Below, piece after piece: positions 1 to 64,000 of a stretch of DNA of 64,000 bases. A program made the position numbers and the translations under genes. Source of the DNA: Candidatus Niyogibacteria bacterium. GTDB lineage: Bacteria > Patescibacteriota > Minisyncoccia > HO2-45-28. The stretch is from assembly GCA_016432485.1 (NCBI GenBank), contig CP066691.1, positions 587,538 through 651,537 on the forward strand. The letters run 5' to 3'. The notes beneath the pieces were generated by a model, which ran no database searches, had not been told where the DNA came from, and saw nothing but the letters and a program-made list of their open reading frames with translations. Numbering within the stretch: position 1 is the stretch's first letter; the number at the start of each line of letters is the position of its first letter.

Positions 1-519
1 GATCCGAGCGAGCAGGTCTTTGGCGTCAAATTCTTCGGCCGCGGCAATAGTTGTCGAATACCCGAGGGTGTTGAGGATTCGATTTGCAAGGTCGGCACTT
101 CGGATTGCTGTATTTTCGCGGCAGCAGGCTCAGACGGCTTCACGTGCGAAAAGTTCAGCGGCAGCACGGCTGAAATGTTGCTCAATCGGCACTTCAAGGG
201 CACTATGCGTGCTTCACGAGTTGGCAACTGTGCTCTCGTCGGTCGTGAGGAAGACGACACGCCGAAAGATCCCATGACTCCGTCGATGGATCTCGACACC
301 AAACCAGGAGAAAAGGTGCTTTTCGATAAGCCCAACTCTGGCTATGAGCACGATAGCGCAACTGCCAGGAAGCATCTGAATATCGGTGATACATACACAG
401 TCGAACGTGTCGAGGTCGCAGACTGGTCAAGCGAAGTGTTTCTCAAGGAAGTGCCGGACGTCGGCTTCAATACTACGCATTTCCAGAATGTCCACGAGGC
501 GGCTGCTTCAACAACGTAG
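1..519 (+). CDS. hypothetical protein, 5'-truncated at window edge (Cys-rich)
   Basis: Frame 1 is open from nt 1 to the stop at 517-519. No motif recognised. Segment is GC-rich. A hairpin plus T-run follows. Confidence 0.35.
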   Translation, partial: DPSEQVFGVKFFGRGNSCRIPEGVEDSICKVGTSDCCIFAAAGSDGFTCEKFSGSTAEMLLNRHFKGTMRASRVGNCALVGREEDDTPKDPMTPSMDLDTKPGEKVLFDKPNSGYEHDSATARKHLNIGDTYTVERVEVADWSSEVFLKEVPDVGFNTTHFQNVHEAAASTT

Positions 520-540
520 ACAAACATGGCATCAACATAG

Positions 541-578
541 TCCTGTCAGGAAAAACCTGACAGGACTTTTTATTTTTA
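541..578 (+). terminator. rho-independent terminator
   Basis: cctgtcagg-aaaaa-cctgacagg hairpin followed by TTTTTATTTTT. Confidence 0.6.
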
Positions 579-770
579 AGGCTTCCACAACATGTTCGAA
601 CCGCTCCAAAAACCGAAAAACTCACTATTTATAATGTAAATCTGAGGCAATGATTCGTAAGTGAAATTCCCTGTATCTTGCTCACGCCAAAATAGCGTAT
701 GTTAGAACCCGCAAAAGTTGTGAAAAGAGAACGGTCTAAGCGTTGCCGAATCGATGAAGTTGAAATTCTG

Positions 771-841
771 TGCGAGCGGCGAGAATCGAACTCGCATCCC
801 CTGCTTGGAAGGCAGGTATTTTGCCACTAAACTACGCTCGC
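771..841 (-). tRNA. tRNA-Gly(TCC)
   Basis: Hand-folded cloverleaf: acceptor GCGAGCG/CGCTCGC, anticodon stem CCTGC/GCAGG with loop CTTCCAA, T-arm GAGTTCGATTCTC. Confidence 0.8.
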
Positions 842-1336
842 AAATATTTTTAAATTTCAAAACTGCGCTCTGTATTCACGGGATCCTCGCAAAACATAAT
901 CGCTCAAACTGCGTTTTCGCTTCTTGTTTTGCGGGAGAAAACTCTTATTCTGCCATTAAACTAATCCCGCTACCTGACAAACAATTTAAATCTTAATAAA
1001 AAATCCTTTGAAATACAAACCGCCCCGCAGTTGCGGGGCGGTTTCAATGACCAAAAGCCAAACTATAAAGGTCAGCTGAATGGCCAGGATGAATTATTGG
1101 TTTTCTCCTTCTGACGGCTGTTGGGCTCCTTCCTCGGCAGGATGAGTTTCCGCGTCGTGCTGTTCCAAGTTATCCACCTCGGTGTTGCATTTTGGACAAT
1201 TCATAAATAAATATAAATGCGTTTAAACTGGCAATCTATAGAACACCGACCTTTGTCTATCTATTATACTACCTATGGCGAAAAAATCAAGGTTGTGTAA
1301 GGACTTGCCCAAAACAGCTAAGTTTTTGTAAAAAAG

Positions 1337-1370
1337 ATTGAGCCCTCGGACTTCTGTCCGAGGGCTCACC
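1337..1370 (-). terminator. terminator of protease gene
   Basis: gagccctcggac-ttct-gtccgagggctc hairpin, followed by a T-run on the minus strand. Confidence 0.5.
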
Positions 1371-1390
1371 GTTTGCCGGGGTGTTTGTGT

Positions 1391-2245
1391 TCATTGCAAC
1401 CGAAAACCTTGCTGGGCCAACCGATTTTTTATTACCTCCATCATGATAACCCAGCCTAGCCTTTGGGCTTTTGTGAACGAACCTTGGGAGAGTCCCACCA
1501 GCTCGTAGTCGCCGTCCCGAATGGCGATGACCGGCGCCCCGCTGTCGCCGGGGTTGAGGCCATTTGAGACCATGAAGGCATTCCGGGCGACAGAGTTCAC
1601 CAGGGAGACGGCCTGTGGCGCCCTCAGCGAACTCACGATTCCCTCACGGACGTTGACCCCGAAATTCATGGGGTTTCCGATGAGATAGACGAAATTCCCC
1701 ACTTGGAGGTCGTCACTGTTCCCGATGCGATACGGGAAAGACTTCAGGCGGAGCTCCGCGGGAATGCGGAAAAGGGCCACGTCCACGTTCTTATCGGCCA
1801 CCAGCCGCTCGAGCGCATAACTCCGGCCCCCGTGCTCCAGGTAGGTCCGCTCGTCCACTTTCGTGGCCCGCAACGCCACCTCGCCTAATGGCGTGGTGAT
1901 GGCCGCGTTCTCGACGGAAACGACATGCTCCACCGTCAGCAGATACTTCCCGAATAGCGCAATGCCTGTTCCCCTCAGGCTCCGATTCAGGACTTTCCCT
2001 TCCTCCCCCCGGAACTTCACCTCTGTGCGGAGAGAATACAGGGACTCGATGATCCGGGTCAGGTTCATACGCCGCGGATTGACCAGGAAGGTATTGTAGT
2101 CATACTGCCCGTCGTGCATGAAGAGCAACGGCGGGGACGAGGTCGGTGTGGTTGTACTCCGGGCGCCTGTGCACCCCGAAATCACCAATAGAGACGCCAA
2201 AACAACCGAAAACCGTTTGTTCATGTTCTTTCTCCCCTTTTTCAA
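1391..2245 (-). CDS. trypsin-like (S1 family) serine protease, predicted lipoprotein
   Basis: N-terminal signal peptide with lipobox LLVISGC. GDSGAPV catalytic-Ser motif. Markedly higher GC than the bulk of the window. Confidence 0.7.
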   Translation of the reverse strand: MKKGRKNMNKRFSVVLASLLVISGCTGARSTTTPTSSPPLLFMHDGQYDYNTFLVNPRRMNLTRIIESLYSLRTEVKFRGEEGKVLNRSLRGTGIALFGKYLLTVEHVVSVENAAITTPLGEVALRATKVDERTYLEHGGRSYALERLVADKNVDVALFRIPAELRLKSFPYRIGNSDDLQVGNFVYLIGNPMNFGVNVREGIVSSLRAPQAVSLVNSVARNAFMVSNGLNPGDSGAPVIAIRDGDYELVGLSQGSFTKAQRLGWVIMMEVIKNRLAQQGFRLQ

Positions 2246-2464
2246 GGAACGGAGGACATCCGTTCGGATTGTGAGATTTGATTCTTTGCTCGCCCCTTAA
2301 CAACCTTTAGGTCTGCTTGGGGTAAACAAAAATCCGGCGCCAACTCAAATTCCCTAGCCCAGGAATAGAGTCGACGCCGGATTTTCCGGTTTGCCCTTTT
2401 CTTTTTAGCTTACGTTTCCATTATACTCCTCCCACAGAAAAAGTCAATAGCGTCTTATGTATAG

Positions 2465-2535
2465 TCGGGGTGCCGAGAATTGAACTCGGTCTACCTGCTC
2501 CCAAAGCAGGTGTACTGCCGGTATACTACACCCCG
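2465..2535 (-). tRNA. tRNA-Pro(TGG)
   Basis: Acceptor CGGGGTG/CACCCCG, anticodon loop TTTGGGA, T-arm GAGTTCAATTCTC. Confidence 0.8.
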
Positions 2536-2552
2536 ATGAATTTTACTGGATA

Positions 2553-3178
2553 TGTTTCACGTTTTACATTTATAAAAGAGGTTAAAGTCCTATGTCATTT
2601 GTAATCCTAATTTTAACCCTTTTAGCCCCAAAATCAAGAAAGACGGCCACGATATTAACTTGCCATTCAATATCATCGTCTATATTTTTTTCTATTAAAT
2701 ATGTCTGGATAGCTCGGGAAAGTCTTTTTAACTTCCAGGGGTGAACATTATCTTCAGGTTCATATTCTTCCCAATCCCGAACCGAGTTCGGAATGGTTTC
2801 ATGTGAAACAGTCTTAACTTCAAAAAAATGAATAATAGAACCTTTTTGGGCTACAATATCTATTTCTCCCCATTTTCTTAAATAATTTCTATCTAAAATC
2901 TTAAATCCGTGTTTCACAAGATGTTTCACACAATATTTTTCTCCAACATCTCCGATTTTTCTTTTTTCAGATGGCATTTTGTTTCACGTTTTACATTTTT
3001 ACTTAGTTTTCTCTAGCGCGATTTATTTATTATTTGCTCGCGCAAATACATTGTCAAGAAAAGGATGCTTTGTTTCACGTTTTACACTATTGGACATTAT
3101 AATAATATCAGACACATCAGTTTTAAATTATGTCCGTTATATATTTATGCAAATAAAAAATGTAAAACGTGAAACAAA
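2553..3178. repeat. four copies of a 17-nt motif TGTTTCACGTTTTACA (3 direct, 1 inverted) flanking yraN
   Basis: Copies at 2553-2570, 2979-3000, 3070-3087 and 3161-3178 (the last inverted). Copy 2 lies immediately upstream of the yraN ATG. Copies 3 and 4 form an inverted pair that encloses a second inverted repeat, ggacattat...attatgtcc. Confidence 0.8.
2582..2977 (-). CDS. yraN: YraN/UPF0102 family predicted endonuclease
   Basis: 131 aa; GEIDIVA...FFEVK core typical of the UPF0102 PD-(D/E)xK-like family. Confidence 0.6.
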   Translation of the reverse strand: MPSEKRKIGDVGEKYCVKHLVKHGFKILDRNYLRKWGEIDIVAQKGSIIHFFEVKTVSHETIPNSVRDWEEYEPEDNVHPWKLKRLSRAIQTYLIEKNIDDDIEWQVNIVAVFLDFGAKRVKIRITNDIGL

Positions 3179-3212
3179 TTTTGTTTTTAACAAGATATGT
3201 AAGTTACGAATG

Positions 3213-3283
3213 TGGACCTGAGGGAAATCGAATCCCTGTCTCCGCAATGCGAATGCGGTGTATTACCACTATACTACAGGCCC
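3213..3283 (-). tRNA. tRNA-Ala(CGC)
   Basis: Acceptor GGGCCTG with G3:U70, anticodon stem CCGCA/TGCGG with loop TTCGCAT, T-arm GGGATTCGATTTCCC. Confidence 0.8.
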
Positions 3284-3361
3284 AAAAATCTCGAAGAAAA
3301 ACGGATTTCTATGAGATGGACAAAATTAACTCTAACAAATTTTTGGATAAAATAAAATCGC

Positions 3362-4237
3362 CTAAACTAGGCGATTCCATTTTTTCTCTTTTTGCCGGTG
3401 TTTTACGGCTAGCGTCGGAAACCACGGATAAGCGATAAAAACCGAACCAAAACTGTGAGCAGAGGCGCCGATTTCTTCATTTTTTATTATATCTTCATAA
3501 TCCCAGACAGGCACGATGATCGGAGTATTACAGTAATTCATCAGTTTTTTCGCCATATCCTCATAAAACCATCTGACGATTTTTCCGGAAACCCCTCCGC
3601 CGCCGTATTTTTTAAAATAACCGGAGCCATCGGGAAAAATTAAATTCCAAGGCACCGTGTTGAAAGAAATCGCGGCAACATATCTTTCTGCCTCGCGAGC
3701 AATTCGGCAAAAATTTTGGGCATAAGAGAGTTTGAGTATAATAGGGTGGCGGCAATTTTCGTAAAGCCGGCGGCAAGAGTCAATGGTTGATTCGGCATTT
3801 TCAGTCATTTCTTCTTCGGTGTTGGGACAGCTGGCATTAAGCTCCACCGCGGTCAGGGGGAGGGAATTAAACTCGCGCGTTATAGATGATAATTCAACGC
3901 CATATGAAGCAATTGAGAAAACGACGTCTCGATTAAAATCAATTTTTGCTAAATATTTTGTTTTCCATCCTAAAAAGCCCGGGTTCGGCAGGCCAAGACA
4001 ATTTACAAAACCAACCAGCTCGCCATTTTCATAAATCGGCCTTACTTTAAACCATGGTATTCTGCCGTTTCCTTGGCGTTCGTCCGGCGTTATTGTTTTT
4101 AAAACGACGCAAAAAAGAGACGGATCAAAATATTTCTTCGGCAGGCATTTTTCCCAAGGCCATCCGAGGCCGTCAAAGCCTAGAGAGCCGGAAGAGGCAA
4201 AAAATTCAAATTTTTTATTCCCGAATTTTATAGCCAA
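3362..4237 (-). CDS. dihydroorotate dehydrogenase-like TIM-barrel flavoprotein (class 1 DHOD family)
   Basis: NASCPNT active-site Cys motif, FNTVP motif, GGGGVSG near the C-terminus. Confidence 0.55.
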   Translation of the reverse strand: MAIKFGNKKFEFFASSGSLGFDGLGWPWEKCLPKKYFDPSLFCVVLKTITPDERQGNGRIPWFKVRPIYENGELVGFVNCLGLPNPGFLGWKTKYLAKIDFNRDVVFSIASYGVELSSITREFNSLPLTAVELNASCPNTEEEMTENAESTIDSCRRLYENCRHPIILKLSYAQNFCRIAREAERYVAAISFNTVPWNLIFPDGSGYFKKYGGGGVSGKIVRWFYEDMAKKLMNYCNTPIIVPVWDYEDIIKNEEIGASAHSFGSVFIAYPWFPTLAVKHRQKEKKWNRLV

Positions 4238-4374
4238 ATTTCGTCTCCGCTTTTAAGAAGATCTCTGATATTTATTTATATCAGAAAACGAAATTTTAGC
4301 AAACGCTTTTTAAAAAATGTTTGTGAGAAATTATCTGGTATTTCTCTTTCCAAAATTTGAAATGTCTAACTTGG

Positions 4375-4441
4375 TCGGGATGCTGGGAATCGAACCCAGT
4401 CTTTGCCTCCTTCGGAGCCACGGACTTCCGCAGGAAGTCCG
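4375..4441 (-). pseudogene. tRNA-Pro(CGG) 3'-half remnant (32-nt exact copy) plus a 9-bp hairpin
   Basis: tcgggatgctgggaatcgaacccagtctttgc is identical to 4472-4503 of the intact tRNA. No D-arm or 5' acceptor strand could be found. The hairpin cggacttcc-gca-ggaagtccg lies at 4421-4441. Confidence 0.55.
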
Positions 4442-4471
4442 GAAATTTTTATTGTTGTTTTACGAATCCTG

Positions 4472-4542
4472 TCGGGATGCTGGGAATCGAACCCAGTCTT
4501 TGCGCACCCGAAGCGCACGTACTGCCGGTATACTACATCCCG
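4472..4542 (-). tRNA. tRNA-Pro(CGG)
   Basis: 71-nt cloverleaf; anticodon stem TGCGC/GCGCA with loop TTCGGGT. Confidence 0.8.
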
Positions 4543-4561
4543 CTTTCGCCTTGCTGCAGAT

Positions 4562-6022
4562 TTATTTCACATAATACCTTTGTTTAATTTTACCGACCTC
4601 CTCTTCTTCCAGGCCGATTTTTTTATGTTTGGCTGACTCGCGTAATTTCCCTAATTCTTTCTCCGACACGGCGCAGAGTTTTTTGATTCGGCCTTCGAGG
4701 TAATCTTTGCTGTTTAATTTCGGGTCGTCAAGCACTTCTTCAAGCAAAACATCAAGTATCGCGCCTATTTTAGGACCGGGCTCAAATGCGCAAATCCGCA
4801 TAATGTCGTCGCCTTTGATTTTGAGCATTTTAACCGAGATCGGGTCGCGCTGGACCTTGTCAACCATAAACTGGAAGTGGCGCAGTTTGTAGGGCTCGGC
4901 TTTGGGCACGCCCGACCCCACGCGGTCGCAAATCCGGACTTTAATTAAATCATTCATATCTTCAGCGCCAACTCTCGCTACAAGCCGCCTGACCGAGGAC
5001 TCCGTAACCTCGCCGACATTGTAATAAAAAAGGTGATAGCGCACCAGTTTGGTTACTTTATCAATAAATTTTTTGGGAAAGCGCAGGCGCGACAAAATCG
5101 CGGCAGTCATTTTCGCGCCCACAATTTCATGATTATAAAAAGTTGAATCCTTGCCGTCGCCATGCTTGGTGCGCGGCTTGCCGACATCGTGAAGGAGCGC
5201 TGACATTCTGATATCAAGCGGCCATTTTTCTTTAACCGCTCGGTCAAGCGAGCGCAAATTATGCTCCCAAACGGTGTAAATGTGATGTTTATTTTGAGTA
5301 ACATTCCAGCCCTCTTCAAGTTCGGGCATAACGAATTTCAAAATGCCGAGTTCCCGCATAGCTTCCAAACCTCGCGAGGCATTATCCGATTCAATCGTTT
5401 TTATGAGTTCGTCGCGAATCCGTTCTTTGGATATGAATTCCAGAAGCCCGCGCTTTTCGCGAAGCGCTTCCAGCGTTTTATCTTCAATTGAAAAACCGAG
5501 TTCGGCTTCAAAACGCAGAGCCCGCATAATGCGCAAAGCGTCTTCTCCAAATCTTTCTTCCGGATTGCCGACCGCGCGAATAATTTTATTTTTCAAATCT
5601 TTCTCTCCGCCGAAATGGTCTATCAGTTCTTGGTCTTTAGTTTTTAGTTTCAATGCCAGCGCGTTTATAGTAAAATCCCTGCGCTTCAAATCGTCTTCAA
5701 GTTTGTCGGTGAACTTAACCGCGTCGGGATGGCGTTTGTCGGTGTACTTTTCTTCAATACGATACGGAGTTATTTCAACTACCGCAAGCGTTGGGTCGTC
5801 AGAGCCGGTCTTGACCCCGACTGTTCCGAAATCGTTTTCATAAAAACTATCGGCAGGGAAAATTTTTTGAATTTCTTCCGGCTTGGCGTTTGTGGTTATG
5901 TCCCAATCCTTTGGCGCTCGTCCCAACAGCAAATCTCTTACGCATCCGCCGACCAAATACGCCTCGTATCCGGCGCCCGTAAGCGCCTCGTAAACCTCTT
6001 TAATTTCTTTCGGGATTTTCAT
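4562..6022 (-). CDS. cca: CCA-adding tRNA nucleotidyltransferase with HD domain
   Basis: N-terminal GGCVRDLLLG pol-beta nucleotidyltransferase motif; HD motif LLHDVGKP. Confidence 0.85.
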   Translation of the reverse strand: MKIPKEIKEVYEALTGAGYEAYLVGGCVRDLLLGRAPKDWDITTNAKPEEIQKIFPADSFYENDFGTVGVKTGSDDPTLAVVEITPYRIEEKYTDKRHPDAVKFTDKLEDDLKRRDFTINALALKLKTKDQELIDHFGGEKDLKNKIIRAVGNPEERFGEDALRIMRALRFEAELGFSIEDKTLEALREKRGLLEFISKERIRDELIKTIESDNASRGLEAMRELGILKFVMPELEEGWNVTQNKHHIYTVWEHNLRSLDRAVKEKWPLDIRMSALLHDVGKPRTKHGDGKDSTFYNHEIVGAKMTAAILSRLRFPKKFIDKVTKLVRYHLFYYNVGEVTESSVRRLVARVGAEDMNDLIKVRICDRVGSGVPKAEPYKLRHFQFMVDKVQRDPISVKMLKIKGDDIMRICAFEPGPKIGAILDVLLEEVLDDPKLNSKDYLEGRIKKLCAVSEKELGKLRESAKHKKIGLEEEEVGKIKQRYYVK

Positions 6023-6053
6023 TTATTATCTGTAATAATTTATATTACAAGCG

Positions 6054-6815
6054 CTATTTGATTTTTCTTGCGGCAAAAATAATCGTGGCCGGGATTTTTT
6101 TAGCAAGCATCAGCCATTCGTTGTAATACTTCGTTGAACGAACGGCCGGCTTTGGTTCAAGCATTTTTTCTATAAAAAATTCGTTTTTTGCAAGCGCGTT
6201 GATTATACGTCCCACGGTTCTATGATAAATATAAAACGGAGCTTCTTTTTTTCCGCCGGACATAGTGAAATGAACTTTTCTCTCGGTAATATAATCCAAA
6301 GATTTGTCGCTGCGCTTTTCGCCATCCGAACGCGTCCCCGACCAGACAGGATGATTCAGGCTGAAAATGAATTTTCCGTCCTTTTTTAAAAATCGGCGAA
6401 CCTCGGCGAATAAACGGTTTAAGTCCTTGATATACTGAAACGCGTAATTGGAAACGACTAAATCAAAAGTATTTTTGGGAAAGTCTTTTGTATTTATCTT
6501 ATTTAAATCCTTTTTCAAAAAATTTGCCTTCAGACGCGCTTTTTTCATTCTGTTTTCAGCCAATTCAAGCTGTTTTTCTGAAAAGTCCGCCGCTGTAACT
6601 TTAGCGCCTTGTTTTGCCAGCCACCAAACATCCGGCCCGGAACCGCATCCCAAAACCAAGACCCTCTTGTTTCTTAACGGCGGGAGTAACTTCGCGTCTT
6701 TTTCCCAAGGGCCATAGGGACCCCAAATCAAACCGCGCTTAAAAAGCGGCTCCCATTCTTCAAAAAATGTTTTCGCCGCGGCATCCCAGCTTTTTTCTAA
6801 AATAATTTTAGCCAC
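6054..6815 (-). CDS. class I SAM-dependent methyltransferase
   Basis: VLVLGCGSGPD motif I; downstream D/E and acidic motif. Confidence 0.75.
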   Translation of the reverse strand: MAKIILEKSWDAAAKTFFEEWEPLFKRGLIWGPYGPWEKDAKLLPPLRNKRVLVLGCGSGPDVWWLAKQGAKVTAADFSEKQLELAENRMKKARLKANFLKKDLNKINTKDFPKNTFDLVVSNYAFQYIKDLNRLFAEVRRFLKKDGKFIFSLNHPVWSGTRSDGEKRSDKSLDYITERKVHFTMSGGKKEAPFYIYHRTVGRIINALAKNEFFIEKMLEPKPAVRSTKYYNEWLMLAKKIPATIIFAARKIK

Positions 6816-6852
6816 TGATTAATTATACTCTTTTTATGCCATTCGTTTTTCT

Positions 6853-6881
6853 TGACAAAATTATTATTTGGGTGTATAATA
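6853..6881 (+). promoter_or_regulatory. consensus sigma70-type promoter (TTGACA-17 bp-TATAAT)
   Basis: ttgacaaaattattatttgggtgtataat matches both consensus hexamers exactly with a 17-bp spacer. Confidence 0.55.
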
Positions 6882-6906
6882 GAAGATGGTAGAATAAACA
6901 AACGAA

Positions 6907-6944
6907 GAAAAAAGCCGTCGCGCGGAGCGCGGCGGCTTTTTTCT
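6907..6944 (+). terminator. GC hairpin + T-run about 30 nt downstream of the consensus promoter (candidate short RNA or leader)
   Basis: gccgtcgcgcggagcgcggcggc followed by ttttttc. There is no upstream plus-strand gene to terminate. Confidence 0.4.
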
Positions 6945-6983
6945 TTGGTTTCCATCGTTTTTATGGGACAATGGCTGTATTAC

Positions 6984-7056
6984 GCGCCCGTAGCTCAACG
7001 GATAGAGCGCCTGGCTTCGGACCAGGAGGTTGTGGGTTCGAATCCTGCCGGGCGCG
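6984..7056 (+). tRNA. tRNA-Arg(TCG)
   Basis: Acceptor GCGCCCG/CGGGCGC, D-arm TAGCTCAACGGATAGAGC, anticodon loop CTTCGGA, T-loop TTCGAAT. Confidence 0.85.
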
Positions 7057-7307
7057 CCGAAGCGACAGCGAGGCGCGAACGGAGCGAACAAACTGCTTTG
7101 TTCGCGTCAGGATGAGAAGGATTTTCTGATGTCTCTTGACCAGAAAATCCAGGCCCGAAGGGGAATCCTGCCGGGCGCGCCGAAGCGACAGCGAGGCGCG
7201 AACGGAGCGAACAAACTGCTTTGTTCGCGTCAGGATGAGAAGGATTTTCTGATGTTTCTTGACCAGAAAATCCAGGCCCGAAGGGGAATCCTGCCGGGCG
7301 CGCCGAA
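7040..7307. repeat. 123-bp tandem repeat, 2.2 copies, each starting with the last 19 nt of tRNA-Arg(TCG)
   Basis: gaatcctgccgggcgcgcc occurs at 7040, 7163 and 7286. The units differ by a single mismatch. Each unit carries the hairpin gcgaacaaa-ctgc-tttgttcgc. Confidence 0.85.
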
Positions 7308-7391
7308 TCTAGATAAACTACGCGTGTATTGAAAAAATACTGCTTGTGTGTTTATATCGGTTTAGATGGAAATAAGCCAGGAGGGACGACG

Positions 7392-8237
7392 ATGGAGTTG
7401 TTTCTTGACACCTGTGAAATTGAAGAGATAAGAAGGGCGGTCGCGACAGGACATATTTCGGGAGTCACCACGAATCCAACGCTTGCCAAAAAAGCGAACA
7501 GACCGGATTACAAAACGCTCATTCAGGAAATTCGCGATGTTTTTGCCGCAAATAATCTGCCGGCGGCTATAAGCGCCCAGGTAACCGAGAATCAGCCTCC
7601 TGAAATAATGTATAAAGAAGGCATGGATTTTTGGATGATGGATGCTCGAAGAATAGTTGTCCAGGTTCCCGCAACCAGAATCGGCCATAAAGCTATGGAA
7701 AGATTAAAACGGCCCGCGGATCTTGAAGTCAGAACTAACGTCACCCTAATTTTTGATCCGTGGCAGGCGCGCCAAGCAATGCTGGCGAGAGCGGATTTTA
7801 TAAGTCTTTTTCTGGGGAGCAAAGAAAAAGAGGCCATAGATCAATACGTGGCGGATAGAATGTTACAAAAATACGGCAGCACAAACCTCGATTGGCAGGT
7901 TTTTAACAAAAAAATTGCAGAAGAAAATGAAAGATTTTATGAAGAAGAGATCGTGAGAACAGGAACGCCGGAGGATTTTATCTGCAAAACACTCGCTTTG
8001 ATAACACAGATAAGAGACGTGGGCCGTTTCGCGACAAAAATTGTGGCGGCCAGCATAAGAGAAATGAGACACGTAGAAATCGCGAAGTGCCATGGGGCGG
8101 ATATAGCAGCGGTGCCTCCTGAAATTTTTTGGGAATTATACGCGGAAGGATTTAAACTTCTTGATAAAGACGACCTCGGTCTTACTCTTAAAGGAGTTGA
8201 AAGATTTTTGGAAGACAGGAAATTTTTAATCTCGTAA
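7392..8237 (+). CDS. transaldolase / fructose-6-phosphate aldolase family protein
   Basis: MELFLDTCEIEEIRRA...GVTTNPTL N-terminal signature. GGAGGG Shine-Dalgarno 7 nt upstream. The ORF track starts 63 nt earlier. Confidence 0.7.
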   Translation: MELFLDTCEIEEIRRAVATGHISGVTTNPTLAKKANRPDYKTLIQEIRDVFAANNLPAAISAQVTENQPPEIMYKEGMDFWMMDARRIVVQVPATRIGHKAMERLKRPADLEVRTNVTLIFDPWQARQAMLARADFISLFLGSKEKEAIDQYVADRMLQKYGSTNLDWQVFNKKIAEENERFYEEEIVRTGTPEDFICKTLALITQIRDVGRFATKIVAASIREMRHVEIAKCHGADIAAVPPEIFWELYAEGFKLLDKDDLGLTLKGVERFLEDRKFLIS

Positions 8238-8275
8238 TCTTTCGCGCAGCTTGGCGGTCCGACCGCCAAGTTTTT

Positions 8276-9187
8276 TTATTTTCTCTTGCGCGCGTGAAAT
8301 GTTTTATGGATTTCGCTAAGCTGGCGGTTAGTGATGTGAGTATAAATTTGCGTGGTTGAAATGTTGGAATGCCCCAGCATTATCTGGACCGAACGCAAAT
8401 CCGCGCCGTTTGTCAGAAGATCGGTGGCAAAACAATGGCGCAAAGTGTGCGGAGTAACTTTTTTGGAAATGCCGGATTTGAGCGCGTGATATTTTATAAT
8501 TCTTTCTACCGAACGCGGAGTGAGGCGGGAATAGCTTATAGCTTTTAGCTTGTGGCTTTTAGTTCTTGGGAGGCGAACAAAAAGGGCCTCTTCAATGTCG
8601 GGCCGTTTATTCAGCCAATTTTCAACGGCTGACTTCGCGTCATCGGACAAAAAAACCAGGCGCACTTTTTCTCCCTTGCCTCTTACGCTGAACTCCCCCT
8701 TTTTCAAATTGACAGAATCGCGATTAAGCGAGCAAAGTTCGGACACACGAAGTCCCGTTGAAAATAAAAGCTCCAGAATCGCGCGGTCCCGCAAGCCCTT
8801 GGCGCCGTCTCCGGACGGAGAGACGATTAAACGCTCCAATTCGTCTTCCGATATTAAATCAATTTCGCGCTCCCCTGTTTTAGCCAATTCTATTTTCTCG
8901 GCAGCTAAACTCGCGATTTCGCGCCTGGCCAGATATTTTAAAAAACCGCGTAGCGCGATTAAATAATAATTTTGGGTCTTTTTCTTTAGATTTTTGCGAT
9001 TGAGCCACAGCCGGAAATCGCGTACAGCGTCATCAGTAATGTCGGCGGGTGCTGCGATTTTGGCAAAATCAAAAAAGGCGGCAAGATACCTGTCGTAATT
9101 ATCAAGGGTCTTCAGGCCTCGGCCTTTTTCAATTTCCAGATATTCCAAGTACTGCCTTAAAAAATCATTTTTATCCGAATGTCGCAC
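8276..9187 (-). CDS. tyrosine site-specific recombinase, XerC/XerD family
   Basis: HTLRHCFATDLL...GHSNISTTQIYTH catalytic box with R-H-R-Y residues. Confidence 0.85.
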   Translation of the reverse strand: MRHSDKNDFLRQYLEYLEIEKGRGLKTLDNYDRYLAAFFDFAKIAAPADITDDAVRDFRLWLNRKNLKKKTQNYYLIALRGFLKYLARREIASLAAEKIELAKTGEREIDLISEDELERLIVSPSGDGAKGLRDRAILELLFSTGLRVSELCSLNRDSVNLKKGEFSVRGKGEKVRLVFLSDDAKSAVENWLNKRPDIEEALFVRLPRTKSHKLKAISYSRLTPRSVERIIKYHALKSGISKKVTPHTLRHCFATDLLTNGADLRSVQIMLGHSNISTTQIYTHITNRQLSEIHKTFHARKRK

Positions 9188-9284
9188 AATTTATAATAAC
9201 ACGATTTCTCTTACAAAAACCTGTATTTAAATAAAAAAACGGCTCGAGCAGGGCTCGGCCGTTTTCGTAAGCAACGACTTGTCT

Positions 9285-9560
9285 TTAAAGTGCGAGGTTT
9301 CCAATGCGCTTGGAGGCAAGAGAAAGAATCTCTCCAAGCGAATTGACGCCAACATTTGGGAGAAGATTGCTTGCGAGAAGAAGCTTTGATGCCACTCGAA
9401 CCAAGTTATCATTCGAGATATCATGCCGCTGATCTTCAAGCAGCTTCAGCGCCGCTCCAATCTTCTCGCGCGATTCGATATGGTTAGGCAAGAGTATCGC
9501 GCTTTCTAAAATCCCGCATAATTTTCCGATTTGAAATGCCCTTTCCAGCATCTTTTCCAT
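9285..9560 (-). CDS. small hypothetical helical protein (paralog of 9830-10171)
   Basis: GGAAGGAGG ribosome-binding site (RBS) upstream; N-terminus similar to the neighbouring ORF (AFQIGKLCGILESAILL vs AFRVGEVCGLLKAAILL). Confidence 0.45.
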   Translation of the reverse strand: MEKMLERAFQIGKLCGILESAILLPNHIESREKIGAALKLLEDQRHDISNDNLVRVASKLLLASNLLPNVGVNSLGEILSLASKRIGNLAL

Positions 9561-9829
9561 CGCTTCCTCCTTCCGTTACTTAATTGAATCGTGTCCCTTT
9601 ATTTTCATGTTATATTCTCCGCCCACGCCTATAAGGTTTCGACCCTTTTAACCCAGATTGACTTACTCTCCTACTCTACACTTCTATTATGGCCGATGAG
9701 GCCCAGATGTCAACGCCTAACTTTCGTCCTGAGAACAGAGCGAAAACCAGGCAAAACTCCCTATTCAAGATCTGCCATCTAGTTCCCGGCTATCTCCCGT
9801 CAACCCCGTCGGGTAAATGACGCTTTTTA

Positions 9830-10171
9830 TTACTGGGTCCCCAATCGTGAAATGTGATCGGCGGCGGAAGCGATAATAGTCGAGACATTAGTGCTGGGAA
9901 ACGAGGATCTATATGAGCTAGAGAGCCCCAATCTATTTATGCCATGAGCCGTGAGTTCACTTATTGCGTCCAGAAGCTTTGATTGTGCACAGGCATTGAT
10001 TTTGTTTAAGTCGGTTCGGCTCCTGATGTAATCTTGCTGCAAATTCTCAGATACAATTCCAAACATCGTCAGCGCTTCTCTAACCCGTTGGTGCGGTCGG
10101 CCCTCGGGGTCAAGCAACAAGATCGCGGCCTTTAAAAGTCCGCATACTTCCCCGACTCTAAATGCTAACAT
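9830..10171 (-). CDS. small hypothetical helical protein (paralog of 9285-9560)
   Basis: Same strand and N-terminal similarity to the upstream paralog; slightly GC-rich islet. Confidence 0.45.
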   Translation of the reverse strand: MLAFRVGEVCGLLKAAILLLDPEGRPHQRVREALTMFGIVSENLQQDYIRSRTDLNKINACAQSKLLDAISELTAHGINRLGLSSSYRSSFPSTNVSTIIASAADHISRLGTQ

Positions 10172-10317
10172 TACCGTTTCCTTTCTAGCCGTTCGGCTGT
10201 TAGGATTTGTTGCCCGTACTCTTTCGCTATTTTATACGATTAAGTATTTTTTGTCAACCCCATGTAATGGTTCAATAGCTTATTTTCTTTTTCAAAATTA
10301 AAAGCTATATTTTAAAC

Positions 10318-10914
10318 ATGAGAAGATACGAATCAGCGCCGCCGATGGGGGGAGGAAGAATAAATGAGATTTTTCTTGTTGGCCGGCCGGAGTGGGAAAA
10401 AGGAATCCCTCCGGAAGTGAAAAAAGCTCTTGATACTAGAAGTCAGGAACGAACCGGATGTCTTTTTGATTATGTTGAAAAATATTTTGACGGCGACCCG
10501 ACAAATCCGAAAAGAAAGTTTTTGAGGGATTTGCGCGAAAAAATTGCATCGGAGCTCGGATTTATAAAACCAGACGACCAGAAACGGCTTAAGGTTTTTC
10601 CGGTCGTGGGAACGGAGCTAGACAGACGCGGGGCGGATTTTTTCTTTTCAATACATATTCCGGGAGCGGAAAAGGCGGCTAGAATAGTAGGCGATGTTAC
10701 GAACGCGCCGGAACACGAAAAATTAAAAAGGGGCGAAGGACTAATGGAAAAAGTTACAATTTATGGCGACATTGCTGACGCGGAAATAGAAGGGGAAGAA
10801 GAATACCAAAAAACTTTGCAAAAGTACGCCCGCGAGTTTGCGGAAATGGCTAGAGAAAAATCCGCCCAATCCGCCAGCCAGCGGACCGAAGCATCGACAG
10901 AAAAAGCCGCGTGA
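10318..10914 (+). CDS. hypothetical protein
   Basis: 198-aa ORF; no recognised motif. Confidence 0.45.
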   Translation: MRRYESAPPMGGGRINEIFLVGRPEWEKGIPPEVKKALDTRSQERTGCLFDYVEKYFDGDPTNPKRKFLRDLREKIASELGFIKPDDQKRLKVFPVVGTELDRRGADFFFSIHIPGAEKAARIVGDVTNAPEHEKLKRGEGLMEKVTIYGDIADAEIEGEEEYQKTLQKYAREFAEMAREKSAQSASQRTEASTEKAA

Positions 10915-11046
10915 TTAACGAGCATTCTTTGAACATAAGAAACTGACTGTCAGCAGTGTGTTGTGGATAACCTTGACTTTCATTTCTGTGGGGTGTATAC
11001 TGAAAACATCATTCAGAAAAGCCACGCGAAAGCGGGGCTTTTCTAT

Positions 11047-11661
11047 TTATGTGGTGGGCAATTCTTTTTTTATGGCGTGTTTTATATCTAAAAGAGAGGT
11101 ATAAAAAACTCTTTTTGTATCTACGGCTATAAGATTGCGAAGTTTTGTCGAAAATCTAGAAATCGTTATCCCAGCTTTTGAGTCTTTGCCGGAATAAGAA
11201 AAAATATAAACCCTTTCAACGCCTTTTTCCAAAGCCTTAATTATTAAGTATTCAAAATCGCCATCGCCAGTAAACAGCATCAGCTCAACCCCAGGAGCAG
11301 ATTTTTCAATTGCGTCTATTGACAACTCAACGTCGCAATTCGACTTTTTCTTGTACCCCATATCAACAATAAATACGTTTTCTTCTTTACAGCGCACGCA
11401 GCGTTTAGATATCTTTTTGTCCTTATTTTTATAAGCAAAAATCGGCTTACTTTTTACTGTGTACCCATCATTTTTTAAGGACTCAAATTCGTTGGCGGTT
11501 TCAACATCCCCATTGTCAATTCCTGTGTAAAAAGAAACTTCCGAACACGACCTCTTGTTCATTAAATAGTCGGCAAGCCTTCTCCAATTAATTGAAAAAC
11601 CAAGCATTTGCTCAGCGGAATTTTCTGTATTTAATACATCTATAAAAGCGTATCGCTTCAT
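11047..11661 (-). CDS. NYN/LabA-like (PIN-fold) domain protein with Zn-ribbon insert
   Basis: YAFIDVLN ... LFTGDGDFEYLI core typical of NYN domains; CVRCKEEN insert. Confidence 0.55.
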   Translation of the reverse strand: MKRYAFIDVLNTENSAEQMLGFSINWRRLADYLMNKRSCSEVSFYTGIDNGDVETANEFESLKNDGYTVKSKPIFAYKNKDKKISKRCVRCKEENVFIVDMGYKKKSNCDVELSIDAIEKSAPGVELMLFTGDGDFEYLIIKALEKGVERVYIFSYSGKDSKAGITISRFSTKLRNLIAVDTKRVFYTSLLDIKHAIKKELPTT

Positions 11662-11864
11662 TCCAAAAATTTATCATATTTTTTAACACCTTTCAATTTT
11701 TTTTATTTAAAACACAAATTTTATATCAGGGCGTTGCAAAGCTATTGAACCATTACGCGCCTATTGACAGATTGGATTTCGGGTGCTACAATTGAAGAGT
11801 AATAATGGCTGGGGCGGGATTGGCCCGTCCTAGACATGCACCTTAAATCCCCCGACGAGGAGGA

Positions 11865-12302
11865 ATGATGATGAAGGGGACAATCGTGGTGGAACAGTTC
11901 GAAAATCCGTTTTGCAACTGCAAGCAGTATCACCTCACGGAGGAGATTTCTGCACTTCCAAGACCCAGCGCTTTCTACCGGCCGATCGGCAGGCCAGAAT
12001 GTGTCGAGCACCTGAGCGCTCTGGGCACGACAGGAGCTCTGATCGTCAGGCAGATCATGGAAATTCCCGGCGTTACGGAGGTTTCTGTTGATCAGTACAG
12101 CGTCACGGTTCACATCGGCAGGGCGTTCCTGTGGGGCTCTGATGGCGTGGGGTATTCGGCGAGCGGCATCCACGCCCGCATTCTGAATATCCTCTGTGCC
12201 CAGGTCTTCGGGTGCCTCGACTGGCTCACCGCCAAATATCCCGATGTGGATATTGTTGACGGAAACAAAGCTCTCCATCGGCTCGAGGGGGTGGAGCGCT
12301 AG
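11865..12302 (+). CDS. hypothetical protein, possibly Nfu/NifU-N-like fold; GC-rich
   Basis: Strong RBS (GAGGAGG), followed by a perfect terminator. GC is about 57% against about 43% in the flanks. The antisense ORF 11742-12323 is judged spurious. Confidence 0.4.
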   Translation: MMMKGTIVVEQFENPFCNCKQYHLTEEISALPRPSAFYRPIGRPECVEHLSALGTTGALIVRQIMEIPGVTEVSVDQYSVTVHIGRAFLWGSDGVGYSASGIHARILNILCAQVFGCLDWLTAKYPDVDIVDGNKALHRLEGVER

Positions 12303-12334
12303 TCGAAGGACTAACCACATCAAGCAGCAAGAAA

Positions 12335-12366
12335 AGACACCTCAAGGAAGAGGTGTCTTTTTCGTT
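12335..12366. terminator. bidirectional rho-independent terminator
   Basis: aagacacctc-aaggaag-aggtgtctt with T-runs on both strands. Confidence 0.6.
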
Positions 12367-12387
12367 TCACTTTGCTGAATAAATAAC

Positions 12388-14421
12388 TTAAACAAATAGC
12401 GGAGCGAGTACCAGTGTCAGCGTGGCAAGAAGTTTTATTAAAACATGAAGCGAGGGACCGGCCGTATCTTTAAACGGGTCGCCGACGGTGTCGCCGGTTA
12501 CCGCGGCCTTATGCGGGTCCGAACCCTTGCCGCCCATATTGCCTTCTTCAATCCATTTTTTAGCGTTATCCCACGCGCCTCCGCTATTATTCATAACGGT
12601 TGCGAGTAAAACCCCGGCAATAGTTCCAATCATCAAAAGTCCTGCTTCGGCTTCGGCTCTTAACAAAAGTCCGACCGCAACCGGACCGACAATGGCAAGA
12701 ACTCCGGGCAAAATCATTTCTTTCAAAGCGCCTCTGGTTGTTATGTCAACCGCTTTTGAGTAATCCGGTTTTTCGGTTCCGGCCATAATTCCGGGTCTTT
12801 CGCGAAACTGCCTGCGGACTTCGTTAATAATATAGTAGGCGGAGCGGCCGACGGCGCGGATGGCCAAAGCCGAAAAAAGAAAAACAATCATAGCGCCGAG
12901 CATCCCGCCGACAAACACCTCAACTTTAGCCAAATCTACGACGGTTAAATGCACCTCTTCAAGATATGCCGAAAAAAGCAAAAACGCCGCAAGCGCCGCC
13001 GAGCCGATAGCATAGCCCTTGGTCAGGGCCTTGGTGGTGTTTCCGGCAGAATCCAATTTATCCATCACGTCGCGATATTCTTCCGACTCTCCGGACATCT
13101 CAACAATGCCCGCGCCGTTATCGGTAATGGGGCCGAAAACATCCATAGCCAAAATGTAGGCGGCAGTGGCAAGCATGCCCATTGTGGCCACGGCCGTTCC
13201 AAAAAGTCCTCCGCCGGGAATTCCCGAAAGTTTTCCGAAATAAAATGAAGCAAGGAGAGCCGCGCTTATAGCCAGCACCGTCAAAGCCGTTGATTCAAGG
13301 CCGACGGAAAATCCGGAAATAATATTTGTCGCGGGCCCCGTTTCAGATGATTGAGCGATGGAGCGAACCGGCCTGTGGCGCGAATCGGTATAATATTGAG
13401 TGATGTAAACGAAAACCAAACTGGTCAGCATGCCGACGAGCCCTGCGGCAAAAAACCACATATTGCCCAGCAGATATTTAGTGGTGAAGAAAAAAGCGAT
13501 TACGGCAAGTCCCAGGGTCAAATAATATCCTCGGTTTAATGCCGCCATAGGGTTTTCATTTTCTCGGGCGCGAACGGCAAAAAGTCCGATTATACTCGCG
13601 ACCAGTCCCAAAGCCCGCAAAACCAGAGGAAACATTATTCCGCCGATGCCGAAAAAAGGAAAGAGCGCGGCGCCCAAAATCATGGCGCCTATGTTTTCGG
13701 CCGCGGTTGATTCAAAGAGGTCCGCTCCGCGCCCCGCGCAATCGCCGACATTATCGCCGACAAGATCGGCTATAACCGCCGGATTTCTGGGGTCGTCTTC
13801 GGGAATACCCTGTTCAACTTTTCCGACAAGATCGGCTCCGACATCCGCGGCTTTGGTGTAAATCCCGCCGCCCAGCTGCGCGAAAAGCGCGACTAAAGAC
13901 GCGCCAAAACCATAGCCGACTATGAGCGTGGGAATTTTTACGACATCGTAGCCGAGAAATTTATAAAAAAGAAACAATCCCGAAATTCCAAAAAGCGAAA
14001 GAGCCACGACTATAATTCCGGTTATGGCCCCCCCGCGAAAAGCCACTTGCATAGCCGAATTAAAACCGCTTTTGGAAGCCGCGGCCGAACGAAGATTGGC
14101 CGTAGTGGACATTTTCATCCCCACAATGCCCGCGATAGCCGACGAAAGCGCGCCTAAAATAAAAGCGAAGGCGGTCTGCCACCCAAGCTCCGGATCGCCC
14201 GTGAAAGTGTAGACCAAAAAAAGAGCCAGAGCCAATAAAAGAGAAATCCAGCCGATGGTTTTATATTGCCTTTTGATAAAGGCGTTCGCGCCCTCCTTTA
14301 TGGCCGAAGCCACCTCGCGCATTTTGTCCGTGCCCAGCGGCTGTTTTTTTATCCACGAAACAAGCCACCAGACAAAAAAGAGCGATACAAACGCCACTAT
14401 AATAGGAAAGGATTCAAGCAT
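12388..14421 (-). CDS. hppA: membrane-bound H+-translocating pyrophosphatase
   Basis: GDNVGDCAGRGADLFES and multiple other V-PPase signature segments; 677 aa polytopic. Confidence 0.9.
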   Translation of the reverse strand: MLESFPIIVAFVSLFFVWWLVSWIKKQPLGTDKMREVASAIKEGANAFIKRQYKTIGWISLLLALALFLVYTFTGDPELGWQTAFAFILGALSSAIAGIVGMKMSTTANLRSAAASKSGFNSAMQVAFRGGAITGIIVVALSLFGISGLFLFYKFLGYDVVKIPTLIVGYGFGASLVALFAQLGGGIYTKAADVGADLVGKVEQGIPEDDPRNPAVIADLVGDNVGDCAGRGADLFESTAAENIGAMILGAALFPFFGIGGIMFPLVLRALGLVASIIGLFAVRARENENPMAALNRGYYLTLGLAVIAFFFTTKYLLGNMWFFAAGLVGMLTSLVFVYITQYYTDSRHRPVRSIAQSSETGPATNIISGFSVGLESTALTVLAISAALLASFYFGKLSGIPGGGLFGTAVATMGMLATAAYILAMDVFGPITDNGAGIVEMSGESEEYRDVMDKLDSAGNTTKALTKGYAIGSAALAAFLLFSAYLEEVHLTVVDLAKVEVFVGGMLGAMIVFLFSALAIRAVGRSAYYIINEVRRQFRERPGIMAGTEKPDYSKAVDITTRGALKEMILPGVLAIVGPVAVGLLLRAEAEAGLLMIGTIAGVLLATVMNNSGGAWDNAKKWIEEGNMGGKGSDPHKAAVTGDTVGDPFKDTAGPSLHVLIKLLATLTLVLAPLFV

Positions 14422-14503
14422 ATGCTTTAAAATTTTAAATTAAGCTGATAAACCGATAATTTATAAATAAAAGCATAAACAAAAAATTCGGCATCGGCAA
14501 GGC

Positions 14504-15748
14504 CTATTCGCCTTTTTCAATATTTTCTCCCGAAACTTCCCCTTCTTCCGAGGCCTGGGCTACGGATTCGCCTGCTCGCGACTGAATGTCTATTTTCCAT
14601 CCGGTAAGCCGCGCCGCGAGCCGCACATTCTGCCCCCCCCGGCCGATTGCCAGCGACAGCTGGTCTTCGTCCACAATAACCTTCGCGGTTCGGCTTCTTT
14701 TCTGTATTTCAACGTCAAGAATTTTAGCAGGCGACAGCGCGTTTTCCACAAAATCTTGCGGTTCATCCGACCATTCTATAATGTCTATTTTTTCCCCGCC
14801 GAGCTCCGCTATAACAGTTGAAACCCGGACTCCTTTTTGGCCCACGGCCGAACCGACCGGGTCAATCCCTTCGGCTGAAGAAGCCACAGCGATTTTTGAC
14901 CTTGCCCCGGGCTCTCGGGCAACGCTTTTTATTTCAACAGTGCCCGAAGCCATTTCCGGAACTTCCATTTCAAAAAGTTTTACCAGAAATTGCGGGTGAG
15001 TGCGCGAAAGATACAGGTTCGTTCCGCGCGGAGTTTTTTCCACCAGATACAAAAGCGCTTTTATTCTTTCTCCTATCCGGTAGCGTTCGCCTCTGATTTG
15101 TTCTTCAGAAGGCAGAATGGCCGTAATTCTTCCGAGGTCCATAAAAACATTACGGCCCTCTATTCTCTGAACTATGCCGGATATAATTCCGCCCTCCTTC
15201 TTTTTAAATTCGTCGTAGACCGACTCGCGTTCAGCTTCGCGTATTCGCTGGATTATGACTTGCTTGGCGGTCTGGGCCGCAATCCGTCCGTAATCGTCTT
15301 TGGCTTCAAGGACGAAAGTCAATTCTTCTCCGGCCTTCACGCCCTTTTTTATCTTCTTGGCTTCGTCAATCATCATATGTCGTTCGGGATTAAAACGGAC
15401 TTTATGTTCTTCAGTCGGAGTTTCTTCTTCGGGTTCCTGGGGTTCAAAAGACCGTCGGATTTCCGGGACCTTTTGGTTTTCCGGTTCGGCTGTTTCAGCC
15501 GTTTCCTCGTCAGACTCCTCTGGTTTGAGCATTGATTCATCAACGACTATTTTTACCTGCCAGAAATCGGAGCGGCCGCTTGCCGGGTCAAATTTGGCCC
15601 GTATAATCTGCCCCCTTTTTCCGTAGTCTTTTTTGTAGGCCGCCGCCAAAGCCAGCTCTATTGTTTCCAATATTTTTTCTTTGGGTATGCCGCGCTCGAT
15701 TTCAAGTTGTTCAAGCGCCGATTGAAATGTTTTTGTGTCTGATATCAT
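14504..15748 (-). CDS. nusA: transcription termination/antitermination factor NusA
   Basis: S1 domain plus KH domains (GRGGQNVRLAARLTGWKIDI). Confidence 0.85.
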   Translation of the reverse strand: MISDTKTFQSALEQLEIERGIPKEKILETIELALAAAYKKDYGKRGQIIRAKFDPASGRSDFWQVKIVVDESMLKPEESDEETAETAEPENQKVPEIRRSFEPQEPEEETPTEEHKVRFNPERHMMIDEAKKIKKGVKAGEELTFVLEAKDDYGRIAAQTAKQVIIQRIREAERESVYDEFKKKEGGIISGIVQRIEGRNVFMDLGRITAILPSEEQIRGERYRIGERIKALLYLVEKTPRGTNLYLSRTHPQFLVKLFEMEVPEMASGTVEIKSVAREPGARSKIAVASSAEGIDPVGSAVGQKGVRVSTVIAELGGEKIDIIEWSDEPQDFVENALSPAKILDVEIQKRSRTAKVIVDEDQLSLAIGRGGQNVRLAARLTGWKIDIQSRAGESVAQASEEGEVSGENIEKGE

Positions 15749-15867
15749 ATTTTATCCTCTATTTAGTAAAGATGCCCGCCGGAGGCGGACAATAAAGGGT
15801 ATTCATATAATAATTCCTGCGTTATTTCGTGTCAAGTCCGGCTGTTTTTGTGTTAATATAATAATAT

Positions 15868-16812
15868 ATGGGAGAGGCGCGGATTTTGGATTCGCTTAAT
15901 ATAAAAAAAAGATGCGGGGCGGTCGGTGTCGGATTTTGGCAATGCCCGCATTTTCTTTTTCCGGTTACCGGGCTGATTATAATTATTTCCATAATCGTCA
16001 CCTATTTGGTCGCCAGCCGCGTTACCGAGCCGGAGATTGCCGCTTTGATAGTGCTCGCGGTGACAGCTTTTCTTTTTATAGTCGGCCACACCATTGTCAG
16101 GTCTTTTGAAAATATTGTTGAGGCCTCGCGACTTAAATCGGAATTCGTAAGCATAATTTCGCATGAATTGCGTTCTCCTTTGTCAGCAGTCAAATGGAGC
16201 CTGGATCTTTTGAAGTCCGATAATACCCGCATGAAGGCCTCGGATTCGGCCGAGTCCGTTATATCTTCAATTGGCGAACAAAATGAAAAGATGATACGCA
16301 TCGTCAACGGTCTTCTGGAAGTTGAGCGAATTGAAGAAAAAAAGATGAGTCTTGCGCCGGAGAAGATTTTTTTAAAAGAGCTCACTGAAAAAATAATCGG
16401 GGATTTGTCTTTAGTCGCGCGGGACTTGAATGTTAAAGCGGATCTGGAAACAAAAACAGACGCTCCGGTTTTTGCCGACCCTCAAAAAATCAGCTTCGTG
16501 ATTTTCAGCATTTTAGAAAACGCGCTGCGTTACAGCCCCGCGGGCAGCTCGGTAAAAATAGAAATTTATGAAAAATCGGGCAGTATTTTTTGGAGCGCGG
16601 CCAATACCGGAGCCGGTATCCCGAAAGAGGACCGGCAAAAGATATTTGAAAAGTTTTTCCGTTCGCGCGACGTCTATCGGTACCGTTCCGGCGGACTGGG
16701 CATCGGCCTTTTTTTGTCCAAAGCTTTCGTAGAGGCCTCCGGAGGCAAAATAGGTTTTTTGTCCGAAGAAAATAAGGGCAGTGTTTTTTGGTTTTCCTTG
16801 CCGCGAGTTTGA
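15868..16812 (+). CDS. two-component sensor histidine kinase
   Basis: N-terminal transmembrane (TM) helices, H-box ISHELRSPL, HATPase N/G boxes. Confidence 0.8.
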   Translation: MGEARILDSLNIKKRCGAVGVGFWQCPHFLFPVTGLIIIISIIVTYLVASRVTEPEIAALIVLAVTAFLFIVGHTIVRSFENIVEASRLKSEFVSIISHELRSPLSAVKWSLDLLKSDNTRMKASDSAESVISSIGEQNEKMIRIVNGLLEVERIEEKKMSLAPEKIFLKELTEKIIGDLSLVARDLNVKADLETKTDAPVFADPQKISFVIFSILENALRYSPAGSSVKIEIYEKSGSIFWSAANTGAGIPKEDRQKIFEKFFRSRDVYRYRSGGLGIGLFLSKAFVEASGGKIGFLSEENKGSVFWFSLPRV

Positions 16813-16851
16813 AAACAAAAGAGAACAGAGATTATAATATAAATAATAATT

Positions 16852-17238
16852 ATGGCCAAACAAAAAATAGCAATACTGGAAGATGACCCGATTTTAGTTA
16901 AAAGCTTGTCTCAAACTTTGATTGCCGCGGGCTATGAAATTTTTTCGTCTTTAGACGGCGAAACGGGCCTTGAGATTATTAAGAAGCAAAAGCCGGATTT
17001 GGTATTATTGGACATTATTTTGCCCAGAAAAAGCGGTTTTGAGGTTATGGAGAATTTAGCCCTAGATCCGGAGCTTAGGCGGATTCCGGTAATGGTTTTG
17101 ACGAATCTGGAATCAAGTCAGGATATAAACCGCATGACCGAGCTCGGCGTCAAATCTTTTTTGGTTAAGACCAATTATTCGCTTGACGAAGTCGCCGCTA
17201 AAATAAAGGAAACTTTAAATAAACTCGGCAATAAATGA
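16852..17238 (+). CDS. single-domain response regulator (CheY-like receiver)
   Basis: DD...D phospho-acceptor pattern (LLDIILP), receiver length. Confidence 0.75.
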   Translation: MAKQKIAILEDDPILVKSLSQTLIAAGYEIFSSLDGETGLEIIKKQKPDLVLLDIILPRKSGFEVMENLALDPELRRIPVMVLTNLESSQDINRMTELGVKSFLVKTNYSLDEVAAKIKETLNKLGNK

Positions 17239-18986
17239 AAATAGATCCGGAACGCTTAAAACTTTTTATTCTTGATTCGGAACTTATCTCAAAAGACGAT
17301 TTTGAACGGGCTCAGAAAAAGGCGACCGATTCCGGAAAAGACATCGCCGATGTTTTGGTTGAGTCGGGAAAAATTTCCGATGACGACCTGCGTCGGCTCC
17401 ACGCTTATATTTTAGGAGTGCCGTTCGTTAATTTGGAGCAGGAAAAAATAGACCCGCGCGTTTTGGGAATCATACCCGAACCGATAGCCCGCAGCCATAA
17501 TATCGTGGCTTATCGCCTGGAGGGGGGCAATTTGGAAGTGGCGATGCTGGACCCTCAAGATTTGGCGGCCATTGATTTCATAAAGAAAAAAGCAAATCTT
17601 AAAATAAAGCCGCGTCTGACCAGCCAATCTTCCATGACCAATGTTTTGCGGCAATACCAAAAAAGTCTCGCGGCTGAATTCGGCGAGATAATAAAAAAAG
17701 AAGCCGGAGAAATTAAGCAGGTACTTGAGGTGGGAGTAAAAGACGCGAGCGGGGAAGACCTGAAAAAGGCGGCTGAAGAGCTGCCGATAATCCGTATTGT
17801 GGATACGCTTTTGCGTCACGCTATAGTCCAGCATGCTTCAGATATACATATAGAGCCCCTGGAAAAAGAACTTTTGATGCGTTATCGCATTGACGGAATT
17901 CTGCGGGACGCCATGGTTTTGCCTAAGCAGGTCGCCACGGGCATAATCGCCCGCGTGAAAGTTTTAGCCAATCTCAAGCTTGATGAGCATCGTTTGCCGC
18001 AAGACGGAAGATTTATGATTGAAACGGATGAAGAAAAGGTTTCTTTTAGGGTTTCAGTCCTTCCGGTTTTTGACGGCGAAAAAGCGGTTTTGCGGCTCTT
18101 ACCCGAAAACAAGCACGGTTTCACTTTAGAACAGCTCGGTTTTCGCGGCGAAGGCCTTGAGCGCATTGAACGCGCCATAAGAAAACCAACCGGAATGATT
18201 CTGGCTACCGGCCCGACCGGTTCCGGCAAGACCACGACCTTGTACACGGTTCTTGAAATACTCAACACGCCCGCGGTTAACATTTCAACCGTGGAAGACC
18301 CGATTGAATACAGGATTCCCAGAATAAACCAATCTCAAGTCCGTCCGGATATCGGATTTTCATTTGCGAACGGCTTGCGTTCTCTTTTGCGCCAGGATCC
18401 GGACATACTGATGGTCGGTGAAATAAGAGACAACGAAACGGCCTCTCTTGCCGTAAACGCGTCTTTGACGGGGCATCTGGTTCTTTCAACTCTGCATACC
18501 AATTCGGCAGCCGGCGCCTTGCCGCGTTTGCTTGAAATGAAAGTTGAACCGTTTCTTATATCTTCAACCGTAAATGTCATTATCGCTCAAAGATTAGTTC
18601 GAAGACTTTGCGAAAGAAACAAATCTTACAATATTACGGAAAGCGAAGTGCGAAGTTTCGGCCAGGGAGTTGACCCCGATAAATTAATTGAACTTTTAAG
18701 AAAGGAAAAGATAATTAAACCCAAAGACGGCTGGAAGGATATAAAATTTTACCGGCCCGCGCCGACTGCCGACTGTCCCGACGGCTATAAAGACCGTATC
18801 GGTATTCATGAAGTGCTGGAAATGTCGGAAACCATAAAAGAAATGACCGTGAGGCAGGCGACTTCTGACGAAATTGCCAAACAAGCGCGCCTGGAAGGCA
18901 TGGTAACCATGTTTGAAGACGGCATCATTAAAGCCGCCCAAGGGATTACTTCTTTGGAAGAAATAATGAGAGTGACCAGCGAATAA
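17235..18986 (+). CDS. pilB: type IV pilus / T2SS assembly ATPase PilB/GspE
   Basis: T2SSE_N domain, Walker A GPTGSGKTTT, Asp and His boxes. Confidence 0.9.
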   Translation: MKIDPERLKLFILDSELISKDDFERAQKKATDSGKDIADVLVESGKISDDDLRRLHAYILGVPFVNLEQEKIDPRVLGIIPEPIARSHNIVAYRLEGGNLEVAMLDPQDLAAIDFIKKKANLKIKPRLTSQSSMTNVLRQYQKSLAAEFGEIIKKEAGEIKQVLEVGVKDASGEDLKKAAEELPIIRIVDTLLRHAIVQHASDIHIEPLEKELLMRYRIDGILRDAMVLPKQVATGIIARVKVLANLKLDEHRLPQDGRFMIETDEEKVSFRVSVLPVFDGEKAVLRLLPENKHGFTLEQLGFRGEGLERIERAIRKPTGMILATGPTGSGKTTTLYTVLEILNTPAVNISTVEDPIEYRIPRINQSQVRPDIGFSFANGLRSLLRQDPDILMVGEIRDNETASLAVNASLTGHLVLSTLHTNSAAGALPRLLEMKVEPFLISSTVNVIIAQRLVRRLCERNKSYNITESEVRSFGQGVDPDKLIELLRKEKIIKPKDGWKDIKFYRPAPTADCPDGYKDRIGIHEVLEMSETIKEMTVRQATSDEIAKQARLEGMVTMFEDGIIKAAQGITSLEEIMRVTSE

Positions 18987-18993
18987 AATAATC

Positions 18994-20205
18994 GTGGCCG
19001 TTTTTTCATTCAAAGCCAAAAATCTTGCGGGCCAAGTCATTGAAGGCCGCAGAGAAGCCGCGGATCGTTTTGATTTGGCGAATGCCCTGAGAAAAGAAGG
19101 CTATTTTTTAATCAGCCGCAAAGAGGAAAAAGCCGAGTCGTCCTTTTTAAAGTTATCTTCAATATTCGGGCGAGTATCAATACAGGAAAAAATGGTTTTT
19201 GCCAGAAATCTGGCAGTTATGGTGGGCGCCGGAGTTTCCATGATCAGGGGGTTGGACGTGCTTTCGCGTCAAAGCGACAACAAAAACTGGAAAAAGACTC
19301 TTGAAAATATGGGGCAGATTATCAAGCAGGGGAGCTCTTTGAGTCAATCTATGGAAAATTATCCGGGCGTTTTTTCGCCGCTCTTTCGTTCAATGGTTAA
19401 ATCGGGCGAGGCTTCCGGAAAACTGGAGGAGGCACTGCGTCTGGTGGCCAATCAGCTCGAGCGGGAGTATGAACTGAAAAGAAAAGTGCGCGGAGCTCTT
19501 GTTTATCCGGCAGTAATAATTATAGCCATGGTGATAATAGGGATTTTGATGATGGTCTATGTTGTGCCGACGCTGGTCTCCACTTTTGAAGAATTGGGTG
19601 TTGAATTGCCCGCAACCACTTCCATTATTATAGGCATCAGCGGATTTTTGACCGGACACTGGTTTTTATCATCGGTTTTAGGCGTCGTGATCGCCGCGAT
19701 TTTTTTGCTTTTGACGCGCAGCGCTCCGGGAAAAAAATTTCTATCCGCGTTTTTTTTGAAGCTCCCCGTAATTTCGGGGATAGTAAAAAAAGTTAACGCG
19801 GCTAGGGTCAGCCGGACTCTGTCGTCCTTAATCAGTTCGGGCGTTGAAATAGTTGAGGCTCTGCAGGTCACCGAAGACGTAGTCCAGAATCCCAGATTTA
19901 AAAAAGTGCTTAATTCAGCCAGAGGCGAAATACAGAAAGGCAATCCGGTGTCGCGCGTATTTATTGAAAATGATGATTTGTTTCCGCTTTTGGTCGGCGA
20001 AATGATGGCGGTGGGCGAAGAAACCGGAAAATTTTCAGACATGCTTTTGCGCGTAGCCTCTTTTTATGAAGAAAGCGTGGCCGAGTCCACCAAGGCGCTG
20101 TCGACCGTAATAGAGCCGGTTTTGATGATTATTATCGGAGTTTTTGTCGGTTTTTTCGCCGTTTCAATGATACAGCCGCTTTATTCAATATCCGGCGGAC
20201 TGTAA
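18994..20205 (+). CDS. pilC: type IV pilus platform protein PilC/GspF
   Basis: 403 aa, two GspF repeats, three TM segments. Confidence 0.85.
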   Translation: MAVFSFKAKNLAGQVIEGRREAADRFDLANALRKEGYFLISRKEEKAESSFLKLSSIFGRVSIQEKMVFARNLAVMVGAGVSMIRGLDVLSRQSDNKNWKKTLENMGQIIKQGSSLSQSMENYPGVFSPLFRSMVKSGEASGKLEEALRLVANQLEREYELKRKVRGALVYPAVIIIAMVIIGILMMVYVVPTLVSTFEELGVELPATTSIIIGISGFLTGHWFLSSVLGVVIAAIFLLLTRSAPGKKFLSAFFLKLPVISGIVKKVNAARVSRTLSSLISSGVEIVEALQVTEDVVQNPRFKKVLNSARGEIQKGNPVSRVFIENDDLFPLLVGEMMAVGEETGKFSDMLLRVASFYEESVAESTKALSTVIEPVLMIIIGVFVGFFAVSMIQPLYSISGGL

Positions 20206-20223
20206 TCGGAATAAAAAATAAAT

Positions 20224-20673
20224 ATGACGCAAAAAGGGCTGACCTTGCTGGAAATTTTAATCACAATCGCGGTTTTGATTATCCTTTCGGTAATTATTCT
20301 TGGGGCTTTAAATGAGTTTCGCGATTCACGGGCTTTATCCGGAGCCCGCGAAGAAATTATCGGAGCTTTGCGCGAGGCTCGTTCCAGAACTCTGGCTTCC
20401 GAAAATGAAAATCAATTCGGAGTCCATTTTGAAACTTCGCGGATTATTGTTTTTGTCGGCCCCGATTTTATTCCGGACGACCCGAAAAACGAAATTCGCG
20501 CCATATCTTTGCGGACGGAGATTTTTAATATAAATTTTTCAGGTTCGGACACTGTTTTTAAACGTCTGACCGGTGAGTCCGACCCGGAGGGCAATGTTTC
20601 GGTCAGATTGAAAAAAGATCCGTCAGAATTATTTACGGTTTATCTAAATTCCAGCGGTTTGGTCCATGATTGA
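20224..20673 (+). CDS. prepilin-type pilin/pseudopilin
   Basis: KG-LTLLEILITIAVLIIL class III signal peptide. Confidence 0.7.
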   Translation: MTQKGLTLLEILITIAVLIILSVIILGALNEFRDSRALSGAREEIIGALREARSRTLASENENQFGVHFETSRIIVFVGPDFIPDDPKNEIRAISLRTEIFNINFSGSDTVFKRLTGESDPEGNVSVRLKKDPSELFTVYLNSSGLVHD

Positions 20674-21184
20674 CGATTTTTATAAATGTTTCAGGCAAAC
20701 GCCGACGAACCAAAAACCGCCATACACGGTTGCGGGATTCGGTTTACTGGAAGCGGTTGTCGCGGTATCGCTTGTTGCCGTTTCGCTTTTTTCTTTGGTC
20801 GCGGTCGGGCAGATCGCTTTTAAATCGGCTACAGAGAGTCTGGACGGCATTGAGGCGGCTTATCTTGCCGAAGAAGGCGTTGAAGTTTTGCGTTTAATGC
20901 GCGACGATAATTGGTCAAATATTTCAGCTCTTGCGCCGGACCAGACTTATCAGCCGGTTTTTTCCGCGGGCTCTTGGTCTGCCACTACGGCTCCCCAGCT
21001 TATTGACGGAAAATTCTCCCGGACCTTTGTTTTGCGCCGAGTTTATCGAGACGCCGGCGACAACATAGCCGTTTCCGGGACGCTGGACACCGATGCCGTT
21101 AAAGCCGAGCTTAATCTTGACTGGAGTCAGAATGAAAATATCGGATTAACAAGTTATGTCGTTAATTTATTTCGTGATGAATAA
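20666..21184 (+). CDS. prepilin-type minor pilin
   Basis: AG-FGLLEAVVAV prepilin motif. Confidence 0.6.
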   Translation: MIDDFYKCFRQTPTNQKPPYTVAGFGLLEAVVAVSLVAVSLFSLVAVGQIAFKSATESLDGIEAAYLAEEGVEVLRLMRDDNWSNISALAPDQTYQPVFSAGSWSATTAPQLIDGKFSRTFVLRRVYRDAGDNIAVSGTLDTDAVKAELNLDWSQNENIGLTSYVVNLFRDE

Positions 21185-21689
21185 AAAAAGCGGAGTAAGT
21201 TTAATAGAGACCGTTATATATGTGGCAATTCTTGCGGTCTTGATTGTGTTTACGGTTAATACGATTTTAACTATGTCTTCGGTCTATGCCAGGGCGCGGC
21301 TTATCAGAAGAGTTGCTTTTGACAGCGAAACCGCGCTTGAGCGCGTAACGCGCGAAATCAGACTGGCATCAAGCGTGGATGACGGCGCGAGTTCGTTTGA
21401 CGTTAATCCCTCGCGCGTTGTTTTAAATACGATAAAAAGTTTTGAAGATCCGACTCCGGAAATAAAAGAGTTTTATCTGTCGGGCTCCCGTCTGGCGTTT
21501 CGCGAAGGAGCCGGAGCCGAAAAATTTTTGACATCCGATGATACCGACGTTTCTTCTTTTGTCGTTAATAAAATTCAGACGCAGCATTCGCAGGCTTTAA
21601 AAATAACTTTGATTATAGAGGCTTCCGGAGGTAAAAATCAGATTTCGCGTAATTTTTATCAGACCGCGATTTTAAAAGGAGGATACTGA
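21156..21689 (+). CDS. prepilin-type minor pilin
   Basis: SG-VSLIETVIYVAIL prepilin motif. Confidence 0.6.
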   Translation: MSLIYFVMNKKSGVSLIETVIYVAILAVLIVFTVNTILTMSSVYARARLIRRVAFDSETALERVTREIRLASSVDDGASSFDVNPSRVVLNTIKSFEDPTPEIKEFYLSGSRLAFREGAGAEKFLTSDDTDVSSFVVNKIQTQHSQALKITLIIEASGGKNQISRNFYQTAILKGGY

Positions 21690-21690
21690 A

Positions 21691-22941
21691 ATGAAATTTT
21701 CAAATCAAATAAGAAATAATTCGGGGCAAGCGGCGCTCACGGCAGTTATCTTTTTCTTATTCATTTCGCTCGCGCTTGCCGGAGCATTTGCCGGTTCGGC
21801 TTTGTCTGAACTTAAGAGCGTTAAGAATCTTAAAAATTCCAGGCAGAGCTACGTTTATGCCGAGGGTGTTCTTGAGGACGCCGCGTATCGCTTGATTTCG
21901 GGTAAGAATATGCCGAATCAAGTTGTTTATTCTGAAGGCGATCTTACGGCCACGACCAGCGTAAATGATGTTTTAGATTCTAAAGAAATTGAAACCTTGG
22001 GCGAAAAGAATAATATTTTTAGGAAAATAAAAACCGCTCTAAGTCTTGGGACCGGAATTTCTTTTTATTACGGCGTACAGGTGGGGGAGGGAGGAGTTGT
22101 AATTGGCAATGATTCGGTTGTGGTCGGCAATGTTTTTTCAAATGGCGATATAATCGGTAACGGCAAAGACAAAACCACTATCACTGGCACGGCTAAATCC
22201 GCCGGCGCGCATTTAGTGAAAGACATACGCATTGAAGAAGATGCCTGGGGGTATGATTTTGACAACTGCATAGTGGTGGGCATAGCACATTATGCCGGCA
22301 GTTTTTCCGCTAACTGTTCAGCCGCCTCCACGGAAATTCTTGCCTTGCCTCTTGAACCGGAGCAATTCCCGATTCCGGAAAGCTTAATTGACAGCTGGAA
22401 AGCAGATGCCGAGGCCGGCGGCGTCATAAGCGGGTTTTCCGTGGGTAACAACAGTTCCGAGACCCTGGGTCCTAAAAAAATATCCGGGGACCTTACGTTG
22501 GGGAACAGCGCCACTCTCATTCTTACGGGCACTATCTGGGTGACCGGCACGATTAATTTCGGTAACAACCCCATACTTAAGCTTGATGCTTCCTACGGCC
22601 AGCTTTCCGGGGTTTTGGTTGTTGACGGTTCGGTGGATTTTGGAAATCAGGCAGCGGTGTTCGAGGGGTCGGGTGAAGAAGGGAGCTATTTGATGCTCCT
22701 CTCAACTTTCGGACCCGAGGACGCCATTAAACTTGGCAACAAAGCAGAGGGAGCAATTTTTTACGCTCCTAACGGCATTATCAACGCCGGGAATAATTTG
22801 AATTTGAAAGAAGCGACGGGATATGGATTGAAAGTTGGCAATGGCACCACCATTACTTACGAGTCTGGCTTTGCCGATCTTAATTTTTCTTCCGGCCCAT
22901 CCGGCGGCTATGAAATAGAGTCTTGGCGGGAAACGCAGTAA
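21691..22941 (+). CDS. PilX-like N-terminal domain protein with Gly-rich repeat region (possible pilus tip/adhesin)
   Basis: MKFSNQIRNNSGQAALTAVIFFLF N-terminus; repetitive G-N-x-V segments. Confidence 0.5.
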   Translation: MKFSNQIRNNSGQAALTAVIFFLFISLALAGAFAGSALSELKSVKNLKNSRQSYVYAEGVLEDAAYRLISGKNMPNQVVYSEGDLTATTSVNDVLDSKEIETLGEKNNIFRKIKTALSLGTGISFYYGVQVGEGGVVIGNDSVVVGNVFSNGDIIGNGKDKTTITGTAKSAGAHLVKDIRIEEDAWGYDFDNCIVVGIAHYAGSFSANCSAASTEILALPLEPEQFPIPESLIDSWKADAEAGGVISGFSVGNNSSETLGPKKISGDLTLGNSATLILTGTIWVTGTINFGNNPILKLDASYGQLSGVLVVDGSVDFGNQAAVFEGSGEEGSYLMLLSTFGPEDAIKLGNKAEGAIFYAPNGIINAGNNLNLKEATGYGLKVGNGTTITYESGFADLNFSSGPSGGYEIESWRETQ

Positions 22942-22983
22942 TATAATTTCTAATTCACCTGGTTTCTAATTAAAAATTAGTCA

Positions 22984-24117
22984 TTGTATTATAAATATAT
23001 GTTGCATCTATCCAAATTTTTTCCGCCGCCGTCCTATCTTGATTTTCCGATTACGGGATTGGATATTTCGGATCGCTCAATAAAATATGTTGAGCTCAAA
23101 AAAAACGGAGCGGGGCTACGTTTAAAAAGGGCCGGCAAAAGGAATTTGCCTTCGGGTTTGATTTTGGCCGGAGAAATAAAAAAACCTGATGAGCTTGCGG
23201 CAAATTTGGCGGAATTTTTAAAACCCTTGGGGGTTGACCATGTAGTCGCGGCTCTGCCGGAAGAAAGGGCTTATATCAGCGTTATGTCTTTGCCGAAAAT
23301 GGAAAAAAATCAGATTCGGGAAGCCGTGGAATCGGGTTTGCCTGAAAAAATTCCGTTGCCTGCCGGCGAGTCTGTTTTTGATTTTGAATTTTTGAAACCC
23401 GCGGCCGCTGCCGTTGACGGCGTAAAGATAAATGATAACCAAGTTCCGCATCAAGACGTCGTAGTCTACGCTTTTTCCAAAACGATGGTTCAAAGTTACT
23501 TGGATGTTTATCTTAGCGCCGGCCTGTATCCGGTTTCTTTTGCGATGGAGACCGCGGCTTTGAGCCGGGCCTTGATGCCGGAGAGTCATGAGAATCCGCC
23601 GACCATGATAGTTGATTTTGGCAAAACCCGGACTACTTTTGTCATAATCGCCGGCGGATTGGTGCGTTTCAGTTCAACTGTTAATGTTGCCGGCGAATCT
23701 CTGGATCAGGCCATTGCCAAATCTCTGAATATTCCGGTAAACGCCGCCGAAAAAACCAAGAAAGAAAACGGAATGTCGCGAGCTTCCGAGAACCGCGCTG
23801 TTTTTGAATCCATACTGCCGGTGATTGCGGCGGTTTCCGATGAAATAGAGCGGCATATTTTATTTTGGAACACTCACGCCGAACATGTGCACCAATCTGA
23901 ACCGCAGATATCAAAAGTTATTCTTTCAGGGGGGGATTCCAATCTAATCGGTTTTAGCGAGTATCTGGCGGCCAAACTCGGGCTGTCGGTTGAGCTTGGA
24001 AATCCGTGGGTTAATGTCGCTCCCTTTGAAAAATATATACCGGAGATAACTTTTAACGAATCTCTGGCTCTGGGTTCGGCGATAGGTCTTGGTTTAATGG
24101 CGTTGGATACAAATTAA
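22984..24117 (+). CDS. pilM: type IV pilus assembly protein PilM (actin-like ATPase fold)
   Basis: ITGLDISDRSIKYVEL start; length and position upstream of pilN/pilO. Confidence 0.75.
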   Translation: MYYKYMLHLSKFFPPPSYLDFPITGLDISDRSIKYVELKKNGAGLRLKRAGKRNLPSGLILAGEIKKPDELAANLAEFLKPLGVDHVVAALPEERAYISVMSLPKMEKNQIREAVESGLPEKIPLPAGESVFDFEFLKPAAAAVDGVKINDNQVPHQDVVVYAFSKTMVQSYLDVYLSAGLYPVSFAMETAALSRALMPESHENPPTMIVDFGKTRTTFVIIAGGLVRFSSTVNVAGESLDQAIAKSLNIPVNAAEKTKKENGMSRASENRAVFESILPVIAAVSDEIERHILFWNTHAEHVHQSEPQISKVILSGGDSNLIGFSEYLAAKLGLSVELGNPWVNVAPFEKYIPEITFNESLALGSAIGLGLMALDTN

Positions 24118-24118
24118 A

Positions 24119-24676
24119 ATGAGCATAAATTTATTGCCCGAAGATTATCAAAACGAGGTTAGAAATGAGCGAATCAGACGTTTGGCGGTTACGATTGGCG
24201 TTTTCGTATTTTTAACCGTGGCCGTGAATATAATTTTACTTTCGCCTTTGTGGTTTTTATTTAATGCCCGGGAAGCGGAACTAACGCGGGAGCTTGATGC
24301 TGTCAAACGCGGCCCCGCTTTTTTACGCGCGACCGATATTGAGTCTGAAATAAGGGTTTTAAACGCCGAGATAGCGGTTTTTAATTCCGGGGAAAAGAAA
24401 TTATTTGAGATATCTCCCGCGATAAAATCAATTTTGAGCCGCAGGCCTTCCGGCATTGGAATATCCGGCATATCTTTTTATTCCGCGGGCCAAAAAGGAC
24501 AGGGGTTAACTCAAATTTCAATATCGGGGGTTGCCAAAAATCGGGAACTGCTTTTGAATTTCGCCAAATCCAACGAGACTAATGAGTTTTTCAAAAAAGT
24601 GAATTCACCCATATCAAATCTTCTGAAAGAAAATAATTTTGATTATTCTTTGGTTTTTGATTTAGATTATGAATAA
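24119..24676 (+). CDS. pilN: PilN-like pilus assembly protein
   Basis: INLLPEDY start followed by a single TM helix. Confidence 0.6.
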   Translation: MSINLLPEDYQNEVRNERIRRLAVTIGVFVFLTVAVNIILLSPLWFLFNAREAELTRELDAVKRGPAFLRATDIESEIRVLNAEIAVFNSGEKKLFEISPAIKSILSRRPSGIGISGISFYSAGQKGQGLTQISISGVAKNRELLLNFAKSNETNEFFKKVNSPISNLLKENNFDYSLVFDLDYE

Positions 24677-25181
24677 GGGAGCGCTAAAAACAATAATTAT
24701 TCTTTTTCTTCTGAACGCGCTGGCAATTTTCGGCTGGTGGTTGTTTTATCGCCGGCTGGATGACGCTGGTGGACGTATCGGAGTTTTGCGGGAAGAAATT
24801 TTTGCGGCCGACGCCAAACAGAAAAACATTAAACTGCTGGAAGAAACACTTCAGTCTATCGGCGACGACAGGTCTAAAATAGAGGATGTTTTTGTTGATG
24901 AGAAAAGCGTTGTCGGGTTTATAGAGAATTTGGAGAAGGTGGCTGCTGATGCCGGAGCGTCTTTGGAAATATCTTCGGTTTCGCTCCAAGCAAAAGTTGA
25001 GGATGGCGGTCCGAGTTTTAATTTAAACCTTGAGGGCAGTTTCGGCCGCCTTTTGAAGTTTTTGACCTTGCTTGAGAACATAAATTATCAGGTGAAAATA
25101 GGAACTGCGCGTTTCAGCGTTTTAAATTCCGGAATCTGGGACTTGCAGGTTAAATTAAATCTTTTAAGTTATAAATTTTAA
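24669..25181 (+). CDS. pilO: PilO-like pilus assembly protein
   Basis: N-terminal TM plus coiled coil; operon position. Confidence 0.55.
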   Translation: MNKGALKTIIILFLLNALAIFGWWLFYRRLDDAGGRIGVLREEIFAADAKQKNIKLLEETLQSIGDDRSKIEDVFVDEKSVVGFIENLEKVAADAGASLEISSVSLQAKVEDGGPSFNLNLEGSFGRLLKFLTLLENINYQVKIGTARFSVLNSGIWDLQVKLNLLSYKF

Positions 25182-25187
25182 ACTATT

Positions 25188-25514
25188 ATGGAATCCGATT
25201 TTTTTAAAATTAATTTATCTGATTTTGGAAGGGGGTCGGGGAGACGGATTTTGGACGCGTTTGCGGCTCCGGCCAGAAAATACTGGGGATGGTTTTTGTT
25301 TTCAGCCTCGATTTTATTTTTAGCGTCAATAATTTTCAGTATTTTTATGTTTTTGTCTTTAAGCGCCGAGCGCGCGTCCGATGTAATTGTTTCGGATAAA
25401 TTTTCCGAAATTAATTTATCCGGTTTTGAAGAAGCAGTAGAAGCGATGCGGGATAGGGAGTCCGATTTTAATAAAGCTTTTAGCGAACCATTGTTTGGCG
25501 ATCCGTCATTGTAA
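25188..25514 (+). CDS. small membrane protein, end of pilus operon
   Basis: One TM segment; no motif. Confidence 0.35.
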   Translation: MESDFFKINLSDFGRGSGRRILDAFAAPARKYWGWFLFSASILFLASIIFSIFMFLSLSAERASDVIVSDKFSEINLSGFEEAVEAMRDRESDFNKAFSEPLFGDPSL

Positions 25515-25578
25515 TAGGAACCATCGTTGTAAAGTTTGTTTTTTCGTAGTATAAATTATTGAGTTGTTTTAAAAATCA

Positions 25579-25650
25579 GCCCCCGTAGTTCAACGGACAG
25601 AACGAAGGACTTCTAATCCTTAGATCGAGGTTCGATTCCTCGCGGGGGCA
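25579..25650 (+). tRNA. tRNA-Arg(TCT), CCA encoded
   Basis: Acceptor GCCCCCG/CGGGGGC, anticodon loop CTTCTAA, then CCA. Confidence 0.85.
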
Positions 25651-25818
25651 CCAGTGAGGAAATTGCAAGTTTGATAAAAAAAAGAAAAATTGGAAATTGT
25701 TAGCGGTGCGGCTCCGCAAGCGGATTGTCTATCGGTAAAATAGAGAGCCGATTGGGTATATCGCGAAGCCGAAGGGTTGTTGATAAAGCTTTTAAATTAA
25801 AGTAATAATATGAGTTAT

Positions 25819-25892
25819 GGGCTCGTAGCTCAGTTGGTTAGAGCGTTCGCTTGACATGCGAAAGGTCTCCAGTTCAAGTCTGGACGAGCCCA
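25819..25892 (+). tRNA. tRNA-Val(GAC)
   Basis: GGGCTCGTAGCTCAGTTGG..., anticodon loop TTGACAT, T-loop TTCAAGT. Confidence 0.85.
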
Positions 25893-25920
25893 CAAAAGGT
25901 TTGTGTTATGATATATTCAT

Positions 25921-26550
25921 ATGGCAAAAATAATTTTAAAAACAATTTTGTGGGGAGTGGCCTCGTGGGTGGCATTAAGCGTTATTCTGTTTTTTGGCGT
26001 CGGTTTTTATGAAAGTTTTGTAGCTAAAAACGCGGAAGTTGAGCTATCCTCATCCTTAATTACCGGTTTGAGATATATTGTTTTGTTTTTGGCTCTGGGA
26101 GTCGCGTCAGCCGTCTTTCTTTATGAAGACAAAAAACAAAAACCCTTTAAGCATATAGTGGCTGAACCTGAAAAAGATGAAAAAGTCCACGGAATTATTT
26201 GGTCTGAAAGCAAGCCGACCGAAGTTTCTAAAAAACCATCTGATTTTCCCAAGCCCTTTGAAGTTCAAAAGCCCCCGATAAAGCCGACCATTCAATCTCC
26301 GCCGGTTTCCGCTTCGTCTCAGCCGCCGCTCCCGCCAGCGCCCTCTATTCCATCTCCGCCAAAACCTCCGCTTGCGTCTTCGTTCACCCAGCGAGGCGCG
26401 CCGATTTCACAATCCGTGCCTCTAACTCCGCCTCCACATCCGCCTCCGCCTCCGCCTCCGCCTTTGTCTCCGTCGTCTCCGCTTCCCTCGGCATATAAAC
26501 CTTTGGATTCAGAACAAAACAAAAAACAGCCGCCGTGGAGCCGGACATAA
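25921..26550 (+). CDS. membrane protein with Pro-rich C-terminal region
   Basis: Two TM helices, then a PPxP-rich region. The underlying CCTCCG microsatellite overlaps the rluA start in another frame. Confidence 0.45.
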   Translation: MAKIILKTILWGVASWVALSVILFFGVGFYESFVAKNAEVELSSSLITGLRYIVLFLALGVASAVFLYEDKKQKPFKHIVAEPEKDEKVHGIIWSESKPTEVSKKPSDFPKPFEVQKPPIKPTIQSPPVSASSQPPLPPAPSIPSPPKPPLASSFTQRGAPISQSVPLTPPPHPPPPPPPPLSPSSPLPSAYKPLDSEQNKKQPPWSRT

Positions 26551-27269
26551 TATACGAAGATAAAAATTTTCTGGCCGTTAATAAGCCGTATGGTATTGTA
26601 GTCCATCCGGATGAGAGGCATCGCGACGGAACTCTGGCGCAAAGCATTGTCCAAAAATATCCTGAAATCAAAAACGTGGGAGACCGTTCGGCAAGATCGT
26701 GGCAGGAAAGGCCCGGAATCGTACATCGTTTGGATAAAGACACTTCGGGGCTCTTGCTTGTCGCCAAAAATCAGCCGGCTTTTGATTTTCTGAAAAATTC
26801 TTTTCAAAAACGCCTTATTAAAAAAACTTATTTGGTTTTGGTGATGGGGGAGCTCAAGAAAAAAGACGGCCGGATAGACCTTCCGATCGCCAGAAGCAGA
26901 AAAAGCCCGATGCGGCGCGTCGCGGGCCGCGGTTTGGCCGGCAAGGAACGCGAAGCCGCTACCGAATACAGGGTCACTAAAAGTTTTAACGATTTTACTC
27001 TTTTGGAGGCCAGACCCTTAACCGGGCGTACTCATCAGATTCGGGCGCATTTCGCCGCTATCGGCCATCCCGTGGTTTGCGATAAAATTTACGGAGGGAA
27101 AAAACCGGTTTGTCCTGCCGGACTCACCCGTCAATTCCTGCACGCGTGGCGTCTGGAATTCGTTTCTCCAACCGGAGCAAAGCTTATGCTTGAAGCGGAT
27201 TTGCCGGAGGATTTGGATGGGGTTTTAAGATTTCTAGACACACAAATTAACAAAACCTTACGGCCGTAA
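26535..27269 (+). CDS. RluA-family pseudouridine synthase
   Basis: NKPYGIVVHP...HRLDKDTSGLLL catalytic-Asp motif. Confidence 0.8.
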   Translation: MEPDIIYEDKNFLAVNKPYGIVVHPDERHRDGTLAQSIVQKYPEIKNVGDRSARSWQERPGIVHRLDKDTSGLLLVAKNQPAFDFLKNSFQKRLIKKTYLVLVMGELKKKDGRIDLPIARSRKSPMRRVAGRGLAGKEREAATEYRVTKSFNDFTLLEARPLTGRTHQIRAHFAAIGHPVVCDKIYGGKKPVCPAGLTRQFLHAWRLEFVSPTGAKLMLEADLPEDLDGVLRFLDTQINKTLRP

Positions 27270-27355
27270 GGTTTTGTTAATTTGTGTTTACATAATATAC
27301 ATGAAGTTGTTACTAATTGCGGTATAAAATAAAATCTGATAGCATTTTTGGTATA

Positions 27356-27426
27356 GCGGGTGTAGTTTAATGGCAGAACATCTGGTTGCCAATCAGATAG
27401 CGGGAGTTCGATTCTCCCCACCCGCA
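27356..27426 (+). tRNA. tRNA-Gly(GCC)
   Basis: Acceptor GCGGGTG/CACCCGC, anticodon loop TTGCCAA, T-arm GGGAGTTCGATTCTCCC. Confidence 0.8.
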
Positions 27427-27680
27427 CAGAATTTCAGTTTGAACGCTTCATCGGCGCTTTTGCCGTTTCTGGATCATTACTTTTGCGGGTTATAACATGC
27501 GCTATTTGGGCGTGAGTAAGATACAGGGAATTTTAGTTGTAATTTTCCAGTTGAGATTCGCATTGTAAATGCGAAGTTTTTTATTTTTCGGAGAGATTCG
27601 AACCGAATAGAAAACCTTTACTTTTTGTAGCCCCCATAGTATATATGTACTAGAACTCAAATCCTCAGGAGGGAAAAGAG

Positions 27681-28757
27681 ATGATTAAAATAGTCTTGTC
27701 GACGCTGTTCGCAGCGTGCTTCTTGGCATCATTTTCTTTGACAGCTCAAGCAGCTCAAGATGGCCGCACCTGTTATTTCGGAAACACCGTTTCCGAACTC
27801 TTACACGGAGACACGTATATCGGGAACTATCCCATTGGACGTGACGCTTCCGGTTCGTTCCAAACCACAGAGCCGAGCATGAGGGAAATTGCTGCGTATC
27901 TCAGTACTCTGCAGTTACCCTCTGCGATAACTAGAGCTCATATTGTATTGCGTAAATCGCTGATCCGATATGAGCCGTTCCATACACTTCATCACGGAAA
28001 ACCGTGGTATGATGGCTCGGGCAATCTCGTCAACTCCAGTGGCGACGAAAACCTTCTCCAAAACTGGAATAAGGACACGTATCGCGCCGTACGCATAAAG
28101 ATGCTCGATTTTGAAGAGGAGCATATGTGGGGGCCTTACGTTCTTTACGAGAACGAGGAAAAGGGCAAGGGTGTCGTTGATGCTGAGATTGTTTTGCTCG
28201 ACAAAAACGATTGCTATCTCAGTAACTTGGAGATGAGCTTCTACCGATTGCCCAAAGAAGGTTCACCGATCAACCTTGATAACATTGACGGTGGCAACGA
28301 ATATTGGGAGGTTGCACTATTTTCCGATGGAGTCGATCCTTACGTGCGACTAGACGGTGGAACTGCCCCGCTTTATCCGGAACGAAAAAAAGATCTGCGA
28401 TTTGAGTGGGACAAAATCAACGGGCAAAAGTTTACATCGGGTCATGCAAACAATACTTCTGCACATCACAGTGTACTGGCGGACGAAAAAAAGATCGTCT
28501 ATAACACTACCGTTGTGTACCCTCACTTGAAGGGTCCGCGTGTTTCCGTCATCAATGACGACAAGAAGGGTGGATATCATCTCGTTGTGGAACTGCCGAA
28601 ATATTTTCAGGGACGATTTATCCCCGCATTTGTAGGAATCACGTTCTCCGGCAATACAGCCACGGTTCATATGGTCCGTGGGACACAACAACAAACGTTT
28701 ACGGTTCCAATCACCGATAATCCGCTACCGACTTCGGTGGATTGGGACAAAAACTAG
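27681..28757 (+). CDS. secreted hypothetical protein
   Basis: Signal peptide ending AQA-AQDG; AGGAGGG RBS; GC slightly raised; no motif. Confidence 0.5.
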   Translation: MIKIVLSTLFAACFLASFSLTAQAAQDGRTCYFGNTVSELLHGDTYIGNYPIGRDASGSFQTTEPSMREIAAYLSTLQLPSAITRAHIVLRKSLIRYEPFHTLHHGKPWYDGSGNLVNSSGDENLLQNWNKDTYRAVRIKMLDFEEEHMWGPYVLYENEEKGKGVVDAEIVLLDKNDCYLSNLEMSFYRLPKEGSPINLDNIDGGNEYWEVALFSDGVDPYVRLDGGTAPLYPERKKDLRFEWDKINGQKFTSGHANNTSAHHSVLADEKKIVYNTTVVYPHLKGPRVSVINDDKKGGYHLVVELPKYFQGRFIPAFVGITFSGNTATVHMVRGTQQQTFTVPITDNPLPTSVDWDKN

Positions 28758-28769
28758 GTTATTCGAACA

Positions 28770-28800
28770 GCCGAGGCGTAGACATCCTCGGCTTTTTCTT
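28770..28800 (+). terminator. rho-independent terminator
   Basis: gccgagg-cgtagacat-cctcggc followed by TTTTTCTTTTTT. Confidence 0.6.
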
Positions 28801-28876
28801 TTTTAAAATATAAATCTTACTCGATATATGTTATGCACGTTGTGTATGTTGCCGGAAAGGGTATACCGAAATGCAC

Positions 28877-29233
28877 TGTCTAGCAGAGGTTCTAACATTG
28901 GATGGGATTTTACCGAAGTTTTGCGAAAAGTACTCCTAAACCGTGTCTTAGTGTCATCTGGAGTGTAAAATCAGACAAATGATAATAGGATATTAAGCAT
29001 AAACGGCTCTGTTAGAGCTTGGAGAGAGGTTCTAACCTGTTCTCCTAAAGTGCACTTTATGAGACTTTTCGTACTCTTGCGCCTCAATCGCCGTTTCTAC
29101 TTCAGAAATCTTGCGGGTTCTAACATCGCTTTATTGCCCGTATAGGGAAAGAGAATTTTTTATTGCTGGATAATAAAATCTTCTGAAAAAGAAACGGTTT
29201 TTTAATAGTTAGGAACGGGTTCTAATGAAATGT
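28877..29233. repeat. array of four (A/C)GGGTTCTAA(C/T) motif copies in a 540-bp intergenic region
   Basis: Copies at about 28877, 29024, 29113 and 29214, plus a related inverted gctctgttagagc at about 29008. Confidence 0.6.
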
Positions 29234-29299
29234 TGCAAAGAGCGCAGAGATGTGTTACTTCTGATTTAGATTGATTTTGTAAACTGATAAGGAGATTAA

Positions 29300-29983
29300 G
29301 TGATGGACGGCGTGACATTTCGTACAAAATACGATATCCGTGCCCACACAATCGAATTTACCGAACATTACGTTGCTCTTTACAAATTTGGTGTAAATCC
29401 AATTCCAGAAAACTGGAACAGAAGCGAAGCGGATGTCGCGATACGCTATTTTTTGGATCTCGAACTTAATCCCAGCGATTTCAACGATAATGATGTAATT
29501 GATATTGGATGCGGTCCAGGGTTCTTCAAGAAAACTATCTTGCGAATTGGCTCTCCAAAAACGTATATTAATCTGGATATCAATCCCTTTTTAGAAAATC
29601 TCGATATTATAGCTGATGCGGCGCGTATGCCGTTTAAGGACAATAGTTTTGACTTGGTCCTTTCTTTTGGTTCAATTGCTGGCGTACGTTGGAATGATTT
29701 TCAGACACGCAGTTATCTTTGCGTAAACCCTCTCGATTCCCTCTGGGAAGTCGCGCGAATACTTCGAAGCGGCGGAGTTGCAAAAATTGGACCCATTTCG
29801 TTGCTTCGTTCTTGTTGGAAAAACGAAAATGATGGTGTTAAGTATGAATCCGTGAGGCATGAATTTTTTAATTTCGCTACGTTATTGAAAGAAAAGTTCC
29901 CTTGCTTAGAAATTGAATTTTACAGGATTATTGATAGTGGAACCGGCCGGTTTGATGAATGGATGACGTTTCGGAAACAATAA
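29300..29983 (+). CDS. class I SAM-dependent methyltransferase
   Basis: IDIGCGPG motif I, DAARMPFKDNSFDLVL motif; AAGGAG RBS. Confidence 0.7.
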   Translation: MMDGVTFRTKYDIRAHTIEFTEHYVALYKFGVNPIPENWNRSEADVAIRYFLDLELNPSDFNDNDVIDIGCGPGFFKKTILRIGSPKTYINLDINPFLENLDIIADAARMPFKDNSFDLVLSFGSIAGVRWNDFQTRSYLCVNPLDSLWEVARILRSGGVAKIGPISLLRSCWKNENDGVKYESVRHEFFNFATLLKEKFPCLEIEFYRIIDSGTGRFDEWMTFRKQ

Positions 29984-30257
29984 AAACCAATATTGACCAC
30001 ATAGGAATTAAGTTTCCATGTGGTTTTTGTTTTTCTATCAGTATCTGGCAACTTTCTAGAGCGCGACTAGCGCCTTCAGAGAGGTTCTCCTTCTTCGCTA
30101 AAGCTTCGAAGGACGCAGTAACACTTGCCCGCCGTAGCCTTGGCGAAGGCGGGTCGTCTATAAAGTGCACCACTTCGCCCACTCCGCGCGCAGCGCTTAA
30201 ATGAAAATCTACGGCGCAAGTGTGGTAATGAAAACATTGCTGTGTTATACAAATTAA

Positions 30258-31361
30258 ATGGTAATACTGGGCATTGAAACATCTTGCGATGAAACCGGCG
30301 CCGCGCTGGTTGAGGCGAGCGGGGGTTTAAAAAACACCCGTTTTCGCGTTTTGAAAAATCTGGTCGCTTCGCAAATAAAAATCCACGCGCCTTACGGCGG
30401 CGTCGTTCCCAATTTAGCCAGGCGCGAACACGAAAAAAATTTACCAATTTTATTTAGACAAATTTTTGGAAATTCCAAATCACAAATTACAAAACATAAA
30501 CAAATTCCAAATTCCCAATTTCACATTTCAAACTTTGACGCCATCGCCGTTACGACCGGACCGGGGCTTGAACCGTGCTTGTGGCGGGGGATTACTTTTG
30601 CGCAAGAGCTTGCAGAAAAACATAATAAGCCGATTATCGCTATGAACCATATGGAGGGGCACATTGCCTCCGTTTTACTGCCGCAAAATGGAGGGATTTC
30701 TAAATCCGAATTTCTAATTTCTAAACAAATTGAATTTCCTGCTTTAGCTCTTTTGGTTTCCGGAGGGCACACCGAATTGGTCTTAATAAAAAATTGGCTG
30801 AATTACAAAATCATCGGCGAAACTTTGGATGATGCCGTTGGCGAGGCTTTTGATAAAGTCGCGCGCCTGCTTGGCCTTCCCTACCCCGGAGGCCCGGCTT
30901 TATCCGCTTTAGCCGACAAAAAAACTAAACACTCGGTGTCTAGTAAAATTAGTTTGCCGAGGCCGATGATAAACTCAAAAGACCTGAATTTCAGTTTTTC
31001 GGGGCTCAAAACCGCGGTTTTATACGCGCTTCGTGATAATCCGAAAACAAATAAAGCCGCCCTGGCTAAAGAATTCCAAAACGCCGCAGTTGATGTCTTG
31101 GTTTCAAAAACCATGCAAGCGGTAGAAATTCATAAGCCAAAAACTTTAATCGTTGCCGGCGGAGTCGCTGCCAATAAACATCTGCAAAAAGCAATCAAAA
31201 GGGCTATGGAAAAACTCTCTAGCTCCCAGACCCTATTCCCCAGCCCCCAATTTGTTGGTGATAACGCCGCAATGATTGCGGCCGCCGGATATTTCCATGC
31301 GTTTAAGAAAAATTTTACGAAGCCCTCAAAACTGAAGGCTGCGGGCCGCCTGCGCCTTTAG
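30258..31361 (+). CDS. tsaD: tRNA N6-threonylcarbamoyladenosine synthase TsaD/Kae1
   Basis: ILGIETSCDETGAALV start, HxEGH metal site. Contains a low-complexity insertion encoded by a CAAAT-rich tract at 30478-30545. Confidence 0.85.
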   Translation: MVILGIETSCDETGAALVEASGGLKNTRFRVLKNLVASQIKIHAPYGGVVPNLARREHEKNLPILFRQIFGNSKSQITKHKQIPNSQFHISNFDAIAVTTGPGLEPCLWRGITFAQELAEKHNKPIIAMNHMEGHIASVLLPQNGGISKSEFLISKQIEFPALALLVSGGHTELVLIKNWLNYKIIGETLDDAVGEAFDKVARLLGLPYPGGPALSALADKKTKHSVSSKISLPRPMINSKDLNFSFSGLKTAVLYALRDNPKTNKAALAKEFQNAAVDVLVSKTMQAVEIHKPKTLIVAGGVAANKHLQKAIKRAMEKLSSSQTLFPSPQFVGDNAAMIAAAGYFHAFKKNFTKPSKLKAAGRLRL

Positions 31362-31393
31362 TTTCAGAGAAATAAATAATAAAATAGATTCAT

Positions 31394-33625
31394 ATGGCGT
31401 TGGATTTTTCAAAACCCTATAACCCCAAGGGCGTGGAGGAAAGAGTTTATAAACGCTGGGAAGACAGCGGTTATTTTAATCCGGATAAACTTCCCCCTCG
31501 ACTACGTTCGGGACAAGCCGGGAAAAGAACAAAAACTTTTTCTATTAGTATGGCGCCGCCGAATATCACTGGCTCGCTTCATATGGGGCACGCTCTTGAG
31601 TACGCGTTGTCGGACATTTTGGTTCGTTTTAAACGAATGTCGGCCCATAAAACCCTTTGGCTTCCTGGCGTAGACCACGCCGGAATTGCTGCTCAAAATG
31701 TCGTTGAAAAAGATTTGAAAAAAAGGGGATTGACCCGTCATCAGCTTGGCCGAGAAGAATTTTTAAAACAAATATGGCAGTGGAAAGAAAAATACGGTCA
31801 CATAATCATTGGCCAGCTTAAAAGTCTGGGGGTTTCGGCTGATTGGTCGCGGCTTCGTTTTACCATGGATGAAGAATATCAAGCGGCAGTGGCTGAGGCC
31901 TTCATCCGCTATTTTAAAAAAGATTGGATTTATCGAGGCGAACGCGTCATAAATTGGTGTCCAAAGTGCCAAACCAGCCTTTCTGATTTGGAACTAGAAT
32001 ATGAAGAAGAAAAAGGAAATTTGTGGTTTATAAAATACCCGCTAATAAATCTAAATGATAAAATTTCAATTTCAAATTATATCGTTGTTGCAACTACCCG
32101 GCCGGAAACAATGCTCGGCGATTCGGCCGTGGCGGTTAATCCCAGGGATGCGAGGTATAAAAGCATTATCGGACAAAAAGTTTTACTGCCTATCAAAAAC
32201 AGAGAGATTCCCGTGATTAGCGACAAGCGAATTGAGCAGGATTTCGGCACGGGTGCCGTAAAAATAACGCCGGCTCACGATCTTTTGGACGCTGAGATTG
32301 GCCGAGACCATAAATTGCCTGTTTATAAAGTTATAGGCGAGGACGGCAAGATGACTTTTGAAGCCGGTTCAATTTGTTCCGGATTGAAAACAGATGAATG
32401 TCGGCAAAAAGTTGTTGACACGCTTGAACATGAAAGTTTGATTGAAAAAATAGAAGAGTTTGCGCACAACATAGCCCGGTGTTATCGCTGCCGAAGCGTT
32501 ATTGAGCCGATGCCCTCAATGCAGTGGTTTTTGAAAATGGGTGGCTTGGCCAAACTCGCGCGCTTAGCGGTAAAAAGCGGCCAAGTAAAATTTTATCCGA
32601 AAAGATTTGAAAAAACCTATTTTGACTGGCTAAAAAATATTAGGGATTGGACCATATCGCGCCAAATCTGGTGGGGGCACCGCCTGCCCGTTTGGGAACA
32701 CGACAAGATATGCGTTCCAAAACCGGGGAGTGAAAAAGATATTGAGAAATGCGTTGAATTTGTGATTGCCAAAAAAGAGCCGAAATGCCAATACTGCGAT
32801 GCCGGCTATAAGCAGGTTGCTGACGTGCTTGATACTTGGTTTTCTTCGGCCCTTTGGCCCTTCGCGACTCTGGGCTGGCCCAAGCCGACAAAAGATTTAA
32901 AAACGTTTTATCCGACAGACGCTTTAACAAATGATCGCGGCATTATTAATCTTTGGGACGCGCGTATGATTTTTTCCGGCCTGGAATTCATGAAAAAATC
33001 CCCGTTTCGAGACCTTGTGATTCACGCTACGGTTTTGACTAAAGAAGGCAAACGTATGTCGAAATCCTTGGGCACCGGTATTGACCCGATAAATTTGATT
33101 GAACAATACGGCGCCGATGCCGTGCGTTTCGCTTTAGTCTGGCAGGCTATGGGCGGGCAGGACATTCGCTGGTCCGAAGAAGCGCTGGTTGCCGGAAAAA
33201 AATTTTTGAATAAAATATGGAACGCGACCCGCTTCGTTCTGGAACGAAGCGGGTCGCCCGGTCGGATGACCGGACAAACTTCGCGAATAACATCCAAAAC
33301 CGACGCCGACAAAAAAATTCTCACATCTCTAAAAAAAATAACCGCGAACACATCTAAAAAAATAGATAAATACGAATTCGGTTCAGCCCTTCACGACATT
33401 TACGAATTTTTTTGGCACGATTTCTGCGATATATATCTTGAAGCGTCTAAAAAACAAATGGACGACACAATCCCTCAAGATAACACGGCGCGTATTTTAA
33501 GTTATGTTCTTGAAACTTCTTTAAAGCTCTTGCATCCGTTTCTGCCTTACATAACCGAAGAGATATGGTCGGCTCCGCAATTTAAGAAAAAAGACCTTTT
33601 AATGGTTGAAGCATGGCCCAGGTAA
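31394..33625 (+). CDS. valS: valine--tRNA ligase (short form)
   Basis: PPNITGSLHMGHA and KMSKSLGTG class-I motifs; 743 aa. Confidence 0.8.
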   Translation: MALDFSKPYNPKGVEERVYKRWEDSGYFNPDKLPPRLRSGQAGKRTKTFSISMAPPNITGSLHMGHALEYALSDILVRFKRMSAHKTLWLPGVDHAGIAAQNVVEKDLKKRGLTRHQLGREEFLKQIWQWKEKYGHIIIGQLKSLGVSADWSRLRFTMDEEYQAAVAEAFIRYFKKDWIYRGERVINWCPKCQTSLSDLELEYEEEKGNLWFIKYPLINLNDKISISNYIVVATTRPETMLGDSAVAVNPRDARYKSIIGQKVLLPIKNREIPVISDKRIEQDFGTGAVKITPAHDLLDAEIGRDHKLPVYKVIGEDGKMTFEAGSICSGLKTDECRQKVVDTLEHESLIEKIEEFAHNIARCYRCRSVIEPMPSMQWFLKMGGLAKLARLAVKSGQVKFYPKRFEKTYFDWLKNIRDWTISRQIWWGHRLPVWEHDKICVPKPGSEKDIEKCVEFVIAKKEPKCQYCDAGYKQVADVLDTWFSSALWPFATLGWPKPTKDLKTFYPTDALTNDRGIINLWDARMIFSGLEFMKKSPFRDLVIHATVLTKEGKRMSKSLGTGIDPINLIEQYGADAVRFALVWQAMGGQDIRWSEEALVAGKKFLNKIWNATRFVLERSGSPGRMTGQTSRITSKTDADKKILTSLKKITANTSKKIDKYEFGSALHDIYEFFWHDFCDIYLEASKKQMDDTIPQDNTARILSYVLETSLKLLHPFLPYITEEIWSAPQFKKKDLLMVEAWPR

Positions 33626-34326
33626 TTGCTAATCCTTTAGCCGGTTTATCGGCCGCGGTGGGCGGTTTGGTCACTTCTTTGATTTGGCTTTGGTTTTGGC
33701 TGCGTGAAGACCCTCATCCCGAACCGAGGAAAGCAATTTTTTTAGCCTTTGGCGCCGGAGCCGCGGCGGTTTTTGCCGCCCTGCTTTTGGAAGAATTAAG
33801 TTATTATTGGGGTTTGGATTTGGGATTATGGCCGATCGGCAAGCCGTCTTTGAAGCTTTTTTTGGTTTGGGCGGCCATCGAAGAACTGCTTAAATATTCC
33901 GCGGCTTACTGGGCGGCTTTGCGTAAAGATGTTTTTGATGAGCCGGTTGACGCGCCCATTTATCTTATCACCGCCGCTTTAGGATTCGCGGCTCTTGAGA
34001 ATATTTTGATGCTTTTCGGAATTTTTCGGGGCGAAATCGCAAGCGGTTTGGCTGCAGCCCACCTTCGTTTTGTTGGAGCAACGCTTTTGCATGTTTTGGC
34101 TTCCTCCATCGTCGGTTTATCCATTGCTTACGATTTTTTCCACAAGCATCATAGGTGGCGAAACGCTCTTGGCGGTCTGGTTTTGGCCACTTTGTTGCAC
34201 GCCGTCTTTAATTTTTTTATACTGAAAGGAGGAGCTGAAGGAATGATTTATGTTTTTTCAGTGGTATGGCTCGGAATAATAATTTTGATATTGTCTTTCG
34301 AGAAAGTTAAAAAAGAAAGACCCTGA
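33613..34326 (+). CDS. PrsW-like intramembrane protease family membrane protein
   Basis: Polytopic; EELLK and FAALEN motifs. Confidence 0.55.
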   Translation: MAQVIANPLAGLSAAVGGLVTSLIWLWFWLREDPHPEPRKAIFLAFGAGAAAVFAALLLEELSYYWGLDLGLWPIGKPSLKLFLVWAAIEELLKYSAAYWAALRKDVFDEPVDAPIYLITAALGFAALENILMLFGIFRGEIASGLAAAHLRFVGATLLHVLASSIVGLSIAYDFFHKHHRWRNALGGLVLATLLHAVFNFFILKGGAEGMIYVFSVVWLGIIILILSFEKVKKERP

Positions 34327-34355
34327 TTTATTAAATAAACCAAAGAAAACACAAT

Positions 34356-34811
34356 ATGCCAAAAGACAGGCGATCGTTTTTAGAAAGACTGACCGGCTCT
34401 TTGCCGGCCTCGGAGGAGGAAAAGACTTTTCATTTTAAGGGTGAGGGCGGCGAGAAAGCTCCGTTGCCACAGGCAAACGATGAGGGCCAGCTTTTGGTTG
34501 ATGTTTATCAAACGCCCGAAGACGTGGTGATACAGTCGGTTGTTTCCGGTGTTAAGCCCGATGAACTGGACGTCGCCATCACTCAAGAGATGGTTACTAT
34601 CCGCGGCAAGCGCGAAAAAAGCCATCATGTTTCTGACGACAATTATTTTTATCAGGAACTTTATTGGGGATCGTTCAGTCGTTCAATTCTTTTGCCGCAG
34701 GAAGTTGACGTTGAAGCGTCGGAAGCGACTCTCAAAAACGGCTTGCTTACGGTAAGATTGCCGAAACTGGATAAAGCCAAAATTCAGAAATTAAAAATAA
34801 AACAGGAGTAA
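34356..34811 (+). CDS. Hsp20/alpha-crystallin small heat shock protein
   Basis: Alpha-crystallin domain: LTVRLPK C-terminal region, GLLTV motif. Confidence 0.8.
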   Translation: MPKDRRSFLERLTGSLPASEEEKTFHFKGEGGEKAPLPQANDEGQLLVDVYQTPEDVVIQSVVSGVKPDELDVAITQEMVTIRGKREKSHHVSDDNYFYQELYWGSFSRSILLPQEVDVEASEATLKNGLLTVRLPKLDKAKIQKLKIKQE

Positions 34812-34912
34812 AAACACACCATAACAAAAAATTTAAGACCAGCAACAATTGCAATCGTCGGTTTGATTTTCTTTCCCCCAATCGAAACCGCCAATTCGTT
34901 TTTGCCCCCAAA

Positions 34913-34955
34913 ATGCCGTACAAAATAATCGCCGAGCGAAGCGAGGCGAACCGAA
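34913..34955. repeat. about 45-nt element GCCGAGCGAAGCGAGGCG...TTGCAAA(T/A)TCC adjacent to tRNA-Phe (second copy at 42541-42586 adjacent to tRNA-Ser)
   Basis: The two elements, 7.6 kb apart and both just 3' of minus-strand tRNAs, share an 18-nt motif GCCGAGCGAAGCGAGGCG (within a 20-nt match) plus a second short block. Confidence 0.6.
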
Positions 34956-34978
34956 ATCGCTTGCAAATTCCTTACTGA

Positions 34979-35051
34979 TGCCTGGGGAGGGAATCGAACC
35001 CCCGACGCCTGCCTCTTCAGGGCAGCGCTCTAACCACTGAGCTACCCAGGC
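34979..35051 (-). tRNA. tRNA-Phe(GAA)
   Basis: GCCTGGGTAGCTCAGTGGTTAGAGC..., anticodon loop CTGAAGA. Confidence 0.85.
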
Positions 35052-35724
35052 TTCTTGGTTTTTGCAGATATCTTAAACCAAAAAATTTGTCTTTTTCCAG
35101 AGCACTTTTGATTTTATAGTATTTTCTGTTTAAAAACAAGACATCTTTAGAACGATACATTACAAAGAAAAGTTTTTTAGAATCTCCCTTTGTGTATTCT
35201 AAATTCATGACCCCTTTTCCTTTGTGAAAAAAACCGCTTACACCATAAAACCTTACCAGACTGTCTTTAAGCCATTCTAAAAATGGTAAACTCGCAGAAG
35301 CAAAGGACAATCTAAATCCAAAACTATTTGGCCATCTTTTATCCCAAAATGTATAAAATGAACCGTCTCCATCAAACAATCCTCTGACAAAGTCGGCGAA
35401 GAATTTTTTGGGCACGTTAACTTTTTTAATAGATTTTGATTTTGTCTGTGTAAGACCGATTTCATTTAAAAATTTATAAAACACTATATCACCAAAAGTT
35501 ATCTGAAAATACCTTTTTTCGGAAACACCCCCGCGCCCACCTTTTCCTATTTTGTTTTTGATGTTGAGTGCTATTTTAAATTTTTCTACCAATTCTTTAT
35601 CTGCCGATTTTAAAAATATGTGTCTTTTATCACGAGACAAACACCCATCGGAGGTTATAACACCAATTGCATATGCAAAGTTTGACGACCATTCTATTTT
35701 TACTTTTTGCTGTGGCAGACCCAC
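35017..35724 (-). CDS. LAGLIDADG-family homing endonuclease (two-motif, monomeric type), free-standing
   Basis: Motifs AIGVITSDGCLS and VRGLFDGDGSF. The 3' end overlaps the 5' half of tRNA-Phe by about 35 nt. Confidence 0.75.
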   Translation of the reverse strand: MGLPQQKVKIEWSSNFAYAIGVITSDGCLSRDKRHIFLKSADKELVEKFKIALNIKNKIGKGGRGGVSEKRYFQITFGDIVFYKFLNEIGLTQTKSKSIKKVNVPKKFFADFVRGLFDGDGSFYTFWDKRWPNSFGFRLSFASASLPFLEWLKDSLVRFYGVSGFFHKGKGVMNLEYTKGDSKKLFFVMYRSKDVLFLNRKYYKIKSALEKDKFFGLRYLQKPRSLGSSVVRALP

Positions 35725-35807
35725 TAAATCAATTTTACTATATTTTTAAGTTTACTACCACCGAGCTAAAATAAAAAGAAAACCCCGCTGATAGCGAGGT
35801 CTGTTTT

Positions 35808-36038
35808 TTATTTACGCAGTAAGAACAAAAAGGTTAGGGCGGAGGAAAGCGCTAGAACAAAAAATGTCAACTCCCACACTTTATTGACCGAAAAAATATG
35901 AAAAGAATAAAAGAGTGCCCCAAAGACAACCGTAAGCTTGCCGGCCCAAAAAAGCATTGCTCGTTCCTCCATCATAAAAGAATATCCAAGGTTATTATGC
36001 GTTAAGAGGCGGACAAGTTGCAAACCCGTCCTATGCAA
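35808..36038 (-). CDS. small membrane protein (hypothetical)
   Basis: Two TM helices; weak support. Confidence 0.3.
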   Translation of the reverse strand: MHRTGLQLVRLLTHNNLGYSFMMEERAMLFWAGKLTVVFGALFYSFHIFSVNKVWELTFFVLALSSALTFLFLLRK

Positions 36039-36070
36039 TTTATAATTGTAGTGGTTTTTGATAATGAACT

Positions 36071-37396
36071 TTGAACAGAGCCGGAGGAATCAGCGTGCCC
36101 CGCAAAAAACATCAGCCCAAATTGTCCGCTTTAGACCCCGATAGTTTAATGACGAGTTATGATTTTCTGCCCGAATTATCAGAGGGCGCCGTAAAACCGC
36201 CCGTTTTTCTCACTTCAACATTTGCTTTCAAAGGCGCGGGAGAACTAGCTGCTTTAATTCAAACCGCCCATGACAATCGTGGCGGAAAATCCAACGAAGC
36301 ATTGCCGTTAATTTACAGCCGTATTAATCATCCGAACGCCGAGATATTTGAAAAACGTTTTTCTTTATGGAACGGCTCGGAAGAGGCGGCGGTTTTTGCC
36401 AGCGGTATGGCCGCTATCGCTACCACCTCTTTTGCTTTTTTGCGTCCGGGAGATATTTTACTGCACAGTTCTCCTTTATACGGCGGCACAGAGGATTTTT
36501 TTGCGCGGGAGTTAAGAACTTTTGGCATTAAGACTGCGTCCTTTTCGGCGGAAAGCGATTATTCTGAAATAAAAAAAATCGCAAAAAGAGCTTGTCGTCG
36601 CGGGCCCTTGAGAATGATTTTCGTTGAAGCCGCGGCTAATCCCACCAATGTTCTGGCAGACATTGAGGCCTGCGCGGAAATCGCCGAAGAATTTTCTTCC
36701 GGAAAGCGAAAAGCTATCACCGTCGTTGATAACACCTTTCTCGGTCCGCTTTGGCTCAATCCCTTCAAACACGGCGCCGACTTGGCCTTATACTCGGCTA
36801 CTAAATATATTGGCGGGCACAGCGATCTTCTGGCTGGTGTTGTTGAAGGAAAAGCCAAAATGATTTCGCGGTTAAAGAGCGCGCGTACGCGTTTCGGCAA
36901 CATTGCCGGAGCGTTTACTTGCTGGCTTTTGACCAGAAGCTTGGAAACATTGAAATTACGAATGACCGCGCAGGTGAAAAACGCAAGGCGCGTTGCCGAT
37001 TTCTTGCGCGATGACCGGAGAGTGGAAAAAGTTTACTATCCGGAATTTTTTGAAGAAGACAGTAATCAAAACAGGCTCTATGAAAAACAGTGTTCGGCGC
37101 CAGGCGCAGTGGTTTCTTTTGATATCAAGGGCGGTCGAAAAACGGCCTTTAGATTTCTTGACGCCCTCAAGTTCTTTAAGTTGGCCGTAAGTCTGGGCAG
37201 TACCGAGCCGCTGGCCGAACATCCGGCCACGACAACACACTATGGTATTCCTCGCGAAAAAAGAATCCGCCTGGGAATTACTGATAAAATGATCCGTTTG
37301 TCCATTGGTCTCGGTTCTCCGTATGATTATATTTTTGATTTAAAACAAGCGTTAGACGAAGCGGTTCGCGATCGCCGCGCGCGACAGCTTCGTTGA
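36071..37396 (+). CDS. Cys/Met-metabolism PLP-dependent enzyme (cystathionine gamma-synthase / O-acetylhomoserine sulfhydrylase family)
   Basis: YSATKYIGGHSD PLP-lysine motif. Confidence 0.8.
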   Translation: MNRAGGISVPRKKHQPKLSALDPDSLMTSYDFLPELSEGAVKPPVFLTSTFAFKGAGELAALIQTAHDNRGGKSNEALPLIYSRINHPNAEIFEKRFSLWNGSEEAAVFASGMAAIATTSFAFLRPGDILLHSSPLYGGTEDFFARELRTFGIKTASFSAESDYSEIKKIAKRACRRGPLRMIFVEAAANPTNVLADIEACAEIAEEFSSGKRKAITVVDNTFLGPLWLNPFKHGADLALYSATKYIGGHSDLLAGVVEGKAKMISRLKSARTRFGNIAGAFTCWLLTRSLETLKLRMTAQVKNARRVADFLRDDRRVEKVYYPEFFEEDSNQNRLYEKQCSAPGAVVSFDIKGGRKTAFRFLDALKFFKLAVSLGSTEPLAEHPATTTHYGIPREKRIRLGITDKMIRLSIGLGSPYDYIFDLKQALDEAVRDRRARQLR

Positions 37397-37408
37397 AGAG
37401 CTTTAAAA

Positions 37409-37440
37409 AGCCCGTTCAGGGAAAATGAACGGGCTTTTGC
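37409..37440 (+). terminator. rho-independent terminator
   Basis: aagcccgttca-gggaaaa-tgaacgggctt then TTTG. Confidence 0.6.
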
Positions 37441-37460
37441 GATGGAATTTTTTATCTTGG

Positions 37461-37532
37461 TGGGCGACGTAGGGATTGAACCTACAGCCTTCTCGGTGTA
37501 AACGAGACGCTCTGCCATTGAGCTAGTCGCCC
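37461..37532 (-). tRNA. tRNA-Val(TAC)
   Basis: Anticodon stem TCTCG/CGAGA with loop TTTACAC; T-arm GTAGGTTCAATCCCTAC. Confidence 0.8.
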
Positions 37533-37547
37533 ATTATTTTTTTAAAG

Positions 37548-37631
37548 TGGGCGGGGGGAGATTTGAACTCCCATGATCTTGCGATCGCTGGCTCCTAAAG
37601 CCAGTGCGTCTGCCGGTTCCGCCACCCGCCC
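37548..37631 (-). tRNA. tRNA-Leu(TAG)
   Basis: Long variable arm, anticodon loop TTTAGGA, acceptor GGGCGGG/CCCGCCC. Confidence 0.8.
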
Positions 37632-37676
37632 GAAACTAAAAAAATTTTACCGCACTTCAGCATTTCATTCCATGTG

Positions 37677-37767
37677 CCCGGGGTGGGAGTTCTCCTTGTT
37701 CGCCCCGCAACAGCGGAAGTCGGAGCCGCGGCTGCCACAGGCAGCCGTTCAAATCCCACCCCGCGCC
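37677..37767. other. GC-rich structured element between two tRNA-Leu genes (9-bp closing stem ggggtggga/tcccacccc, internal hairpins, TTCAAATCC T-loop-like box); not a foldable tRNA
   Basis: About 65% GC against AT-rich surroundings. Sub-hairpins ctgcc-aca-ggcag and palindromic gccgcggc. No D-arm or anticodon arm could be folded. Confidence 0.35.
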
Positions 37768-37785
37768 ATTTCGCTTCGCTTCATG

Positions 37786-37868
37786 TGCCGAGAGTGGGAT
37801 TCGGACCCACATGCCCTTTCGGGCACATCATTTTAAGTGATGCGCGTATACCATTCCGCCACCTCGGC
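37786..37868 (-). tRNA. tRNA-Leu(TAA)
   Basis: GCCGAGGTGGCGGAATGGTA..., anticodon loop CTTAAAA, long variable arm. Confidence 0.8.
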
Positions 37869-38387
37869 TTATTTCTTAAGTCGTCTTCGTCCTCTGTACG
37901 ACGATTTAAGACTATGACAATTAGGACACAATATTTCTAGATTCTCTATTCTGTTATCGTGCCGGTTGCCATTAATATGGTGTAGTTCTAAGGGCAGATA
38001 TCCGTCTATGGTTTTTCTTGCCCATTTACACCTTTCGCAGTGTTTAGGTTTAAGGTTTGCTGAAAAAAGACGGTTTTTTAATTTATAACTTTGAAAATAA
38101 CTTTCTGCAATAAGGATTTTTTCAAGAGGGATTATGGGTTTTCCAATACCTCGCAACCCCGCATTCCACCCTCGTCCTTTGAAATGGCTGACGTCAAGAT
38201 TCAGTTCTCTTATATACTTTTTTAGTTGGTCGTAATTTCCGCCGGCTTCACGAAGCTCCAGTTTGGTCAAAACTTGTCTGTAGCTGAATGAATTTTTGAC
38301 AGACCTCTTTAGCTGATCTGTCGTCCATTTTCTTTTCCTACTCATATATATAATTGATATTTTATCACGAAATGGAAAACGCATCAA
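37869..38387 (-). CDS. HNH endonuclease
   Basis: C-terminal ELHHINGNRHDNRIENLEILCPNCH HNH/His-Me finger motif with paired Cys pairs. The stop codon is directly adjacent to the tRNA-Leu(TAA) 5' end. Start may be at 38345. Confidence 0.75.
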   Translation of the reverse strand: MMRFPFRDKISIIYMSRKRKWTTDQLKRSVKNSFSYRQVLTKLELREAGGNYDQLKKYIRELNLDVSHFKGRGWNAGLRGIGKPIIPLEKILIAESYFQSYKLKNRLFSANLKPKHCERCKWARKTIDGYLPLELHHINGNRHDNRIENLEILCPNCHSLKSSYRGRRRLKK

Positions 38388-38583
38388 TACTTAAGTACTT
38401 ACGCGTCTACCATTATAGTTACATATGAAATTTAAAAAGAACTTGGAGTATATTTACAACAAAGCTCGAACTCATTTTATCAAAAATTTTCAGAAAAAAC
38501 AACGCCCCGTCGCCCACCAATTCGTCGGTCAAAAATCGGAAAGTCTAATTGTGGAGGCCCGGGCGGGAATCGTCCAGCCCTTT

Positions 38584-38658
38584 TGGAGGCGCGAGAGGGA
38601 TTCGAACCCTCGCATAGCGGTTTTGCAGACCGCCGCGTTACCTCTTCGCCATCGCGCC
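38584..38658 (-). tRNA. tRNA-Cys(GCA), CCA encoded
   Basis: GGCGCGATGGCGAAGAGG..., anticodon loop CTGCAAA, U73, then CCA. Confidence 0.8.
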
Positions 38659-38779
38659 GTCAAAAGGGCTGGATTGCAGATCCTTGCCTTTCCGGGGAAC
38701 TCTTTAATATCATTTATTATTGTATGAGTTCCCGTCAAAAGCTATTTAAACGCTTTTGACCCTCTTGGTTACCAGGCCG

Positions 38780-39133
38780 TCATTTTTCTTTTTTTAAAAT
38801 TTCCTCCACTTTCAGCCGCGCTTTTTCGCCCTTGTCTATTTTAAACTCGAAAACAGGCATATACTTGATTTTAAAATGCTCTTTCATATATTTATAGAGT
38901 TCTTTTTTGGAATTTTCAAGAGATCTCATGATTTCTTTTTCTCCGCCCTCCGGCCAGACGCTTATAAAAATTTTCGCCTCTTTAAATCCGGGGGTTATTT
39001 CAATTCTTGTCGCCGTAACCAAGACCCCGACGGCATCAATTTCCCGCTTAATAAAGTCCGCCGCGAGTTTTAAAATGAGCGAATGCGCGCGCCCGGCGCG
39101 CTTGCTCACCCCGTTAGAAAGTTCTTTGCTCAT
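38780..39133 (-). CDS. rbfA: ribosome-binding factor A
   Basis: KH-like RbfA core (RAHSLILKLAADFIKREI...ISVWPEGG); located upstream of infB. Confidence 0.75.
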   Translation of the reverse strand: MSKELSNGVSKRAGRAHSLILKLAADFIKREIDAVGVLVTATRIEITPGFKEAKIFISVWPEGGEKEIMRSLENSKKELYKYMKEHFKIKYMPVFEFKIDKGEKARLKVEEILKKEK

Positions 39134-39195
39134 GTCATCACATTAACAAATTTTTTGTTTTTAGACGTAATTAGCCGTCTTTCTAACGGGGCAGG

Positions 39196-40725
39196 TCATA
39201 TTTCCGGTTTTATTTTTTCTTCCTCAATGACTTCAATTTCGTCGCCTTCGGCCAAGGCTATTTTGGATAAAACTCTCATACCGAATTCTTTGCCCTCCTC
39301 TATTTGCACAGCGCGGATTTTATTTTGTTCCAGTCCCTGTACTCGGCCTTCACCCAAGTAGTTTGCGCGCCTTTTTATCCGGAATCTTTTGTTGACGGCG
39401 ACAAATCCCGAAGTAACCCGTCCGCCAGCGATTTGGTCTTTGGCGTTTTGCTTGAAGATTCTTAGTATTTTAGCCCGCCCCAGTTCTTTTTCCACGATTT
39501 CTTCCGGCAATTTATTTTTTATCTCTTCTTTGAGCCATTCGGTTATTTCGTAGACTATCTCAAAAGTTTTCAGCGCGACACCCGTTCTTTCGGCAATTTC
39601 GGAGGCAGTTTTTTCCGCTTTTACGCGAAAACCGACGACTATTGAATTTGACGATCCGGAGGCCAGATTTATGTCGTCTTCGGTTACGGGGCCGACGCGC
39701 GAGCGAAGTATTTTTATTTTCAATTTCTCCGATTCAAGTTTTTTGATTTCATTTTCTACGGCTTCGGCTGAACCGGAGGTGTCCGCTTTGATTATTATCG
39801 ATATTTCGGATATTTTTTTATTTTCTTCCGGCGCGGCCGCGGATGCCTTGGATTTGGAGTTTTTTTGGTTTTCTCCGGCAAGCGCTTCAGCTTCTTTTTT
39901 GGAATCAACGGTTATGAATTTTAGACCGACTTCCGGCGCCGAATTAAAACCGACCACGCGCACCGGTTGTCCAAACGAAGCTTCTTTGATGGAGTGACCG
40001 GCAAAGTCTTCAAAAATTCTTACCGGCGCGAAAGACGTGCCGCTTATGACGAATTCGCCTTGGCGCAAAACTCCGTCCAGGATTATTAAAGTGGCGGCAT
40101 TTCCGCGTTTGGGATCAAGGCGGCTTTCAATTACGAGGCCCGAAGCTTTGGCAAGGGGATCGGCTTTTAAATCTTCAAGGTCGCTTGCTATCAGCGCCAC
40201 CTCCAGAAGATCGCTGATGCCTTCGCCGGTTTTGGCCGATATCGGCACCAGCGGAATTTTTCCGCCCCATTCTTCAATAAGCACGTTGTTTTCAGCCAGG
40301 TCCTTTTTAGTTTTTTCGGCATTGACCTCGGGCTTGTCCATTTTATTCAGCGCTATTACGAAAGGTATGTCCGCGGAGTTTATGGCTTCTAGTGCTTCAA
40401 GGGTTTGCGGTTTTATGCCGTCATCCGCCGCGATAACTAAAATCGCGAGGTCCGCGACTTTTGCTCCGCGGGAGCGCATTTTTGAAAATGCTTCATGTCC
40501 GGGAGTGTCAATGAAAGTTATTTTTCTGGTTTCGCCTTCGTTGGTGCTTACGGTCGCTTCGTAGGCACCGATATGCTGGGTTATGCCGCCGGATTCGTGT
40601 TCGGCGACATTTGTTTTTCGTATATGGTCAAGAAGCGTGGTTTTTCCATGGTCAATATGGCCCATTATTACCACAATAGGGTTTCGTTCGGCTAATTTTT
40701 GATTTTGTTTGTCTGCTTCTTTCAT
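39196..40725 (-). CDS. infB: translation initiation factor IF-2 (short form)
   Basis: G-domain GHIDHGKTTLLD, DTPGHEAF, NKMD; IF2 C-terminal domains. Confidence 0.9.
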   Translation of the reverse strand: MKEADKQNQKLAERNPIVVIMGHIDHGKTTLLDHIRKTNVAEHESGGITQHIGAYEATVSTNEGETRKITFIDTPGHEAFSKMRSRGAKVADLAILVIAADDGIKPQTLEALEAINSADIPFVIALNKMDKPEVNAEKTKKDLAENNVLIEEWGGKIPLVPISAKTGEGISDLLEVALIASDLEDLKADPLAKASGLVIESRLDPKRGNAATLIILDGVLRQGEFVISGTSFAPVRIFEDFAGHSIKEASFGQPVRVVGFNSAPEVGLKFITVDSKKEAEALAGENQKNSKSKASAAAPEENKKISEISIIIKADTSGSAEAVENEIKKLESEKLKIKILRSRVGPVTEDDINLASGSSNSIVVGFRVKAEKTASEIAERTGVALKTFEIVYEITEWLKEEIKNKLPEEIVEKELGRAKILRIFKQNAKDQIAGGRVTSGFVAVNKRFRIKRRANYLGEGRVQGLEQNKIRAVQIEEGKEFGMRVLSKIALAEGDEIEVIEEEKIKPEI

Positions 40726-40772
40726 ATTTTATTTTTAAGGCCTCGGGAATCATACTATTTTTTCCGCCTCCG

Positions 40773-41240
40773 TTACGCGTATCTGTTTACTGCTTTTTCA
40801 ATTGCTTCTTTTTCTTCGTCCGACAGTTTATGAGGCGATTTGCCGTGTTCTATCGGTTTGGCATAGACCCGGCTTTGTTCCCGGCCATAAAGTCCCGAAA
40901 CCACGAAACCGCTCATTTTTTCGTCAAGAACCGCGATTGCGAAACTTTGTTCGCCTCCGACTCCGGAATACGGATTGAAGCGTACTATTCCCAAGTGCTG
41001 CGCAGAGCGGTTTAGCCGGCGTTCCACATGCCCCAAAAAATCATCAATTTCTTTTTCTTTTTCAGAGAAATATTTTAATTCTTTCTGAATTTCGGCAAGA
41101 ACATTTTGCAGATTTTCGGCTCTGCTCCCTCGAAAAAGTTTTTTGAGCCGTAATTCAAGAAAAATTATCCAGACAACACTGAAAACGGCCGCGATCAGCG
41201 CGGTTATCACAAACCACTCTGTTTGCTCGCCAAAAATCAT
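40773..41240 (-). CDS. N-terminally membrane-anchored hypothetical protein
   Basis: Single TM helix then coiled-coil region; no motif. Confidence 0.45.
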   Translation of the reverse strand: MIFGEQTEWFVITALIAAVFSVVWIIFLELRLKKLFRGSRAENLQNVLAEIQKELKYFSEKEKEIDDFLGHVERRLNRSAQHLGIVRFNPYSGVGGEQSFAIAVLDEKMSGFVVSGLYGREQSRVYAKPIEHGKSPHKLSDEEKEAIEKAVNRYA

Positions 41241-41435
41241 GTTTATAAGAATAACCTAAAATCATAAAAAAATAAAGCCGCTGCTGGACATTCGGGTTAA
41301 ACGCCCATGATATGCAAGCAGTATCCTCCTTCGCCAAGGCTACGGAGGACGCCATAAGGCTTTTTGGGGGTCTTTTCCACTACTCGTTTTGAGGGGACTC
41401 GGTCGGAGGTTTGTTTATGATATGATTGTTTTGCT

Positions 41436-41503
41436 GGGCCCGGAGTGGTTCGGGAGCTCGTTCGTCAACGAGAGTCTCCGGGGTTCAATTCCCCGCGGGT
41501 CCA
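41436..41503 (+). other. non-canonical tRNA-like element (acceptor + T-arm intact; shortened D-arm; GTC-containing 6-nt loop)
   Basis: gggcccg...cgggtcc acceptor pairing including one G-U; T-arm cggggttcaattccccg. It cannot be folded into a standard cloverleaf. Confidence 0.3.
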
Positions 41504-41530
41504 GCCCATAGAGATTATCCACAAGAGATG

Positions 41531-41558
41531 TTGACAAATAATATGTATTTGCTATACT
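41531..41558 (+). promoter_or_regulatory. near-consensus promoter TTGACA-16 bp-TATACT
   Basis: ttgacaaataatatgtatttgctatact. Confidence 0.5.
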
Positions 41559-41606
41559 GGAATTAGTTGACGAACGAGTATCACCGAATTACTTCGAGAT
41601 TCGCCA

Positions 41607-41632
41607 AAGCCCGCGTTTACGCGGGTTTTTGG
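41607..41632 (+). terminator. rho-independent terminator about 50 nt downstream of the promoter (candidate about 70-nt sRNA)
   Basis: aagcccgcg-ttta-cgcgggttttt. A second perfect hairpin aattcccgtga-atta-tcacgggaatt lies at 41637-41665. Confidence 0.5.
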
Positions 41633-41822
41633 TTTGTCAAAATTCCCGTGAATTATCACGGGAATTTTCGGGGGAATTTTTTGAGGCAGTATAATATGGC
41701 AAAATGTGCGGCTCCGCCGCGAATATTGACAATTTCCCTCCTTCAGTAAACTTTCGGCGGGCAAGCAAGTTTTTCTTTGGAGGAATAAAAAGAATGCTGG
41801 TTTTTCAGGAAAACCAGCAAAC

Positions 41823-42443
41823 CTATTGCGTGTCGAACCAAACGCGCAAGCTGTAGAAACCATATGGACTTCCGGCGAGCTTGCCAACTCGAAAGACAAT
41901 GAAGTGCAGATGGTCTCTGTCTGTCCATCCCGTTTTCCCAACTCGAGCTATCACTTGTCCTTTCTCAATACGATCACCGACCATGAGGCCAGTTTCTCGG
42001 AACGAGTTCGGAGCAAGATGGCAATACTGTGAGTGTTCACCATTGTCGTGTCGAATTGTGAGGTAATTTAATTTGTCCCTGAACTGCTCCGTTGGTCCCC
42101 ACTCGGTAAAGCTGTCAACCACTTCAACGATTTGTCCTGATTCTGCTGCCAGGACTTCTGTGTCGTCGGGCACTAGAAAATCGATCGCCCACTTGAATGG
42201 ACCGATATGTGAGTTAGGACTTTTGGCGGCAACGAATTGTCCGACACGATAAAGCTGATCTTCCGGGATCCCTTTTGCAAGATTGGAAGCATCCGCGGAA
42301 AAATCTTTGTCGGTTGGAAGAGGGAAACGATAAGCCTTTTCTGTTTCTCCCTGATCCCACATTGGGTTATCAGCCAAACCACGAAGCTCATCCATGTCGA
42401 GCACCTCGCGTTTATATGGTTTTGTTGAAGGAACGCTGTTCAT
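41823..42443 (-). CDS. M23/LytM-family peptidase domain protein
   Basis: HxxxD ... GDRIEKGQVIARVGKTGWTDRDHLHF M23 signature; GC-rich; no obvious signal peptide. Confidence 0.65.
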   Translation of the reverse strand: MNSVPSTKPYKREVLDMDELRGLADNPMWDQGETEKAYRFPLPTDKDFSADASNLAKGIPEDQLYRVGQFVAAKSPNSHIGPFKWAIDFLVPDDTEVLAAESGQIVEVVDSFTEWGPTEQFRDKLNYLTIRHDNGEHSQYCHLAPNSFRETGLMVGDRIEKGQVIARVGKTGWTDRDHLHFIVFRVGKLAGSPYGFYSLRVWFDTQ

Positions 42444-42590
42444 AAGAAAACATAAATTTGCATTGAAATCAAATATGAAAAAATTTCTTTTGCCCTTATT
42501 GATAAACGCATTTCTTTTTCGCCAAAAATCCCATACAAATTAGCCGCCGAGCGAAGCGAGGCGGACAATTCGCGTTTGCAAAATCCTTTC

Positions 42591-42680
42591 TGGCGGCGGG
42601 AGAGGGATTCGAACCCCCGATACCCTTTCGGGTATACCGCATTTCGAGTGCGGCCCGTTCGTCCGCTCCGGCATCCCGCC
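42591..42680 (-). tRNA. tRNA-Ser(CGA), CCA encoded
   Basis: Long variable arm, anticodon stem CCGCA/TGCGG with loop CTCGAAA, ...GCCGCCA 3' end. Confidence 0.8.
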
Positions 42681-42977
42681 AGATTTTTTACGGGGCGAGC
42701 CAGCGCTTTAGACAGCTCAGCCAACCCACCTCAATATTGGTCATATTGAGTTTAGCAGAAGAAATTGATATTCCAAAAAAGTTTATTTAGGCGCCCTAAG
42801 CCCCCAAATGCCCAAAATGAGCGAAGCCGCTATGGCTATTCCTATTATATAATCGGGCTTGACGGCGTCGCGCGCTAAAATAGTGTAAGCGGCCATCAGC
42901 CAGATAATAACTATTGTAATTGCGAGCCACGGGTACTTCATACCAATTTTTTTAAATTTTTATGAATAATATGGGAT

Positions 42978-44531
42978 TCATGCTTCTCTTATTTCATTAT
43001 ACAACTCTGGATATTTTTCGGCTAGCGCCGTGATTATCCCCATTAATTTTTCTCTGGCCGCGTACTGCTTCTCTTCAATCCTGGCCGATACTTCCCCCCC
43101 TTTTTCCGGCGCCTCCTCGGCAATGTGCAAACTGGCTAAAGTTTCCAATTCCTTTGTCTCCTCTTGATGCGCCGGAGTTTTAACCTTAATATCTTCAACG
43201 GAATGATGCCTGAAAAATAATCTGGCGGCCTCTACCATATTAAAATTAACATCCAGTTTTAGACAGACCATATCCACGATAACCAGACCCCGCAAAAAAG
43301 CAATGACATCCGAAGGAAACTTGAGCCGGTATTTTTCTATGGTCTTGGCGATTCTTAAAAACGCGCGGGCTGAACTTCTTTCGCTGATATCCGCTTCCTT
43401 GTTGCCGGTAAAAAAATTCCAGTCCTTGAGAATCGGCGCCACATCTTCTGTCAGGTGGCGCGTAATAAAGTCCAGGGTTGCTTCGTAAATTTTTTGGATT
43501 TTGGAATCGCTTTCTATCAATTCTCCGTATTCTTTGACAAGTCGCTTGTCTAAAAATTCAACAAGACCTTCAGCGCTTTCGCGAAAATCCATCTCCGTTG
43601 CTCCTTTGATGAAACGTAGTAGCCCAAAATTATCGTATAGAGACCGCCCGATTATTCCGAAATCAATGTAGCCGATTCGGCTTCCGGGAAAAATAAGGAG
43701 GTTGGCCGGATGAGGGTCGGCATGGAAAAATCCGTCTATGAAATATTGCCTCATCAGGTCGTGTATGAAAGAATTGGCCGCGTCCAGCAGGTTTATTTTT
43801 CGTTCATCCAGTATTTTTTTAAGGTCTTCCGGCCTGGTCTCCAGATAAACCATTATCCTTTTGGCCTGGCTCCCATCAAGAAATTCCTGCACTAAGACCT
43901 TTTTAGTCGTAAAGTCCGGATATATTTTAGGGATAACCACATTTTCAAGATTATGCCTTTTTGCGTGCTCATAAAGAATTTTATTGTTTTGGGCTTCTTT
44001 GGAGTAATCAAGTTCGTCGGAGAGCCACTCTTTCAGCTGGATTAAAATTTCTTTGGAAGAGACCGATTTTAAAATCCCCCAGAAATCTATAAAGAAAAAG
44101 GCCAATTTTAAAAAGAGCAGGTCGGCTTTAATGTATTTATCGCTTTCGGGCTTCTGTATTTTGACCACTATATTTTCTCCGTTCAAGACCCCTTTATATA
44201 CTTGGGCGAAAGAGGCCGAGCCAATCGGTCTTCTTTCAATTCGTTCAAAGACCTCTTCCAATTTTTTTCCGGCTTCTTTTTCAAAAACATCAAACATTCT
44301 TTCATCCGAAACCGGCTTTACATTGTCTAAAATATCCATTAATCCCCGGGCGTAATTTATTGGCAGAATATCAAAACGCATCGCCAGAATCTGGCCGAGT
44401 TTTATGTAAACCCCGCCCAATTCTTCAAGAATCAGACGCAAGCGGGTCGGGCCGTCCGCGCGCTTCAAAAAATATTTAATTAAGACCGCCGGCAAAGAAA
44501 AAAGGCGCCCTATAAAAACCAAAAAAATCAT
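42978..44531 (-). CDS. ABC1/UbiB-family atypical protein kinase
   Basis: ADPHPANLLI catalytic-loop motif; N-terminal glycine-rich region. Confidence 0.75.
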   Translation of the reverse strand: MIFLVFIGRLFSLPAVLIKYFLKRADGPTRLRLILEELGGVYIKLGQILAMRFDILPINYARGLMDILDNVKPVSDERMFDVFEKEAGKKLEEVFERIERRPIGSASFAQVYKGVLNGENIVVKIQKPESDKYIKADLLFLKLAFFFIDFWGILKSVSSKEILIQLKEWLSDELDYSKEAQNNKILYEHAKRHNLENVVIPKIYPDFTTKKVLVQEFLDGSQAKRIMVYLETRPEDLKKILDERKINLLDAANSFIHDLMRQYFIDGFFHADPHPANLLIFPGSRIGYIDFGIIGRSLYDNFGLLRFIKGATEMDFRESAEGLVEFLDKRLVKEYGELIESDSKIQKIYEATLDFITRHLTEDVAPILKDWNFFTGNKEADISERSSARAFLRIAKTIEKYRLKFPSDVIAFLRGLVIVDMVCLKLDVNFNMVEAARLFFRHHSVEDIKVKTPAHQEETKELETLASLHIAEEAPEKGGEVSARIEEKQYAAREKLMGIITALAEKYPELYNEIREA

Positions 44532-44778
44532 AATAATTCAGGCGGCGCTTTTAAAGCCGATCATAGCCAACACTATGGTCGTGACGGTGCCGGCTAAATA
44601 CAGATTGGTGGGATCCAGGCGGCTGTCGTTAGATAGAACAACGGCAATCGCCACCCATATCCCCACAATCGTGACTAATGTCCAGGGATAACGCATAAAT
44701 ACATATTACCAATTGACTTTTGCCTTTTCAATGCTAGATTTGGAAAGGGAAAAGAAACTTGAAAAGAAGGAGAGAAAG

Positions 44779-46125
44779 ATGGCTGAAAATGGAAATCCGA
44801 TTCGGTATACGCCGGAAAAAATTATTGAGATATCTAAGCAAACTATTGCGCCCACAACTCAAAATTTTTCGTTCGTGCCCGGCATAACGCCGCTGGGAAC
44901 GCCTCCTTGTTGGATTATGGGCGAAGACGGCAATTTATATTTTGACGCTAATTCCGGCCCCGGCGTTTTCAGTATCGGCCACAGGCGTCTTGAAATTGAG
45001 CGGGTCAAAGCCGATGTTCGTTTCGGATTCGGAGCAAACGAATATCCGAATTACGAATCGGTGAAATTAGCCGAAAGGCTGATTGCTCTTTCTCCGGGCG
45101 GTTTTGATAAAAAGATTTTCTTCTGCTCTTCCGGCACTGAATCGGTTGAGGCCGCGATTCGCGCCGCCCAGATCTATCGCCGGACTCCGATAATGATGGC
45201 TTTTGAGAAGGCCTTTCACGGCCGCACCTACGGGGCTAGGACTTTGACGAGCCGAAAACATGTCACTAAATTTTCTTATCCGGCGTTTCCGGTGATTCAT
45301 CTGCCATTTCCGGAGGCAGAGACGGAAATGGGTAATCCGCTTACTTTTATGAAACATGTAAAAAGGCAGCTTGCGACCGTAAATCTGAATGAGGTGGCCG
45401 CGCTTTTTTGGGAGCCCGTTCAGGGAGAAGGCGGAATCCGCTTTACGAGTCGCGACGCCTTCGAGGCCTTGATGGAAGAAATTATTGTTCCGAACAATAT
45501 TTTGCTGGTGGATGACGAAGTGCAGACCTTCAGCCGCACCGGAAAATGGTTTGCCGCGGAACATTTTGGCGTTAATCCCGATATCATTTGTATGGCTAAG
45601 GCCTTGGGCAGCGGGGCGAAAATAGGCGTTACGATAATGCGGGCCGATGTCTGTTGGCCCGAAGGCGGACTTTATTCAAATACCTGGGGCGGAGATGCTT
45701 TTAGCAGCGCCTGCGCTCTTAAGACACTGGATATTATGGAAGAAGAAAACCTTATTTCTAAGGCCGAGCGCCTTGGCGATCTTTTTCTCAAAGAGCTTGC
45801 TGAAGCGATATCTGAGACGGGAGGCGAAAAAAGTTTTAAACAAAAATTGGTGTATTTTCACGGAAAGCTGATTGGTATTGTGTCCAAGGGTATGGGGCTT
45901 ATGAGAAAAATTGAATTTATAGGGAGGGAAGATGATGGACCCGCGACAGAATTTCGCCAATTATTTATAGAAGAGACCCTCAATCGCCGAATTCTTTTAA
46001 TGCCTTGCGGCGATTCGGCCGTACGCGTTATGCCGCCGCTGGTTGTTTCCGAAAATGAAATAAAGTGGCTGGCCAAAGAGTTGGTTAATTCTATTGTTTC
46101 GGCGTTGGAAAGGTTTAAAGATTAA
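44779..46125 (+). CDS. class-III PLP aminotransferase
   Basis: LLVDDEVQT...MAKALGSG PLP-Lys region. AAGGAGAG RBS before MAENG; the ORF track starts 66 nt earlier. Confidence 0.75.
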   Translation: MAENGNPIRYTPEKIIEISKQTIAPTTQNFSFVPGITPLGTPPCWIMGEDGNLYFDANSGPGVFSIGHRRLEIERVKADVRFGFGANEYPNYESVKLAERLIALSPGGFDKKIFFCSSGTESVEAAIRAAQIYRRTPIMMAFEKAFHGRTYGARTLTSRKHVTKFSYPAFPVIHLPFPEAETEMGNPLTFMKHVKRQLATVNLNEVAALFWEPVQGEGGIRFTSRDAFEALMEEIIVPNNILLVDDEVQTFSRTGKWFAAEHFGVNPDIICMAKALGSGAKIGVTIMRADVCWPEGGLYSNTWGGDAFSSACALKTLDIMEEENLISKAERLGDLFLKELAEAISETGGEKSFKQKLVYFHGKLIGIVSKGMGLMRKIEFIGREDDGPATEFRQLFIEETLNRRILLMPCGDSAVRVMPPLVVSENEIKWLAKELVNSIVSALERFKD

Positions 46126-46130
46126 GCTTC

Positions 46131-46163
46131 CGACTTGTCCGCCCGTGGCGGACAAGTTTTTTA
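46131..46163 (+). terminator. rho-independent terminator
   Basis: cttgtccgcc-cgtg-gcggacaag then TTTTTTATTT. Confidence 0.6.
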
Positions 46164-46188
46164 TTTAAAATCGGGTTATAATATTAAA

Positions 46189-46908
46189 ATGGCGGAAATA
46201 AAAACGAGAACTTCCGAATTAAAGCACCAAAAAATGGGAACATATCTCAAAGATATGGTCTACGGCGCGAATGACGGATTGGTCACGACTTTCGCCGTCA
46301 TTGCCGGTGTTGCCGGAGCGGCGCTTGACCCTATAATCATTGTTTTTCTGGGTTTGGCCAATCTTTTTGCCGATGGGTTTTCAATGGCCGCTTCAAGTTT
46401 TCTGGCGGCGCGTTCCGAAAGCGATGTTTTTAAACGCGAAAAAGAAGTTGAACACTGGGAAGTTGCCCATCAGCCGCATTTTGAAAAAAATGAAATAAAA
46501 GAAATACTCGCGAAACATGGTTACTCGGGCGCGGATTTGGAAGAGATGACGAACCTGGTGGTGAAAAATAAAAAGTTCTGGATTGATTTAATGATGCATG
46601 AAGAATTGGGCCTAGTTCCCGTGGACAGGGCCCGCCCGTTAAAGGGAGCGAGCGTGACTTTCGCGGCTTTTGTCATTACCGGATTTATGCCAGTCGCGCC
46701 CTTCTTTTTTGTTCAAGCCGATAAAAAGGCCTTCTGGATTTCTTCGGTTGTCGCCGGTTTGATGTTTTTTTTGGTCGGAGCTTTGCGAACCATTTTCACC
46801 AAACGTTTTTGGGTTTGGTCGGGAATAGAAATGTTTTTTGTCGGCGGTTTTGCCGCCTCAATTTCCTACGGAGTAGGATTTTTAATCAGAGCCGCGATTG
46901 GATATTAA
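46189..46908 (+). CDS. VIT1/CCC1-family iron/manganese transporter
   Basis: VYGANDGLVTTFAVIAGVAGA signature. Start placed after the terminator; the track ORF begins at 46135. Confidence 0.7.
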   Translation: MAEIKTRTSELKHQKMGTYLKDMVYGANDGLVTTFAVIAGVAGAALDPIIIVFLGLANLFADGFSMAASSFLAARSESDVFKREKEVEHWEVAHQPHFEKNEIKEILAKHGYSGADLEEMTNLVVKNKKFWIDLMMHEELGLVPVDRARPLKGASVTFAAFVITGFMPVAPFFFVQADKKAFWISSVVAGLMFFLVGALRTIFTKRFWVWSGIEMFFVGGFAASISYGVGFLIRAAIGY

Positions 46909-46931
46909 ACCCACCCCTCCACAAGTCGGTT

Positions 46932-48005
46932 TTATCTATGCAGTAAAAATTCCTCCAGCACTATTTTTGTCCGCAATTTTTTTCCGTTTCTTAAGACCTC
47001 CACATCAATTTTATCTCCTATTTTGCAGGAAGCGATCAAATCCTCAAGCGTTTCTTCCTCGGTTATATTTTTCTTATTAAAAGCGAGAATTACGTCATAT
47101 TCCTGAAGTCCCGCTTTTTCCGCGGCGCTTCCCGGAACTACTGCCGTATCTCCGGGCATTCCTTCGTTCATAATCAGAGCGCCATGGTCAATCGGCAAAT
47201 TGAATTTTTCCTGCAAAGATTTATTTAAAATCATATATCTTACTCCGAAAAAAGGTCTGCGTATGTGTCCGTATTTTTTAATTTCTTCAAGGTCTTTTTC
47301 CGCCTGATCTATGGGGATGGCAAAACCTATATTTTGCGCGCCGAATACCACTGCCGAATTTATGCCTATCGCGCGCCCTTCAATATCCACAAGCGGCCCG
47401 CCTGAATTTCCCGGGTTAATAGCCGCGTCCGTTTGAATCAACCCGCGAAGGCGCTGCTGATGCCCCAAAGGGTCGGTTATCGCGGTTATCAAGCGCGAGA
47501 GTCCCGAAACCACGCCGGTTGAAACCGAATTTTGAAATTCTCCCAAAGCGTTGCCGATAGCCACGACCGTCTGGCCCAATTCTATATTTTTTGCCGTACC
47601 AAGCTCTACTGCCGGAAGCTCTTTGCCGCCGGAATCAATTTTTAAAATAGCCACGTCATTTATCGGATCGCGCGCGAGTATTTTGGTTTCGTGTTTTTTG
47701 CCGTCATAAGTGATAACGCTGTAATCCGCTTTTGGATCGGCAATAACATGTTTATTGGTTAAAATAAGTCCGTTTTTAGTGATTAAAAATCCCGAACCTC
47801 CGCCGACTTTGATGCGGCCGTGTTCGTCGCGAGGAGCTTGGCGCAATTTTGATTCCAAAAAGGCCTGTTCCCGCGGATCCAGGTTGTAAAATTCCTCGGG
47901 CAAATCCGCGGCAATTTCTTTGAGATCCTTAGCCACGATAACGCTTACGACGGCCGGCATCACTTTTTTAACTGCTGTTATAATTTGTTTTTGGTAGTCT
48001 ATCAT
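46932..48005 (-). CDS. HtrA/DegP-family serine protease with PDZ domain
   Basis: H...D...GNSGGPLVD catalytic triad pattern; C-terminal PDZ. Confidence 0.8.
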   Translation of the reverse strand: MIDYQKQIITAVKKVMPAVVSVIVAKDLKEIAADLPEEFYNLDPREQAFLESKLRQAPRDEHGRIKVGGGSGFLITKNGLILTNKHVIADPKADYSVITYDGKKHETKILARDPINDVAILKIDSGGKELPAVELGTAKNIELGQTVVAIGNALGEFQNSVSTGVVSGLSRLITAITDPLGHQQRLRGLIQTDAAINPGNSGGPLVDIEGRAIGINSAVVFGAQNIGFAIPIDQAEKDLEEIKKYGHIRRPFFGVRYMILNKSLQEKFNLPIDHGALIMNEGMPGDTAVVPGSAAEKAGLQEYDVILAFNKKNITEEETLEDLIASCKIGDKIDVEVLRNGKKLRTKIVLEEFLLHR

Positions 48006-48070
48006 GATATTCAGTATACCTTTTTTAAAAATAAAAAAAATCCCCCGCGATGAGGGGATTGGGGACGGCT

Positions 48071-48478
48071 TTACTGCGGGGACAAGGGGCGTGATTCTAA
48101 AAATTCCCTTTTGGTATTATAAAAACAAGGAGAGATTTCCCTCAACGCCTCCCAAAATTTTATTTTCAGGTGATTTCGCGCCGCCAACACAATGTCTGAC
48201 TCTGGAGAAGGCGCTTCACCGAGAGCGGCGTAAAAACGACATTTGACGTCAAGCAAGGCATTGTCAATTTGATTTTCAATACCGCGCAAAATGGATATAA
48301 TTTTTTCTTTTTCCTCCTGTGTCAACGGCGTCTTCGAATAAAGGATCATTTTTAAACGCTCATCTTGTTTTCTAATGGCCTCGAGATTCGGTTCGATAAC
48401 CTCATGTACAACATTTCTGCTTATGCCGGCTAGCCGATGTAAAACGTCAACAAAACTCACCAACCCTTCTCGCGCCAA
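48071..48478 (-). CDS. hypothetical helical protein
   Basis: 135 aa; no motif. Confidence 0.4.
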   Translation of the reverse strand: MAREGLVSFVDVLHRLAGISRNVVHEVIEPNLEAIRKQDERLKMILYSKTPLTQEEKEKIISILRGIENQIDNALLDVKCRFYAALGEAPSPESDIVLAARNHLKIKFWEALREISPCFYNTKREFLESRPLSPQ

Positions 48479-48565
48479 TGCCTTGCCTCCTTAGCTAGTT
48501 GTCAAAGCGGACTATTTTTCCTACTCTATTAGATAGATTACGGACTTAATAAGTTTTGTCAACAC

Positions 48566-48637
48566 GCCCCTGTCGTTCAATGGATAGGACGAAGGTTTCC
48601 TAAACCTTAAATCCAAGTTCGATTCTTGGCAGGGGCA
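48566..48637 (+). tRNA. tRNA-Arg(CCT)
   Basis: GCCCCTGTCGTTCAATGGATAGGAC..., anticodon loop TTCCTAA. Confidence 0.85.
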
Positions 48638-48641
48638 CTAT

Positions 48642-49190
48642 ATGGTGTTTTTCACAGGAAAAGGCGATGACGGAAAAACAGGCCGCTTCGGATGCGACCA
48701 GAGGATTTCAAAAAGCTCGGCTATTGCCGAAGCGCTAGGATGCGTGGATGAAATAAATTCTTTTTTGGGCGTTTGCAAAGTGAAAGCGGACGGTTTTGAT
48801 GTGGCGGGCAGAGAAATTCGCGGCCTGATTTCAGACATTCAAAACGACCTTTTCGTGATTCAGGCGGAGCTTGGCGGATATTCCAAATTAAAAATCGGGG
48901 AAGAGAAAGTTAAAAAACTTGAAGAATATGTAAATTGGATTGAGCGCGAGCTTCCGCCGATAAAAACATTTTTTGTCGCTGGAGGAACGGAATTGTCGGC
49001 TCTTTTTGATTACGCCCGCGCCGTCGTAAGGCGCGCCGAACGCAGGGCAGTGCTTGTTTCCGAACAGTCGCCGGAAGATTTTAATCCAAATATTTTGGCT
49101 TATCTCAACCGTCTTTCAAGTATTCTTTACGCCTTGGCGCGTTTTGCTAATTTTAAGGCGGGCGTCCCCGAAGAACCGCCTAGGTATTAA
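48642..49190 (+). CDS. PduO-type ATP:cob(I)alamin adenosyltransferase
   Basis: FTGKGDDGKTGRFGCDQRISK...AEALGCVDEINSFLG N-terminal signature. Confidence 0.75.
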   Translation: MVFFTGKGDDGKTGRFGCDQRISKSSAIAEALGCVDEINSFLGVCKVKADGFDVAGREIRGLISDIQNDLFVIQAELGGYSKLKIGEEKVKKLEEYVNWIERELPPIKTFFVAGGTELSALFDYARAVVRRAERRAVLVSEQSPEDFNPNILAYLNRLSSILYALARFANFKAGVPEEPPRY

Positions 49191-49231
49191 GATTGAAATT
49201 TAGTTTTTCGGAATCTATAATTTTAGTTTAA

Positions 49232-49303
49232 GGGCCTGTAGCTTAGAGGAAAAGCGTGTGCATGGCATGCACAAGACCGCGGGTTCGAGTCCCGCCAGGT
49301 CCA
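49232..49303 (+). tRNA. tRNA-Ala(GGC)
   Basis: GGGCCTGTAGCTTAG..., G3:U70, anticodon loop ATGGCAT. Confidence 0.8.
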
Positions 49304-49351
49304 CAACACGTTATGTAATATAAAAAGCTCCACTGGAGTGGAGCATTAGGA

Positions 49352-49555
49352 TTATGTGCTCGCTATGAGCTCCCCATCAACTTTAACAATAGCTCTCTCG
49401 TCCCATTCATAGTTAATTCCTGGATGCCCATCAATCTCAACCGAAAGCGTATGGTCATTATCAAACGTGAACACGATTATTCTCTCTTTTGGAAAAATTG
49501 AGTAGTGCCGGAGTTCATTCTCCTTAAAAACCTTACGAATCTCGTCCAGATTCAT
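49352..49555 (-). CDS. small hypothetical protein
   Basis: 67 aa; preceded by a hairpin terminator at 49322-49347. Confidence 0.35.
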   Translation of the reverse strand: MNLDEIRKVFKENELRHYSIFPKERIIVFTFDNDHTLSVEIDGHPGINYEWDERAIVKVDGELIAST

Positions 49556-49832
49556 GGCCTCTTACCTCCCTTCTGTAGCAGTTCGTTCTATAATTTACAC
49601 TATTGTAGTTCAGGTTGTTTTGCAAGAGGTTGCCAATTCAGCATTTCGTTTGTAATCTGGTTCCAATTAGTACGGACGTAGTCCACTGTATGATACTTCG
49701 AGTCGGAGAATTGCTGATTTATCCCGTTAATTTTGCAAAGCAAAATTTTTACGGGGCCAAAATCGGATAGGCCGCGAATACGCCACCCGCATGGCGTATT
49801 GGGAAAGCTTTGGCCTACAGGCAATAGCTCGT

Positions 49833-49870
49833 CCCCACACCCACACCTACGCATAGGTGTGGGTGTGGGG
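49833..49870. repeat. perfect 38-nt palindrome (17-bp stem, 4-nt loop), CA/CCC-rich
   Basis: ccccacacccacaccta-cgca-taggtgtgggtgtgggg, with no T-run. A second hairpin aatacgcca-cccgc-tggcgtatt lies at 49777-49800. Confidence 0.8.
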
Positions 49871-49919
49871 GCTCGCCTAACTTTGGACTTTTGTTGAGGC
49901 AATTGATATAGTAACAGCA

Positions 49920-51041
49920 ATGAGATTTGCGCCTAAAAAAATTACACTATTGATTGCGGGGATGGTGTTTACCGCCGGACTTGCGGCGAGTTTTGTCGTC
50001 CCTGCCTTCGCCGGTGATCCGGTTGGAGGGCTTGATATAACTATTGAACAGATTCCCGGAGGGCTGGTTTCTACCAAAAATTATAGTTCTTCATTGTCAA
50101 ATAAATCAGCGGGACTAATAAGAATGGAAGTCGGGGATGTGCTTTTACGCTATGGCGTTGGCGGCGCGGATATCAACAAAGTAACAGACGCACTTGAAGG
50201 CAAGGGTGTTTACGAAGCTGAACTCAAATCATTTCTAATCGCGATCGGAGTCAATGAAAAAGGCGTTCAGGAAGTCATTGCCAAACTTGACGAGCTTGGT
50301 GCCGCGTCAAACGCGGCTCCTGCCGCGTCAAACGCGGTTGAGACCGGAGCTGATTCTACTGAAAAAGAATCTGCGGGAGACGGTAACGCGCACGGCTTTC
50401 CCGATCGCAGAGCTGATTCTCCCAAAAAAGAATTTACTTCAGGAGCGGTTTTTGCTCCGGCCGCGAGGGAAACTCCGCAACCCGCGACAGTAAACCCAGA
50501 ACTTCATAGGCCGCCCACATCGCTAAAAGAACTGGACACTAGCGAAAACGCGAAGGTACTTCGCGATAATTTCCGAGAAAATGTAAGAACACTGTTTAAA
50601 GACGACGGGACTCCGTTGCGCCGCATTGCCGTCGCCCACGGCAAAGGACTGCGCATGCTCAACCGTTTTCGCTCGGCAATGGCTCGGTTTGACCATATTT
50701 TAGGCCGGCTGGAATCGCGGATTGAAAAAATGAGAATTGAAATTGAGGCTGAAGAGCGCGCGGCGACGGGCAACACAAAGAGCAAATTTCCGCCAGAGAA
50801 CGATGCCTCTCTTATTGAAAGAGCCAAAAATATGCAAGTTGAAAACGAGGCAAAGATGGAAGAACTTAAAGCAAAATACGAATCATTGCTTCTCGGTGAA
50901 AACGCGGGAGGAATCGCAAAAGAAGCCCGCGCCATAGCCGCGGAGCTTAAAGCAGACATAGAAAACCTCCGCGCCATAATTATTGAGATATATACATTTG
51001 CCGATGATTACAATAGTTCCAGATCAAATACCAGCATATAA
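49920..51041 (+). CDS. secreted hypothetical protein
   Basis: Signal peptide ...VPAFA-GDP; C-terminal half charged and coiled-coil-like. Confidence 0.5.
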   Translation: MRFAPKKITLLIAGMVFTAGLAASFVVPAFAGDPVGGLDITIEQIPGGLVSTKNYSSSLSNKSAGLIRMEVGDVLLRYGVGGADINKVTDALEGKGVYEAELKSFLIAIGVNEKGVQEVIAKLDELGAASNAAPAASNAVETGADSTEKESAGDGNAHGFPDRRADSPKKEFTSGAVFAPAARETPQPATVNPELHRPPTSLKELDTSENAKVLRDNFRENVRTLFKDDGTPLRRIAVAHGKGLRMLNRFRSAMARFDHILGRLESRIEKMRIEIEAEERAATGNTKSKFPPENDASLIERAKNMQVENEAKMEELKAKYESLLLGENAGGIAKEARAIAAELKADIENLRAIIIEIYTFADDYNSSRSNTSI

Positions 51042-51043
51042 TC

Positions 51044-51382
51044 ATGACTACGAATAAAAACAAACTCATCATCGCAATCATTGTTCTCGCTGTTGTCGCG
51101 GGAGGAGTATTATTTTTCTTGAATCGCGGCCCCTCGTATCAAAAAGAATCCGTTACGGTTGAACAGGATTTAACTCCGATTGAATTGACTCAAGAAGAAC
51201 AGCGGGCGCTTCAGGCCGAGGGGCTCGTTATGCCGTCCGGGGACGACGCAGCTGCGAAAAAATTGCAAACCGTGCGAACTTCCGACGAACTCGGCGCCAT
51301 TGGGGCTGACCTCAACGAAACAGACCTATCAGAACTTGACGCTGAACTTGATGCGATTGAGAGCGACCTTTCGGGATTATAA
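51044..51382 (+). CDS. membrane-anchored acidic hypothetical protein
   Basis: N-terminal TM; acidic C-terminus. Confidence 0.4.
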   Translation: MTTNKNKLIIAIIVLAVVAGGVLFFLNRGPSYQKESVTVEQDLTPIELTQEEQRALQAEGLVMPSGDDAAAKKLQTVRTSDELGAIGADLNETDLSELDAELDAIESDLSGL

Positions 51383-51398
51383 CCGCAGTCCTTTTTAT

Positions 51399-51436
51399 TT
51401 TAAAAAATAAAAAAGAGCCGAAGAAATAGTTGCCCA
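51399..51436. terminator. bidirectional terminator
   Basis: aagagccgaa-gaaatagttgcccat-tcggctctt flanked by A/T runs. Confidence 0.55.
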
Positions 51437-51464
51437 TTCGGCTCTTTTCGCGCGGCTTAACCCT

Positions 51465-52025
51465 TCACTCGCGCGGCATGACATACATCCCGCGAATTAA
51501 CTTGCTGTTGGGATATTTTTTAATAAGTTCTTTTAAATAGCGTTTATCTCCGCTGTTCCAAGCGTAAAGATAATAAAGCGCGAACGCCGCTGTCGGTTCG
51601 TTAAGGTCCTCTCTGGATGTCGGGTCTGATATTTTGCCGTTCGGGTGATTCACGACTATATCCTTAAGCCAATGATTGGCTTTTTTCCTGCTGTTTTTAT
51701 CAAATTTTATGCCTGGAAAAAGTTCCTCTTCTCCCCGAGTCGCTCTGGATAGCTTATAAAACTCGGCGATGCGCAGTTTGGCGTCATCCACCAGATGGCT
51801 TTTAGGGTATTTTTTTATAAAGGCCTTATAATTCTTTATAATCCGCGGGTAGATGACCTCTATTTTTACTTTAAGGTCATCGCTTGAATAAAGTTGCTGA
51901 AAAATACCCAGATATTCGTTGAGCTCATCGGCAAACGCTATAAGCTTCGCGTTTGCCAATCCCGAACCCGCGAAAAAACAAAAAACAAGGATAAAAAAAT
52001 GAAGGAGCGTTTTTCGGATTGTCAT
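51465..52025 (-). CDS. secreted hypothetical protein
   Basis: Start placed at the internal Met (MTIRKTLLHFFILVF... signal peptide). The 5' extension in the track overlaps the DUF192 gene. Confidence 0.45.
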   Translation of the reverse strand: MTIRKTLLHFFILVFCFFAGSGLANAKLIAFADELNEYLGIFQQLYSSDDLKVKIEVIYPRIIKNYKAFIKKYPKSHLVDDAKLRIAEFYKLSRATRGEEELFPGIKFDKNSRKKANHWLKDIVVNHPNGKISDPTSREDLNEPTAAFALYYLYAWNSGDKRYLKELIKKYPNSKLIRGMYVMPRE

Positions 52026-52121
52026 TGCCCGCGGCCCCATCCCTTTAATTCCTTTTCCGATCTCCAACTTCAGAATAGCGCATGATGTCCAATTCCGCCA
52101 ATTGCCATTAATATAATAGTT

Positions 52122-52562
52122 ATGGGCCCGATAAGATTCAGAATCTTTTTTCTTTTGGTCGCGGCCGCGGTTAGCGGCGGATTTTTTTATTTTTACGCGC
52201 CGCCGTCTCCAGTATCGGATGTTTACGTCTCCGGCCAAAAAATCGCGGTTGAACTGGCTAATACTCCGGCCAAAAGGATACAAGGCCTTTCCGGCAGAAA
52301 CGCGCTCGGGCAAAACGAGGGAATGTTTTTTGTTTTTGAAAAACCGGATTACTACGCTTTCTGGATGCGCGATATGAATTTTAAAATAGATATTATCTGG
52401 ATTGATGAGAATAAAAAAATCGTTGATATCGTGAAAAACGCCGCGCCGGAATCATATCCTGAAAAATTTTCTCCGCAAAGCCCCGCACAGTATGTTCTGG
52501 AAGTAAACGCCGGCCTTGTCGATGAACATAAAATAAATATCGGCGATCGGGTTGAGTTTTAA
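52122..52562 (+). CDS. DUF192-family protein
   Basis: GLSGR...GMFFVF...FWMRDM...IDIIWID pattern typical of DUF192/COG1430. Confidence 0.6.
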   Translation: MGPIRFRIFFLLVAAAVSGGFFYFYAPPSPVSDVYVSGQKIAVELANTPAKRIQGLSGRNALGQNEGMFFVFEKPDYYAFWMRDMNFKIDIIWIDENKKIVDIVKNAAPESYPEKFSPQSPAQYVLEVNAGLVDEHKINIGDRVEF

Positions 52563-52638
52563 GTTAATTGGGCAAGCAAATGGGGGAAATTTATATCTAT
52601 TTTTGCCTCTTTACATCCTAAAATATAATTGTTAATAT

Positions 52639-52869
52639 TTGGTTATGAAATACTTAAATTTTTCTGTGATTATTGAAGAAGACAAGGATGGTTTTTTTGC
52701 TTTTTGTCCGGAACTTCGGGGGTGCTACACGCAAGGAAATACTTACGAGGAAGCGCTAAAAAACATAAAAGACGCCATAAAACTCCACCTTGCCGACATA
52801 GAGAAAAACAGGGAAAAACTGGAACGACCCAAATCCATTAGTTTGGCAACTGTTGAGGTAGCTGTTTAA
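52639..52869 (+). CDS. hicB: HicB-family antitoxin
   Basis: YSVIIEEDKDGFFAFCPELRGCYTQGNTYEEALKN (UPF0150 fold); directly upstream of hicA. Confidence 0.7.
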   Translation: MVMKYLNFSVIIEEDKDGFFAFCPELRGCYTQGNTYEEALKNIKDAIKLHLADIEKNREKLERPKSISLATVEVAV

Positions 52870-52876
52870 TTTTATT

Positions 52877-53104
52877 GTGTCTAGCGGGCTTCCGAGGACA
52901 AGAGCCAAGGATATAATCCGAGTTTTAGAAAAAATCGGATTTAGTTTTGCGCGTCAAAGCGGAAGTCATAAAATTTATAAAAATACCGAAAACAAACGAG
53001 TAACCGTGCCGTTTCACAACAACACTATTTTACATCCAAAAGTTTTAAAAAGTATCTTAAAAGACGCCGATATTGATGCCGAACAGTTGAAAAAACTGCT
53101 TTAG
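52877..53104 (+). CDS. hicA: HicA-family mRNA interferase toxin
   Basis: KDIIRVLEKIGF...RQSGSHKIY motif; 75 aa. Confidence 0.7.
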   Translation: MSSGLPRTRAKDIIRVLEKIGFSFARQSGSHKIYKNTENKRVTVPFHNNTILHPKVLKSILKDADIDAEQLKKLL

Positions 53105-53113
53105 TTTTGTTTA

Positions 53114-53136
53114 GGGGCCTAGAGGGATTTGAACCC
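53114..53136 (-). repeat. partial copy (20 of 21 nt) of the 3' end of tRNA-His (T-arm + acceptor strand)
   Basis: ggggcctagagggatttgaaccc versus gggtgcctagagggattcgaaccc at 58251-58273. No 5' tRNA half is present. Confidence 0.6.
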
Positions 53137-53236
53137 GCAACCTATTTTGCCACATGGAAACGCTCTGCCGTCGCTCTTTTTATTTCTTCATTGACCGTTC
53201 ATAGGTTGGGGTATAGCGTTAAATTAGAGATGGTCT

Positions 53237-53638
53237 TTGTATGAGAATGCCTCGGAGAACGACATGAAACAGTGGCATCCCGAAGCTGCGTGGCGTCTTT
53301 TGCCTGAAGAAAACCACGCGCTTCAATGCGCGTTTGAAACGGCATGGGACGCGGCCCTGCTTGAAGTAAAAGATTTCGCCGCATCTCATCGAGATATTGA
53401 AGTCCTTATGATTACATTTAAAAGTTGCGTTCCGGGGGTCATTTTGCCGGCGGCCGATGATTTTGAAATATTCAAACGGGTTATTGAATACGAGCTGGAT
53501 CGCTTAAATAATATTGATGAGCTCGGATCTACGGGATGCGGCAGCGACGATTGTTCGGCAGCGCGGCATCGCAAGGCGCTTAAGTCATTTTTAAAAAATA
53601 AGCTCGGCGTCAATTACAGACCCGCCGCCGATACTTAG
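53237..53638 (+). CDS. hypothetical protein (GC-rich)
   Basis: 133 aa; followed by a hairpin terminator at about 53655-53690. Confidence 0.4.
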   Translation: MYENASENDMKQWHPEAAWRLLPEENHALQCAFETAWDAALLEVKDFAASHRDIEVLMITFKSCVPGVILPAADDFEIFKRVIEYELDRLNNIDELGSTGCGSDDCSAARHRKALKSFLKNKLGVNYRPAADT

Positions 53639-53689
53639 AGTTTCAACTCAATAAAAAAGTGCGCGACCTATGTCCGCGCGCCTTTTTTA

Positions 53690-54076
53690 TTATTTTCTTT
53701 CTTTATAAGAAAATAAAAGATAATACATTGAAAGGAAAACAAGGTTAAAAAGCATACAATTGTAAGTGAGGGTTTCAGAAAAAGGAAGATATTGATTTAA
53801 AAACGCGGCGGCGAAAACGGCGGTATGGACAAAAAAGGCGGATTTAAAAACAGGTTGACTATAAGACGTGGCCGCGTAGGCAAAAAGCGCGAGCGTAAAT
53901 ATGACCCATGCCGGATGCGCGAATGACTGCCAATTTATGATATTCGGCCCGTCGACGGCCAGATATTTCAGGCCGTCAAACGCTATGACGATGCCGAAGA
54001 TGGATGCGTATAAAATAAGTTTTCGTTTCATATTAAGAAGGTTCCGACTTTTTTTAGTTAATGGGTCGGCAAACAA
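53690..54076 (-). CDS. polytopic membrane protein (hypothetical)
   Basis: Four predicted TM helices. Confidence 0.4.
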   Translation of the reverse strand: MFADPLTKKSRNLLNMKRKLILYASIFGIVIAFDGLKYLAVDGPNIINWQSFAHPAWVIFTLALFAYAATSYSQPVFKSAFFVHTAVFAAAFLNQYLPFSETLTYNCMLFNLVFLSMYYLLFSYKERK

Positions 54077-54096
54077 AGCCGCGCGGTCGAAGGATT

Positions 54097-54324
54097 TTAT
54101 AGCAGTTTTATAAATTCAGGCACAGAGAAGCCGATCTGTTTTATTATTGATTTAAGCGTTTTTGGCGTAAGTTCTTTTCTGTGGAACGGAATCGTTACTC
54201 TTAGTTTGCTTTTTGCCAGATGGCGCAGCTGAATGTGGCTTCCGCTTTGATGAAATTCATAAAAACCGGCTCGTTTGAGAGCTTTGATAACCAATGCGGA
54301 TGGGATGCGCGGTAATTTTGGCAA
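54097..54324 (-). CDS. hicA: HicA-family toxin (second copy)
   Basis: ALKRAGFYEFHQSGSHIQL motif. Confidence 0.65.
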   Translation of the reverse strand: MPKLPRIPSALVIKALKRAGFYEFHQSGSHIQLRHLAKSKLRVTIPFHRKELTPKTLKSIIKQIGFSVPEFIKLL

Positions 54325-54329
54325 ACGAT

Positions 54330-54566
54330 TTAAATGCTAGCTGTAACTTTCTCTCTTCGTCTGGTGTTGCCAATAAAAAAGGCCTCGTCTTTGAGAACGG
54401 CCTCCAAATAACATTTTATGGCATCTTGCGCCATTTCTCGAGCTTCTTTTAAATTATTTCCTTCTGTCACTAAACCCGGGAGTTTGGGAACTGTAACCGT
54501 ATATCCCGCGCCATTTGGCTCAAAAACAACTTCGTATTGTAATATATTTTCCTTACGTTTTTTCAT
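54330..54566 (-). CDS. hicB: HicB-family antitoxin (second copy)
   Basis: YEVVFEPNGAGYTVTVPKLPGLVTEGNNLKEAREMAQDAI. Confidence 0.65.
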   Translation of the reverse strand: MKKRKENILQYEVVFEPNGAGYTVTVPKLPGLVTEGNNLKEAREMAQDAIKCYLEAVLKDEAFFIGNTRRREKVTASI

Positions 54567-54767
54567 ATAGAAATATTATAACGCCATATTGCCAAAAATC
54601 AAATTTAACCCGGGTCAGCAAACAAGGCCGCGTCGCGTCAAACGCGATAGCGATTTGACGCGGTGGAATTAGTTCGAACCTGTTTTACGGTTGCCGTATG
54701 ATATTTCGGGTTGGCTTTGATTGCTGTTGCAAAAATCACCCCCACCCTGTAAAATCAACCCATAATC

Positions 54768-55313
54768 ATGGAATATTATATCCTTTTTCAAGGGCGCATT
54801 GATAAAGACGCGTCCTTGGCATTGATAAATGCGCTACTGGAGGCCAACGGAAAAAAAGAGGCCGAACATATAACCATGCTTTTTTCTTCAGTAGGAGGCT
54901 TTATTTACTATGGATTTAATATCGCTACCGTCATCAAAAATCTTGAAAAACCAATAAGAATTCATGCCACAAACGAAATAAGTTCAATAGCTAATGTTGT
55001 TTATTTGTCGGCAAAAGAAAGATCAGCCGAATCTTATGCCAAATTCTTTTTGCACGGAGCTTCAGTTGAGGGTAATCTTAGTTTAAACCTTGAAGATTTG
55101 AATGAACAAGTTTCGTCTATACAAGTCCAAAATGATAGACTGGCTAGGTTTATTTTTGAAACCACTGGAACTTCGATTGAAGAAATAAATCAAATGATGA
55201 AAGGCCGCAGATCTTTGTCGTCCGAGGAAGCTTTCAAGTATAATATTGTTCTTGAAGTAAAAGAGGAGCAGATACCAGTTGGCGCTTTAAGAAAAGATGT
55301 TATTTTCGTATAA
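54768..55313 (+). CDS. ClpP-like (S14 fold) serine peptidase, stand-alone
   Basis: MLFSSVGG...SSIANVVY...FFLHGAS aligns with the ClpP SPGG / GxAASM / MIHQP blocks. No clpX or clpA is nearby. Confidence 0.5.
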   Translation: MEYYILFQGRIDKDASLALINALLEANGKKEAEHITMLFSSVGGFIYYGFNIATVIKNLEKPIRIHATNEISSIANVVYLSAKERSAESYAKFFLHGASVEGNLSLNLEDLNEQVSSIQVQNDRLARFIFETTGTSIEEINQMMKGRRSLSSEEAFKYNIVLEVKEEQIPVGALRKDVIFV

Positions 55314-55320
55314 TTAAAAT

Positions 55321-55548
55321 ATGCTAAAAGAAAGTCTTAAAAATAAGATTAAAGAAATACTTGAAAAAATGGGTTGTGTTGATATTCAATTCTCAAATGG
55401 CACAGAAAATGAGGCCGCTGTTAGATTTAATTGCGAGATTTTGATAAGTTTTAAGACCGACCTGGAGGATTGGATATATTCAGGTATTCAACGTAACGAT
55501 CTTGGGGAACAAAAGTACAAGATTGGGTTTAAACGTAAGAGCAACTAG
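55321..55548 (+). CDS. small hypothetical protein
   Basis: 75 aa. Confidence 0.3.
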   Translation: MLKESLKNKIKEILEKMGCVDIQFSNGTENEAAVRFNCEILISFKTDLEDWIYSGIQRNDLGEQKYKIGFKRKSN

Positions 55549-55594
55549 GTTTTTAGGGTTATAAATCTTGAACCCCGTTTTTAAAAACGACTCT

Positions 55595-55807
55595 TCACTT
55601 ATCTAAATAACGATCTAGTTTTTTATATGATTTACTTATTAAACGAGAAATTTTATATATGACAAAAAGAGCAAAAAACCCAATAATGATTAGTAAGAAC
55701 CACCCACTAATGTCTAATAATTCCCGACCAAGGCCAGTTGTGGGTTTTAGATGATCTGGAGTTTCAACCGGTATTCCTCGTGAAAAATCAAATTCTTTTG
55801 GCGGCAT
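55595..55807 (-). CDS. small membrane protein
   Basis: 70 aa; one TM. Confidence 0.35.
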   Translation of the reverse strand: MPPKEFDFSRGIPVETPDHLKPTTGLGRELLDISGWFLLIIIGFFALFVIYKISRLISKSYKKLDRYLDK

Positions 55808-55846
55808 ATTATTAATTATAATGGATATTGTAAGTATTTGATACCG

Positions 55847-56296
55847 TTAAAATGTTCTATTTTTACAATGTCTCCAATCGTCCTCCATGATCGGATCTCC
55901 AACGCTAGCCCATCTATTAATGCAATCTACAAAATCTTCTAGTTTTGTTTTCGTATCTTCTGCAAATTCTTTTGCGTCTTCAAGCTGGCCTTGTAATGTA
56001 GATACGGCCCACTCTAAATCACTAATCTGACTTTCTAAATCATTAACTCTCCCCTCCAGTTCAGAATAACTTTGCCCATAAGTAGTTGGAGTTATTACCG
56101 TTTGTTTTTTAACTCCGCTTTCTTTTACGGAATGAATTTGCTCTAAATCAAACAGTGTTTCGCGTGGAGCCAAAGAAGAAGCGGTGTTATCATTTGGTTT
56201 TTCATTAAACACTGTAATATAAACCGCGGAGACCAATATGGATGTGAATAGTATTATCAGTAATGTTTTTATGCTGTAATTTTTCATGTCTTTCAA
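55847..56296 (-). CDS. membrane-anchored coiled-coil protein
   Basis: N-terminal TM; LESQISDLEWAVSTLQGQLEDAKE heptad region. Confidence 0.4.
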   Translation of the reverse strand: MKDMKNYSIKTLLIILFTSILVSAVYITVFNEKPNDNTASSLAPRETLFDLEQIHSVKESGVKKQTVITPTTYGQSYSELEGRVNDLESQISDLEWAVSTLQGQLEDAKEFAEDTKTKLEDFVDCINRWASVGDPIMEDDWRHCKNRTF

Positions 56297-56328
56297 CCAC
56301 TGAAGCTAATTTTGTTTGAGCCGGTTTT

Positions 56329-56517
56329 TCATAAAAACTTTTGGCGATTTTCGCCGTGTTCTTTGCCAAGATTATAAGCCAAAACAGCGGCGTAGATAAT
56401 ACCATAGAAAATATGGAAAGTTTGACCAAAGTCTACACTATCCATAGCCGCATCAATAAACGCCAATGCCAGGGGAGAAATTATATATAAAAATAAGAGT
56501 ATATTTTTTATTTTCAT
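56329..56517 (-). CDS. small membrane protein
   Basis: 62 aa; two TM. Confidence 0.3.
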   Translation of the reverse strand: MKIKNILLFLYIISPLALAFIDAAMDSVDFGQTFHIFYGIIYAAVLAYNLGKEHGENRQKFL

Positions 56518-56521
56518 ATTA

Positions 56522-56764
56522 TTATAAGGGGTTGTTGAATGTATCCCGATTAAGTTTTTGGAAGTTTTTTATTTCTCTTTCCCCAATATATTTACTAAAA
56601 CTATTTCTAAAATTATCCCCAAACCATTCAAGAGTGTCCTGTTGTGCTCTCAACCTTTTTAATTGATACTCTCTATAATTTATAAACATAAAACCAGCCA
56701 CAAAAATAGTAGCTATTATTAGGATCAACAATCTAAACCAATTTTCTTTTAACCAGTTTTTCAT
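56522..56764 (-). CDS. small membrane protein, MxxNWLKxNWF family (paralog 1)
   Basis: MKNWLKENWFRLLILII... N-terminus shared with 57014-57238. Confidence 0.45.
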   Translation of the reverse strand: MKNWLKENWFRLLILIIATIFVAGFMFINYREYQLKRLRAQQDTLEWFGDNFRNSFSKYIGEREIKNFQKLNRDTFNNPL

Positions 56765-56785
56765 GAATTTGTTTATACTATCAAA

Positions 56786-57010
56786 CTATAAATTAAACTT
56801 TCTCACGATTCTACGCCAAATAAATGAAACAATAATAGATAAACCGAGGGCAATTATAAAAGACTCATCTTCGGACAAATTCCGGCTACTGTCTGACCAA
56901 ATAAATATCACAGTAAAAAGTGATACGAAAATGAACGCCCTCTTTAAAAACGGCTTCAACAATACTAGTCGCCGCAGAGTTGGAAAATCGATTTTAAGCC
57001 AATCCTTCAT
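56786..57010 (-). CDS. small membrane protein (paralog 2, diverged)
   Basis: MKDWLKIDFP... ; two TM. Confidence 0.35.
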   Translation of the reverse strand: MKDWLKIDFPTLRRLVLLKPFLKRAFIFVSLFTVIFIWSDSSRNLSEDESFIIALGLSIIVSFIWRRIVRKFNL

Positions 57011-57013
57011 AAT

Positions 57014-57238
57014 TTATAATCCTTTTTCTCTTAAACAGAATTTGTAAAAAAAGTCGTAAACCCTATCTTGATCCTCAGACGCCTTTTTGGTTTTTTCGAT
57101 GGACTCTGTGTTACACTCTTTTACAATTTTGTTTGGCCTCCATTCATACCAATAAAAATAACTTGCAGAGATTACGACCATCAAGACAATCACCCCAACC
57201 TTAAACCAATTTTGTTTGAGCCAATTCATGGTCGACAT
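57014..57238 (-). CDS. small membrane protein, MxxNWLKxNWF family (paralog 3)
   Basis: MSTMNWLKQNWFKVGVIVLMVV... Confidence 0.45.
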   Translation of the reverse strand: MSTMNWLKQNWFKVGVIVLMVVISASYFYWYEWRPNKIVKECNTESIEKTKKASEDQDRVYDFFYKFCLREKGL

Positions 57239-57241
57239 GAT

Positions 57242-57436
57242 TTAACGATAACTCCTATATTTTTTAGCGTGAAAGTGGTGTTGGCCATATTTAAACCCCC
57301 ACTTCGGGCAATTTGTCCTACAAGTGTGGCCGCCTTTTCTGTCTGTTCTACCGGGGTGTGCCAACGCCTCAAATGGCGCAGAGAATACAAGCGCCGTGAA
57401 AGCAGTAAAAATAACTACTAAAATAAAATTCTTCAT
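57242..57436 (-). CDS. small secreted cationic His/Cys-containing peptide
   Basis: Signal peptide ...FEALA-HPG; mature about 42 aa rich in H, K, R and C. Confidence 0.4.
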   Translation of the reverse strand: MKNFILVVIFTAFTALVFSAPFEALAHPGRTDRKGGHTCRTNCPKWGFKYGQHHFHAKKYRSYR

Positions 57437-57444
57437 TTCGAGGT

Positions 57445-57696
57445 TTAGTACCTAAATCTGTATGATTTATATGGATCAGAGTATCCCTTTTTGCCCGTGT
57501 ACGGATTGTAATTACCGCGCGTGCTGTAGTTATCAAATCTAGTGCTATTGGGACTTGAGCGGTAATGGGGTAGGACATATGTGCCAGTGCGAGGTTTTAC
57601 ATACCCCCTCACTCTTACAGCTGCGTATGCGGAACCAGCGAAGACGAACAGACCAAAAATTATCAAAATCGCTGCTAAAAATTTAAAGTTTTTCAT
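57445..57696 (-). CDS. small secreted cationic Tyr/Arg-rich peptide
   Basis: Signal peptide ...GSAYA-AVR; mature about 57 aa rich in Y, R, K and P. Confidence 0.4.
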   Translation of the reverse strand: MKNFKFLAAILIIFGLFVFAGSAYAAVRVRGYVKPRTGTYVLPHYRSSPNSTRFDNYSTRGNYNPYTGKKGYSDPYKSYRFRY

Positions 57697-57764
57697 AATG
57701 TTTTAATTATACCATATCTAATAGAAATTGCAAGTGGGCGGGCAAATGGAGGAAGTTCGCGCCT

Positions 57765-58190
57765 TTACTTTTGGAGTTCTTGTTTGCGGCGAGCAAATTC
57801 AATTTGTAGGCGTGTTTTTGTTTTTTCTTCAAGAATGCCGTTTAAATTCCATAGCACCGTCCAGTCATACTTCGCTGAAAGTCGGCGAAAAAGTTCATAT
57901 ACAGCCATTCTTTCTTCAGAAATTATTTTTAAATTCTTGTCTTTTGTTTTGGAGCGCTCTTTTTCAGTGTCAACAGACCTCTCAAGTTCTTTCGCGTTTT
58001 TTTCTTTAGAGAAAGGAAAAAAGTTATGGAGTTCCACAAAAATCTCTTTCGGATATTTTAACAAATCTTCTATAACGGGCAGGTCTTCGGGCTTTATATC
58101 CCTGTCTTCAATAAACCTTTGAAATCTTTTTTCTTCCAAAGGAGAAGGTTCTTGTTGTGGGACCGACGACTCGCTACTTGATTCTTTCAT
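57765..58190 (-). CDS. hypothetical charged protein
   Basis: 141 aa; no motif. Confidence 0.4.
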   Translation of the reverse strand: MKESSSESSVPQQEPSPLEEKRFQRFIEDRDIKPEDLPVIEDLLKYPKEIFVELHNFFPFSKEKNAKELERSVDTEKERSKTKDKNLKIISEERMAVYELFRRLSAKYDWTVLWNLNGILEEKTKTRLQIEFARRKQELQK

Positions 58191-58250
58191 TATATTTTAT
58201 GGATTGATTAAAAATTGATTTGAGATTTTCTTTTAGAAATTCCACTTTGT

Positions 58251-58320
58251 GGGTGCCTAGAGGGATTCGAACCCTCGATAATTCCTCCACAGGGAACCGT
58301 GTTACCGCTACACCATAGGC
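58251..58320 (-). tRNA. tRNA-His(GTG)
   Basis: Extra 5' G (G-1) giving an 8-bp acceptor, anticodon loop CTGTGGA, T-arm GAGGGTTCGAATCCCTC. Confidence 0.8.
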
Positions 58321-58357
58321 ACCATTTTTGCCCGACACTTGGTGTCGGGCATTGGAT

Positions 58358-58660
58358 TTATTCGCGTAAAAGTTCTTGTTGGCCCTCTTTTTCTCCCAAG
58401 ATTTTTCGGCGCATGGCTTCCAGGGCTTCATCAGCGGCTTTTTTTTCGCGCCTGCGATCTTTTGGCGTTATCACTTTTTTTACCCCCTTTACGCCCTGCA
58501 TTTCAAGAATCATTTCTTTATCTTCAGGCGTCAGATTGTATTTTTCTTCGTTCTTTTCAGGCGTTTCTTGCGGCCGAAGGGAAAATTCTTCTTTAGGCAT
58601 GACCCTATAATAACAAAAAAATGCCTTTTGGCAAGAAAAAAGGCCCAAAACGGGCCGCAA
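58358..58660 (-). CDS. small charged hypothetical protein
   Basis: Probably starts at the internal MPKEEF (about 80 aa). Confidence 0.35.
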   Translation of the reverse strand: MRPVLGLFSCQKAFFCYYRVMPKEEFSLRPQETPEKNEEKYNLTPEDKEMILEMQGVKGVKKVITPKDRRREKKAADEALEAMRRKILGEKEGQQELLRE

Positions 58661-58669
58661 ACTATTACG

Positions 58670-59197
58670 CTATTCCGATGGCACGCCGGGCCATTCCTCA
58701 ATTCTAATCACCAGAGATTTTAAAGCTTGAATCAGCCGATCAAATGCCTGCCGCGCTTTTGGATTGTCCGAAAATAGCTTCTTTAATTCTTTGTTGCAAA
58801 ATCTGCGAGTATCTTTTCGAGCATGAACCATAAAAGTGTTGTTGTACAGCGAAGCATAGATTATAGACTCCTGAACATGAATATCGGATAAAGCCTTTGA
58901 CAATTCTTGACTATATGGATAACCTGCCCCCCTATAAAAATCTAATTGTAGGAGAGGCGGCAGATAGCACCCAAACATCTCTTGGAGCGCATAGAAAAGA
59001 GGATGAAAGACAGAATCGCGGCTATCCACAACTATTCTGGCTCGGGTTATTTTTCTGTTAAGAGGAGTATTACGGGCTTCTTCCAGCAGAAGGCGTATTA
59101 ATGCTAGATGCAAAAAATTTGTAAAACAGATTTCGTTCAAACTTTCTTGCCGCATACCGCCGCCTACGGCCATTCCCAACCTAAAAGTGGCGAGCAT
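58670..59197 (-). CDS. hypothetical protein, paralog A
   Basis: Similar to 59320-59811 (LQLDFYRGAGYPYSQELSKAL versus LNELRFSKRGAFPYSRELSETM). Shares an upstream 22-nt motif. Confidence 0.5.
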   Translation of the reverse strand: MLATFRLGMAVGGGMRQESLNEICFTNFLHLALIRLLLEEARNTPLNRKITRARIVVDSRDSVFHPLFYALQEMFGCYLPPLLQLDFYRGAGYPYSQELSKALSDIHVQESIIYASLYNNTFMVHARKDTRRFCNKELKKLFSDNPKARQAFDRLIQALKSLVIRIEEWPGVPSE

Positions 59198-59319
59198 TTT
59201 ATCTCTCCCTCAGGTTATTTGAGGATATTTACAACCCAAAAAGATTGTATCGCTATTCCGCTTTAAATACAAGCGCCCTGTTTTTTACAAGAAAACGGCC
59301 CTGATTGGGCCGCGTCTAT

Positions 59320-59811
59320 CTATATCGGGTAAATTCTTGTTTCTTTTAATGCTTCGCGAAGAAGTTTTTCTTTGAGGAAATCCACAAAGTCGCCGAAGAT
59401 TCGCAAGCGAATTTCATCATTTTTAAAGATCTCGCTCGTCTCTTTAAGCACTTCCTGAACACCATCTTTTTGCGATACTACATCAAAAGAATTTTCCCGC
59501 GTGCCAAAAATCTCTATGAATCTGCTCAGTCTTAAGATAGCCATGGTCTCACTAAGTTCGCGGCTATAAGGAAACGCGCCTCTTTTGGAAAAACGCAGTT
59601 CGTTTAATTCGGGAAGCGTTTGACCAAACCTTTTTTGAGCTTGCAGAAACACCCCGTGAAGCTTATCCGGACTATATTCAAATGTGCATCTAATGCGGCT
59701 GTCACCAAAACTAAGCACAATTGTTTTTAGGGCGAGAGTAAGAATATCCACGAAAATCGTCTTTGAATCGGGGGTGCTTTTCGTTTCCTCGGACACGCAA
59801 TCAACCTCCAA
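59320..59811 (-). CDS. hypothetical protein, paralog B
   Basis: See paralog A; the conserved tattccgctttaaatacaagcg motif lies 35-55 nt upstream of both genes. Confidence 0.5.
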   Translation of the reverse strand: MEVDCVSEETKSTPDSKTIFVDILTLALKTIVLSFGDSRIRCTFEYSPDKLHGVFLQAQKRFGQTLPELNELRFSKRGAFPYSRELSETMAILRLSRFIEIFGTRENSFDVVSQKDGVQEVLKETSEIFKNDEIRLRIFGDFVDFLKEKLLREALKETRIYPI

Positions 59812-59842
59812 GAGATGAACTACATCCTAAAATATTATTATA

Positions 59843-60091
59843 TTATTCCGCTTTAAATACAAGCGTTCCGTCTTTGGTCGGCTGGTCAACTTTTATCGCT
59901 ACTTCCTGACCTTTCTTAGCCGATTTAATCGCTTCGTGCTCAAGTTGCATTGACTCAACGGTCTGTGAAAATTCATTCTCTCCTTTCACGAATTTAACTT
60001 CGTCGCCCGCCTTGAGCGCGCCGTTTAGCTTAACCACGGCCACCATGGCCTTGTCGTAATAATGTATTACTTTGCCTAATGGTTTATTCAT
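59843..60091 (-). CDS. small translation-elongation-factor-like (EF-Tu domain 2-like beta-barrel) protein
   Basis: GKVIHYYDKAMVAVVKL...GDEVKF...SMQLEHEAIKSAKKGQEVAIKV pattern. Confidence 0.5.
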   Translation of the reverse strand: MNKPLGKVIHYYDKAMVAVVKLNGALKAGDEVKFVKGENEFSQTVESMQLEHEAIKSAKKGQEVAIKVDQPTKDGTLVFKAE

Positions 60092-60180
60092 ATTAAAAAA
60101 TGTTTAACCCGACCTTTACCATAATAATTCTATCATATATAATGGGTTCGGTTTTGAAAACTGAAAAAGGAGGAAAATGA

Positions 60181-61380
60181 ATGCGAGATGTTGCGATAAT
60201 TGGCGCGGGAATGACCCCTTGCCGTTCAAGATGGCTTGAAAAAACATTTTGGGAACTTTCCCAAATGGCAGTGGCTGAAGCAGTGCGCGATGCCCATATT
60301 CATATCAAAGAAATTGATGCCGGTGTGGTGGGTATTTACAACGATATTTTTGAGTTCCAGGCTATCCCCGAAAGCGGATTACAGGGGATCATCGGTCTAG
60401 CGAATAAGCCCCTGAAAAGATGCTCAAGTGGGGGCGCTACCGGCGCTTATACCATGCTTGAAGGATATACCTGGGTTGCAAGCGGACTTTATGATTTGGT
60501 TTTGGTTTTGGGAGTTGAGAAAGCGCTTGACTGCTACGATTTTGAAGCCCAAAGCCCGACACCGGCGGTGGTGCAAACCATTAGTTATTCTTGGGATCCC
60601 TGGTTTGAGCGGCCACTTGGCGCGCACGCCTCTTCAAGCTATGCAAAAGTCATTGCCGCTTATATGGACGAACATTCCGGCGACCTTGACCCACTGGCAA
60701 GAGCAAAAATTGTTGAACTTCTTTGCCAGCAAGCGCAAAATAATCCCTACGCCCAGCGTCTGGGTGAAAAGGTAACGGCGGATCAAGTCGTGCGGTCGCG
60801 TTATGTTGTCCATCCAATTCGGGCTCTTGAAACTTGCGTCTACACCGAGGGCGCGTGCGCTTTGGTTTTTGCTTCAGAAGAAATAGCCAAGGACATAGCC
60901 AAACGCAGCGGTCGCGATCCTGTCTGGATTACCGGCGTTGGCGCGGCTAATGAAAACTATTTTGTTGGCAGAGATATAACCCGTTATAAAGTTCTGAACC
61001 GCATTTATTCCGATTATCTTGCAACCAAGAAAGCTCTTGGGATGGCCCGTCTTACCATCAACGATATTCAAGTCATTGAACTGCATGATGCTTTCATCCC
61101 GCAAATGATGATTACGCTTGCTGAAATGGGAGTTGTGCCTTTGGGCCGCGCAGATGATCTGGTTAACGAGGGCATCATAATGCCTGGCGGCCGACTGTTA
61201 GTGAATCCTTCGGGTGGATTGGTTTTCGGCGGACATTTTGTCGGCGGATCAAACATGATGTCAACCTGGAGCGTTATGCGAGAGATGAGAACAAGGAATT
61301 TTGAACACGGCATGATTCATGGAACCGGCGCCAGCCGTTCAATCTACGGCGTGGCTGTTGTCCTTGAAAGGAGGGGTTGA
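60181..61380 (+). CDS. thiolase-superfamily protein (SCP-x / archaeal acetoacetyl-CoA thiolase type)
   Basis: Thiolase N- and C-terminal halves; Cys in RCSSGGATGAYT; C-terminal HGxGA-like region. Confidence 0.7.
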   Translation: MRDVAIIGAGMTPCRSRWLEKTFWELSQMAVAEAVRDAHIHIKEIDAGVVGIYNDIFEFQAIPESGLQGIIGLANKPLKRCSSGGATGAYTMLEGYTWVASGLYDLVLVLGVEKALDCYDFEAQSPTPAVVQTISYSWDPWFERPLGAHASSSYAKVIAAYMDEHSGDLDPLARAKIVELLCQQAQNNPYAQRLGEKVTADQVVRSRYVVHPIRALETCVYTEGACALVFASEEIAKDIAKRSGRDPVWITGVGAANENYFVGRDITRYKVLNRIYSDYLATKKALGMARLTINDIQVIELHDAFIPQMMITLAEMGVVPLGRADDLVNEGIIMPGGRLLVNPSGGLVFGGHFVGGSNMMSTWSVMREMRTRNFEHGMIHGTGASRSIYGVAVVLERRG

Positions 61381-62432
61381 CAATGGCGAAGACGGAAGAA
61401 AAGAAACATATTATTACACCAGAAATGTGGCCGGAAGCTCGAATGGAAACAGTTCAAGGCCAAGACGGCCGGCCGTATCTTGTTCAAAATAATATTATGT
61501 TCACAGGAGTTCGACATTCACGAGGCGAATTTTCACCGTTTTTTATTGATATTCGCGATAAATGCCGAATTTTTGGCCACCGTTGTCCAGAGTGCAGGCA
61601 TATTATTGTTCCGCCTTATCAACAACGCTGTGTTGGCGAGTGTAACTTTGTTCCACTGGTTAAAGAGTATGTCAAGGATATCGGGGTTTTGGTTGCTACT
61701 CCGGTCATAACTGTTTTTCCGCCGGCTCTTTTCAAAGACGCGGTTCCTTTTGGCGAAGGTGATGTTTATCTTGAAACGGTTGACGGCGAATTAACTGACA
61801 CCGCTTTACCTGTTTGTGTTCGGACAACTACCGGCGCAATCCGCCCCGGTATTTACAAAAGGGGTACGCCGGTCAAAATTGTTTTTTGCAATCAACGCGA
61901 GGGCAGCGCGCGAGACATTTTTGTTATCCCCCAATCGGAACTGACACCAGAACAGATAGCCAAAAGTCCTCTTTTTGAACACGAACTTCGTTGGGCAAGT
62001 GTTGCTGAAATTAAAGAGGAAGAAAATCCAGCGATGCGTCAGGTTTTTGAGGAATGTTTTGAACTCTTTTGCCGGTTGAGAGATATGGTATCTCAAAGTC
62101 GGCGAGCGAAAAAAGATCTTGCAAATTGGCATAGAATTGTTCATATCAAAACGAAAGTGGGAACATTTGAATTAAGTTTTTATAATGGCACTTTTGCTCC
62201 CGCAAGAAAACCCGGAGGCAAAGAACCACAGCTTATTATCGTTATTCCGGATCCGAGACAGTTATCATTGTGGCTAAAAGATAGTATGAAAAGACAGAAC
62301 GAACAGCTGGAGAGCCCGGCTCTGACAGACCTTGTGCTTGAGGGCGTGATTATTTTGGATCGGCCGGAGATTGAAACTGTTATTCGGCTTGACCGCATTC
62401 CAAGGTCTTTACGCCGAGACGGAGTTGTCTAA
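61377..62432 (+). CDS. DUF35-like Zn-ribbon/OB-fold protein with a long C-terminal extension
   Basis: CPECRHIIVPP...CVGEC rubredoxin-like Zn ribbon and OB-fold region. Translationally coupled to the thiolase by an ATGA overlap. Confidence 0.5.
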   Translation: MTMAKTEEKKHIITPEMWPEARMETVQGQDGRPYLVQNNIMFTGVRHSRGEFSPFFIDIRDKCRIFGHRCPECRHIIVPPYQQRCVGECNFVPLVKEYVKDIGVLVATPVITVFPPALFKDAVPFGEGDVYLETVDGELTDTALPVCVRTTTGAIRPGIYKRGTPVKIVFCNQREGSARDIFVIPQSELTPEQIAKSPLFEHELRWASVAEIKEEENPAMRQVFEECFELFCRLRDMVSQSRRAKKDLANWHRIVHIKTKVGTFELSFYNGTFAPARKPGGKEPQLIIVIPDPRQLSLWLKDSMKRQNEQLESPALTDLVLEGVIILDRPEIETVIRLDRIPRSLRRDGVV

Positions 62433-62475
62433 AATAAAAAACCGCCGCCACGCAACTGCGTGACGGCTTTTTGTT

Positions 62476-62553
62476 TGGCGGGGCCGGCAGGATTTGAACC
62501 CGCATCTTCGGGATTTGGAGTCCCGCTCTTTTGCTTTAAGATACGACCCCGCC
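62476..62553 (-). tRNA. tRNA-Trp(CCA)
   Basis: Acceptor GGCGGGG/CCCCGCC, anticodon loop CTCCAAA, slightly enlarged D-loop. Confidence 0.75.
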
Positions 62554-62568
62554 CGAATTATTACATGG

Positions 62569-62641
62569 TGGGCCCGCTCCGATTCGAACGGAGGACCAAT
62601 CGGTTATGAGCCGATAGCTCTGCCAATTGAGCTACGGGCCC
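62569..62641 (-). tRNA. tRNA-Met(CAT) elongator-type, CCA encoded (566-568)
   Basis: GGGCCCGTAGCTCAATTGGCAGAGC..., anticodon loop CTCATAA. The anticodon stem lacks the 3 G-C pairs of an initiator tRNA. Confidence 0.75.
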
Positions 62642-62651
62642 CGTTAGTAGA

Positions 62652-62783
62652 TTTTGGCATTGCTTTTGTGTTTACAACAAACGACTGGCTATTTTGCAGT
62701 TATGCGATATTGTCTTGTGTTGAGAAAACACACCAAAAAGCAAAAACACTATGCCAAAATTCACTACGGGGCGGGCCCACCGA
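62652..62783. repeat. imperfect ~30-bp inverted repeats plus an inverted 14-nt copy of the tRNA-Met 3' end
   Basis: ttttggcattgcttttgtgttt pairs with aaacacaccaaaaagcaaaaacactatgccaaaa. ggggcgggcccacc at 62766-62779 matches the tRNA-Met acceptor and T-stem region in the opposite orientation. Confidence 0.5.
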
Positions 62784-62838
62784 AGAAACTCAGGTAACGA
62801 TAAAAGAAGTATACCAAAATAAAGCTAAAAAGTCAAGT

Positions 62839-62921
62839 GTGCGCAGGGGGGGACTTGAACCCCCAAGCCTTACGGCATACGCCCCTCAAGCGTACGAGTT
62901 TACCAGTTTCTCCACCTGCGC
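62839..62921 (-). tRNA. tRNA-Leu(GAG)
   Basis: GCGCAGGTGGAGAAACTGGTAAAC..., long variable arm, anticodon loop TTGAGGG. Confidence 0.8.
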
Positions 62922-62936
62922 TTAGTAGTCGGTTTT

Positions 62937-63386
62937 TTAGACCCCCTCTTTATTTTCTTTTTTCGGCTTTTCTTTTTTTATCACCTCCTCGGCTTCGCTC
63001 GGGGCAAGCATCACTTTTTCAACCTGGATGAGTTTTTTCATTTTCTTGCGTATTTCTCGCGCGGCTTTGTCGCGGATATAGTAAAGTTTAGCGCGTCTGA
63101 CTTTTGAACGGCTTACGATTTCTATTTTTTCTATAGTCGGCGAATATAGCGGAAAAATTCTTTCAACGCCCACGCCGGCTGAAACTTTGCGAATCGTAAA
63201 AGTCGCGCCGGGCTCGCGGCCGTGTTTTCGGGCAATAACCAGACCTTCAAATGCCTGAAGGCGCGATTTATCCCCCTCTTTGACTTTTTGCCATACTTTT
63301 ATAGTGTCGCCGGTGCTGAAGTCTATTTTGGCCCGCGCGCCGATGTCTACCGGCGAAAACTTGATTTTTTCTCTTAATAAAGTCAT
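62937..63386 (-). CDS. rplS: 50S ribosomal protein L19 with Lys-rich C-terminal extension
   Basis: [31 protein letters not shown]...[10 protein letters not shown] core. Confidence 0.85.
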
Positions 63387-63487
63387 AAATTAATTTTTAT
63401 CATGTTTGACGCCCCTCGACAAGCTCGGGGCGCTTTGTTTCGTTGATTTGTAATTTACACTGAGCGAGGCTTTGCCGAGTCGGAGTG

Positions 63488-63559
63488 CGGCCCCAAGGGG
63501 AATCGAACCCCTATTTTCACCTTGAAAGAGTGACGTCCTAGCCGCTAGACGATGGGGCC
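63488..63559 (-). tRNA. tRNA-Glu(TTC)
   Basis: GGCCCCATCGTCTAGCGGCTAGGACG..., anticodon loop CTTTCAA. Confidence 0.8.
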
Positions 63560-63605
63560 TAAACTCTACCCATTTTATCATTTTTTGCGTAGAATTCAAG
63601 CTATT

Positions 63606-64000
63606 ATGCGGCGCGCTTTTCCGGCTCTAATAATTTTTGGTTTTGCTCTGGGCGTGTTTTCCGAGTCATTTTTCGCGTTCGGCTGGCCGTTCGCCCTGCT
63701 TATTATAATAGTAAGCGTTTTTTTATATATATTTTCGCGTTTTAAGGAAGTTGGCGTGTTGGCCGCAATTTCGGTTCTCCTTTTTTCTTTCGGTTTTGGG
63801 ATTTTGCGCTACGAAATTAAAGACAACGCGTCTGTTTCGTCGGAATTGCAGCCAATAGTTGGGCAGAAAGTTTTACTAGAGGGTTTTGTCAGCGATGAGC
63901 CGGATGAGCGCGAAAATTCAACCCGTCTGATTTTAAAAACGAACGACGGAGACAAAATTTTACTGGTTACCAATCGTTATCCCGAATTTTCGTACGGCGA
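63606..64000 (+). CDS. comEC: ComEC/Rec2-family competence protein, N-terminal (DUF4131) part; 3'-truncated by the window edge
   Basis: Frame is open to the end of the window. TM helices followed by ...ILLVTNRYPEFSYGD, typical of the ComEC N-domain. Confidence 0.55.
   Translation, partial: MRRAFPALIIFGFALGVFSESFFAFGWPFALLIIIVSVFLYIFSRFKEVGVLAAISVLLFSFGFGILRYEIKDNASVSSELQPIVGQKVLLEGFVSDEPDERENSTRLILKTNDGDKILLVTNRYPEFSYG

Follow-up and report, generated by a model that had tools for sequence, protein, structure and literature searches.

A cluster of parS-like sites in and around yraN in a Candidatus Niyogibacteria genome

The yraN gene of a Candidatus Niyogibacteria genome (Patescibacteria/CPR) lies between two tRNA genes and is accompanied by four exact copies of a 16-nt sequence. 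We refer to the whole 64-kb stretch of DNA that was analyzed, which is part of a contig of ~837 kb, as "the window". All genes of the locus are encoded on the minus strand. Read in their direction, the order is tRNA-Ala(cgc), an inverted pair of 16-mers, a sigma70-like promoter, another copy of the motif, yraN, the remaining copy of the motif, and tRNA-Pro(tgg); coordinates are given in Table 1. YraN is reported to be an endonuclease of single-stranded DNA that, together with ComM, resolves the D-loop of natural transformation (bioRxiv 10.1101/2024.02.06.579203). A sequence-only reading of the window had described four copies of a 17-nt motif, three direct and one inverted, around a tRNA-flanked yraN, with one copy just upstream of the start codon. 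The analysis bears out the number, the orientations, the upstream and downstream tRNA genes, and the position of copy 2 directly ahead of the ATG; the length is 16 nt rather than 17 nt.

Table 1. Features of the yraN locus (positions within the window)
Feature	Position	Strand	Sequence or match	Remarks
tRNA-Pro(tgg)	2464–2535	−		Downstream flank
16-mer copy 1	2553–2568	+	TGTTTCACGTTTTACA	13 nt past the yraN stop codon, 17 nt ahead of tRNA-Pro(tgg)
yraN (UPF0102, PD-(D/E)xK nuclease)	2582–2977	−	PF02021, E = 4.8e-17	Houses the site cluster
Near-canonical palindromic parS-like site	2795–2810		GGTTTCATGTGAAACA; 14/16 to consensus	In yraN; encodes V-S-H-E-T
Two exact half-parS heptamers	2911–2929	+	GTTTCAC	Starts 2911 and 2923; direct orientation, 12 nt start to start
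16-mer copy 2	2980–2995	+	TGTTTCACGTTTTACA	Ends 2 nt (AA) ahead of the yraN ATG (2977)
Predicted sigma70-like yraN promoter	3029–3057	−	TTGACA, 17 nt, AATAAT; 11/12 match
16-mer copy 3	3071–3086	+	TGTTTCACGTTTTACA	Right arm of the inverted pair
Inner imperfect inverted repeat	3092–3135		GGACAT...ATGTCC	Between the arms of the inverted pair
16-mer copy 4	3161–3176	−	TGTTTCACGTTTTACA	Inverted; forms the left arm; 35 nt past tRNA-Ala(cgc)
tRNA-Ala(cgc)	3212–3283	−		Upstream flank

The copy number of the 16-mer was equaled in none of 100 dinucleotide-preserving shuffles. At up to two mismatches, the 64-kb window yields no further copy, and the sole additional match carries three mismatches. The repeat grows to 22–23 nt once the flanks are counted, and the arms at 2978–3000 and 3156–3178 are 100% complementary over 23 nt. 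The inverted pair had been described as enclosing a second inverted repeat (ggacattat/attatgtcc). The nested repeat is present, but the 9-mers (3092–3100 and 3127–3135) match at 8/9 positions, and GGACAT/ATGTCC pairs over 6 bp. These GGACAT/ATGTCC words are kept at the related loci L004, L005, and L168 without compensatory change. At many loci, inverted repeats of such words ("ATGTCCgatagaa", "aaaGGACA...TGTCCttt") reappear close to parS sites upstream of yraN.

Judged by its sequence, the motif is a member of the parS family. The published parS consensus, TGTTTCACGTGAAACA, is the site of the chromosome-partition protein ParB/Spo0J (PMC7383237; table in PMC7022226). The 16-mer matches this consensus at 13/16 positions, and each copy retains GTTTCAC as an exact parS half-site. 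In place of the other half stands a direct-repeat copy, GTTTTAC (GTAAAAC on the opposite strand), which is one change away from GTGAAAC. Read in the direction of yraN, the 16-mer is T-GTAAAAC-GTGAAAC-A, in which the second half-site is 6/7 identical to GTGAAAC. The three substitutions relative to parS flip this second half-site from inverted to direct orientation, and the dyad symmetry of parS is lost, with only 10/16 positions being symmetric. Chromosomal ParB binds parS as a symmetric dimer. In model organisms, changes at 3/16 positions of parS usually weaken binding, and a site with three mismatches would not usually be counted as strong. Because dyad symmetry fails, we file the 16-mer as a parS-derived half-site pair and not as a canonical parS.

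As a half-parS, defined by the presence of GTTTCAC or GTTCCAC, every copy of the 16-mer qualifies. GTTTCAC is bound as a "half-parS" by ParB of P. aeruginosa and of several other species (PMC7022226 section 4). Five sites within three mismatches of parS occur in the window, all of them at 2553–3176, and 0/100 shuffles contained as many. Similarly, 7 of the 10 GTGAAAC/GTTTCAC heptamers in the 64 kb fall in 2554–3175. A literature search found no mention of the exact 16-mer variant string, nor of any connection between yraN and parS.

The sequence-only reading had overlooked three parS-related sites within yraN itself, at 2795–2810, 2911, and 2923. The codons of the site at 2795–2810 come right after the catalytic E-V-K of YraN, and a homologous in-CDS site, GTTTCnCGnGAAAC (encoding V-S-R-E-T), was found in many of 80 Patescibacteria loci. 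The heptamers at 2911 and 2923 fall in the yraN codons V-K-H-L-V-K-H. In other Patescibacteria, the equivalent of 2911–2929 is an inverted parS-like site, GTTTCTCGTGAAAC, generated where the residues K-F-L-V-K-H are written AAG TTT CTC GTG AAA CAy at yraN loci. At this site, the GTG codon is used in 18/18 cases versus a background of 24.5% (p = 1e-11), and the AAG codon in 30/34 cases versus a background of 33% (p = 4e-11). On this codon usage, the in-CDS parS-like sites are judged to be under nucleotide-level selection, held by synonymous-codon constraint. In the clade of the window, the first in-CDS site has lost the inverted arrangement, and its heptamers are direct (GTGAAAC, 5 nt, GTGAAAC).

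The 16-mer is exactly conserved in relatives. The sequence-only reading had named a lack of conservation in relatives among the points that would speak against it, and for the motif conservation is perfect: the window and L004 are identical at 64/64 motif positions, versus 84.6% of other intergenic positions and 75.3% of coding sequence. L004/L056 (YraN 72% identical) have four exact 16-mers in the layout of the window, L005 (~69–71% identical) has three around yraN, L168 (69% identical) also has the exact 16-mer around yraN, and L057 (65% identical) has a single copy. At L138 (58%), an inverted pair of 16-mers 11 nt apart is followed by CGTTTCATGCGAAACA and a DnaA box. Three loci recovered by a metagenome scan have YraN at 30–32% identity: L203 has six exact 16-mers; L227 has, directly ahead of yraN, an inverted 16-mer pair that encloses another inner hairpin, as well as two canonical parS cores; and in L188, the exact 16-mer occurs alongside canonical parS, the tally being four canonical cores, one variant, and 20 heptamers. 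The slot after the stop codon that is taken by copy 1 is also filled in L004, L005, and L168, a gap of 2–3 nt between site and ATG is kept in L004, L005, L057, and L168, and the predicted yraN promoter is retained in L004. The spacing of the inverted pair differs among loci (11, 36, 74, and 109 nt), as does orientation; the sequence alone is constant.

The neighborhoods of these genes hold further features that we record in their own right. In L004 (GCA_964574495.1; 3618–3805), the tRNA-Ala(cgc) gene orthologous to 3283–3212 of the window is split at the anticodon region by an insert of ~115 nt. The insert holds a complete second tRNA-Ala(cgc) (3673–3746) and is bounded by a perfect 13-nt inverted repeat, CCCCGTTAGACAT/ATGTCTAACGGGG; of the two tRNA-Ala sequences, only the inner one scores as a tRNA. 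In L057 (2180–2980) and L168 (reverse strand, 1500–830), a RayT/IS200-like (Y1 transposase-like) gene has been inserted directly ahead of yraN. This gene is ringed by REP-like palindromes, CCCAAACTTAGTTTGGG, with five copies in L057, where a parS-like sequence, TGTTTCATATGAAACA, abuts the ATG of both the RayT/IS200-like gene and yraN. The window has 20 tRNA genes in 64 kb, and those examined closely are 71–73 nt long and lack an encoded CCA. On its minus strand, at 35017–35724, an ORF with a LAGLIDADG domain extends over the 5′ portion of a tRNA gene (35051–34979); this region (34979–35724) lies in a low-GC kilobase (GC 0.357).

Across Patescibacteria, parS sites are linked to yraN. The canonical 14-bp parS core, GTTTCACGTGAAAC, has an exact match in the 200 nt ahead of yraN at 33/80 loci, rising to 49 with up to one mismatch and to 63 with up to two. 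The 80 loci, totaling 436 kb, contain 333 parS-like sites with two or fewer mismatches, and shuffled sequence contains none. Relative to the yraN start, these sites peak at −100 to 0, +40 to 80, +150 to 200, and, in the neighboring cca gene, −1500 to −600; downstream of yraN, they are almost absent from the 80 loci. At three loci with 10-kb flanks, parS-like sites are confined to the interval from ~1 kb upstream of yraN to +200. Relatives reach a 16/16 or 14/14 match to parS at the homologous locus, with the full palindrome TGTTTCACGTGAAACA upstream of yraN. The upstream cca genes of relatives (e.g., L058 2183) hold 95 sites within two mismatches over the 80 loci, encoding V-S-R-E-T. The window also has a cca gene near yraN (4562–6022), with no parS-like site. 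A literature search found nothing that links parS, ParB, or yraN in Patescibacteria (CPR), and nothing apparent on where the chromosomes of this group segregate from.

Sites of the parS type are normally origin-proximal (PMC7383237). At 56/80 loci (e.g., L058 2790–2815), the 400 nt ahead of yraN include an exact DnaA box (TTATCCACA/TGTGGATAA). The density of DnaA boxes there is 1.86 per kb versus 0.06–0.09 per kb elsewhere, a ~25-fold enrichment, and the order DnaA box, TAAARGACA, parS, yraN holds in all 25 loci that have all three elements. TAAARGACA occurs far above chance genome-wide in Patescibacteria loci and is nearly missing from the window. The region upstream of yraN may be oriC-adjacent or DnaA-regulated. 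Near yraN, the window lacks a clear skew switch and an exact DnaA box; it has only a box with one mismatch, at 3342. Searches for a DnaA gene were negative in the window and in the Patescibacteria loci examined.

Neither motif regexes nor Pfam (23 ORFs) nor phmmer (10 ParA/ParB queries) found a gene for ParA or ParB in the 64-kb window, and none was found in ~540 kb of Patescibacteria yraN loci, including the three with 10-kb flanks. In other bacteria, the exact 16-mer is found beside such genes. Of 120 metagenome contigs that contain the exact 16-mer, 24 (23 of them credible) encode ParA Walker A, ParB box II (sought as GERRxRA), or RsmG (RsmG/GidB) in the same locus, with most of these signals within 2 kb of the 16-mer. 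The linked contigs all come from unrelated GC-rich bacteria (GC 0.49–0.74). In four of them, L182 (960–1016), L202 (1383–1445), L204 (2077), and L240 (925–1199), one to three direct 16-mers directly precede a parA-parB operon (ParA ...NQKGGVGKTTTAVNLAGE), 47–62 nt away from the codons of the ParA Walker A. This position suggests that in the lineage concerned, the 16-mer is the operon's own parS or operator. In L146, rsmG is flanked by two inverted 16-mers and adjoins parA-parB. Controls for this context gave 0/48 viral matches and 0/90 yraN loci. Thus, this asymmetric variant is used in nature at the usual positions of parS sites.

We consider it likely, with a probability of about 0.65, that the four 16-mers are parS-family sites in an array on which ParB nucleates, i.e., a centromere. 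Such an array would span ~625 bp and comprise four tandem half-site pairs, the near-canonical dyad at 2795–2810, and the half-sites at 2911 and 2923; ParB would nucleate on it, and the partition complex would be built from there. In several species, ParB attaches to single GTTTCAC heptamers but does not spread from them (PMC7022226 section 4), so the tandem 16-mers may serve as anchoring or bridging sites around the dyad. ParB occupancy would probably affect yraN expression as well, because copy 2 lies downstream of the predicted promoter and, by a conserved 2–3 nt, ahead of the ATG; ParB bound in this interval would probably dampen or gate expression of the gene. The host would presumably have a ParB that binds asymmetric sites. 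Four points count against the ParB reading: a ParB or ParA gene was found neither in the window nor at the yraN loci; the 16-mer is not a dyad and mismatches parS at 3/16 positions; the fixed distance of 2–3 nt to the ATG resembles an element of gene expression more than a centromere; and yraN in the window has neither an exact DnaA box nor a clear skew switch nearby.

The sequence-only reading had proposed, as one option, an operator array for a dedicated regulator. An array of protein-binding sites is retained here, as one of the parS family, and the dedicated regulator is given up as not the best fit. ParB fits better because the sequence is of the parS family and because the identical 16-mer lies beside rsmG-parA-parB. 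A regulator other than ParB, such as a heptamer-binding HTH protein, a competence-type regulator, or YraN itself, would control yraN and, in relatives, cca, instead of serving chromosome partition. Its appeal lies in the placement of the sites, which are 2–3 nt from the ATG in the window, L004, L005, L057, and L168, in L057 also abut the ATG of the inserted RayT-like gene, and lie downstream of the predicted promoter. Linkage to yraN holds down to 30% protein identity, parAB genes were not found nearby, and heptamers that are direct, inverted, and variably spaced would suit a monomeric binder. Set against this are the exact 16-bp canonical parS sites of relatives, for which a second family with the same consensus would be a large coincidence, and the identical 16-mer variant adjoining rsmG-parA-parB in unrelated phyla. 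Furthermore, no DNA-binding regulator conserved beside yraN was found in the window, L004, L005, or L136–L138, and the copies after the stop codon and in the coding sequence occupy positions unlike those of operators. We regard such a regulator as unlikely; the probability given to the ParB reading takes into account that no parAB was found in the window or at the yraN loci, that the 16-mer is not a dyad, and that its fixed position at the ATG would fit a regulatory role.

Two other explanations concern the inverted pair in particular. If the element acted as RNA, the inverted copy would pair with a downstream copy in a tRNA-Ala/yraN transcript and thereby create a site of RNA processing, a hairpin resembling a terminator, or a fold that hides the yraN start. 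The 131-nt stretch 3190–3060 folds at −34.2 kcal/mol (z = −5.85), the stretch at 3156–3178 is a perfect 23-nt complement of the start-adjacent copy (2978–3000), and the nested-hairpin layout is seen again in L004 and L227. However, the arms are invariant, and hence without compensatory changes that would support pairing; the loops range from 11 to 109 nt, with differing inner hairpin sequences; copies in L168 and L203 are in the same orientation only, or solitary without a partner; the predicted yraN promoter separates the arms from the start-proximal copy; and in other phyla, the 16-mer occurs singly upstream of parA. Rfam, applied to 2200–3500 by E-value and to the whole window at the gathering threshold, returned tRNAs only, and a terminator scan detected neither a terminator nor a terminator-like U-tract at the inverted pair. 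We consider a role as RNA improbable. The MITE-like insertion that the sequence-only reading offered as its other option, with 3071–3176 inserted between the tRNA genes and the remaining copies as remnants, is more improbable still. Terminal inverted repeats of 16–23 nt, the AT-rich intergenic stretch between tRNA genes in which they lie, and the lack of one of the four copies in L005 would agree with it. It is rejected for want of dispersed copies and of a target-site duplication around the arms: the 64 kb contain no other copies, the arms are invariant, the spacing of the pair varies, and solitary copies recur at set distances from the start and the stop of yraN. Moreover, the arrangement and arms are kept across lineages with 58–72% YraN identity, the arm is a parS variant that also adjoins parAB in other phyla, and 48 matches in viral contigs are single, at chance level, and without ParA/ParB context. 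A blastn comparison of 2400–3300 with phage records gave no match. Also rejected were a DNA-uptake sequence, an idea drawn from the role of YraN in transformation, as the motif is restricted to the locus and is not genome-wide, and a promoter element, as the 16-mer does not keep the −10/−35 distances from the ATG and a good promoter is present separately upstream.

If the ParB reading is correct, the main outcome is that an unexplained motif receives an ordinary explanation, with a known kind of element, parS, in what would be an undescribed setting. Two aspects would set it apart, namely a conserved head-to-tail architecture of half-sites and an ancient embedding of parS in and around yraN. 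A conserved parS cluster at yraN, as a rule with a DnaA box ahead of it, provides a concrete landmark for finding the centromere, and perhaps the origin, in uncultivated genomes, and the 16-mer with its head-to-tail half-sites offers a natural test case for ParB on non-palindromic sites. A bolder version, which we put forward as speculation and doubt more than we believe, is that the cca-yraN locus is the ancestral Patescibacteria centromere, possibly in or next to oriC, and that the 16-mer represents a distinct ParB binding mode coupling partition or replication to YraN expression. That mode would consist of anchoring, or of a roadblock without clamp loading, at a locus with a DnaA box, a promoter, and parS upstream of and in yraN.

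Several known systems offer points of comparison. Like chromosomal parS (consensus tGTTNCACGTGAAACa), the array has multiple sites clustered in <1 kb, with 13/16 identity and one exact half-site in each 16-mer; the in-CDS copies encode V-S-R/H-E-T, relatives have the perfect consensus at the locus, and the same 16-mer variant lies beside rsmG-parA-parB elsewhere. Unlike chromosomal parS, the 16-mer is not a dyad, its second half-site being direct, and ParB binding is putative; the cluster is tied to yraN instead of parB or rsmG, with no parAB for at least 61 kb on one side. There is also a likeness to the half-parS heptamers GTTTCAC and GTTCCAC (PMC7022226, section 4), in that GTTTCAC is the invariant core of every copy. 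Here, these heptamers are found singly, in direct pairs, and in inverted pairs. The half-sites of P. aeruginosa differ in numbering in the hundreds and being dispersed genome-wide, whereas those described here are concentrated at one locus (7/10 in 64 kb) and form head-to-tail pairs. In plasmid P1, parS contains repeats of a heptamer, "box A" (ATTTCAC-like), in mixed orientation. The near-identical heptamers in both orientations at the yraN locus recall this arrangement, as a resemblance only; no equivalent of box B or of the IHF site was identified here, and the setting is chromosomal. Lastly, the site between the predicted promoter and the start codon is like the promoter-proximal sites of ParB-family repressors, as in the silencing by ParB close to parS (PMC7022226 section 10), with the difference that the putative regulated gene here is yraN.

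What the first reader, a model, noticed from the sequence alone, without database searches (positions are those of the whole stretch)
7040..7307. 123-bp tandem repeat that re-uses the 3' end of tRNA-Arg(TCG), 1 kb from a XerD-like recombinase
The last 19 nt of tRNA-Arg are repeated three times with an exact 123-bp period. The two full units are 122/123 identical, and each carries a 9-bp-stem hairpin. Tandem attachment-site remnants of this kind are left by serial integration of small tRNA-targeting elements, and a tyrosine recombinase lies just downstream. Alternatively the unit is a duplicated small-RNA gene riding on the tRNA transcript.
Basis: seen in the sequence. Interest (0 to 1): 0.65.

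Follow-up and report, generated by a model that had tools for sequence, protein, structure and literature searches.

The report
tRNA-linked repeat array behind tRNA-Arg
The 123-bp tandem repeat after tRNA-Arg is real: it is a two-copy array of a folded "tRNA-linked repeat", the kind of element known but unexplained in E. coli since 1978, and it belongs to a large, apparently undescribed family that sits behind tRNA and tmRNA genes in Patescibacteria.

Summary
tRNA-Arg(TCG) is followed by 2.2 copies of a 123-bp unit that differ by one SNP. A 22-nt core occurs three times; its first 17 nt are the tRNA from T-loop position 57 to the discriminator. Independent short-read assemblies break exactly where such a repeat predicts.

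The att-scar reading is not supported. The neighbouring recombinase is a conserved, syntenic Xer gene. There is no distal att site, and the module is absent from phage contigs.

Each unit has a fixed build:
- an antisense copy of the tRNA 3' part (the "anti-core"), split by a conserved AA-CUGC-UU hairpin;
- two further hairpins;
- a direct copy of the tRNA 3' end.

The same build follows about 9% of tRNAs in related genomes. It also follows tRNAs of 38 anticodon types, and tmRNA, in metagenome contigs. Anti-core and core always match the host tRNA (87% of positions paired against 69% in shuffles, 0 of 500 shuffles as high).

E. coli tRNA-linked repeats (rtT) share the defining 3'-end identity, the tandem arrangement, and the anti-core closing helix.

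The best reading is a TLR-type trailer element that mimics the tRNA's acceptor/T helix, amplified by unequal recombination. Its function, and whether the constraint acts on RNA or DNA, remain unresolved.

The parts
6984..7058 (+). tRNA-Arg(TCG). The discriminator is G7056; CCA is not encoded (the gene continues CCG).
   Evidence: ARAGORN; Rfam tRNA 68.5 bits
7040..7061 (+). Core copy 1: T-loop G57 through the discriminator, plus CCGAA. It lies inside and overlaps the tRNA 3' end.
7040..7162 (+). Repeat unit 1 (123 bp)
   Evidence: TRF; the repeat finder D1
7072..7082 (+). Anti-core 1 of unit 1 (GGCGCGAACGG). It is complementary to the acceptor 3' strand CCGGGCGCGCC (9 of 11). Unit 2 equivalent: 7195-7205.
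   Evidence: sequence; fixed-register test 11/14 for this unit; family test
7084..7105 (+). Conserved hairpin GCGAACAAA-CUGC-UUUGUUCGC of unit 1. Unit 2 equivalent: 7207-7228.
   Evidence: 100% of hairpin cells paired; 4 of 9 pairs with a change on both sides across the family
7108..7120 (+). Anti-core 2 of unit 1 (CAGGAU, antisense of AUCCUG in the T-loop/T-stem 3' strand), followed by GAGAAGG. Unit 2 equivalent: 7231-7243.
   Evidence: the same GGAU-GAGAAG string occurs in E. coli TLRs
7119..7150 (+). Long A/U-rich hairpin (GGAUUUUCUG ... CAGAAAAUCC) with inner stem GUC/GAC. It contains the only SNP between units (C7133 / U7256, turning C-G into U.G). Unit 2 equivalent: 7242-7273.
   Evidence: folds
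7154..7162 (+). Mini-hairpin CCC-GAA-GGG directly abutting the next core. Unit 2 equivalent: 7277-7285.
   Evidence: short hairpins in the same position with different stem sequences in L210, L238, L262 and L271
7163..7285 (+). Repeat unit 2 (123 bp, 122/123 identical to unit 1). It begins with core copy 2 (7163-7184).
7286..7307 (+). Terminal core copy 3, followed by unique sequence leading to the aldolase gene

Best explanation
WHAT IT IS (shown). A two-unit tandem array of a tRNA-linked repeat (TLR)-type element. Each ~101-nt spacer contains, in order:
- an antisense copy of the host tRNA's 3' part, covering the acceptor 3' strand and then the T-stem/T-loop, and split by a conserved AA-CUGC-UU hairpin;
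- two more hairpins;
- a direct copy of the tRNA from T-loop position 57 to its 3' end.
Anti-core and core can close the unit into a three-way junction that copies the tRNA's acceptor-stem/T-stem stack. The unit belongs to a large family found behind tRNA and tmRNA genes of Patescibacteria. It has the same design as E. coli TLRs (rtT).

HOW THE ARRAY AROSE (inferred). One unit flanked by two 22-nt cores was duplicated by unequal recombination or replication slippage between the cores. This happened recently, or the copies are being homogenised, because only one SNP separates them.

HOW IT WORKS (inferred, not shown). The array is transcribed as the 3' trailer of tRNA-Arg. Each unit ends in a mimic of the tRNA's terminal helix. 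The enzymes that mature tRNA ends would therefore cut at the unit boundaries. This would give the tRNA a defined 3' processing site and release ~120-nt structured RNAs whose own role is unknown. The candidate enzymes are RNase P at the 5' side, the 3' endo/exonucleases and the CCA-adding enzyme.
For: Class definition met.
- The element is downstream of the tRNA on the same strand, ends in 19-22 nt identical to the tRNA 3' end, and is tandem. This matches the TLR hallmark quoted in PMC8144298.

Family.
- 26 of 280 tRNAs (9%) in 80 related loci have a copy of their own 3' end within 600 nt downstream.
- 127 CUGC hairpins were found in 120 metagenome loci. 86 of them lie downstream of a tRNA on the same strand, 0 on the opposite strand, across 38 anticodon types. 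47 of the 86 have a core copy, and several are tandem arrays.
- Elements also follow tmRNA genes and a tRNA interrupted by a group I intron.

Structure.
- On a fixed register set by tRNA numbering, 87.2% of cells pair, against 69.1% in shuffles (0 of 500 as high) and 30-48% when the 3' partner is slid. 165 cells show a change on both sides against 68 in shuffles.
- 33 of 36 elements recover the closing helix in an unconstrained MFE fold, with mean z -5.6.
- For the window unit the family fold is -54.5 kcal/mol against an MFE of -54.7. The unit's z-score is -4.95.

E. coli comparison.
- E. coli TLRs contain the same kind of antisense segment (19 of 22 nt) and a 10-bp closing helix.

Co-transcription and processing.
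- No terminator is predicted between the tRNA and the array.
- In E. coli, the TLRs in rRNA operons are transcribed by read-through and processed, and the repeat is proposed as the nuclease signal (PMC8144298).
- In 40 of 65 tRNA/copy pairs the identity ends 1-3 nt after the discriminator, i.e. at the mature 3' end.

Constraint.
- The tRNA-Pro(CGG) element in this window is 95-98% identical to that of L017 (76% CCA-enzyme protein identity). The flanks do not align, and the block ends exactly at the end of the core copy.
- The window SNP and one window/L017 difference each turn a C-G pair into U.G on the tRNA strand.
Against: - No expression data exist, so transcription, processing and any product are all inferred.
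- Mismatches in the anti-core:core helix and in the hairpin show no excess of G.U over A.C (22 vs 20; 9 vs 11; 12 vs 6). The complementarity could therefore reflect copying at the DNA level rather than selection on an RNA fold.
- The Arg unit is not conserved: nothing similar follows the orthologous tRNA-Arg (96% identical) in L043, L045, L053 or L068.
- Orthologous tRNA-Arg genes in genomes 69-75% identical to each other (CCA-enzyme protein) carry different element types and copy numbers. Two genomes 93% identical (CCA-enzyme protein) differ in half of their Pro element. Such turnover fits a selfish or neutral element at least as well as a functional RNA.
- Many family members have a terminator-like hairpin between the tRNA and the element.
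- The window unit's own MFE uses an alternative 15-bp hairpin.
Confidence: 0.5

Rival explanations
1. A selfish, non-autonomous miniature element that targets the 3' end of tRNA-like genes. The anti-core acts as a guide, or is copied from the target at insertion. The core copy is a target duplication. An enzyme encoded elsewhere moves the element.
For: - Near-identical interiors occur behind different tRNAs: L047 Arg and Lys are about 98% identical inside, and L057 Pro, L059 Arg and L074 Pro share modules.
- The hairpin sequence is conserved behind 38 tRNA types and tmRNA.
- The identity block has sharp ends (position 57/58 to the CCA position).
- Turnover between related genomes is rapid.
- There is no G.U bias.
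- In L021 the anti-core matches the diverged core copy better than the resident tRNA.
- There is an element without a tRNA in L079, and split or replaced tRNA genes in L088 and L017.
Against: - No transposase, reverse transcriptase or integrase is linked to the elements.
- Group II introns are reported absent from Patescibacteria (PMC13011429).
- The module is absent from phage contigs.
- A fixed mobile sequence cannot by itself explain ends that match each host tRNA on both the sense and antisense sides.
- No empty/filled site pair was found.
Confidence: 0.25
2. A neutral by-product of local rearrangement. Template switching at the tRNA/terminator palindrome created an inverted and then a direct partial copy of the tRNA 3' region, and slippage later duplicated it. 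It has no function.
For: - The window unit is collinear with the antisense tRNA-Arg, in the order acceptor 3' strand, T-arm, then variable/anticodon arm (16 of 21 for the last segment).
- In L021, L059, L193 and L199 the anti-core extends a palindrome that includes the tRNA's own 3' end.
- There is no G.U bias.
- The Arg unit is lineage-specific.
Against: - Independent accidents would not repeatedly produce the same AA-CUGC-UU hairpin at the same junction, the same A / GU flanks, or shared interior domains in hundreds of loci.
- The tRNA-Pro element is as conserved as its tRNA between genomes whose flanks do not align.
Confidence: 0.12
3. One reading: tandem attachment-site scars from serial integration of small elements, catalysed by the neighbouring XerD-like recombinase.
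For: - Direct repeats of a tRNA 3' segment that start in the T-loop are what tRNA-integrating elements leave.
- The 19-nt core is found in 51 viral contigs, often near a contig end.
- A tyrosine recombinase gene lies 1 kb away.
Against: - The recombinase is a conserved syntenic Xer gene.
- The units are 101 bp without cargo and 122/123 identical.
- There is no distal core copy.
- No symmetric T-stem half-site lies upstream of the core copies.
- Recombinases are not enriched near elements: 2 of 120 loci.
Confidence: 0.03
4. The repeat encodes a repetitive peptide. The ORF 7030-7332 stays open because 123 = 41 codons.
For: One + frame is open across the whole array. E. coli annotates a small ORF (tpr) inside its tyrT TLR.
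Against: - The ORF has a TTG start inside the tRNA.
- It has no Pfam hit.
- The only SNP is non-synonymous (Ser to Phe).
- Family members differ in length and frame.
- On my rough estimate, an open frame in a 41-codon unit is expected by chance in about 1 frame in 7.
Confidence: 0.02

Closest known systems
E. coli tRNA-linked repeats (TLRs; the rtT / RttR units of the tyrT-tyrV operon, and rrA/rrB/rrF behind 5S rRNA)
   Same: - They lie immediately downstream of a stable-RNA gene, on the same strand.
- The last 18-19 nt are identical to the 3' end of that RNA.
- There are 1-5 tandem units per locus (PMC8144298).
- Tested here: the tyrT TLRs also contain an antisense copy of the tRNA T-arm region (19 of 22 nt) that closes the unit with a 10-bp helix. 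They even share the GGAU-GAGAAG and CCCGAAGGG strings with the window unit.
- The layout 'stable RNA, terminator, TLR' with read-through transcription is described for rrnB (abstract).
   Different: - They are a different sequence family. The Rfam RtT model scores 133-137 bits on the E. coli units but finds nothing in the window or L047.
- The Patescibacteria family has the conserved AA-CUGC-UU hairpin splitting the anti-core. I saw no hairpin with this loop in the E. coli units.
- The unit is 123 bp here and 178 bp in E. coli.
- The host phylum differs.
attL/attR repeats of tRNA-integrating genomic islands and prophages (T-loop sublocation; recalled from Williams 2002, not read here)
   Same: A direct repeat of the tRNA segment from the T-loop to the 3' end. 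The same 19-mer is present in many viral contigs.
   Different: There is no integrase or cargo between the repeats and no symmetric half-site next to the core copy. The recombinase nearby is a conserved Xer gene, and the units are internally structured and share modules across tRNA types.
tRNA minihelix / tRNA-like structures that tRNA-processing enzymes accept (from general knowledge, not tested here)
   Same: The closing helix reproduces the acceptor stem stacked on the T stem of the host tRNA, with a single hairpin where the D and anticodon arms would leave.
   Different: The T-loop is replaced by a multi-hairpin insert. The tRNA covariance model does not recognise the units. No processing data exist.
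3' external transcribed spacer sRNAs (for example 3'ETS-leuZ in E. coli)
   Same: A functional RNA carried in a tRNA trailer and released by tRNA processing (mentioned in PMC8144298).
   Different: Those RNAs carry no copy of the tRNA 3' end, no anti-core and no tandem units.

Membership tests
tRNA-linked repeats (TLR) as defined for E. coli | Located immediately downstream of a tRNA/rRNA gene, in the same orientation | tested here: met
   The array starts inside tRNA-Arg and is on the same strand. Across the family, 86 hairpins are on the same strand as the tRNA and 0 on the opposite strand.
tRNA-linked repeats (TLR) as defined for E. coli | 18-19 bp at the unit's 3' end identical to the 3' end of the upstream tRNA/rRNA | tested here: met
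   A 22-nt core occurs three times; 17-19 nt of it are the tRNA 3' end.
tRNA-linked repeats (TLR) as defined for E. coli | One to five units per locus, in tandem | tested here: met
   Two full units plus a terminal core. Relatives have 1-3 units.
tRNA-linked repeats (TLR) as defined for E. coli | Part of the tRNA/rRNA transcript and processed from it | not testable with these tools
   Only indirect evidence: no terminator is predicted between the tRNA and the array.
Rfam RtT RNA (RF00391) | Match to the covariance model at or above its gathering score | tested here: not met
   No hit in the window even at E<=10, or in L047 at E<=0.05. The E. coli positive control scores 133-137 bits.
att sites of a tyrosine-recombinase integrative element | Integrase and cargo lie between the direct repeats, and the integrase is element-specific | tested here: not met
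   The spacers are 101 bp. The recombinase lies outside the array and is a syntenic Xer orthologue in 16 related loci.
att sites of a tyrosine-recombinase integrative element | A distal repeat bounding a larger island | tested here: not met
   No further core copy in the 64-kb window with up to 3 mismatches.
MITE-type transposable element | Family-wide fixed terminal inverted repeats and a short target duplication | tested here: not met
   The inverted (anti-core) and direct (core) ends differ from locus to locus and match each host tRNA. The duplicated segment is 17-22 nt.
tRNA / tRNA pseudogene | Recognised by tRNA models | tested here: not met
   ARAGORN and the Rfam tRNA model call only 6984-7058.

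The most novel reading that the evidence does not exclude
The elements are a programmable system aimed at tRNA-like 3' ends. It is shared in principle by Patescibacteria and E. coli TLRs. A 14-19-nt guide, split by a protein- or ribozyme-binding CUGC hairpin, recognises positions 54-72 of a tRNA or tmRNA. It either directs copying or insertion of the element behind that gene (a new kind of guided mobile element), or builds a substrate mimic that controls maturation of the upstream stable RNA. Either way, this would explain what TLRs are after almost 50 years.
Probability: 0.25. Interest if true: 0.85.

Novelty: new variant of a known kind. Interest (0 to 1): 0.62.

Why it matters
TLRs have been catalogued in E. 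coli since 1978. According to PMC8144298, the ones in tRNA operons have no known function.

This locus shows that the same design is abundant in a distant, genome-reduced phylum: a copy of the tRNA 3' end, an internal antisense copy, and tandem amplification. There it occurs behind most tRNA types and tmRNA, with a conserved hairpin.

That turns a single-species curiosity into a comparative problem with hundreds of natural variants. The host-matched anti-core/core pair can be tested directly, for example by mutating one side and assaying RNase P, 3'-end processing, CCA addition or mobility.

It also matters for annotation. These units break short-read assemblies, mimic att sites, and can be mistaken for island boundaries.

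Tried and rejected
- Distal att site or island: no further core copy in the window. Rejected.
- Known RNA family: Rfam at gathering thresholds on the window and 20 loci, and in sensitive mode on the repeat and on L047, found only tRNA, tmRNA, one group I intron and one unrelated LOOT hit.
- Phage origin: all 41 IMG/VR hits to the module pattern lack both the hairpin and a tRNA. The 51 hits to the core 19-mer are uninformative, because it is a generic tRNA 3' end.
- Synteny via the aldolase: its next homologue is only 39% identical, so the CCA-adding enzyme was used as the anchor instead.
- blastn of the Arg unit against 80 related loci found no hit.
- MAFFT alignment of the window-type subfamily failed in the variable middle. 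It was replaced by per-sequence folding and a gap-free spliced alignment.
- A first spliced alignment used a register optimised per sequence. It was discarded as biased.
- G.U versus A.C counts, used to decide between RNA-level and DNA-level constraint, were inconclusive.
- Hammerhead, C/D-box, H/ACA-pocket, T-loop-motif and bridge-RNA resemblances were considered from the sequence and dropped. Key conserved positions or geometry do not fit. In particular, the anti-core follows the antisense of non-palindromic T-loops, and the target strand has no unpaired nucleotides at the junction.
- Retro-origin (CCA on the copy but not on the gene): 9 cases against about 4 in the reverse direction, and most pairs read N-CA in both copies. 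This is suggestive at most.
- Coding ORF: rejected.
- The paper on group I introns in Patescibacteria tRNAs (PMC13011429) does not cover these elements.

Full report

tRNA-Arg(TCG) lies at 6984-7058 on the + strand (ARAGORN; Rfam tRNA 68.5 bits). Tandem Repeats Finder reports 7040-7307 with period 123, 2.2 copies, 99% matches and no indels.

The 22-nt core GAATCCTGCCGGGCGCGCCGAA occurs at 7040, 7163 and 7286. It occurs nowhere else in the window, even with 3 mismatches, and none of 100 shuffles gives a match. The core starts at T-loop G57 and runs through the discriminator (7056) plus CCGAA.

The two full units differ only at 7133 (C) versus 7256 (T). Each has the hairpin GCGAACAAA-CTGC-TTTGTTCGC.

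The window comes from a Candidatus Niyogibacteria MAG (Patescibacteria/CPR) with an 837-kb contig.

Short-read Logan contigs that carry the flanking genes come from more than ten runs of two projects. They end at 7069, 7132 and 7278. These are 30 nt into the repeat, one base before the SNP, and 30 nt before the exit, which is where a k=31 graph must branch if at least two tandem units exist. The repeat is therefore real. Only its exact copy number is open.

2. THE SURROUNDINGS DO NOT SUPPORT AN INTEGRATION SCAR

The neighbouring genes are a CCA-adding enzyme (4562-6022, minus strand), a SAM methyltransferase (6054-6815, minus), a transaldolase/FSA-type aldolase (7392-8237, plus) and a tyrosine recombinase (8276-9187, minus).

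The recombinase is Xer-type. It passes the NCBIfam XerA cutoff and scores just below the XerC/XerD equivalog cutoffs. It has 55-79% identical orthologues near the CCA-enzyme gene in 16 related loci, and the aldolase-Xer pair itself is conserved in L017 and L043.

There is no distal core copy. The units are 101-bp spacers with no cargo.

3. A SECOND CASE IN THE SAME WINDOW, AND MANY IN RELATIVES

tRNA-Pro(CGG) (4471-4542, minus strand) is followed 97 nt downstream by a 33-nt copy of its variable loop, T arm and acceptor 3' strand.

I fetched 80 related Patescibacteria loci through the CCA-adding enzyme. In these, 26 of 280 tRNAs that have enough downstream sequence carry a copy of their own 3' 16 nt within 600 nt. 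By type this is Pro(CGG) 10 of 59 and Arg(TCG) 6 of 54. Only two or three of the 26 are explained by a neighbouring tRNA gene.

There are tandem arrays as well: three units of 126 nt behind tRNA-Arg in L078, and two units behind tRNA-Gly in L053.

4. THE UNITS SHARE ONE ARCHITECTURE

Reading from the tRNA, each element has the following parts:
- an optional terminator-like hairpin;
- anti-core 1, the complement of the acceptor 3' strand;
- an unpaired A;
- a 9-bp hairpin with the loop context AA-CUGC-UU;
- GU;
- anti-core 2, the antisense of the T-stem 3' strand and T-loop, usually ending in GAA;
- one or two further hairpins or a longer domain;
- the core copy.

In 1.1 Mb of related loci, 17 CTGC-loop hairpins have stems of at least 8 bp. 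Sixteen have the AACTGCTT context, and 12 lie 24-305 nt behind a tRNA on the same strand.

Results:
- 127 hairpins, of which 103 have perfect stems;
- 86 lie within 400 nt (mostly 4-70 nt) downstream of a same-strand tRNA, none on the opposite strand, across 38 anticodon types;
- 47 of the 86 have a core copy;
- several are tandem arrays.

Some of the apparent 'solo' hairpins follow tmRNA genes (L227, L299, L259) or a tRNA interrupted by a group I intron (L242).

5. ANTI-CORE AND CORE MATCH THE HOST tRNA

Spacers align better to the antisense of their own tRNA than to non-cognate tRNAs or to shuffles (Wilcoxon p about 3e-4). For tRNAs whose T-loops are not palindromic, the anti-core follows the antisense strand, so it is a true antisense copy.

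I built a gap-free alignment in a register fixed by tRNA numbering: anti-core 1, hairpin, anti-core 2, then tRNA positions 58-71. The pair-count test gave:
- 87.2% of cells paired, against 69.1% in shuffles (0 of 500 as high) and 30-48% when the 3' partner is slid by 1-3 columns;
- 165 cells with a change on both sides, against 68 in shuffles;
- a covariation score of 0.483, against 0.173 in shuffles.

Folded on their own, 33 of 36 elements give the closing helix, the CUGC hairpin and the inner hairpins as the MFE structure, with mean z -5.6.

The window unit scores 11 of 14 in the fixed register. Its MFE uses an alternative 15-bp hairpin, but the family fold is only 0.2 kcal/mol higher, with ensemble probability about 0.37. 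The unit is also collinear with the antisense tRNA-Arg as far as the anticodon loop.

6. COMPARISON WITH WHAT IS KNOWN

PMC8144298 defines E. coli tRNA-linked repeats as follows:
- 22 units at ten loci in tRNA or rRNA operons, with one to five per locus;
- the last 18-19 bp of each are identical to the 3' end of the upstream tRNA or rRNA;
- first described in 1978;
- no known function for those in tRNA operons;
- those behind 5S rRNA are transcribed by read-through of a first terminator and processed, and the repeat is proposed as the nuclease signal.

The window array meets every sequence-level criterion.

I then examined the E. coli tyrT locus directly. Each 178-nt unit contains GGGGAAGGATGAGAAGCTTCGA, which matches the antisense of tRNA-Tyr at 19 of 22 positions. 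The unit folds with a 10-bp closing helix onto its core. The strings GGAT-GAGAAG and CCCGAAGGG are shared with the window unit. The GAGAAG variant of the antisense T-loop also recurs in L223, L226 and L277.

The families are not homologous by covariance model. Rfam RtT scores 133-137 bits on the four E. coli units, but finds nothing in the window or in L047. No other Rfam family covers the elements. I found no paper in the held library that describes them in Patescibacteria.

7. WHAT IT MOST LIKELY IS AND DOES

Shown: the array is a TLR-type element of a large family, and its design copies the acceptor/T-stem stack of the host tRNA.

Inferred: the array arose by unequal recombination or slippage between the 22-nt cores, given that one SNP separates the copies.

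Inferred: the array is part of the tRNA-Arg transcript, because no terminator is predicted before the aldolase gene. The terminal-helix mimic would then recruit the tRNA end-maturation enzymes to the unit boundaries.

Several observations support some constraint:
- The identity block ends at the mature 3' end in most pairs.
- The tRNA-Pro element is as conserved as its tRNA between the window and L017, while both flanks do not align.
- Two of the few substitutions seen turn C-G into U.G on the tRNA strand.

8. WHAT ARGUES AGAINST A SIMPLE FUNCTIONAL-RNA STORY

- There is no G.U excess over A.C in the closing helix or the hairpin.
- The Arg unit is absent behind orthologous tRNA-Arg genes.
- Related genomes carry different element types and copy numbers at orthologous tRNAs, and two genomes 93% identical (CCA-enzyme protein) differ in half of one element.
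- Interiors are shared between different tRNAs within and between genomes.
- Core copies can diverge from the resident tRNA (L021, L057).
- Split or replaced tRNA genes occur nearby (L088, L017).

These points keep a selfish, tRNA-3'-end-targeting mini-element as a serious rival (0.25) and a neutral rearrangement product as a weaker one (0.12). The att-scar, coding-ORF and assembly-artefact readings are disfavoured.

9. VERDICT

Its main interpretation (att scars plus Xer) is not supported; its alternative (an RNA unit riding on the tRNA transcript) fits the known TLR class.

The value lies less in this one array than in what it points to. There is an abundant Patescibacteria family with host-matched anti-core and core and a conserved hairpin, and I found no description of it in the sources searched. 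It shares its design with the long-unexplained E. coli TLRs.

Novelty: new variant of a known kind. Interest: 0.62.

Noticed in passing
window 4374-4542 (minus strand): tRNA-Pro(CGG) has its own tRNA-linked repeat. A 33-nt copy of its variable loop, T arm and acceptor 3' strand lies 97 nt downstream. The 65-nt spacer has an 8-bp hairpin (GGACTTCC-TGC-GGAAGTCC) and a CUCC-GAA-GGAG mini-hairpin. The copy ends in ACCA whereas the gene reads ACA. The whole block is 95-98% identical in L017, while both flanks do not align.
   Followed up: yes
window 1-64000: There are 21 tRNA genes in 64 kb, scattered singly or in small clusters. Only 6 encode CCA; most read N-C-A or N-C after the acceptor stem.
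   Followed up: partly
window 6852-6950: A perfect sigma-70 consensus (TTGACA, 17 nt, TATAAT; 12 of 12) at 6852-6880 points towards tRNA-Arg. It is followed by a 24-nt-arm GC-rich hairpin with A and T tracts (6900-6950) that looks like a bidirectional terminator. The real promoter of the tRNA is therefore unclear.
   Followed up: no
window 10264-10281 and 11739-11756: A perfect 18-nt inverted repeat (GTAATGGTTCAATAGCTT / AAGCTATTGAACCATTAC) brackets a 1.46-kb segment holding a 198-aa hypothetical gene and a NYN-domain gene. These two genes and the two hypothetical genes next to the Xer gene have no homologue in the 80 related loci. This may be a small strain-specific insertion or an invertible segment.
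   Followed up: no
L088 11488-12020: An older tRNA-Ala(CGC) appears to be split. Its first 18 nt are followed by a CUGC hairpin and about 380 nt, then a complete, different tRNA-Ala(CGC), and then the last 39 nt of the old gene. This looks like a replacement-type insertion.
   Followed up: partly
L017 about 11490-11557: A degenerate copy of the 5' half of tRNA-Pro(CGG), up to the anticodon loop, lies just upstream of the intact gene that carries the downstream TLR.
   Followed up: no
L227 6246-6900; L299 5949-6371; L259 1-318: tmRNA genes are followed within 26-51 nt by the same CUGC-hairpin element, with two units in L227. The family is therefore linked to tRNA-like 3' ends in general, not to tRNAs alone.
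   Followed up: partly
L078 9501-9900: The three-unit array behind tRNA-Arg(TCG) contains a run of N at a unit boundary in the public record, so the assembler had trouble there and the copy number is uncertain.
   Followed up: no
window 7392-8237: The aldolase (TAL/FSA family) is unusually divergent and long at 281 aa. The next homologue among 5.8 billion proteins is only 39% identical, and the L017/L043 orthologues are 37% identical, although the adjacent Xer is 79% identical.
   Followed up: no

Follow-up and report, generated by a model that had tools for sequence, protein, structure and literature searches.

A LAGLIDADG endonuclease gene fused to tRNA-Phe in a CPR bacterium belongs to a family of tRNA-linked, probably mobile cassettes

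How does a homing endonuclease gene come to lie directly against an intact tRNA gene, with no intron or intein around it? The usual view is that homing endonucleases persist in essential genes because self-splicing introns or inteins shelter them, and LAGLIDADG enzymes are usually intron- or intein-borne. The stretch of DNA analysed here (64,000 nt, hereafter the window, to which all coordinates refer) comes from a tiny groundwater CPR/Patescibacteria bacterium, a member of Candidatus Niyogibacteria, and identical contigs are present in groundwater samples of the SRR121134xx series. An initial annotation had pointed to a two-motif LAGLIDADG ORF that is co-oriented with tRNA-Phe and runs about 35 nt into it, and had read this ORF as a free-standing homing endonuclease gene parked on a contiguous, canonically folded tRNA.

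The endonuclease gene and its junction with tRNA-Phe

The ORF, the tRNA and the sequence that follows them are arranged as listed here:

35017-35724, minus strand: complete LAGLIDADG ORF of 235 aa with a GTG start (ORF listing, Pfam, AF2, Foldseek)
35641-35676, minus strand: LAGLIDADG motif 1, AYAIGVITSDGC, residues 17-28, with catalytic D26 (Pfam, alignment)
35359-35394, minus strand: LAGLIDADG motif 2, DFVRGLFDGDGS, residues 111-122, with catalytic D120 (Pfam, alignment)
35053-35724, minus strand: conserved protein body, residues 1-224, ending in the family motif YLQKPR (alignment)
35017-35052, minus strand: read-through tail SLGSSVVRALP and TGA stop, encoded by tRNA positions 1-35 (ORF listing, alignment)
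34979-35051, minus strand: contiguous tRNA-Phe(GAA) without an encoded CCA, the 3' end of the unit (ARAGORN, Rfam)
34875-34978, minus strand: window-specific trailer with a terminator-like hairpin at 34929-34944, between the end of the flank homology (34874) and the tRNA 3' end

The LAGLIDADG assignment of the initial annotation has HMM support: Pfam LAGLIDADG_3 matches the ORF (35017-35724) in two stretches (E = 1.1e-10). As in single-chain LAGLIDADG enzymes, one polypeptide carries two motifs, each ending in an acidic residue. Both residues, D26 and D120, are invariant in an alignment of 30 homologues; in a set of 25 distant representatives, D26 never varies and conservation of D120 reaches at least 90%. 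An AF2 model computed from the homologue alignment (pLDDT 88.7, pTM 0.87) has the pseudo-dimeric alpha-beta-beta-alpha-beta-beta-alpha fold, and the predicted disorder is confined to the tRNA-encoded tail (residues 225-235, pLDDT <50). This fold is also found by Foldseek, which returned 127 matches in the PDB at E ≤ 1e-3, the best 50 of the 127 all being LAGLIDADG-fold proteins. I-Tsp061I ranks first (TM 0.67/0.76), and the other top matches are intein endonucleases, I-SceI and I-DmoI. A sequence search of the PDB with the same ORF gave only marginal matches to I-CreI variants (E about 1e-3), and NCBIfam holds no model for a tRNA-linked LAGLIDADG family. The ORF is intact, and its product is probably an active single-chain LAGLIDADG homing endonuclease.

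The tRNA is called in agreement by ARAGORN and Rfam, the latter matching 34979-35051 over the full model (positions 1-71) with 70 bits. The overlap first put at about 35 nt is exactly 35 nt (35017-35051), corresponds to tRNA positions 1-35 on the same strand, and lies beyond the conserved end of the protein. That end reads YLQK(P/Q)R across the alignment, and in the window YLQKPR stops 1-2 nt before tRNA +1. Residues 225-235, by comparison with the homologues, are not conserved. The tails of the homologues (VAQW, VAQR, GSSVVRALP or GSSVVELSPEERRVAGSIPAPSI) are tRNA-Phe translated in different frames, and read-through into the tRNA uses all three frames within the clade linked to tRNA-Phe. The stop is located inside the tRNA in these loci, at +10 (14 loci), at +21/22 (8 loci), at +35 or at +77-89. 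The 35-nt overlap is mere read-through, since the ORF lacks a stop codon before the tRNA.

No group I intron or other non-tRNA RNA family is detected by Rfam between 33000 and 38000, even at E ≤ 1, and the same search is positive for introns in three other loci (L011, L026 and L094). Because there is no intron and the tRNA is uninterrupted, the endonuclease gene of the window is free-standing: it is a stand-alone ORF, outside any intron or intein, fused to an intact tRNA-Phe. In all of these respects the original reading holds.

Partner tRNAs and upstream tRNA fossils across the family

One genome per species was scanned for homologues and the context of each hit was looked up, which yielded 85 loci, all of them in CPR metagenome-assembled genomes. 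A metagenome scan seeded with more distant representatives (an alignment of five sequences) added 80 further loci. In every informative related locus from CPR genomes and metagenomes (159/159), the homologue is immediately followed by a co-oriented tRNA. Homologues with 51% identity or more to the window ORF form a Phe clade of 34 loci in which a co-oriented tRNA-Phe(GAA) follows downstream; 29 of these tRNAs are called by ARAGORN, two are split by introns, two are interrupted by a contig end and one runs off the contig. Proteins 44-51% identical to the window ORF form a second clade, followed by tRNA-Leu(GAG) in 51 of 51 loci. In the metagenome set, a co-oriented tRNA is found at the end of the ORF in all 75 loci with enough sequence, the partners being Leu-TAG (31), Leu-CAA (19), Leu-GAG (16), Leu-TAA (5), Leu-CAG (1) and Phe-GAA (3). 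A profile search against 1.8 billion representatives gave 197 clusters at E ≤ 1e-30, and in many of them the tail corresponds to the 5' end of a tRNA in translation.

The protein clades map one-to-one on the anticodon of the partner tRNA, which is Phe-GAA or one of Leu-GAG, TAG, CAA and TAA. Consistent with this, the closest non-identical protein shares the partner anticodon for all 159 proteins that have a possible neighbour with the same label. All partner tRNAs have A35. In phage and viral collections, searched for a possible vehicle, the only relatives are generic, at ≤37% identity, and lack tRNA linkage, and none of 80 viral loci with such distant LAGLIDADG_3 relatives has an abutting tRNA. 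Given the junction in every informative related locus versus 0 of 80 viral ones, the adjacency of ORF and tRNA is far beyond chance. The ORF is intact in 84 of the 85 loci of the first set, L032 alone being truncated. The window ORF is thus one member of a large tRNA-specific family, a point on which the first reading of this locus is extended. The family of LAGLIDADG-tRNA cassettes is apparently undescribed; we found no description of a tRNA-linked free-standing endonuclease in the literature searched, including full text.

A related layout occurs a second time in the window. An HNH nuclease gene (37869-38387) is placed on tRNA-Leu(TAA) in the same way and has its own tRNA-Leu(TAA) fossil. 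Since an HNH enzyme repeats the nuclease-tRNA layout, the design appears convergent and independently reached. A PLP enzyme is also encoded in the window (36071-37396). Its closest relative is 65% identical and sits on a 2-kb contig, and the rest are from outside the CPR; as its relatives are mostly non-CPR, this gene looks horizontally acquired.

Upstream of the LAGLIDADG ORF lies a short remnant of a tRNA that overlaps a candidate promoter:

35780-35802, minus strand: terminator hairpin of an upstream small ORF, host flank and upstream limit of the proposed cassette, present also at an empty site (L100)
35755-35768, minus strand: tRNA-Phe D-arm fossil TAGCTCGGTGGTAG, tRNA positions 8-21 with the derived A14G (motif statistics; also in L264)
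35756-35761, minus strand: candidate -35-like box GTGGTA inside the fossil, 18 nt upstream of the -10 (sequence)
35732-35737, minus strand: -10-like hexamer TAAAAT, 7 nt before the GTG start (sequence; same layout in L264, L010 and L011)

The box GTGGTA of the window agrees with the -35 consensus at 3 of 6 positions, and a generic promoter scan made no call there. The gap of 7 nt between the -10 and the GTG implies a leaderless or near-leaderless mRNA. The same is true of the family more widely: the start codon is found 6-7 nt after the -10 in many loci, which implies leaderless mRNAs. Fossils of the form (TAG)CTC(A/G)GTGGTAG, corresponding to tRNA positions 8-21, were found in 9 of 31 Phe loci versus 0 of 51 Leu-GAG loci. 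Several of them share the derived A14G, indicating that they are inherited with the element.

Fossils in the Leu clades are longer. The Leu-GAG fossil, ATTGGTAkACGCTATTACCTTGAGG, is present in 38 of 60 distinct loci, 40-110 nt before a conserved Trp codon. It spans tRNA-Leu from the D-loop through the anticodon loop, including the anticodon GAG, and is usually followed directly by TATAAT. The Leu-TAG fossil, ATTGGCAAACGCTAT....yTTAG and then TATAAT, is found in 15 of 25 loci and carries the anticodon TAG. The two are never exchanged (TAG in 0 loci of the GAG clade, GAG in 0 loci of the TAG clade). Fossils of the cognate tRNA break off at a fixed position. The D-loop motif TTGG(T/C)A of the Leu fossils is spaced 17-18 nt from the -10 downstream of it, which suits sigma-70 well. 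One locus (L110) retains the whole 5' half of the tRNA, positions 1-36, and L104 and L120/L130 have fossils stacked on one another, a sign that invasion was repeated.

The Leu-GAG clade has a second promoter within the ORF, near its 3' end and 10-24 nt upstream of the tRNA, in 26 of 61 loci. When a tRNA-Phe promoter was sought in the 3' end of the ORF in the Phe clade, matches were scattered and at chance level (5/28). As the Phe clade has no tRNA-proximal promoter, the tRNA-Phe of the window would most likely be made from the nuclease transcript.

Presence, absence and transfer of the unit

The order ValRS-PrsW-Hsp20 is kept in relatives among the Niyogibacteria, in which Hsp20 is 80-86% identical, and Hsp20 was used as the neighbour query in a search for empty sites. 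Three states of the site were recovered. L100 and L101 have a promoter and a naked, intron-less tRNA-Phe on the Hsp20 strand, followed by the terminator and the small ORF also seen in the window. L094-L099 have an unrelated 231-aa ORF that contains an HTH, a 29-nt spacer and a tRNA-Phe split by a group I intron; L263 is probably in this state as well, as it has the same 208-aa ORF call as L099. The LAGLIDADG cassette is present in the window, in its strain variants (L086-L093) and in L264-266, on the opposite strand. The presence/absence comparison of related tRNA-Phe loci suggested at the outset thus turns up polymorphism at a conserved site, one of the marks of a homing gene. Because the cassette of the window and L264-266 is on the strand opposite to the tRNA-Phe of the relatives, simple homologous homing cannot produce the arrangement.

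Between the window and L264, identity is 85% from the tRNA 3' end (34979) to the terminator (35800) versus 70-78% in the flanks. The homology starts exactly at 34979 and the two tRNA-Phe genes are identical. A clearer case of exchange is a 797-nt unit shared at 97.0% identity by L020 (Wildermuthbacteria) and L021, which starts about 5 nt ahead of the ATG and ends with the final base of tRNA-Phe. The flanking protein genes of these two loci are only 65-72% identical and their spacers cannot be aligned. Their tRNA-Phe genes are identical at 73 of 73 positions, compared with 84-93% for other tRNAs, so that a neighbouring marker was co-converted with the nuclease gene, as in intronless homing. The left junction of this unit lacks flanking homology, a point against the cassette reading proposed below. 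A third pair (L001/L006) has a homing endonuclease gene (HEG) 83% identical versus flanks of 65-68%. Transfer of the element is thus horizontal and independent of the host genome, a second mark of homing genes.

In other pairs (L050/L068 and L072/L085), the HEG has diverged in step with its flanks, which indicates long vertical persistence. Estimates of dN/dS are 0.09-0.18 for diverged pairs and 0.42 for a very recent pair. Taken together, the co-diverging pairs and the transferred units indicate that the element both persists vertically under selection and jumps.

Long vertical persistence would also fit a domesticated gene. The protein could be a DNA binder that regulates the tRNA unit, for example by binding the fossil in its own promoter, and that is kept for its benefit to the host. 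A precedent is WhiA, a domesticated LAGLIDADG transcription factor whose catalytic acidic residues are lost and which bears an HTH at its C terminus. WhiA (3hyi) is among the structural neighbours of the window ORF found by Foldseek and is likewise a bacterial two-domain LAGLIDADG scaffold. The strong purifying selection (dN/dS 0.09-0.18) and the two pairs that co-diverge with their flanks suit such a role, as does the fossil, which overlaps the promoter, is conserved and carries an anticodon that tracks the partner tRNA, as an operator might. However, the window protein, unlike WhiA, keeps both catalytic Asp residues, which are also kept in the 30 homologues, and has no HTH or other added domain (Pfam). 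A host regulator would also not account for the sporadic distribution with an empty site in a close relative, for the 797-nt unit that is 97% identical between flanks of 65-72%, or for the same layout in an unrelated HNH nuclease. Autoregulation and homing are moreover not mutually exclusive, as I-TevI combines both. We consider domestication unlikely.

A stranded relic, in which one ancient HEG inserted by a tRNA, was inherited vertically and is now inactive, with an overlap that is accidental, is in our view quite improbable. Some vertical inheritance is evident, and in the window the gene begins with GTG and its -35 is weak. A relic is difficult to reconcile with 84 of 85 intact ORFs in the first set, a dN/dS far below 1, the recent horizontal exchange between L020 and L021, or the stacked fossils of L104 and L120/L130. 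Nor would it be expected to fall into five or six protein clades with one tRNA species each, a pattern that needs repeated retargeting. Finally, relatives and two HEG-bearing loci have group I introns in tRNA-Phe, but an intron- or intein-encoded enzyme misread as free-standing, with a split tRNA or an ORF inside a larger protein, is refuted by the contiguous 70-bit tRNA, the absence of Intron_gpI or any other structured RNA by the ORF at E ≤ 1, a start of its own right after the promoter and terminator, and a stand-alone 235-aa product in which LAGLIDADG_3 is the sole Pfam match, with no Hint or extein domain.

A proposed cassette and its comparison with known systems

We put the probability at roughly 0.7 that the homing endonuclease gene of the window is free-standing and moves with its tRNA as one promoter-nuclease-tRNA cassette. 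What moves is apparently more than the ORF first annotated: the unit seems to take in the complete tRNA and a fossil-derived promoter as well. Its parts would be a promoter that uses the D-loop of the fossil, a near-leaderless ORF that borrows a stop inside the tRNA, and the complete tRNA. In the Phe clade, the nuclease mRNA would be the 5' leader of the tRNA precursor and would be transcribed whenever tRNA-Phe is made; processing by RNase P would strip this mRNA of its only stop and could keep nuclease levels low. From the tRNA fossils and the match of clade to anticodon, the enzyme is predicted to cut those copies of its cognate tRNA gene that lack the HEG. The cut would fall where the fossil breaks off or close to it, in the anticodon loop for the Leu clades and in the D-loop for the Phe clade. 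Repair of the break would then copy in the nuclease gene and a replacement tRNA, and the displaced 5' part of the resident tRNA would remain upstream as a fossil and be recruited as a promoter.

More tentatively, and at somewhat less than even odds, these sequence patterns may reflect a natural 'cleave-and-replace' drive on essential RNA genes, which cuts the resident tRNA and mends it with the nuclease and a substitute tRNA. The old D-loop would become the -35 box of a hybrid promoter, with the -10 supplied by the first bases of the cassette, and retargeting of the protein to new anticodons could give rise to one clade per tRNA species. Against the proposed mechanism, the tRNA next to the nuclease gene is whole and canonical, so a target within it is not split by the insertion, as would be expected of a homing gene whose insertion makes its carrier immune. 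The anticodon loops of HEG-linked and HEG-less tRNA-Leu(GAG) are the same. D-loop variants are enriched in HEG-linked tRNA-Phe, although not significantly, in a comparison that has about 10 HEG-less alleles, includes several mislabelled loci and ignores kinship.

We also considered a cassette that carries only the 5' half of the tRNA and thereby creates a hybrid tRNA. This variant is weakened by tRNA stems that co-vary fully and are diverse among hosts, and by units that end at the tRNA 3' end.

If the cassette moves in the proposed way, it would be a third solution for RNA genes, in which the nuclease gene sits directly 5', is transcribed as a leader and moves with an intact copy of the gene. 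Cleave-and-replace, if true, would amount to intron-free homing into an RNA gene, with a parallel in engineered cleave-and-rescue drives. The clades, which differ by the anticodon of the tRNA they accompany, form a natural series for studying how meganuclease specificity is retargeted. The family also bears on why rearrangements, introns and additional ORFs are concentrated at tRNA loci in CPR genomes, on the horizontal exchange of tRNA genes between divergent CPR lineages, and on the old proposal of a link between mobile elements that attack tRNA genes and both tRNA introns and split tRNA genes.

Among known systems, the LAGLIDADG enzymes of rRNA introns (I-Tsp061I, I-DmoI and those of CPR insertions) share with the window protein the fold, the motifs, the LAGLIDADG_3 domain and, for the CPR insertions, the host group; their target is a conserved structural-RNA gene, as is predicted for the window protein. 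Insertions in CPR 16S and 23S genes encode LAGLIDADG_1, LAGLIDADG_2 and LAGLIDADG_3 proteins (PMC11270868). The genes of these enzymes lie within introns or insertions that split the rRNA gene and are taken out of its transcript, whereas the nuclease gene of the window lies 5' of a whole RNA gene. Bacterial tRNA group I introns encode HNH enzymes in tRNA-Asn of Patescibacteria, LAGLIDADG enzymes in cyanobacterial tRNA-Arg(CCU) and PD-(D/E)XK enzymes in tRNA-fMet (PMC13011429). They have a tRNA gene as target, with a break or insertion in the anticodon loop, as is predicted for the present family, and their families likewise group by anticodon. There, however, a self-splicing intron keeps the tRNA functional, whereas here the tRNA is supplied whole downstream of the nuclease gene. 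Neither study mentions free-standing endonucleases adjacent to tRNAs (PMC11270868, PMC13011429).

Integrase-borne islands and prophages likewise use tRNA genes as landing sites and restore a functional copy through partial duplication of the tRNA. Those elements use a tyrosine integrase, and the part they duplicate is the 3' one, whereas the window cassette has no integrase and its fossil is the 5' part.

Phage T4 SegB, in the tRNA gene cluster, and SegF are free-standing GIY-YIG endonucleases that spread by 'intronless homing' during co-infection. Like the window cassette, they are encoded by intergenic genes, and neighbouring markers are inherited with them by co-conversion. Unlike it, they are phage GIY-YIG enzymes, and they are not known to have a conserved nucleotide-tight fusion to one tRNA, a fossil promoter or a clade per anticodon; the window protein has a LAGLIDADG domain and is encoded in a CPR chromosome, in contrast to the GIY-YIG and HNH enzymes of the Seg/Mob type in phage genomes. 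Fungal mitochondrial endonuclease ORFs can bring a replacement gene end, as in the hybrid atp6 gene of Allomyces. There too, a free-standing endonuclease sits in an essential gene together with a substitute part, and the original part is left as a fossil. The Allomyces case differs in host and nuclease family and concerns a protein-coding gene whose 3' end is replaced through an in-frame fusion, whereas here the gene encodes an RNA, the 5' part is displaced and the fossil would serve as a promoter. By this comparison, the phage intronless-homing endonucleases such as SegB, together with the fungal mitochondrial endonuclease ORFs, appear closest in behaviour to the cassette of the window.

A second nuclease and the genes around the cassette

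The window contains a second tRNA-linked nuclease, an HNH endonuclease whose family is unrelated to that of the LAGLIDADG ORF. The TAA stop of this ORF is directly adjoined by position +1 of tRNA-Leu(TAA), at 37868, and a fossil, the remnant of the 5' part of the cognate tRNA, lies upstream. The spacing between tRNA-Cys and tRNA-Leu(TAA) is 715 nt in the window versus only 52 nt in the Niyogibacteria relative L100.

37785-38414, minus strand: HNH endonuclease, tRNA-Leu(TAA) and fossil region
37869-38387, minus strand: HNH endonuclease ORF, 172 aa (Pfam HNH_3, 1.9e-6; HNH, 7.6e-6)
38382-38414, minus strand: tRNA-Leu(TAA) fossil, D-loop through anticodon arm, upstream of the HNH ORF (AATGGTAGACGCGTAAGTACTTAAGTATTGATG)

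A further gene and the remnant of another flank the LAGLIDADG cassette.

36071-37396, plus strand: Cys/Met-metabolism PLP enzyme gene, adjoining the cassette
34812-34874, plus strand: decayed 5' end of a small membrane ORF, by homology to the ORF that follows Hsp20 in the relative L094

The PLP enzyme gene was probably gained horizontally, as it is absent from the region of conserved synteny in the relatives and its nearest homologues are non-CPR, those of Calditrichaeota, Elusimicrobia and Acidobacteria being 57% identical. Homology to the small membrane ORF of L094 ends at 34874, where the window-specific segment starts.

Introns and HTH-containing ORFs at tRNA genes

The anticodon of tRNA-Phe is interrupted by a group I intron both in Niyogibacteria relatives and at two loci also bearing the LAGLIDADG gene (Rfam Intron_gpI, 59-71 bits); these split genes escape ARAGORN.

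L094 4958-5256: group I intron in tRNA-Phe
L011 3699-3934: group I intron in tRNA-Phe
L026 3678-3919: group I intron in tRNA-Phe

A third family of tRNA-abutting ORFs (223-248 aa; L094 4274-4969, L097 3334-4029, also in L059, L015, L052, L036, L041 and L026) has an HTH at the N-terminus (HTH_23, 2e-5), the sequence LYWAEGYK in its interior and a C-terminus that is conserved. The 3' end of each ORF lies no more than a few nt from a tRNA gene in the same orientation, for Phe, Gly-GCC, Val-GAC, Ile-TAT or Arg-GCG. The family shows no relationship to the window LAGLIDADG ORF by BLASTP and may represent a further endonuclease type.

tRNA-Leu loci in related and distant genomes

Upstream of the LAGLIDADG genes of the Leu-TAG clade, stacked or complete tRNA-Leu 5'-half fossils are found in L104, L120/L130 and L110, the last retaining positions 1-36, which suggests that the same locus was invaded repeatedly. 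Two tRNA-Leu(GAG) genes without an adjoining LAGLIDADG ORF (L001 3354-3436; L006 2791-2878) carry C33 (anticodon loop TCGAGGG) in place of the near-universal U33.

No tRNA fossil is visible at the loci of the Leu-CAA clade (L148, L161-L181), whose proteins bear an HTH-like N-terminal extension. These loci come from GC-rich soil contigs that are probably not CPR, and the tRNA-linked LAGLIDADG family therefore seems to reach beyond the CPR.
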